Source: Promethearchaeota archaeon (lineage in GTDB: Archaea > Asgardarchaeota > Lokiarchaeia > Sigyniarchaeales > SOKP01). From it: a DNA stretch of 19,358 nucleotides. The position numbers and the translations under genes are program-made. Shown in pieces: positions 1 to 19,358 of the stretch; within the stretch, counting starts at the first letter, position 1, and the number at the start of each line of letters is the position of its first letter. Below the pieces are notes generated by a model. The model had not been told where the DNA came from. It saw only the letters and a program-made list of their open reading frames with translations, and made no database searches. Location of the stretch: the NCBI GenBank assembly GCA_008080735.1, contig SHMW01000082.1:1-19358 (forward strand), written 5' to 3'.

Positions 1-307
1 ACCATCGGGAGCAGAATTTAACCTTGATATGATTTATGATATTTATAATCAGAAGGATATTGACTTTCTATTATATGTTTTTCAATCAATGAAATTATTA
101 GAGGACGATTATTTAGGAGGTTCTGGTACTCGTGGGTCGGGACAAATTGAATTTCGAGATATTTCTATTAATGTTAAGGAAGAAAAATATTACAATACGG
201 GTAACTACGACGAAGATCTTACAAATATCAATGGAGATGCAATTTCTGTTGAAAAGATTCTAGGTAAATTTGACTCAATAAAGCAAAGTTTAATTCCATT
301 AGTTTAA
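1..307 (+). CDS. csm3: Type III-A CRISPR RAMP backbone subunit Csm3 (Cas7 group), 5'-truncated by the window edge
   Basis: The frame is open from base 2 (PSGAEFNLDM...). It carries the C-terminal Csm3 signature LLEDDYLGGSGTRGSGQIEF and lies directly upstream of csm4 and csm5. Confidence 0.92.
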   Translation, partial: PSGAEFNLDMIYDIYNQKDIDFLLYVFQSMKLLEDDYLGGSGTRGSGQIEFRDISINVKEEKYYNTGNYDEDLTNINGDAISVEKILGKFDSIKQSLIPLV

Positions 308-334
308 CTTCTAAAATCTAAAGGTGGATCAAGT

Positions 335-1411
335 TTGGTCGTGCATCACGCAATTAAATTAGTTCCTAAAACACCATTTCATCTTGGAGAGATGATGGAT
401 ATGGAATCAACAGAAGATATAATACATTCGGATACAATCTATAGTGCTTTATGCAGAATATCTGATGTTTTTTTCGGCAAAGCGGAATACAAAAAATTCA
501 TAGATCCCTTCTTAAATGAGGATCCATCTTTTATTATAAGTTCTGCCTTCCCGTATTATGAAGCTGAGAAAGAAACTATTTTTTTCTTTCCAAAACCTCT
601 GATCTTTAAAGATTTTGTAGCAAAAAATCCAAAGGCTATAAAAACATATAAAAAAATCAGATTTGTTTCAAAACATCTTTTAAACGCTTTTTTGAATAAT
701 GATGATGAGTACCTCCACAAAAATTTCATGAATGAGAATGGTAAATTAAAGAGAAAAAACCTGATTCAAAACGGACAAGTATGGCTTTCTGAAGCAGAAA
801 AGGAATTAATTCCGTATACTGAAGACCTTTGGAAGATTCAAAGGTCTCCTCGGGTCGTTATCGATAGATCTACAAAAAATACCTCAATATTTCATTATTC
901 CAGAATTCACTTTCATAAAGGAAAAACAGGATTATATTTATTGATAGATAATTTAAAGAAGAATGAAAATATTGCTGAAGAGCTAATTACTAAATTTAGA
1001 TATTTAGGCGACACGGGCTTAGGAGGCGAGAGAAGTACTGGAAACGGTCAGTTTTCTGTGATGTTAAACAAATCTGGTAAATTATTTCATATAGAATTGG
1101 ATCAAGGAGATAATTCCTCAAAACGGTTTTTATCTTTATCCTTATTCTTACCTAAAGAAGAAGAGATAAATAACAATCTGATTGGAGATAATAATTATTA
1201 TTCGATAATAAACAGAAAAGGGTGGATCTCAGGAACTTCATATCGAAGAAGAAACATTAATATGATAACAGAAGGAAGTGTGCTTAATACTGTTAATAGT
1301 AAAATTTATGGGAGAATTGAAGAGATCACCCCAAATATTCTGAAAACTAAACACCCCGATTATAAAATTCACAGATTTGGGTACTCTTATTCAATTAATC
1401 TTAAAAATTAA
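335..1411 (+). CDS. csm4: Type III-A CRISPR RAMP protein Csm4 (Cas5 group)
   Basis: Motifs PFHLG, IIHSDTIYSAL, ISSAFPY, FFPKP, PRVVIDR, G-rich loop LGDTGLGGERSTGNGQF, and EGSV. TTG start follows an SD-like AAGGTGG. Confidence 0.93.
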   Translation: MVVHHAIKLVPKTPFHLGEMMDMESTEDIIHSDTIYSALCRISDVFFGKAEYKKFIDPFLNEDPSFIISSAFPYYEAEKETIFFFPKPLIFKDFVAKNPKAIKTYKKIRFVSKHLLNAFLNNDDEYLHKNFMNENGKLKRKNLIQNGQVWLSEAEKELIPYTEDLWKIQRSPRVVIDRSTKNTSIFHYSRIHFHKGKTGLYLLIDNLKKNENIAEELITKFRYLGDTGLGGERSTGNGQFSVMLNKSGKLFHIELDQGDNSSKRFLSLSLFLPKEEEINNNLIGDNNYYSIINRKGWISGTSYRRRNINMITEGSVLNTVNSKIYGRIEEITPNILKTKHPDYKIHRFGYSYSINLKN

Positions 1412-1432
1412 CAAATTAGAAGATACGGTACT

Positions 1433-2731
1433 ATGGAAAATATACGAAAAGAGATTTTTGATGTTGAATATAAGATTGTTACACCAGTTCATATTGGAAA
1501 TGGGATTCAATTACCAAAAACAGAATTTGGTGCTATAAAAACTAAAAATGTTCTTCGAAAAATAGATTTCGATAATTTTATCGAATCTATACCATCTGAT
1601 AAAATAGGACAAATTTCAAAGGATCTTCGTACTGCGGAAAATGAGTTTTTAAATCAAATTTTACATATGTCCGAGAACGACTTAGAGCAAATTGCTAAAG
1701 AATACGATCTATTGTGTTATTTTAATTATCATTATGAGGATATCAAAAAAATACGAGAGATTACTGCTCATATTAAAAATCCTTTTTCAAAACCCTATAT
1801 TCCGGGATCTTCAATAAAAGGATGGATCAGAACAGCAATTCTTTCATATTATCTGAGAAAAATTAAGGATACCAATATTTTCTTTGATGATTTTAATAAA
1901 AAATTACCCTCTCTCCCGAAAGGGGGAAGAAAATTATATTATGAAAAAAGGGATATGGGAGATATCTTTGAAAAAAGAATTTTTGGTGGAGATCCCAGAG
2001 AAGATATTTTTAGATTTATTTCGGTCCCAGATACTACGCCAATAGACCCCGATCAATTGCGATTAGGGTTTATCCAAATTTTCCATCCGACCGAACAAAG
2101 AGGGAATTATAAGTTCGACTCACTACAATTTTCTCAGTATTTAGAAGTCTTAAAAAAAAATACGACCTTAAAGAGTAAAATTATATTTTCCCAAGAACTT
2201 GATGACTTCAAAAAAGAATATTTACAATCTGACAATTTTTCTACGAAATTGCGAAAATACATCATTGAAAATCTGATTGAATTGCCACGAAAAGAGCTAA
2301 TAAAAGAGATTACTACAATAAATAATAATCTATCTAAAAACATTATGGAATATAACTATAAGTATCTTACCACATTAAATAGAGAAATAGGCTCACAAGA
2401 ATTAGATTCTTTAGTTGATTATTATGAGAACGAATTATTTCCATTCTATGATGAAATTATTGAGAAAAATAACCAATTTCTATTACGGTTGGGAGCCTCT
2501 ACAGAGTGGCATTCTAAGACGGTAGGTTTAGAAATAATGAGATACCTATTAAGAGAGAAACATGTGGATTTTAATAATTTTTATGATGGGATGAACCAAT
2601 TAAAATTGTTTAAAGGACAAAAAATGCATAAACACTTTGAATTAACGCCCATTTCGAGATCTTATTTAGTTGATGAGAATTTGAGACCATCTCAACCTCT
2701 AGGATGGGTAAAAGCGGAGATAAAATCTTAA
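1433..2731 (+). CDS. csm5: Type III-A CRISPR RAMP protein Csm5
   Basis: Motifs TPVHIGNG, PYIPGSSIKGWIRTA, DPREDIFRFISVPD, LRLG and C-terminal PLGWV. Gene order is csm3-csm4-csm5. Confidence 0.92.
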   Translation: MENIRKEIFDVEYKIVTPVHIGNGIQLPKTEFGAIKTKNVLRKIDFDNFIESIPSDKIGQISKDLRTAENEFLNQILHMSENDLEQIAKEYDLLCYFNYHYEDIKKIREITAHIKNPFSKPYIPGSSIKGWIRTAILSYYLRKIKDTNIFFDDFNKKLPSLPKGGRKLYYEKRDMGDIFEKRIFGGDPREDIFRFISVPDTTPIDPDQLRLGFIQIFHPTEQRGNYKFDSLQFSQYLEVLKKNTTLKSKIIFSQELDDFKKEYLQSDNFSTKLRKYIIENLIELPRKELIKEITTINNNLSKNIMEYNYKYLTTLNREIGSQELDSLVDYYENELFPFYDEIIEKNNQFLLRLGASTEWHSKTVGLEIMRYLLREKHVDFNNFYDGMNQLKLFKGQKMHKHFELTPISRSYLVDENLRPSQPLGWVKAEIKS

Positions 2732-2736
2732 AAATA

Positions 2737-3525
2737 ATGATTAAATTTAAGTTTGAATTGGTTCCTGAAGAGGGTGTAGTAAAACCCTATATGGAACCCT
2801 ATGGATATATTTTTCGCGCGATTCTAATGGATTGGTTAAAAAAGTTAAAACCCGAACTAGTTCATGAGTTGCATTCATATAACAAAATTCGACCATATTC
2901 TATCCAGTTATCTTACAGAAGAAAGGAAATCGTATTTTATCTTAATATATTTGATCCTATGATAGCAGAAGTATTAGTGAGCGATCTAATTAAAAAAAAA
3001 GAGAAAACATTTGAAGTCAGTAATCAGACCTATTTACTAAAAAAGGTGCTTTTTGAAGATTATTCTCTTACAACTCTGTTCAAACAAGGAAAACCAGTTA
3101 AAAAATTTAAAATTAAATTCTTAGAGCCAACCTATTTTAGTACTACCCGGAGTAAAAATGTTGTGCGATTGCCGATTCCAGAATTGATTTTTAGCAACCT
3201 CTCAAATTTATGGAATAGTTTATCCCATGAAGAAGCCTATATTGAAGAAGAGGTCTTTTTGGATTGGGTAAATAGATCATTATACCTCAGCAGTCTCGAT
3301 ATTAAGACGGATGCGAAAGATATGGGAGAAAGTGTCCCTGCGGTAGGCTTTATTGGATGGGCTAACTTCGAAATTAGCAAAAACGAGAAGAATTATAGTA
3401 AACTTATCGATACATTATGTAAATTTGGAGAATTAAGCAATATGGGTTCAAACAGAACAGCAGCTTTAGGTAGAATAAGATATAAACCAATTGAATATTT
3501 TAATTTCAGAAAAATTCAACATTGA
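2737..3525 (+). CDS. cas6: CRISPR pre-crRNA processing endoribonuclease Cas6
   Basis: Motifs ELH...IRPYS, F.EPT.F, LPIPELIF.NL..LWN, VGFIG and a C-terminal G-loop variant NMGSNRTAALG. ATG at 2737 (just after the csm5 stop) is preferred to 2704. Confidence 0.88.
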   Translation: MIKFKFELVPEEGVVKPYMEPYGYIFRAILMDWLKKLKPELVHELHSYNKIRPYSIQLSYRRKEIVFYLNIFDPMIAEVLVSDLIKKKEKTFEVSNQTYLLKKVLFEDYSLTTLFKQGKPVKKFKIKFLEPTYFSTTRSKNVVRLPIPELIFSNLSNLWNSLSHEEAYIEEEVFLDWVNRSLYLSSLDIKTDAKDMGESVPAVGFIGWANFEISKNEKNYSKLIDTLCKFGELSNMGSNRTAALGRIRYKPIEYFNFRKIQH

Positions 3526-4107
3526 TTATCTTTTAGAATTAGATTCGAATGTGGAATTGAGGCAAGAAGTCCTTAAACAATTCCTCAAACATGTTCCTCG
3601 AATTCTAGCATTTTTAATAAAGGAAAAACTTCTATCTTATTTAGAACCATCTGATATCAAAGATGGTCTATCTAAGTTTAATTTTTCCCTACTCACGGAG
3701 CTTGACCAAGGAAATGAATTTTTATTATTTAATGAAAAAAGCTAGCGATAAATCTAAAAAGGGACTAGAAAAAGAAATCGAATTACATTTCATAAATAAA
3801 AACCTAGATTGCCTTTGGTTCGACATTTTTTATTTTTTCAAACATATTATTTCAACTTATTTTATTTTAGAGTAAATCGTTATTTAGTGATTTATTGAGA
3901 TAAGCTAGTATTTAAAGATTTACAATTAGGAAATCCATATTGGAAAGAAAGGGAGATTTATTCAAACTTAATCCCGAGGAATGGGTTCTGGATAGAGAGG
4001 ATTACCATCATAGAAAAATATCGTTCAATATTTAAGGAATTTTCCTCAAATTATTAAGAAAAAAGGACTGTAGCATTACGTATTGGGAAAATTTCAAAAT
4101 TAAATTA
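3491..4107 (+). pseudogene. Probable fragmented gene remnant (helical, Leu-rich protein of unknown family)
   Basis: Overlapping short ORFs 3491-3745 and 3663-3875 in different frames, then further stop-interrupted protein-like stretches (DKLVFKDLQLGNPYWKE..., GDLFKLNPEEWVLDRED...). No clean start. Confidence 0.4.
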
Positions 4108-4162
4108 AAATAAAAAATTAAGTTCCTTCTTCTTATCCATAGATGAAATTAGAAAATTTAAT

Positions 4163-6418
4163 TTATTGATATTGAATTTGTTCAATATCTTTTTTGATTT
4201 CCTCTTTAGTTTGAGCATCGCCTAATCTTTCGTAAATCTCTTGGGCTTCTTTTAATATTTCAATCGCCATTTCACCATCTTGCGTATAACTATAATAAGA
4301 AATAGCCATACTTCTAAGATATTTCGCTTTACTCTCTATATTGTCTTCATCTTTCAAGAGATCAAGTATCATTAAATAACTATTATAAGCTCTCTCGTAA
4401 TCTTGTATAGAATGAGATACAACAGCAATACTATTATACATTTCAATAATGAAATTCTTATCACCAATTCTCTGAGCTACTTCTAAGGAGCGATTAAATA
4501 GTTCTAAAGCATCATCATAATTCCCGAGATTATAAGCGGAAGAACCCATGGAGTTTAGAATGTTGATCTTATTATGAATCATATCTTGTTCCTCGCATAT
4601 TTTAAGAGCGTTTTCCCAATTATTAGTGGCTTCTTCCTCATTATTCAAAAAAGCATATAAATTTCCAATCATATGAAGAAGACTTACTTTACTCTCATAA
4701 TCATTTATCTCTGTTGCCAGATATAGCCCCCTATTAAAAAAATCAAGTGCTTTGTCATAGTCCCCTAATTCTTGATACAACAAACCAATATAATTAAGTC
4801 TTACTGTTTGTTCTGGAAGTGTTCCGAGTAGTATATCTATTTTCAATGCGTCTTCAAAAAATTTCAAAGCCTCCTCATTCTCGCCCGATGCTTTATAAAC
4901 CACTCCAATATTCATTAATGCTTGCGCCTTATGCTGTAAATCTCCTGTTTTATTTACTATACTAATAACCCTTTGATAATAATCTAAAGCTTTATCCTGA
5001 TTTCCCATTTTTCCATAAGTGGCACCAAGATTCAGTAGAGGGACTATACTTCCCTCTAAATCATCATGTATTTCATTAAGTTTTAAGGATTCCAAATAAT
5101 AATTTATAGCATTTTTGAAATCAACATTATTAGAATAGATAATTCCAATATTGTTTAGACAAGATGATTGTCCCTCATAATCATTAAGATTGTTATATAA
5201 TTCTTTTGCTATTTCTAGATTTTCTAATCGTTTATCAAGGGTTAATTCACTTGAAGGGAGGCTGGCGACATTAGTTAGAAATTCTGCTTCTCCTTTTATA
5301 TCATTCATAGATTTAGCCATTTCTAATCCTTTTTGCCATACACGTAGTGCATTTCTCCAATCACTTAGACTATAGTAGAGATATCCAGCAAATTTATATT
5401 GGGTAATTATATCAATATTTTTGTACTCATCCAATGTTTTTATCCATTCATCAAAATCTAGATAATTCATATCATCCTCACTCTTTATTTTTGTAATTTC
5501 GACAGATTGTAGAATTCTTGGCCATAAAAATTCAGATATAAACGTTTTAGTATTCGCCTTGATTAAAGATGTCTCAATATTGTGTGTATTCTTAATATGA
5601 TACAAAAATTTTTCTTGTTTTGAGAGATCTGAATTTTGAACTGAGTTGAAATTATTTATTTCTATATCTTCTGATTCAGGGATATGATCAATCCAAATGA
5701 TTTTCTTATATTGAATGATTTCTTTTAAGAACGGGGTGATATCAAAATCATCACTCCCAGAATAGCCTAATATAACTAAGGCACGATCCTTTATTATTTT
5801 TGAAATTATTGGTTTTTTATATGGTTCAATATTAAAAGTTTCTCCTTCTTCTCGACCCTTTCCCAATGAGGATATGGTAGTAACTAAAGACTCGAAGGTA
5901 TTTTGTTCTGTTATAAGATTTCTCTTTGAACCATGGAGTTTGAAAAGCAAAAATTGTGTAATATTAGTTAAATCATTTATCTGATTAAGATCTAAATATT
6001 GTTTTCTTAAGATTATAGGATTTATTTTTTTCTTTTCTTCTTTGGATAAAAGTTTGACAAGTGCATATTCAATTAAATAATCAAAATTTGTGGTTATTAC
6101 ATGATTTTTATTATTAATAATATTGTGAGCTAAAAAGTAATGTATAATATTTGGTTCCATTTTTGTTTCCAAAAAATCCAAAAATCTAAGAGATTTGTCA
6201 ATGTACTGTTGAATTTGTTCAATAAAAACTTCATATCTTAAAGATTCTTTTTGTAAAATCGAATCTATTTCTTTAACAGGAACACATAATCTTACTAGAG
6301 TTTCTACAAACTTTTTAGCTGAAGGCACTCTACTTGGAGTATCCATAGAAATTCCTGCTCCAACCAAAAATGTAAATTTTTCAGTGGGTTCAATAATTTT
6401 ATCAAAAATAGAATTCAT
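4163..6418 (-). CDS. SIR2-like (SIR2_2) domain fused to a long C-terminal TPR array
   Basis: N-terminal FLVGAGIS, ITTNFDYLIE, FKLHGS and LVILGYSGSDDFD sirtuin-fold motifs. About 400 aa of ~40-aa TPR-like repeats follow (e.g. LNNIGIIY, LLNLGATY, LMNIGVVY, LNYIGLLY). Confidence 0.88.
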   Translation of the reverse strand: MNSIFDKIIEPTEKFTFLVGAGISMDTPSRVPSAKKFVETLVRLCVPVKEIDSILQKESLRYEVFIEQIQQYIDKSLRFLDFLETKMEPNIIHYFLAHNIINNKNHVITTNFDYLIEYALVKLLSKEEKKKINPIILRKQYLDLNQINDLTNITQFLLFKLHGSKRNLITEQNTFESLVTTISSLGKGREEGETFNIEPYKKPIISKIIKDRALVILGYSGSDDFDITPFLKEIIQYKKIIWIDHIPESEDIEINNFNSVQNSDLSKQEKFLYHIKNTHNIETSLIKANTKTFISEFLWPRILQSVEITKIKSEDDMNYLDFDEWIKTLDEYKNIDIITQYKFAGYLYYSLSDWRNALRVWQKGLEMAKSMNDIKGEAEFLTNVASLPSSELTLDKRLENLEIAKELYNNLNDYEGQSSCLNNIGIIYSNNVDFKNAINYYLESLKLNEIHDDLEGSIVPLLNLGATYGKMGNQDKALDYYQRVISIVNKTGDLQHKAQALMNIGVVYKASGENEEALKFFEDALKIDILLGTLPEQTVRLNYIGLLYQELGDYDKALDFFNRGLYLATEINDYESKVSLLHMIGNLYAFLNNEEEATNNWENALKICEEQDMIHNKINILNSMGSSAYNLGNYDDALELFNRSLEVAQRIGDKNFIIEMYNSIAVVSHSIQDYERAYNSYLMILDLLKDEDNIESKAKYLRSMAISYYSYTQDGEMAIEILKEAQEIYERLGDAQTKEEIKKDIEQIQYQ

Positions 6419-6514
6419 GATTTTAATTATTCTTTAATTTTGAATTATTAAATATACTGAAATAAATAAAAGTATTTTTAAAAGAAAAAATAAAAAACTC
6501 AGAAGAGTAGAATT

Positions 6515-7783
6515 TTATGTTCCTTCTTCGAAACCATGGATGTAATTATATTGTTCTTCCGTTAATTCATCGATTTCGATTCCCATCGCCTTTAATTTCA
6601 GCTCACCAACCCTATTATCAATATCTTCGGGTACTTCAATTATTTCAGCTTTGAAATTGTCCTTATTCTTAACGATAAACTCGGACATTAAACTTTGAAG
6701 CCCAAATGACATGTCCATCACCTCTGATGGATGACCCTCGGATAACACGAGATTTGCTAACCTTCCTTGTCCCAAGAGATATACTTTTTTACCAGTGGGA
6801 AAGGTTAATTCCTCTACATCTTTACGTATCGGTTTAATTTCTTGTGCATATTCGTACAATTCTTTTGTAGGAATCTCAATATCGAAATGTCCTAAATTAC
6901 CCAGAATACATCCATCCTTTATTTTATCAAATATTTCATGTTTCGGAGGAATAACATGCTTACATCCGGTAGCAGTAAGAATAACATCTGCTTCAGGAAG
7001 AGTTTCTTTGATTGGTTTCACATTATATCCAGCGAATTTAGCTTTTAATGCTTTTATTGGATCAACTTCTGTAACTGTTACATTTGCGCCTAATCCTCGG
7101 GCACGTAATGCCATTCCTGAACTGCAATGACCATATCCCGCAATAACCGTATTTTTTCCCGCAAACAGAATATGCATGCCATAAATAGCAGAAATTACTC
7201 CCTGTCCAGTTCCTAATTCATTATCAAATTGATTTTTACATCTCGCATCATTAACAGGAAAGAGAGGGACTTTGAGCTTGCCCTTTACTTCCATTGCACG
7301 AAAACGTTTTACTCCCGTTGTAGTTTCTTCTTGACAACCGATAATCGTTCCAGAAGTGATGAGATCAGAGTATTCTTGATGTGCTGTGACAATCATATCA
7401 GCTCCATCATCAATCAAGATATTGGGTTTAGCATCTAAGCATTGACGAATACACCAATAAAATTCTTCGGTAGTATTTCCATGCCACGCAAATACATTAA
7501 TTCCCTCTTCGACTAACGCAGCAGCGACTTCATCCTGCGTAGAAAGGGGATTGCTTCCACATAAATATACTTCAGCTCCCCCAGCTTTTAATGTTCTTGC
7601 GAGGATTCCCGTCTCTTTCGTTACATGGAGACAACCAGCAATTGTAATTCCCTCAAGTGGTTTTTCCTTTTTAAACCGTTCTCTGATTATATTACTAGTA
7701 ACAGGCATTTTATTTTCTGCGATATATAATGCCTCTTTTCCTTGCGGCGCTAAAGATTCATCCGCGACTTTATATTCAACCAT
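6515..7783 (-). CDS. ahcY: Adenosylhomocysteinase (SAH hydrolase)
   Basis: Motifs GCLHVTKET, GSNPLSTQD, DDGAD, EETTTG, VND, FDN..GTGQ, GHFDIEI and EGHPSEVMDMSF. Confidence 0.97.
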   Translation of the reverse strand: MVEYKVADESLAPQGKEALYIAENKMPVTSNIIRERFKKEKPLEGITIAGCLHVTKETGILARTLKAGGAEVYLCGSNPLSTQDEVAAALVEEGINVFAWHGNTTEEFYWCIRQCLDAKPNILIDDGADMIVTAHQEYSDLITSGTIIGCQEETTTGVKRFRAMEVKGKLKVPLFPVNDARCKNQFDNELGTGQGVISAIYGMHILFAGKNTVIAGYGHCSSGMALRARGLGANVTVTEVDPIKALKAKFAGYNVKPIKETLPEADVILTATGCKHVIPPKHEIFDKIKDGCILGNLGHFDIEIPTKELYEYAQEIKPIRKDVEELTFPTGKKVYLLGQGRLANLVLSEGHPSEVMDMSFGLQSLMSEFIVKNKDNFKAEIIEVPEDIDNRVGELKLKAMGIEIDELTEEQYNYIHGFEEGT

Positions 7784-7912
7784 TTTTTATATCACGTTAT
7801 TTTTTCTATATTTACTAATTTTGCAAAGTACATAAATATATATCTGAAAGAATGTTAAATTTATTATGGGTTTTTTTTCAATTTAATTAGAAATTAAAAA
7901 AGTCTCTAAAAA
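7784..7912. promoter_or_regulatory. Divergent promoter region between ahcY and the Lrp/AsnC gene
   Basis: AT-rich 129-nt gap between head-to-head genes, with a TATA-like ATAAATATATAT near 7832-7843. Confidence 0.45.
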
Positions 7913-8857
7913 ATGGATAAGAAAATTGCCTATCAAATCGTTAGAGAATTGATATCGAACACTAAACCAAGCTTTACCGATATCTCAGAAAGTTTAGATT
8001 TATCACGGCCCACACTGCAAAATTATCTTGAGGATTTAAGAAGGAAAAAGGTAATTAACAATTTTACAATTAACATTAATCCCAATATCCAACCTAATCT
8101 GAAACATGTGATCATGGAAATAAAAACAAACCCGAAAGAACCTGAACTTGTCCAGAAACTGTCGGAAATCCCTCAATTACAAATGCTTGATGGCATTTTT
8201 GGAGAATTCTCTTTGAATGCTATGTTCAAATTTGAGAATTCTGCGGAATTTAATGAACAATTGAATTTGGTTGATACCATAATGTCGCAATCATACTTTA
8301 AAAAATATCAAATAATTGATACAATAAAGGTTTACAAGACAAATGGAGTAAAACTTTCGGAAATAGATATGGTAAGTTATGAGTTAGATGATTTGGATTA
8401 TGAGATTCTGAAAATTTTACAATATTCCCAAGAAGAGAAACTAATTTCAACCTATGATATTAAGAATCTATTAAAAGATAAGAATAAAATCTCGGTCTCC
8501 CAATCTACAATTTACAATAGGATTAAAAAGATGGAGGAATCCGGTATCATCCTTAATTATTCACTTAATTTCAACCCGAGAAAATTAGGATTTTTAGGAA
8601 AATTCATTATAAGAATAAAACCAAATGATCCTTCAAAATATGACGAAATTGCGTTAGATTTAGAAAAAAAGAAGGAATTAACTCATTTGTATCGAATTGG
8701 GTCACAATTTGGATTATTTGGGATAGTCAGAGTCAAGCAAATTCAGGATTATGCGGGATTCTTACAAGAATTATATAACACAAACGAGGTAGAAGACACC
8801 TTTTCCAATTTTGTGTTAGATGAGAGAATTCCCTTTACAAATTTTTCGCTCCCCTAA
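7913..8857 (+). CDS. Lrp/AsnC-family transcriptional regulator with two tandem HTH-RAM units
   Basis: First HTH: SFTDISESLDLSRPTLQNYLEDL..KKVI. Second HTH: LDDLDYEILKIL...SQSTIYNRIKKMEESGII...NPRKLG. Each is followed by an ACT/RAM-like segment. Divergent from ahcY. Confidence 0.8.
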   Translation: MDKKIAYQIVRELISNTKPSFTDISESLDLSRPTLQNYLEDLRRKKVINNFTININPNIQPNLKHVIMEIKTNPKEPELVQKLSEIPQLQMLDGIFGEFSLNAMFKFENSAEFNEQLNLVDTIMSQSYFKKYQIIDTIKVYKTNGVKLSEIDMVSYELDDLDYEILKILQYSQEEKLISTYDIKNLLKDKNKISVSQSTIYNRIKKMEESGIILNYSLNFNPRKLGFLGKFIIRIKPNDPSKYDEIALDLEKKKELTHLYRIGSQFGLFGIVRVKQIQDYAGFLQELYNTNEVEDTFSNFVLDERIPFTNFSLP

Positions 8858-8963
8858 TTTGTGTAGGAACAATAGTTTTATTTAGACATCAACAATTATT
8901 TTCACATGTAGTTGTGGATTTTTAATTAAATGAAAATATGAATGTGAATTTCATTCCTTAATT

Positions 8964-11036
8964 ATGGATTTTTTCTACGAGATCCTCAAAAATCGCATTG
9001 GCTTTTCACGCGTGGGTCGAATTAATGAGATAGGATCATCAAAACCTGTAAAGACGCCTAATATTGTTATCCCAATTAACAAAACTCTGATGAATAATTT
9101 TGATTTTGTCGATACTTTTGGATGTCATGAAATCTTTATTATTTCTGACGAAATCTATTTAGATGAACAATTTTTAGATGGGATGTTTATAGATTCTGGA
9201 TTTTTTTACTATCATAAAGGAACCGTTCAGCGGTTTACAGAAATATTAGAAAAAAAGAAGGACCTTATCGAAAAGAATAAGGTAGTACCAATCCTACCAT
9301 TTTCAATCCCGACAACCACCGTAAATTTTGAATTTGCGGAAAAAGAATTGGTTTATTACCTAAATAAATTGGATAACATACTTAAAAACCATCCAGCCAT
9401 TAATTTTGGTTTATCCATTCGTTTTTTTGATTATTATGAAGTTTTAGAACGGTATAAAGTATTGATACAAAAGCATAACAACATAAAGTTGCTAAATTTC
9501 CTTGATATTTTTGATAATCTTAGGTTTTTTCGTAATAAATTAGAAGCGATAATAAAATTAAAAGACGAATTAGATAACAATCTTGTTCTAATGGCATCAG
9601 GACGGGTTTTGACGAAATATATCCCTATTATTGTATATCTGGGCTTTGATTTAATCAATAGTTCATATCTCACTCATTTATCCGCAGAAAGCTTTTATGA
9701 TACGATAGATAATCTTATCCCCGCATATAAAGTAAGATATCTTCCGTGTAATTGTTTATCTTGCCAAAATAGACTAAAAGGATTATTGGAAGAAAAATAT
9801 TCTGCGGATAAAATAGATTTATTATGTTATCATAATTTCATTGTTGCTCGCAATTATATGAATAAAACAATTCAATATCTACATACGGAGGATTTCCGAG
9901 CTCTCGTCGAAAAATCATCTTTAAACGAGCTGAATTTTAAATCTTTGTTGAAAATATGCGATAAGAATTATTTTGAACAACTCAAATACCATTCAAAAAT
10001 GATTCAAAAAAATAGGGAAATAACTTGTTTAGGTCCTATATCGTACAATAGACCCGATTTTGAGTATTTCAGAAGAAATGTGTTAAACACTTTTACGCCC
10101 GAACCATGGACGAAACTCATTATCTTATTACCCTGTTCAGCAAAAAAACCCTATTCTCAATCAAGATCTCATCAAAAATTTTATGACATCATTCGGCAAT
10201 TTTCTGAATTTCCTTCTTTTCAAGAAATCATTCTTACTTCCCCTTTGGGGGCTATCCCGCGACAATTAGAAAATATATATCCAGTTAATTCATATGAGAT
10301 ATCAGTAACGGGAGATTGGAATACGGAAGAGATAGAAATCGCTGCGAATATGTTATCTGCTCTATTAAATAAATTTGATAAAGATATTCCTGTAATCTGT
10401 CATCTTGATGGAGGGTATTTAGATATTGCAAAAGAAGCGGAAAAATCTGTTAAGAACCAGTTAATCTTCTCCAACGTGGACGATCATCTCACTTCGGACG
10501 ATGCGCTCAAAAAGTTAGAAAATAATCTACAGAATAATATTTCAGAATTTAAACCCAAAATGAACATTTCTTCAGATAATAAACTTACAAAATCATGGCG
10601 TAGAAAATTTTCAAAAATAATTGATTATCAGTTTGGAATGGGGTTTGGAGAAAAATTAATCTCAGAAAATGTACGATATAAGAGAGATCATAGAAATACT
10701 CGGTTTTATTTGGAAAATAAAAGCAATGGAGACCAACTAGGAACGTTTAAATTTTCCACGGGAAAGATAAGATTATCCATAAAGGGAGCAGAAAGAATTG
10801 CATATCTCCCGGATTTTTCTAATTTTATTATATTTGATGGTACAGTATTAAAAGGAAATACCTTATTTATGCCAGGTATCAAAAATTATGCTCCAAATCT
10901 CTTACCAGATCAAAATGTATGTATATTCGACCAAAAGAAAGAATCCATTATAGCGATGGGAGATATGATTACAAGCTCACGGTTTATTCAAAATTCAACA
11001 TCAGGAAAGGTAGTAAAAATCTATGAAACTAGATGA
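8964..11036 (+). CDS. arcS: Archaeosine synthase subunit alpha (ArcS; TGT-like N-terminus, C-terminal PUA-like domain)
   Basis: TGT-like start (SRVGRI..KTP), Zn motif PCNCLSC...HN, ArcS motif LLPCSAKKPYSQSRSH, LTSPLGAIPR.LE..YP, VTGDW, and a PUA-like end (GNTLFMPGI). Overlaps raSEA by 14 nt. Confidence 0.9.
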   Translation: MDFFYEILKNRIGFSRVGRINEIGSSKPVKTPNIVIPINKTLMNNFDFVDTFGCHEIFIISDEIYLDEQFLDGMFIDSGFFYYHKGTVQRFTEILEKKKDLIEKNKVVPILPFSIPTTTVNFEFAEKELVYYLNKLDNILKNHPAINFGLSIRFFDYYEVLERYKVLIQKHNNIKLLNFLDIFDNLRFFRNKLEAIIKLKDELDNNLVLMASGRVLTKYIPIIVYLGFDLINSSYLTHLSAESFYDTIDNLIPAYKVRYLPCNCLSCQNRLKGLLEEKYSADKIDLLCYHNFIVARNYMNKTIQYLHTEDFRALVEKSSLNELNFKSLLKICDKNYFEQLKYHSKMIQKNREITCLGPISYNRPDFEYFRRNVLNTFTPEPWTKLIILLPCSAKKPYSQSRSHQKFYDIIRQFSEFPSFQEIILTSPLGAIPRQLENIYPVNSYEISVTGDWNTEEIEIAANMLSALLNKFDKDIPVICHLDGGYLDIAKEAEKSVKNQLIFSNVDDHLTSDDALKKLENNLQNNISEFKPKMNISSDNKLTKSWRRKFSKIIDYQFGMGFGEKLISENVRYKRDHRNTRFYLENKSNGDQLGTFKFSTGKIRLSIKGAERIAYLPDFSNFIIFDGTVLKGNTLFMPGIKNYAPNLLPDQNVCIFDQKKESIIAMGDMITSSRFIQNSTSGKVVKIYETR

Positions 11037-12117
11037 AAATAAACAGAAATATGAGTGTTTAGCTGAGGAAATCGAAGGACTGCGAAAACACACCTTAAAG
11101 AATAGAACCCCCTATTCAGATGACAAATTAGGCAAACCCCTGGCATTCTGGACCAAACAAGAACGTCTTTTAGATAAGGTTGGAAAAGAGTTAACTATCA
11201 TTTTAAGGACTAAGGGATGTTATTGGGCCTTGGAACATGGCGGATGTTCGATGTGTGGGTATATCGAAGATGCAAATATTCAAAATGTTCCATCCGAGCA
11301 AATTATTCATCAATTTGATTATGCAGTTCAAAATAAAATCACAGAAATAAGAGAAGATAGCAACGATTATGTACTAAAAATTTTTAATTCGGGGAGCTTT
11401 TTTGATGATTCTGAAATAAATAAACAGACAAGAGAACATATATATAAAAAAGTGGCAGAGATTCCGCAAATCACGGAATTCATCGTGGAATCGAGAATTG
11501 AATTCATTACCGAAGATAACCTTATGGAGATGAAGAAATATCTCCCAGATATATGTATTGAGATTGGAATTGGTTTAGAATCTGTTGATGACCATATTAG
11601 AAATAAATATATCAATAAAGGACTAACATTTGAGGACTTCCTAAGCACTAAGGAACTTTGTGATCTTAATGATGTGGGAATTAAGGCATATCTTCTCTTT
11701 AAACCCCCCTTTCTTAACGAGCAAGCTTCTATCGACGATTGTATACATTCGATAAAAACTTTAATAGATCTAGGCATTGAATCCATTTCCATTAATCCGT
11801 GCAATGTACAAAAGAATTCATTTGTCGAATATTTATGGTATCAAAACCGCTATCGCCCTCCGTGGTATTATTCTTTATTTGAGTGTTTTAAAAAAGCTCT
11901 GAATTCGTCAACGTTACAAAAAACACGTATTTTATGTGATCCTTCGGGAGCCGGCACCAAGAGGGGCATTCACAACTGTTTAAGAAAAGAATGTAATGAA
12001 AAAATGAGAGAAATTTTGTCCCAGTTTATTCTTTCCCAAGACTTAGAAATTTTAAACGAGATCGAGTATGATTGTATTTGTTATTCACGATATAATTTGC
12101 AAAAAGACCATCTATAG
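11023..12117 (+). CDS. raSEA: Archaeosine biosynthesis radical SAM protein RaSEA
   Basis: Atypical Cys motif LRTKGCYWALEHGGCSMCGY, plus FNSGSFFD, VESR.E, IGIGLES, INKG, KAYLLFKPPFL, YRPPW and RGIHNC. Coupled to arcS. Confidence 0.92.
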   Translation: MKLDENKQKYECLAEEIEGLRKHTLKNRTPYSDDKLGKPLAFWTKQERLLDKVGKELTIILRTKGCYWALEHGGCSMCGYIEDANIQNVPSEQIIHQFDYAVQNKITEIREDSNDYVLKIFNSGSFFDDSEINKQTREHIYKKVAEIPQITEFIVESRIEFITEDNLMEMKKYLPDICIEIGIGLESVDDHIRNKYINKGLTFEDFLSTKELCDLNDVGIKAYLLFKPPFLNEQASIDDCIHSIKTLIDLGIESISINPCNVQKNSFVEYLWYQNRYRPPWYYSLFECFKKALNSSTLQKTRILCDPSGAGTKRGIHNCLRKECNEKMREILSQFILSQDLEILNEIEYDCICYSRYNLQKDHL

Positions 12118-12258
12118 TTTGATTAATTTTCTTTTTTGATCATTTAGTTATGTATTTTTTTACATTCAATTTATGATTTTGTTAATTATGTAGTTTGCTC
12201 TCAGTAGCTTTTCTCTTTTCGCTATCAATTGCTTCGGTTTCCTCCAACAAACTAAAAG

Positions 12259-12266
12259 TTTAAATA
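12259..12266 (+). promoter_or_regulatory. Candidate TATA box for gar1-tfb
   Basis: TTTAAATA preceded by purine-rich AAAAG (BRE-like), about 90 nt upstream of gar1. Confidence 0.35.
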
Positions 12267-12353
12267 CGTAAGTAATATTAAAGTAATTTAACTTATCTGA
12301 TGCTCTCTGTAAGAATTTCACAATCTAAAAATCAGTCATCACGGTCTTAACCT

Positions 12354-12602
12354 ATGAATTGGTACAAATTAAACTTATTTCACTTGGGATTTTCTGCAAA
12401 AAACCACGCCATTTTCCGGGCAACCAAATGGAATAAAAAGCTTGAAGCTATAATTAAAAAACCAATCTTTAATGAAGAATATGAGAAGATCGGATTTATT
12501 CTCGATATCTTCGGTCCACACTCAAATCCCTTTATTTCAATCAAACCTGAACCCAATATAGAAATTGGGAAAAATAATAAGTTTTATGTTAAGGTAGCTT
12601 GA
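12354..12602 (+). CDS. gar1: H/ACA RNP subunit Gar1/Naf1 family protein
   Basis: Motif IGFILDIFGPHSNPFISIKP matches the Gar1 consensus (IG.V.DIFGPV..PY..VKP). It sits immediately upstream of tfb, a common archaeal arrangement. Confidence 0.82.
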   Translation: MNWYKLNLFHLGFSAKNHAIFRATKWNKKLEAIIKKPIFNEEYEKIGFILDIFGPHSNPFISIKPEPNIEIGKNNKFYVKVA

Positions 12603-12659
12603 TGGTTTTTAGATTCTTATAGGTTAGTTAATGTATTTTTTTAAAAAAAGGTGTGTTCG

Positions 12660-13601
12660 GTGGAAAGAATAAAACAAAAAGCTTCATCAGAAAATCTCAT
12701 CATTGAGAAAAATACCTGTACTGAATGTGGAGAGAATATCTTTTTTGATGAGAATAGAGGTTTATTAGTATGTGAGAGCTGCGGGTTGGTTCATTCAGAA
12801 AATTATATCGATAGAGGGCCAGAATGGAGAGCCTTTGATGCGGATCAGAGGAAAAAGCGGACGCGAACGGGTGCTCCGATGACATATATGATCCACGACA
12901 AGGGATTGTCCACGATGATCGATTGGAAGAATAAGGATTTCTATGGAAGGGAAATTCCTGCAAAATTACGTGGACAGATTTATCGCCTACGTAAATGGCA
13001 GAGTCGAATCCGGGTTAGCGATGCAACAGAACGGAATTTAACCTTTGCCTTGAGCGAACTTGATCGAATGGCCTCAAATTTGGATTTACCAAAAAATTTA
13101 AGAGAATGTTCTGCGAAAATTTATCGTGATGCTGTGGAAAAACATCTCATTCGAGGAAGAAGTATCGAAGGAGTAGCGGCGGCAAGTTTGTACGCGGCAT
13201 GTCGGATGTATAAGGTTCCCAGAACATTAAATGAAATTGCTGACATTGCCAGAGTGGATAAAAAAGAAATAGGGCGTTCTTTTCGCTTCATCTCTAATGA
13301 GCTTCATATGAATTTAAATCCCACTATCGCCTCAGACTTCTTAACTCGTTTTATCTCAGAATTGGGATTATCCACAAAATGCCAGAAGATCGCTAAGAAG
13401 ATTATTAAAATGGCACAAGATCGCGGATTAACTTCAGGTCGCGGCCCAACTGGGGTATGTGCAGCAGCTATTTATGCCTCTACTCTTATTACAAAAGAGA
13501 AGAGGACCCAAAGAAAGATTGCCCGTATTTCACAGGTGACGGAAGTCACGGTACGGAATAGATTCTCCGAATTAGTGGAGTATCTGAATTTAAACCTCTA
13601 A
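12660..13601 (+). CDS. tfb: Transcription initiation factor IIB (TFB)
   Basis: Zn ribbon CTEC...CESCG, B-reader DRGPEWRAF, HDKGLST, RLRKWQ, and two cyclin folds (IRGRS, SGRGP, VTEVTVRNR). GTG at 12660 follows SD-like AAGGTG; 12651 is the alternative start. Confidence 0.97.
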   Translation: MERIKQKASSENLIIEKNTCTECGENIFFDENRGLLVCESCGLVHSENYIDRGPEWRAFDADQRKKRTRTGAPMTYMIHDKGLSTMIDWKNKDFYGREIPAKLRGQIYRLRKWQSRIRVSDATERNLTFALSELDRMASNLDLPKNLRECSAKIYRDAVEKHLIRGRSIEGVAAASLYAACRMYKVPRTLNEIADIARVDKKEIGRSFRFISNELHMNLNPTIASDFLTRFISELGLSTKCQKIAKKIIKMAQDRGLTSGRGPTGVCAAAIYASTLITKEKRTQRKIARISQVTEVTVRNRFSELVEYLNLNL

Positions 13602-13613
13602 ATATCAATAAAT

Positions 13614-13632
13614 TCTCCTTCTTTTTTTATTG
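13614..13632 (+). terminator. Candidate oligo-T terminator after tfb
   Basis: Pyrimidine/T-run (CCTTCTTTTTTTATT) shortly after the tfb stop. Confidence 0.35.
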
Positions 13633-13775
13633 TTGTATAATCGTCTTGTATTTAAAATCAGGAGATCAGATCTAATGCTGATATTCTTATCATTACATCT
13701 TCATATTATTCTGATTTATTATGATTCTTTTTTTCTGATATCTTAAAAACAATTTGCAAAGGTAGAGCTTAAAAA

Positions 13776-14111
13776 ATGAAAGATGTGATTAATTCAACAC
13801 AAATTTGCCATTTTTTGGATGATGTTGAGCATAATTTTCCAAATTTTGTCGCAGCTGTGATATCTGACTCAGATGGCTTACCAATTGGTTCAAAAATCCC
13901 AAAAGGATTCCAATATCAAGAAAATATCTTGGCTTTAGAGGCTATAACACGAAATAAAGGTTTCCTGGAGAATTCAAATTATATCAAGGTAAAAGTTGCG
14001 CTTAATGAGGATAAATCAGTCAGATTATTACTGCTATTAAATAAACCAAAAAATTATTTGAATGGATTTAAGAATTTGAAACGAATAGTCCAACGGCAGA
14101 TGCTTTTTTAA
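13776..14111 (+). CDS. Roadblock/LC7-like domain protein (divergent)
   Basis: FVAAVISDSDGLPIGS matches the roadblock/MglB N-terminal beta-hairpin. Length is 111 aa. Confidence 0.65.
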   Translation: MKDVINSTQICHFLDDVEHNFPNFVAAVISDSDGLPIGSKIPKGFQYQENILALEAITRNKGFLENSNYIKVKVALNEDKSVRLLLLLNKPKNYLNGFKNLKRIVQRQMLF

Positions 14112-14363
14112 TTTATAATATGAGAAGTTTTAAAGAAACAGCAATTATCTTACTTAAAAAAACCAAATTGCGTATCGACTATTAGAACAATCAAAAAATG
14201 AGGAAATTTTTTATATCCATATCAATATTTGTATCATAGATTGATTACTTAGTCACTGGGTTAAGATTAATTATTAACACAAAAATTTAGTTTTTATACT
14301 CAAACTAACATATATAAGTAGTAGGATAAAAAAATAATAAAAAAACTTCCTAAGAAAGCACCC

Positions 14364-14831
14364 ATGAATTATTCTGAAGATGAACGGATGTTAAAAAAGA
14401 TCCTAAATGCTATTATTAATAGCACCGCGGGATTAAGATATGCCATCATTATTGATGACACCGGTATTACGATTATGAGTCAATCCAAGTTTAAGCTGGC
14501 GGATGATGAGATTTCAGTGGAAAAAATTGGTGCTATTGGGGGTGCGGTATTTATGGCTGGAGAGGAACAGGGGCAGATTCTTAATTACGGAAAGATTGAC
14601 CTTCAAATCACCGAATATGGAAAAGGAATGTTATTTTCGATGAAAGTTGGAAAAGGAGTACTCTGTTTAGCATCTGATAAAAATGTTAATATCGGCTTTG
14701 TTAGAGCGGTGATGAAAAAATGGGCCCCTAAATTAGGAAAAATATTAGATCGCTACCTTGAAAGTGACCAAGACGCAATAAATGAAGAATTAAAAGAACT
14801 CTTCAATTCAGATACAATAAGCATGCTTTGA
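14364..14831 (+). CDS. Roadblock/LC7 (LAMTOR2/MglB-like) domain protein
   Basis: GLRYAIIIDDTGITI, helix IGAIGGAVF, LQITEYGKG.LF and NIGFVR together span the full roadblock fold pattern. Confidence 0.82.
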   Translation: MNYSEDERMLKKILNAIINSTAGLRYAIIIDDTGITIMSQSKFKLADDEISVEKIGAIGGAVFMAGEEQGQILNYGKIDLQITEYGKGMLFSMKVGKGVLCLASDKNVNIGFVRAVMKKWAPKLGKILDRYLESDQDAINEELKELFNSDTISML

Positions 14832-14951
14832 TTCTGTTTTTATATTTCATATGTTCATCTCTTAAGTCAAAAATTCTATAATATTTAAATTACATTCTTA
14901 TTTAGCTAGTCCATATTATTTATAGCATTTTTCTTGAAAAGGTAATTATGA

Positions 14952-15623
14952 ATGAAAGTGATTATGTCCTGGAGCGGAGGAAAGGACTCTGTCATAGCAT
15001 TATATAATGTCCTAAAAAACGATGAGCTTGAAGTATCTTCCCTTCTAACAACTATTACAGAAGCATATGAAAGAATCAGTATGCATGGAGTGCGAAAGGA
15101 ATTGCTGGAAGCGCAGTCGAAAGCGTTAGATCTTCCTCTTGAGTTAGTGTATATTCCAACCGAGTGTTCCAATGAAATATATAAACGGATTATGGAAAAG
15201 CGAATGATGGAGCTGAAAGCGCAGGGAATTAAGGGCGTGGTTTTTGGAGATATTTTTTTAGAGGATATAAGAAAATATCGAGAGGAAAATCTCTCTCAAG
15301 TTGGGATGGAAGCTATCTTTCCCTTATGGGGGATTTCCACGAGGGGGTTAGCTCATACATTTATAGGTTTAGGTTTTAAAGCCGTTATAACGTGTGTTGA
15401 TTCAGAATTTCTTGATAAATCGTTCGTTGGGAGACAATATAGTCGTAAATTTTTATCAGATTTACCAGAAATGGCTGATCCTTGCGGAGAAAACGGAGAG
15501 TTTCATTCATTTGTGTATGATGGTCCCATCTTTAAGAAACCTATCTCCTTTAAATCTGGAAAAGTTGAATTTAGAGAGAATAGATTTTATTTTCAAGATT
15601 TATTGCTCAAGCAAAGCTTGTAG
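14952..15623 (+). CDS. Diphthine-ammonia ligase family (Dph6/DUF71) PP-loop ATP pyrophosphatase
   Basis: Motifs SWSGGKDS, MHGVR, VFGDIFLEDIR, FPLWG and DPCGENGEFHSFVYDGP. Confidence 0.88.
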   Translation: MKVIMSWSGGKDSVIALYNVLKNDELEVSSLLTTITEAYERISMHGVRKELLEAQSKALDLPLELVYIPTECSNEIYKRIMEKRMMELKAQGIKGVVFGDIFLEDIRKYREENLSQVGMEAIFPLWGISTRGLAHTFIGLGFKAVITCVDSEFLDKSFVGRQYSRKFLSDLPEMADPCGENGEFHSFVYDGPIFKKPISFKSGKVEFRENRFYFQDLLLKQSL

Positions 15624-15677
15624 AAATAAAGCTAAAGACGCAATGCTAAATTGAGCTTAAGAATTAGAAATTAGTAG

Positions 15678-15960
15678 ATATGTCGCCTAAAACACTAACA
15701 CATTTTTCTCATCTTAGGGGAGGTTTGTCCCATAACATCAAAAATGTTCTCTCGTGTTAGGCATTTGGGTTGGGACATAATCATGTATCCTGTCTGGGTA
15801 ACTGACTCACACCTCATCGCATTGGTATTCACCATAGCTAGGTAAAGAGCCCATTTTGGCCAGGATTGGTAGATTTACTGATTACTAAACTCGGGATGTC
15901 TGCTCGTTTTTGCACATATACTCATCTGTTTGTCATATATGCCCTCGACTAAGCATGTAT
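15678..15960 (-). ncRNA. Predicted three-hairpin box H/ACA pseudouridylation guide RNA
   Basis: On the minus strand, three stem-pocket-stem hairpins (15955-15901, 15866-15787, 15763-15684) each end at an ACA (15899-97, 15786-84, 15683-81) and each carries a GAUGA K-turn/K-loop motif. The hairpin 1 pocket is complementary to conserved 23S rRNA UUUGC-UA-CCUCGAU, 14 nt from ACA. The region is GC-richer than its flanks and has no credible ORF. Confidence 0.78.
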
Positions 15961-16113
15961 TCCTTCAGCGTTTTCCCATTTAAGATATATTATTCCGGGA
16001 TTAAAAATTTAATTCTAATTTTGTAAAAATGGACTTTTTTTGTATTTAGAATGAATTTTTAGGGGCATTGGGCGATCGATAGGTAAAAATTTTAATGCGT
16101 TTAAAATAATATA

Positions 16114-16929
16114 ATGATAATGAATATTCCAGATGATTGGTTTGAGATAAAGAAGGAAGAGGATCATATAATAGCGATTCAAGAGAGGCTTGAGAAAGTC
16201 GATCCTCGCTTCTATACCCACAACACGAATATATTCCTTCTTCTCGGGGAGTCCAAAGCATTATTAATTGATACAGGTAGTGGGGTAGTGCCTCTCAAGC
16301 CCGTTGTAAAAGAATTTATTGATACTCGAGATTTGCTTGTGATAAATACTCACGGTCACTGGGATCATATAGGAAACAATCATGAGTTTGAGAGAGTTTA
16401 TATCCACAAAAATGAAGCGGGCTTTATTAAAAACCCTGTTAATATTTCCAATCTTAGGGATTCTCCGGAAGAGATAGCAAAGAATTATGAGCCCATGGAC
16501 TATATACTCAGTCCTTCCGCTAAAGTTGTTAAAGTTGAGGAAGGGGATGAATTTGATTTAGGCAATCTCGCTGTAGAAGTGCTTCATACTCCTGGGCACT
16601 CACCGGGGTCTATTTCAATTCTAACTCACAGAGGGGAGTTGTTTCCCGGAGATTTGATGCATTATGGTTCCGTATTCCTTCCGAAAAAAAAGCTTTTGAA
16701 TACAGTACTTACAAGCTTAGATCATATTCTCCAATTATTCGATGATGGAAAAGTGAAGAGTCTATATCCTGCTCATGGCAGTTTTCCCCATGGGAGAGAG
16801 CTCGTGGAAAAGCTTATTAAAGGAATTAATAACATAGATAATCTATGGGAGCAAAAAGAGAAAGATCAATTTCTTCGATCGTGGGTCATTGATGATGGAA
16901 CTTTTAAGTATGTGATTTCAAGATTTTGA
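16114..16929 (+). CDS. Metallo-beta-lactamase fold hydrolase (glyoxalase II-like)
   Basis: Motifs LLIDTG, THGHWDHIG (HxHxDH), HTPGHSPGS, LFPGD and YPAHG. Confidence 0.92.
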   Translation: MIMNIPDDWFEIKKEEDHIIAIQERLEKVDPRFYTHNTNIFLLLGESKALLIDTGSGVVPLKPVVKEFIDTRDLLVINTHGHWDHIGNNHEFERVYIHKNEAGFIKNPVNISNLRDSPEEIAKNYEPMDYILSPSAKVVKVEEGDEFDLGNLAVEVLHTPGHSPGSISILTHRGELFPGDLMHYGSVFLPKKKLLNTVLTSLDHILQLFDDGKVKSLYPAHGSFPHGRELVEKLIKGINNIDNLWEQKEKDQFLRSWVIDDGTFKYVISRF

Positions 16930-16943
16930 TATCATACTACAAC

Positions 16944-17402
16944 TTATTTTATGTTTTTTCCTGTTAATTTTTCGATAAATCGTTCCAAAGACCTTCTTAA
17001 GATTTTTTTGAGAATTTCGTAATTTAAGTCAATTTCGATGTCATTATAGTGGAAGTCGTCAAACTTATAAAAGGATTTAAAAACGTTATCAGTTAAAATG
17101 ATTTCTTCGACTATATCTTTCAGGAAATCGTAAATTAGACTGCTATCATATTCAGTTTTCATAACCACAGAAATCATAGCCATTTCAACTCCACCTCGAG
17201 CCCATTCTGAGGGGATTTCAAAATACAAATTGACAATACGTTGTCCCTGATTAATTAAAACAATTTCAAAAAATTCTTCTTCAATATCGAGATCGAAGAA
17301 TCTCAACACTTTATTTCGCACTGAGGAGGGAATATTCTCTGGATAATTTAGAAAAATGACGGGACCTTTAACTCCATGGAAATGTGTCAATACAAGAAAC
17401 AT
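16944..17402 (-). CDS. Longin/uDENN-like domain protein (eukaryotic-signature type)
   Basis: The N-terminus LTHFHGVKGPVIFLNYP resembles the F....GP.....P start of uDENN/NPRL2-type longin domains. A later ARGG...ISVV segment fits the same type. Confidence 0.55.
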   Translation of the reverse strand: MFLVLTHFHGVKGPVIFLNYPENIPSSVRNKVLRFFDLDIEEEFFEIVLINQGQRIVNLYFEIPSEWARGGVEMAMISVVMKTEYDSSLIYDFLKDIVEEIILTDNVFKSFYKFDDFHYNDIEIDLNYEILKKILRRSLERFIEKLTGKNIK

Positions 17403-17502
17403 CTGCCTAATTAAATCGTATTATAATCTAAAAATAGAGTAAGTAAATAAATAATTATTGATAAGTGAAAGCTTTAATCGGAATATAACTAACTAAAAGA
17501 TC

Positions 17503-18261
17503 TTAAACTCGATTTTTCCGAATCAATTCTCTAATTTTATTATAAGAGCCTATCAAGTCCTCAACTTTTTCTGAGGCTAATCCATCTTTAGGAATTCCTT
17601 CAAATATAGCACCACCATTGGCTAACACGAGCATCTTATCCGCCCACTCTTCCACGAAAAAGAGATTATGCGTCGTAAAAAGGATTGTCATCTCATTCTC
17701 TTTTCTGAGAGCTTCGATTATCTCCAAATGGTTTTTAATCGATTTGAAATCTAAATTCGCGAACGGCTCATCCAAGATCAATAAATCAGGTTTTAAAACT
17801 AAAAGTCCTGCCAAGCATGCCCTCTTCTTCTGTCCCCAAGAAAGATTAAACGGAGATTTGTTCCTATAGTCTATTAGATCCACTGATTTGAGAGCCCAAT
17901 CAACACGTTTTTTAACCTCTTCCTCGGGAAGTTTTAGATTACGCGCTCCGAAGCTCACATCCTCTCCGACTGCAGGTGCAAATAATTGATCATCGGGATT
18001 TTGAAAGAGAAACCCAATCCTCTGACGTATCCTCCATAAATCCTCCTTTTTTCTGTTCTGTTTCTCCCCAAATATTTTTATACTGCCAGAATCGGGCTTC
18101 AATAAGCCCACCAATAATCGAAGTAATGTTGTCTTTCCCGACCCGTTGTTCCCGATCAAGGCATAAATAGAATTTTGTTCTATTTTGAGTGAAACATTAT
18201 CCAATGAAAATCCAGACTCATAGGAAAAATTCAGATCCTCTATTTCTACGGAGTAAATAAT
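17503..18261 (-). CDS. ecfA: Energy-coupling factor (ECF) transporter ATPase, EcfA/CbiO family
   Basis: Walker A GNNGSGKTT, Q-loop FQNPDDQ, signature LSWGQKKR, Walker B LLILDEP, and TH. The first canonical start is TTG 18204, but conserved N-terminal sequence extends to about 18261 (ATT). Confidence 0.9.
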   Translation of the reverse strand: MIYSVEIEDLNFSYESGFSLDNVSLKIEQNSIYALIGNNGSGKTTLLRLLVGLLKPDSGSIKIFGEKQNRKKEDLWRIRQRIGFLFQNPDDQLFAPAVGEDVSFGARNLKLPEEEVKKRVDWALKSVDLIDYRNKSPFNLSWGQKKRACLAGLLVLKPDLLILDEPFANLDFKSIKNHLEIIEALRKENEMTILFTTHNLFFVEEWADKMLVLANGGAIFEGIPKDGLASEKVEDLIGSYNKIRELIRKNRV

Positions 18262-19049
18262 TTTAAGACCCCTATGTATATATTTTGTAAATCAATAAAT
18301 ATAATAAGCAGAATCATCATTAGAATGAATCCAATAAGAATTATAATATCGAACACTTTTACTCCTCTTGGAGCGAAAGTAATCTTACCCGAAAATCCCC
18401 GTAATTTTAGACTCTCATATAACTTCTCACTTCGTTCCATATTCATCACTATGCTTTTTCCCATAATAAATGCGTGAGCTTTCAATTTTTGCCAATATGA
18501 AGTCACTTTTTTGCCCCTAAGTTCTTGAGCTTCAAGGATTTTACGATTACTCGTCGCCAAGATGGGAATGTAATGGAGCAAAATAATTAAACTCCCCACA
18601 AACATCGAAGGTAATCGCGCTTTGGTTAACGCTTCAATAAATTCCGAATAACTTAATGAGGAAAAGAACGCCATAAATCCGAAAATGGATGCAAATATTC
18701 TCAAAAAGAGTAAAATTGCGAGCTCGAGACCTTCTTGATAGATGGCTATCTGAATCCCTATATTTATCGTATATAACAGCGTATTCCCAATATATAATGG
18801 AAGAAAAATTACCAGTATAATAATTAATGGAAGTATAAGTTTAACCCTTGAAAGGATTCGTTTGAATGGTAATCGACAAATTGGTATCAAGAAAATAAAA
18901 AAAAAGATAATGGTAATTATGAGAAATAGGTCCTTGAGAACCAATATCGGAATTATTATGATGAATGGTAATATAAATCGAACTAAAGGATGGACTTGTT
19001 CCAATGGGGTTGGCTCATTCTCATGCCGAAAGGGGAGTATAGTTTTCAT
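18246..19049 (-). CDS. ecfT: ECF transporter transmembrane T component, EcfT/CbiQ family
   Basis: Hydrophobic protein with HP...F near the N-terminus and coupling motifs AQELRG and ERSEKLYESLKLRGF. Directly upstream of the ECF ATPase. Confidence 0.9.
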   Translation of the reverse strand: MKTILPFRHENEPTPLEQVHPLVRFILPFIIIIPILVLKDLFLIITIIFFFIFLIPICRLPFKRILSRVKLILPLIIILVIFLPLYIGNTLLYTINIGIQIAIYQEGLELAILLFLRIFASIFGFMAFFSSLSYSEFIEALTKARLPSMFVGSLIILLHYIPILATSNRKILEAQELRGKKVTSYWQKLKAHAFIMGKSIVMNMERSEKLYESLKLRGFSGKITFAPRGVKVFDIIILIGFILMMILLIIFIDLQNIYIGVLKLFTP

Positions 19050-19358
19050 GGGATATTCAGCGTGGATACTATTTCCATGTTTCTCTAAGATGGGTTTATT
19101 CTATATCTTTTTTGGTAAAGTTTTGAATAATAAATAACTTGGTTTTATGAAAGTTTATTTTTAGATAATAAAACATTCTTGGTTGAAGATAAAATTGATT
19201 ATTTGTTACTATTATTTAAGTTTTTGAGAGCAATTTTATTTTTTGATTTTCGTTCAAAATCAGTATTTTGGGAAATTATATTTATTTTTTTTAATGATAA
19301 TAAGTGTATATTATACTTAAGGATCTTTCTTGGGTTCCTATTATGGCTTCATACTATG

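Follow-up and report, generated by a model that had tools for sequence, protein, structure and literature searches.

Introduction

Box H/ACA sRNAs that carry three guide motifs in one molecule have been described as HgcG/Pab40/Pf7/Pho40 in the Thermococcales and as Afu-4 in Archaeoglobus, and are collected in Rfam family RF00064 (PMC2377435). Motif 1 of Pab40 makes psi2588 in Pyrococcus, motif 2 is atypical and only weakly active, and motif 3 aims at the helix 69 loop (PMC2377435). Rules for the geometry of such motifs have been formulated for Pyrococcus; they place the second G.A pair 10 stacked layers above the pocket and the ANA box at a distance of 14-15 (16) nt (PMC4652768). Another archaeal multi-hairpin guide, sR-h45 of H. 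volcanii, serves uridines in helix 69 and domain V; in this RNA AUA is functional in place of ACA, the haloarchaeal spacer may form extra structure, and H. volcanii SL2 works at an ACA spacing of 17-19 nt with four unpaired target bases (PMC7075261). The H/ACA snoRNAs of yeast include snR46 (psi2865), snR3 (psi2264) and snR10 (psi2923) (PMC5699541). A search of one literature collection for work on Asgard H/ACA sRNAs found no paper.

Here we analyze a window of 19,358 nucleotides from a Promethearchaeota archaeon (GCA_008080735.1, SHMW01000082.1), in which a first-pass annotation made from the DNA alone had proposed a three-hairpin H/ACA guide RNA between a diphthamide-synthase-type gene and a metallo-beta-lactamase-fold gene. 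Our comparisons suggest that this RNA, which is about 300 nt long and would be independently transcribed, is very probably the Asgard (Promethearchaeia) ortholog of the three-motif sRNA HgcG/Pab40/Pf7/Pho40/Afu-4.

Results

A predicted RNA gene in an ORF-free gap

Every element of the three hairpins that the first-pass annotation had listed was found at its place on the minus strand, and the coordinates are collected in Table 1. Each hairpin consists of a lower stem, a two-sided internal loop and an upper stem with tandem G.A pairs, with an ACA just under the lower stem. The K motif is a K-loop in hairpin 1 and a K-turn in hairpins 2 and 3. The predicted start of the RNA had to be moved, as it lies about 18 nt further upstream than had been noted, at UGGGA. 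A U-rich tail follows hairpin 3, and in the alignments a T run is present within 10-25 nt in many relatives. As judged from these features and from the comparisons below, the gap holds a conserved RNA gene of about 300 bases (minus strand, ~15681-15978) that standard annotation has skipped.

Table 1. Features of the predicted RNA and its upstream region (window coordinates; sequences are given as RNA in the 5' to 3' direction except for the promoter box)
Feature	Position	Strand	Remark
TATA-like box TTTTTAA with preceding A-rich (BRE-like) stretch	16001-16007	minus	predicted promoter
Helix A, 5' strand UGGGA	15974-15978	minus	predicted RNA 5' end; partner UCCCA 15771-15775
Basal K-turn, bulged strand: AAAC (stem I), GCU (bulge), GA, A, GGA (stem II)	15961-15973	minus	box C-like
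Hairpin 1	15897-15955	minus	covariation, near-invariant pocket letters
Hairpin 1, P1 UGCUU/GAGCA	15951-15955 with 15901-15905	minus	
Hairpin 1, 5' pocket AGUCGAGG	15943-15950	minus	
Hairpin 1, upper stem GCAUAUAU/GUAUAUGU	15935-15942 with 15914-15921	minus	
Hairpin 1, K-loop GA...GAUGA	15922-15934	minus	
Hairpin 1, 3' pocket GCAAAAAC	15906-15913	minus	
Hairpin 1, ACA	15897-15899	minus	after a single G
Basal K-turn, non-bulged strand: UCC (stem II), C, GA, GUUU (stem I)	15887-15896	minus	box D-like (CnGA)
Helix C, 5' strand GUAAUCA	15879-15885	minus	partner UGAUUAU 15777-15783; closes hairpin 2
Hairpin 2	15784-15866	minus	
Hairpin 2, P1 AUCCUG/CAGGAU	15861-15866 with 15787-15792	minus	
Hairpin 2, 5' pocket	15852-15860	minus	
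Hairpin 2, upper stem GGCUC/GAGUC and UACC/GGUG		minus	
Hairpin 2, K-turn GC-GAU-GA opposite UA-GC	15814-15820 (GC-GAU-GA)	minus	cap UGGU-GAAU-ACCA
Hairpin 2, 3' pocket AGUUACCCAGA	15793-15803	minus	
Hairpin 2, ACA	15784-15786	minus	
Helix C, 3' strand UGAUUAU	15777-15783	minus	abuts hairpin 2 ACA
Helix A, 3' strand UCCCA	15771-15775	minus	closes three-way junction around hairpins 1 and 2
Hairpin 3	15681-15763	minus	
Hairpin 3, P1 UGCCUAA/UUAGGCG	15757-15763 with 15684-15690	minus	probably lengthened by CAC/GUG
Hairpin 3, 5' pocket (CAC)GAGAGA	15748-15756	minus	
Hairpin 3, upper stem ACAUUUUU/AAAAAUGU	15740-15747 with 15700-15707	minus	
Hairpin 3, K-turn GA...GAUGA	15709-15713 (GAUGA)	minus	
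Hairpin 3, 3' pocket GUUAGUGU	15692-15699	minus	
Hairpin 3, ACA	15681-15683	minus	
U-rich 3' tail	15660-15680	minus	most relatives carry UAUGC here, the partner of GCAUA upstream of hairpin 3

The gap had been called GC-rich, ORF-free and unannotated, and these descriptions hold. The RNA stretch contains 41.9% G+C, whereas the remaining spacer has 23-26% and the window as a whole 32%, the longest stop-free frame does not exceed 59 codons, and an Rfam search of the window gave no match at the gathering cut-off. Matches at an E value of 10 or less were chance matches only, such as SOX2OT, Six3os1 and sR24, and RF00064 was not among them. An unconstrained minimum free energy fold of the single sequence does yield all three hairpins, but with a z-score of only -1.6. 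As the energy is only 1.6 standard deviations below that of shuffled sequences, folding energy by itself is no evidence, and it is conservation and covariation, not the single sequence, that lift the RNA above chance.

Conservation and covariation of the three hairpins

BLASTN detected full-length counterparts in 33/36 genomes of the family at 66-89% identity. The relatives are Promethearchaeia/Promethearchaeota MAGs, in line with the Asgard origin that had been suspected. To assess covariation, 34 sequences were aligned by plain MAFFT, without reference to the structure under test. In this alignment the pocket strands and ANA boxes are invariant and the stems are variable. With the predicted partners 85.6% of cells pair, as compared with 32-45% when the partners are slid by 1-3 columns, and 47/75 pairs show two-sided changes against 14-20 in the slid controls. 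The covariation score is 0.277 versus at most 0.10 for slid partners, and none of 500 shuffles scored as high. The call of a structured RNA in the gap follows from these pairing and covariation counts.

All three hairpins take part in this signal, with 83-95% of cells paired and 3-6 compensatory pairs per stem. Hairpin 1 is 95% paired in P1 (4/5 pairs compensatory) and 87% in P2 (5/8 compensatory), and its pocket letters UCGAGG and GCAA vary little or not at all, be it within the family, the class or the phylum. In hairpin 2 all 6/6 pairs of P1 are compensatory, P2 is 85% paired, and the pocket letters ACCC show no variation throughout the phylum. Hairpin 3 is 87% paired in P1 and 86% in P2 (5/8 pairs compensatory), and GUUAGUG is retained phylum-wide. 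The GA and (R)AUGA letters of the K-turns and K-loop are invariant or nearly so, and the ANA boxes keep their A-N-A positions while existing also as AUA and AAA variants.

The distribution beyond close relatives was followed with two covariance models, R1 (basal clamp, described below, plus hairpin 1) and R2 (hairpin 3). R1 occurs as a single copy in 114/126 genomes of the family and in members of 3 other families of the class, and R2 was found in 17 genomes from 10 further families of the phylum. Both models are co-located in 7/9 of such distant loci fetched, with R1 upstream, mostly by 100-140 nt.

Promoter-like motif and neighborhood

When 32 relatives are lined up at the UGA of box C, an element of the form TTTTTAA, TTTATAA or TTTATTA after an A-rich stretch recurs about 26 nt upstream of the first paired base, the U of UGGG. 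About 26 nt is the usual archaeal promoter spacing, and transcription would therefore probably start at or next to UGGG. In this genome the conserved box is the one entered in Table 1; the TATA-like sequence proposed earlier, near 15980-15995, turned out to be AT-rich spacer only.

The genes flanking the RNA are common to only one relative, and synteny is lost even among close relatives, so that the RNA is not tied to its neighbors. The promoter-like motif and the unkept neighbors both fit the proposal that this would be an independent gene. The first-pass annotation had also drawn attention to gar1. Genes for Gar1 and TFB do lie 2-3 kb away, but since synteny is not conserved this nearness is probably coincidental.

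A basal K-turn clamp and long-range helices

Alongside the three hairpins there are a basal K-turn and junction helices that the first-pass annotation had overlooked. The 5' leader pairs with the linker between hairpins 1 and 2 and hence encloses hairpin 1 together with its ACA in a clamp, which in this genome is formed by AAAC-GCU-GA-A-GGA with UCC-C-GA-GUUU. The consensus is AAAU-AAU-GA-U-GGA with UCC-n-GA-GUUU, in which UGA is invariant. Stem I is 92-97% paired with two-sided changes in 4/4 pairs, and stem II is 99% paired with two-sided changes in 2/3 pairs; compensatory variants include UGAU/AUCA, AGAC/GUCU, AGA/UCU and GAA/UUC. The clamp is present in other families and classes as well, for instance as UUUG/CAGA and UUGC/GCAA.

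In its parts (stem I, a 3-nt bulge, tandem G.A pairs, a mismatch and G-C pairs, with RUGAUGR opposite CnGA) the clamp is like the K-turn of a box C/D RNA, where C and D boxes are closed by a terminal stem, and both of its stems covary. Unlike a C/D RNA, the basal motif comes without C'/D' boxes or free guides of 10-12 nt, and what it encloses between the boxes is the folded H/ACA hairpin 1 and its ACA. A box D (CUGA) 3' of hairpin 3, present in some relatives, was considered and set aside as unconserved; only AUGC, the partner of GCAU, is retained there.

Helix C pairs in 96.5% of cells and shows two-sided changes in 3/7 pairs, with variants such as AUAAUU/AAUUAU and GCCA..UCA/UGAUGGC. Helix A pairs in 85% of cells; the program counted one-sided changes only, while GGUA/UACC and GGGGA/UCCCC variants were seen by eye, and it is the weakest-supported of the long-range helices. 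The pairing of UGGGA with UCCCA beyond helix C would produce a compact three-way junction holding hairpins 1 and 2. A further helix, GCAUA/UAUGC, closes hairpin 3 in most relatives and is absent from this genome. The clamp and the closing three-way junction have not been described for Pab40, and the stems of the clamp and of helix C covary. The basal K-turn is probably a fourth L7Ae site, and clamp and junction probably stabilize or pre-fold the RNA.

Relationship to HgcG/Pab40

The link to HgcG is transitive, running from R1 and R2 to distant, GC-richer loci and from these to RF00064, because RF00064 gave no match in 25 genomes of the window's own family and nowhere among the 151 genomes of the phylum reached its cut-off of 77 bits. 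At an E value of 0.01 or less the model matched 13/151 phylum genomes (best score 51.9 bits), and it aligned full-length to three of the distant, GC-richer homologs with 33, 29 and 24 bits (E values from 1.4e-6 to 1e-3). Through this chain of models, all three motifs correspond to those of RF00064 in their order and in their pocket letters. In common with the HgcG consensus are cGAgG and GCGA in the motif 1 pocket, AACCCuG adjoining the lower stem in motif 2, and UGUUA in motif 3, the lower stem of which is split 7+3, comparable to GCCUAA plus CAC/GUG here.

The Asgard RNA thus resembles the Pab40 type in that one molecule holds three H/ACA motifs, all with an ANA box and a K-turn or K-loop. 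Furthermore, motif 1 is predicted to aim at the same peptidyl-transferase uridine (Pab psi2588), motif 2 is atypical in both and has a 3' strand AACCC(U/A)G, and motif 3 combines a UGUUA 3' pocket and a split lower stem with a predicted aim at helix 69. This is contrasted by several differences. The Asgard RNA is AT-rich and has diverged beyond the reach of RF00064, its lower stems are shorter (5-7 bp versus 7-9 in Pyrococcus), and it has additional structure in the C/D-like clamp of hairpin 1, in helices A and C and, in most relatives, in the helix closing hairpin 3. Moreover, the window's own family carries an insertion of 3-4 nt (AGY) in the hairpin 2 pocket, and hairpin 3 has GAGAGA as its 5' guide where the Pab40 type has GGUUAG, a difference suggesting that the hairpin 3 target has moved from E. 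coli 1915 to 1921. What the first-pass annotation missed is that the RNA is no new kind of guide: going by these correspondences, it is very probably a divergent Asgard ortholog of a long-known sRNA.

Compared with sR-h45, which is likewise an archaeal multi-hairpin guide directed at helix 69 and domain V, the RNA has three hairpins rather than two, and no basal K-turn has been described for sR-h45 (PMC7075261).

Geometry and predicted protein partners

The hallmarks of archaeal H/ACA RNAs, namely covarying stem-pocket-stem hairpins with a K-turn or K-loop in the upper stem and an ANA box, are all present. An independent count of pocket-to-ACA spacings agreed with those given by the first-pass annotation, and with respect to the Pyrococcus rules hairpin 1 (10 layers to the K-loop, 14 nt to the ACA) and hairpin 3 (10 layers including one bulged G, 16 nt to the ACA) are regular. 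Hairpin 2 is atypical, with 12 layers to its K-turn and 17 nt to its ACA, and whatever target is assumed it departs from one of the two distance rules, that for the K-turn or that for the ACA. Elsewhere its ACA spacing is 16 nt in most relatives and 14 nt in distant homologs.

Gar1 is encoded in the window, and Nop10, a 340-aa TruB/Cbf5-type frame and two L7Ae paralogs are encoded in the genome. By analogy with the rest of the family, the ANA box and lower stem of each hairpin would recruit one Cbf5-Nop10-Gar1 set, and its K-turn or K-loop one L7Ae. Its two pocket strands would then pair with 23S rRNA on either side of an unpaired uridine, which Cbf5 would convert to pseudouridine.

Predicted rRNA targets

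Because the MAG from which the window comes has no assembled rRNA, target sites were read from the rRNAs of relatives, specifically eight LSU and one SSU rRNA of the same family. The 3' guide GCAA and the 5' guide (A/G)UCGAGG of hairpin 1 pair with UUGC[U]U-CCUCGAU through 4+7 bp, leaving UU unpaired. The site UUGC[U]UCCUCGAU is invariant in 8/8 family LSU rRNAs and ranks at the top when scores are summed over them; on a single LSU plus SSU it scores 25, inside the shuffled-guide range (maximum 28). The spacing of psi2549, psi2588 and psi2603 in P. abyssi (39 and 15 nt) is the same as that of psi2826, psi2865 and psi2880 in yeast, and uridines are found at -39 and +15 of the hairpin 1 site in the LSU rRNA of relatives, as expected. 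The equal spacings and the uridines in place equate the site with Pab psi2588 and yeast psi2865. It therefore seems likely that hairpin 1 aims at a uridine in the peptidyl-transferase region that corresponds to E. coli ~2496, P. abyssi psi2588 and yeast psi2865. As Pab40 modifies this position in Pyrococcus, the shared site would be older than the Asgard archaea and would give no special link between Asgard archaea and eukaryotes.

For hairpin 2, candidate sites were found beforehand and prove to be the same two that have been debated for motif 2 of Afu-4/Pf7 (PMC2377435). We prefer CUGGGU(U)[U] (E. coli 2585/2586), which the 3' guide (A)ACCCAG with its invariant ACCCAG fits, as a tentative target whose chance of being correct falls slightly below even. 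It is favored because AACCC(A/U)G is placed canonically in distant homologs, directly under the upper stem and 14 nt from the ACA, and because the own family carries the 3-4 nt insertion. The alternative, U2554 in the A loop, we regard as unlikely. The A loop GGGU-GG-GCUG[UUC]GCCCAUU is complementary to CAGY..ACCC and AAUGGGC of hairpin 2 and came first in an unconstrained duplex-energy scan, yet within the shuffled-guide range. A strict canonical scan of one LSU plus SSU with shuffled-guide controls gave no outstanding site for hairpin 2 or hairpin 3.

The 3' pocket letters GUUA, which hairpin 3 has in common with motif 3 of Pab40, are complementary to both UAAC copies of GUAAC-UA-UAAC-UCUCUU (helix 69-70), and the 5' guide GAGA(GA) fits UCUU/UCUCUU. 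The canonical register comprises only 4+4 bp and leaves E. coli 1921 as the unpaired U. Position 1921 (yeast psi2264) is thus a candidate that we hold at not quite even confidence, and 1915/1917, as in Pab40, would be a distinctly less probable target. The invariance of CAC and GUG in hairpin 3 can be accounted for by analogy only.

The predicted targets are supported by conservation and by their agreement with an experimentally studied Pyrococcus RNA, not by scores, and the sites of hairpins 2 and 3 are to be read as hypotheses. The positions match those of yeast snR46, snR3 and snR10 (predicted hairpin 1, predicted hairpin 3 and alternative hairpin 2 targets, respectively), and the guide mechanism is the same. 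Unlike the Asgard RNA, these snoRNAs are eukaryotic two-hairpin molecules with an H box, Nhp2 in place of L7Ae and no K-turn, and they are likened here by position only.

Several other candidates were tried and rejected. A search of the whole genome for a perfect hairpin 3 target gave as its best match CAUUAAU-UG-UUUCUCGUG inside a PAS-domain gene (PAC motif), which occurs at chance frequency. GAGCCC...GGGUACUG in SSU helix 13 complements both pocket strands of hairpin 2, in reverse topology and with a guide spacer of varying length. For hairpin 3, UUAGC[U]GGUUCUC in the LSU is unconserved in the same-genus LSU and geometrically inconsistent, and GGGUAGCU in the LSU, tried for hairpin 2, is unconserved. 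A scan of the 12 tRNAs from an initial aragorn run gave nothing convincing (an intron-allowing run counts about 27). In the sense orientation some pocket strands resemble rRNA, ACGAGAG the sarcin-ricin loop and GGCUCUU and GUUACCC domain V, probably by coincidence.

Discussion

An H/ACA guide is not the only conceivable reading of this conserved gap. The modest folding z-score of -1.6 would suit a locus with no RNA gene at all, conserved as a cis-regulatory region, a small protein gene or a mobile element. This is hardly credible given that compensatory changes are limited to the predicted stems, that indels are not multiples of three and frames reach at most 59 codons, that each genome has one copy among differing flanking genes, and that relatives match a curated H/ACA family. 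A composite RNA deserves a little more weight, because the basal motif agrees with the C/D K-turn consensus and both of its stems covary, and because a form of Pyrococcus Pab21 bears a C/D box motif (PMC2377435). The boxes C (AUGAUGG-like) and D (CnGA) around hairpin 1 would then form a true C/D RNP with Nop5 and fibrillarin and guide 2'-O-methylation besides the H/ACA roles. We nevertheless consider this very unlikely, as inspection of the sequence shows no suitably spaced C'/D' pair, the boxes are separated by ~85 nt of folded hairpin, and the D-like box is preceded over 12 nt not by a free guide but by the P1 3' strand and the ACA.

The H/ACA build itself could also serve another purpose, with one or two of the hairpins, above all hairpin 2, pairing with rRNA as folding or processing chaperones without modifying it, like yeast snR30 and in part snR10. 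Hairpin 2, at 12 layers and 17 nt, has no single canonical target that would satisfy both rules, its pocket offers complements to the two strands of the A-loop hairpin (GGGU-GG-GCUG and GCCCAUU), and its counterpart in Pab40 is likewise atypical and only weakly active (PMC2377435). The same hairpin, however, retains a conserved ANA box, the AACCC(A/U)G of distant homologs sits canonically under the upper stem at 14 nt from the ACA, and H. volcanii SL2 modifies its targets at spacings of 17-19 nt (PMC7075261). A chaperone role is on balance improbable, and we favor a modification guide of the HgcG/Pab40 kind, with all three hairpins directed at LSU rRNA.

A bolder proposal is that clamp and junction are a phylum-wide Asgard innovation, which would give a pre-organized particle with four L7Ae sites and represent a step towards eukaryotic composites like the scaRNAs, combined with a re-aiming of hairpin 3 from psi1915 to E. 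coli 1921/yeast psi2264. If this were true, the pseudouridine pattern of Asgard 23S rRNA would be more eukaryote-like than that of other archaea. We think it unlikely in this full form. The hope voiced by the first-pass annotation, that the RNA would bear especially on the origin of eukaryotic snoRNAs, is only weakly served, since guides of this kind are known and since, in Pyrococcus, the same guide is already known to modify the target that has the best support.

Collectively, this is a solid but fairly ordinary find. The kind of guide and the hairpin 1 target were already known; what is new is the Asgard-wide presence below the Rfam threshold, the C/D-like clamp with its closing helices and the possible re-aiming of hairpin 3. 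An RNA gene has been overlooked by Rfam-based annotation in all ~150 Asgard genomes sampled, and it predicts three pseudouridines at functional centers of the Asgard LSU rRNA, in the peptidyl-transferase region, in helix 93 or the A loop, and in helix 69-70. The three-motif Pab40-type guide is old and widespread, extending over Thermococcales, Archaeoglobus and Asgard archaea, and the K-turn clamp with its closing helices is a structural variant that may bear on RNPs built from L7Ae and K-turns and on the origin of snoRNP architecture.

Likeness of pocket strands to 23S rRNA and other genes of the window

Three strands of the hairpin pockets (window 15748-15756, 15845-15852 and 15796-15802, minus strand) are similar to the sense strand of 23S rRNA itself. 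One of these, ACGAGAG(A)AC, is similar to the sarcin-ricin loop, another, GGGCUCUU, is similar to the 23S segment CGGCUCUU that adjoins the predicted target of hairpin 1, and GUUACCC is similar to GUUACCCC in domain V. We regard this likeness as a probable coincidence.

Genes elsewhere in the window are listed in the table below. The MAPKK1_Int family, to which one frame shows a weak match below the cut-off, is commonly listed with the Asgard "eukaryotic signature" proteins.

Selected genes elsewhere in the window
Feature	Position	Strand	Remarks
Archaeosine tRNA-guanine transglycosylase-like gene	8964-11036	+	690-aa frame; TGT, DUF5591, TGT_C2 and PUA domains
gar1 and TFB genes	12354-13601	+	gar1 (82 aa) followed after 48 nt by the TFB gene, same strand
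155-aa frame	14364-14831	+	weak MAPKK1_Int (MP1/roadblock-like fold) match, below cut-off

Variation of the guide RNA among relatives

In G013, a genus g8 genome that is 100% complete, we did not find the RNA with BLASTN or with covariance models of either the K-turn clamp plus hairpin 1 (R1) or hairpin 3 (R2). The RNA is present in three congeners of G013; either G013 has lost it or its assembly has a gap there. At locus L093 (G249:C13, 286-483), from one distant family, only ∼22 nt separate the matches to hairpins 1 and 3, and this lineage may thus carry a two-hairpin version that lacks hairpin 2.

A different kind of variation is seen in genus g5, where the 3' strand of hairpin 3 at three loci (L011, L012 and L015) contains a 10-nt insertion, GUUUCGGCUC or similar, located between the lower stem and the 3' pocket GUUAGUGU. 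Barring other folding or pairing of the inserted nucleotides, this would bring the ACA distance of hairpin 3 to ∼26 nt.

In G072, a genome of a sister genus, the hairpin 3 model matches not only the main copy (42970-43053) but also, less strongly, a site close to the full RNA, ∼500 nt farther downstream (C17:42379-42460, minus strand; 59 bits, E = 1.3e-12). This element may have arisen by duplication of a single H/ACA hairpin.

Follow-up and report, generated by a model that had tools for sequence, protein, structure and literature searches.

The window analysed here is a 19,358-nucleotide stretch from a Promethearchaeota archaeon (assembly GCA_008080735.1, contig SHMW01000082.1). Between a Dph6-like gene and a gene for a metallo-beta-lactamase-fold protein lies an unannotated intergenic segment, the minus strand of which is predicted to encode a box H/ACA guide RNA with three hairpins, termed HP1, HP2 and HP3 (Table 1). 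A coding reading of this locus was ruled out, as no open reading frame of at least 80 amino acids was found there, and Rfam scans of the window returned no match at this position. A profile search detected one copy of the RNA in the host genome (G000). The RNA was present in 33 of the 36 genomes of the host's family, and the copy from the same genus was identical to that in a metagenome-assembled genome (MAG) labelled Promethearchaeia, which places the host among Asgard archaea of the class Lokiarchaeia. Homologues carry a T/A run at the position of the TATA-like box found upstream of the RNA in the window, and this box is, as judged from sequence, a putative promoter element for the guide RNA.

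Table 1. Features of the guide RNA locus, in window positions
Feature	Positions	Strand	Remarks
Three-hairpin box H/ACA guide RNA (predicted)	15681..15977	-	approximately 300 nt; ends inferred from conservation
HP1, H/ACA motif	15897..15955	-	predicted guide for pseudouridine at 23S U2496 (E. coli numbering)
HP1 lower stem	15955-15951/15905-15901	-	5 bp
HP1 5′ guide strand	15943..15950	-	pairs with 23S 2498-2504 (7 bp, one G.U); core CGAGG invariant
HP1 3′ guide strand	15906..15913	-	bases 1-4 pair with 23S 2495-2492; fifth base (A) opposite C2491
HP1 upper stem and K-loop	15914..15942	-	stem 15942-15935/15921-15914, 8 bp; predicted L7Ae site
HP1 ACA box	15897..15899	-	exactly 14 nt from first 3′ pocket base
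Basal K-turn, 5′ strand	15961..15971	-	2-bp stem, 3-nt bulge ending in U, GA, then 3 bp
Basal K-turn, 3′ strand	15889..15896	-	immediately 3′ of HP1 ACA
Scaffold helices	15772..15885	-	15885-15880/15782-15777 closes HP2; 15977-15974/15775-15772 closes HP1 and HP2
HP2, H/ACA motif	15784..15866	-	ACA 15786-15784; guide cores 15854-15848 and 15799-15794
HP3, H/ACA motif	15681..15762	-	ACA 15683-15681; guide cores 15753-15749 and 15699-15694
TATA-like box	16000..16006	-	approximately 23 nt upstream of conserved 5′ GGG
Dph6-like (diphthamide-synthase-domain) gene	14952-15623	+	flanks guide RNA
Metallo-beta-lactamase-fold gene	16114-16929	+	flanks guide RNA
gar1 (H/ACA RNP protein)	12354..12602	+	3 kb from guide RNA, just upstream of TFB

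Several other genes of the window were recorded. The gar1-TFB pair (12354-13601) is preceded by the archaeosine genes arcS-like (8964-11036) and RaSEA (11023-12117), and arcS-like, RaSEA and gar1 make up an RNA-modification gene cluster close to the guide RNA. A Roadblock-like gene (14364-14831, plus strand) adjoined the guide RNA in 27 of 30 family loci and was convergent with it in 25 of the 30; in the window, the Dph6-like gene intervenes between the two. The regions 335-2731 and 4163-6418 hold the Type III-A CRISPR genes csm4 and csm5 and a gene converging on them, which has a weak sirtuin-like N-terminus and TPR repeats.

HP1 displayed the build of an archaeal box H/ACA motif, with a lower stem, an internal-loop pocket, an upper stem, and an apical K-loop bearing conserved tandem GA motifs (G.A pairs at 15934-15933 and 15923-15922). 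The ACA box lies 14 to 15 nt from the pocket, as in archaeal box H/ACA RNAs; this distance was 14 nt in 27 of the 29 family copies and 15 nt in the other two. A preliminary description of this DNA had proposed a box H/ACA hairpin on the minus strand at 15955-15897, and its pocket strands, K-loop and 14-nt ACA spacing were all confirmed, with stems that covary. When 28 family homologues were compared with a 40-pair structure, 93% of cells were paired and two-sided changes were observed at 20 of the 40 pairs; none of 500 shuffles reached the observed value, and slid controls paired at 24-40%. Within the HP1 upper stem, 5 of 8 pairs showed compensatory change. Variation across the same homologues was concentrated in the stems, the ACA boxes, guide cores and GA motifs being almost invariant. 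Genes for the proteins of an archaeal box H/ACA system, Cbf5, Nop10, Gar1 and the L7Ae family, are all present in the host genome.

The second and third hairpins are also H/ACA motifs. The 3′ core of HP2 pairs with 23S 2579-2584 and its 5′ core pairs imperfectly with the bases following 2587. Because this match is imperfect, and U2586 is not the top rRNA site for HP2 in the host's family, the target call rests on homology; by analogy with related guides, we lean towards 23S U2586 as the HP2 target. HP3 folds with a z of -3.5, and its cores suit the helix 69 loop, either at U1917 alone, through 4+5 bp with an extra unpaired base, or, given a 16-nt ACA distance, at U1915 and U1917 together in the manner of stem-loop SL2 of Haloferax sR-h45. 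This loop, at U1915 and/or U1917, is the likely target of HP3. One Asgard homologue (L240; G165:C13, 54358 onward) seemingly has HP1 and HP3 without HP2, and another (L106) seemingly has HP1 alone, so that motifs can apparently be lost or split one by one.

The hairpins are held in a nested scaffold of closing helices. HP1 is closed by a basal K-turn, which was found in 29 of 30 family loci and is flanked on both sides by stems that covary. Most of the other Asgard groups sampled, and a hadarchaeon, share this K-turn; it was missing or substituted by a plain helix in some Asgard groups, and no basal K-turn was seen in the Methanosarcinales-side homologues. The two scaffold helices were paired in 97% and 83% of cells, with little two-sided change, and HP3 is likewise closed by a short helix in most relatives. 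The basal K-turn may provide an extra L7Ae site, protect the end of the RNA, or keep its three domains folded apart. No published description of such a nested scaffold with a basal K-turn was found in a literature search of incomplete coverage.

Genome-wide searches with the HP1 pattern revealed well-formed hairpins in many Lokiarchaeia, as well as in MAGs labelled Thor-, Heimdall- and Hadarchaeota and Methanosarcinales/ANME-2. Matches in bacteria lacked the upper stem and were rejected as chance, except for one on a probably mis-binned contig; this contig, labelled Nanopelagicaceae (L127), bears a guide RNA nearly identical to a Lokiarchaeia one. With a covariance model of HP1, matches were found in 68 of 150 Asgard genomes, from 13 families, and in 4 of 141 genomes of the phylum of a Methanosarcinales MAG, and most of these matches ran on into the same second and third hairpins. 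Three methods detected no homologue in five genomes of a sister family of the same order (G044, G050, G055, G042 and G037, three of them single-contig); Cbf5 was present in the four of these genomes that were tested, and the same 23S target was present in the three that were matched. The guide RNA may have been lost or have diverged strongly in this family, non-detection being no proof of loss. Guide RNAs of relatives were recovered from four metatranscriptomes as contigs of 156-341 nt with a depth of up to approximately 630, for which neither strand nor ends are given; such short, deep contigs fit a discrete, abundant RNA and lend this weak support. No paper on Asgard H/ACA guides was found, in a search whose coverage was incomplete.

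Because no assembled rRNA was detected in the host genome by Rfam models or motif search, the target of HP1 was tested on the 23S rRNA of relatives. All 16 family copies, two of them from the same genus, read G-G-C-U-U-G-C-[U-U]-CCUCGAUG. On this sequence HP1 shows the bipartite pairing around an unpaired UN of an archaeal box H/ACA guide, with 4 bp formed by the 3′ guide (-2.8 kcal/mol, computed), 7 bp, one of them G.U, formed by the 5′ guide (-9.9 kcal/mol), and U-U left unpaired. Among 1056 U positions of one 23S and 16S rRNA, this site ranked first, with a score of 27 compared with 16 for the runner-up. Only 2 of 1000 shuffled pockets reached the score of HP1 at its target, and pairing of at least 4+5 bp was retained there by 28 of 29 homologues. 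The target U aligns with C2496 of E. coli, the aligned strain being numbered +1 in domain V. Most other Asgard 23S share the family's target sequence, with C at 2491 and U at 2497, and the archaeal-type Asgard 23S matched outside the family have the target U in all cases and C at 2491 in all but one. The U2497 register gave HP1 only 1+2 bp, and a widened HP1 pocket was considered and rejected. In Haloferax, the 5′-most of the unpaired Us is the one modified (PMC7075261).

These results bear on the target named in the preliminary description, the U equivalent to E. coli C2496 and yeast U2865. This site was by far the best in the 23S of relatives, and the assignment is very likely right: both the U and the flanking complementarity were found. 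The target sequence assumed there, UUUGC-U-A, was incorrect at 2491 and 2497, where family 23S reads CUUGC-U-U. Of the proposed 5+7 bp around an unpaired U-A, the 7-bp 5′ side held, whereas the 3′ side has 4 bp and U-U is left unpaired.

Additional features of these 23S rRNAs were noted. At position 2497 the majority of Asgard families carry U, several others, like the hadarchaeon and E. coli, carry A, and one carries C. The family 23S loci (L036-L044) contain insertions, probably introns, in several genes, which sit in the loops of helices 89 and 91 and past the 2602 loop, certain of them lying approximately 20 nt upstream of the HP1 target. Two Asgard MAGs (G276 and G304) contain bacterial-type 23S, probably through mis-binning. 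In 27 of 29 family copies, the HP1 3′ guide has A as its fifth base (window 15909, minus strand) despite facing C2491; the conservation of this A might reflect an A.C wobble, stacking or a second target.

The site has known counterparts in other archaea and in eukaryotes. The sites of the Pyrococcus guide Pab35 (2549, 2672 and 2697) are the RluE, RluC and RluB positions, which we take to be E. coli 2457, 2580 and 2605, and since these give a constant offset of 92, P. abyssi 2588 and 2678 would equal E. coli 2496 and 2586. In a register test of the P. abyssi sites, the offset of 92 tied with five others for best, at 6/8. The spacing of P. abyssi 2549-2588-2603 is that of yeast 2826-2865-2880. 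Taken together, the offsets and the HgcG consensus indicate that P. abyssi Psi2588 probably lies at E. coli 2496. Psi2588 was mapped in P. abyssi 23S and was made in vitro by motif 1 of Pab40 (Muller et al. 2008, PMC2377435), and it was counted even then among the sites highly conserved in eukaryotes (PMC2377435). The same site in T. kodakarensis, Psi2592, was mapped in vivo and was lost in cbf5, nop10 and gar1 knock-outs (PMC6138745). Pab40, Pf7, Pho40 and Afu4 each have three motifs, of which motif 2 is expected to act at 2678 (Pf7/Afu4) and motif 3 in helix 69 (PMC2377435). Yeast U2875 corresponds to E. coli U2506 (PMC3919601), and the resulting offset of 369 places yeast 2865 at E. coli 2496. 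Psi2865 of yeast is guided by snR46 (PMC5699541), and its human counterpart, 4412, by ACA16 (PMC3542256).

The relation of the window RNA to this archaeal guide, represented in Rfam by HgcG (RF00064), was traced through its homologues. The window RNA had no HgcG match, and several homologues matched HgcG in a locus scan, with E values of 3.5e-10 to 0.01. The best genome-wide HgcG matches in two single-contig Asgard genomes (G089 and G066) had E values of 9e-13 and 9e-11, and the same RNAs were recovered by a profile based solely on the window's family (8e-11 and 2e-5, respectively). Sequence homology between the window RNA and HgcG was detectable only via these intermediates. The gathering cut-off of RF00064 is 77 bits, a value reached neither by the window RNA nor by the Asgard homologues, which score 18-50 bits. 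The spacing of HgcG motif 1 is that of HP1: CGAGG, 7 nt, K-loop, 8 nt, GC-R-A, 10 nt and ACA. HgcG motifs 2 and 3 hold guide cores for 2586 and helix 69 that match those of HP2 and HP3, and the order of three motifs with targets 2496, 2586 and helix 69 is the same in the window RNA, HP2 being assigned by homology. A metagenome scan for the Thermococcales-type motif 1 returned three matches, all by chance. Given scores short of the cut-off and the absence of any match to the window RNA itself, the RNA was classed as a divergent homologue rather than a formal member of HgcG.

Collectively, these data argue strongly that the window RNA is a stand-alone archaeal box H/ACA guide of three motifs, HP1 being the first, and that it represents a divergent homologue of Pab40/Pf7/Afu4 (HgcG) in the Lokiarchaeia (Promethearchaeia). 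HP1 very probably directs pseudouridylation of 23S U2496, a uridine close to the catalytic centre of the ribosome, with U2586 and helix 69 as the probable sites of HP2 and HP3. The structure and conservation of the RNA, its complementarity to 23S in relatives, the protein genes and the chain of homology all support this explanation. In the predicted mechanism, L7Ae would bind the apical K-loop of HP1, and Cbf5-Nop10-Gar1 would dock at the lower stem and ACA. At the 3′ end of helix 89, the pocket would grip 23S through 4 bp on the upstream side and 7 bp on the downstream side of the unpaired U-U, of which Cbf5 would isomerise the first base (2496 in E. coli numbering, 2865 in yeast and 2588 in P. 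abyssi). For HP2 and HP3, the probable substrates would be U2586 and the loop of helix 69.

HP1 could also be the direct ancestor or a true orthologue of eukaryotic snR46/ACA16, and so mark a special link between Asgard archaea and eukaryotes. In most Asgard 23S, the base at 2497 is U instead of A, as we take it to be in yeast, and an RNA that occurs in 13 sampled Asgard families could have been present in the eukaryotic ancestor. The target position of HP1 is that of snR46/ACA16, and the site is snoRNA-guided in yeast, human, Plasmodium and Entamoeba (PMC3542256). However, a common target is no proof of common descent. Eukaryotic H/ACA RNAs are not known to have a K-loop, and no match to an snR46 or SNORA16 model was found in any Rfam scan. 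Further, the guide is also present in the hadarchaeon, in Methanosarcinales and in Thermococcales, and hence is not Asgard-specific. We therefore consider such orthology doubtful. The earlier suggestion of a functional orthologue of snR46 stands in the sense of a functional equivalent acting at a shared site, but a special Asgard-eukaryote tie is not supported, given guiding of this site in Thermococcales and guides in the hadarchaeon and Methanosarcinales; apart from the target, nothing was seen that connects HP1 with snR46.

The host assembly yielded no 23S and the window RNA no HgcG match, and both count against the favoured explanation, as does the HP1 3′ duplex, which has only 4 bp. Muller et al. 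held the 3′ duplex to be the more important one (PMC2377435), and Toffano-Nioche et al. found the 5′ duplex to be discriminant and a 1-bp 3′ duplex to be active in Pyrococcus. HP1 might then act as a chaperone for folding of the pre-23S peptidyl-transferase loop, or be kept though inefficient at U2496, as the A conserved opposite C2491 and the 3′ duplex of down to 4 bp would allow; the five sister-family genomes, in which Cbf5 and the target persist without a detected homologue, likewise suggest that the guide may be dispensable. We regard this as quite improbable, since strict conservation extends to the ACA spacing of 14 nt, the K-loop and the two guide cores, as catalysis requires, and short 3′ duplexes work in Pyrococcus.

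The main target of HP1 could be another RNA (a tRNA, another rRNA site or U2497), with 2496 secondary. Archaeal motifs are able to guide several sites, and the conserved fifth A would fit a U in such a target; yet no other 16S or 23S position exceeds a score of 16, and the poor pairing in the U2497 register speaks against that neighbour, making this reading very unlikely. A composite C/D and H/ACA guide that also directs ribose methylation is the most improbable proposal: the conserved K-turn is indeed formed by a UGA motif on the 5′ side of HP1 and a C-N-GA motif past its ACA, but boxes C and D are degenerate, the C′/D′ pair is absent, and the sequence leading up to the D-like box is the covarying lower stem and ACA of HP1 itself, with no free antisense element, so that the RNA is not a methylation guide.

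Guiding at U2496 is thus an ancient job shared with Pyrococcus and yeast rather than an Asgard speciality, with modification in the host predicted. The modification site and mechanism are already known; what is new is the wide unannotated range of the guide, together with a nested scaffold whose extra basal K-turn is absent from the HgcG consensus. A guide that has been studied experimentally, and was known from Thermococcales and Archaeoglobus, is extended to much of the Asgard phylum and to other archaea missed by Rfam. This wider range lends support to the proposal of 2008 that guided pseudouridylation at 2496 and in helix 69 predates eukaryotes, and the predicted sites form a concrete first target list for mapping of Asgard rRNA modifications. 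The scaffold with its basal K-turn adds a structural element that can be tested. A bolder proposal, which we rate as improbable, is that Asgard and hadarchaeal Pab40-type RNAs constitute a distinct, undescribed architecture, in which hairpins hang from helices closing just after each ACA and an extra L7Ae-binding K-turn sits at the base of HP1; this scaffold would have been present in the archaeal ancestor of eukaryotes and later split into the separate snoRNAs (snR46/ACA16 and snR191/U19) serving those sites.

Compared with yeast snR46 and human ACA16, HP1 is predicted to act at the same large-subunit position and through the same chemistry of a Cbf5-type RNP; the eukaryotic form is a two-hairpin snoRNA, and no sequence similarity was detected. 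The resemblance to Pab40, Pf7, Pho40, Tko1 and Afu4 extends to motif order, the geometry and guide cores of motif 1, and the target sites. The window RNA differs from HgcG in being AT-rich and without a model score, and its hairpins are set in a nested scaffold with a basal K-turn, whereas those of the HgcG consensus are directly linked. It also differs from Pab40/HgcG in its 4-bp 3′ duplex and its unpaired U-U. The Haloferax volcanii guide sR-h45 (PMC7075261) has a long linker and lacks an HP1 counterpart, but has two stem-loops that correspond to HP2 and HP3 in both their order and the type of target. Its targets are Psi2605 and, in helix 69, Psi1940/1942, the latter involving a longer ACA distance and a UNUN left unpaired (PMC7075261); the 16-nt spacing of HP3 is similarly long.
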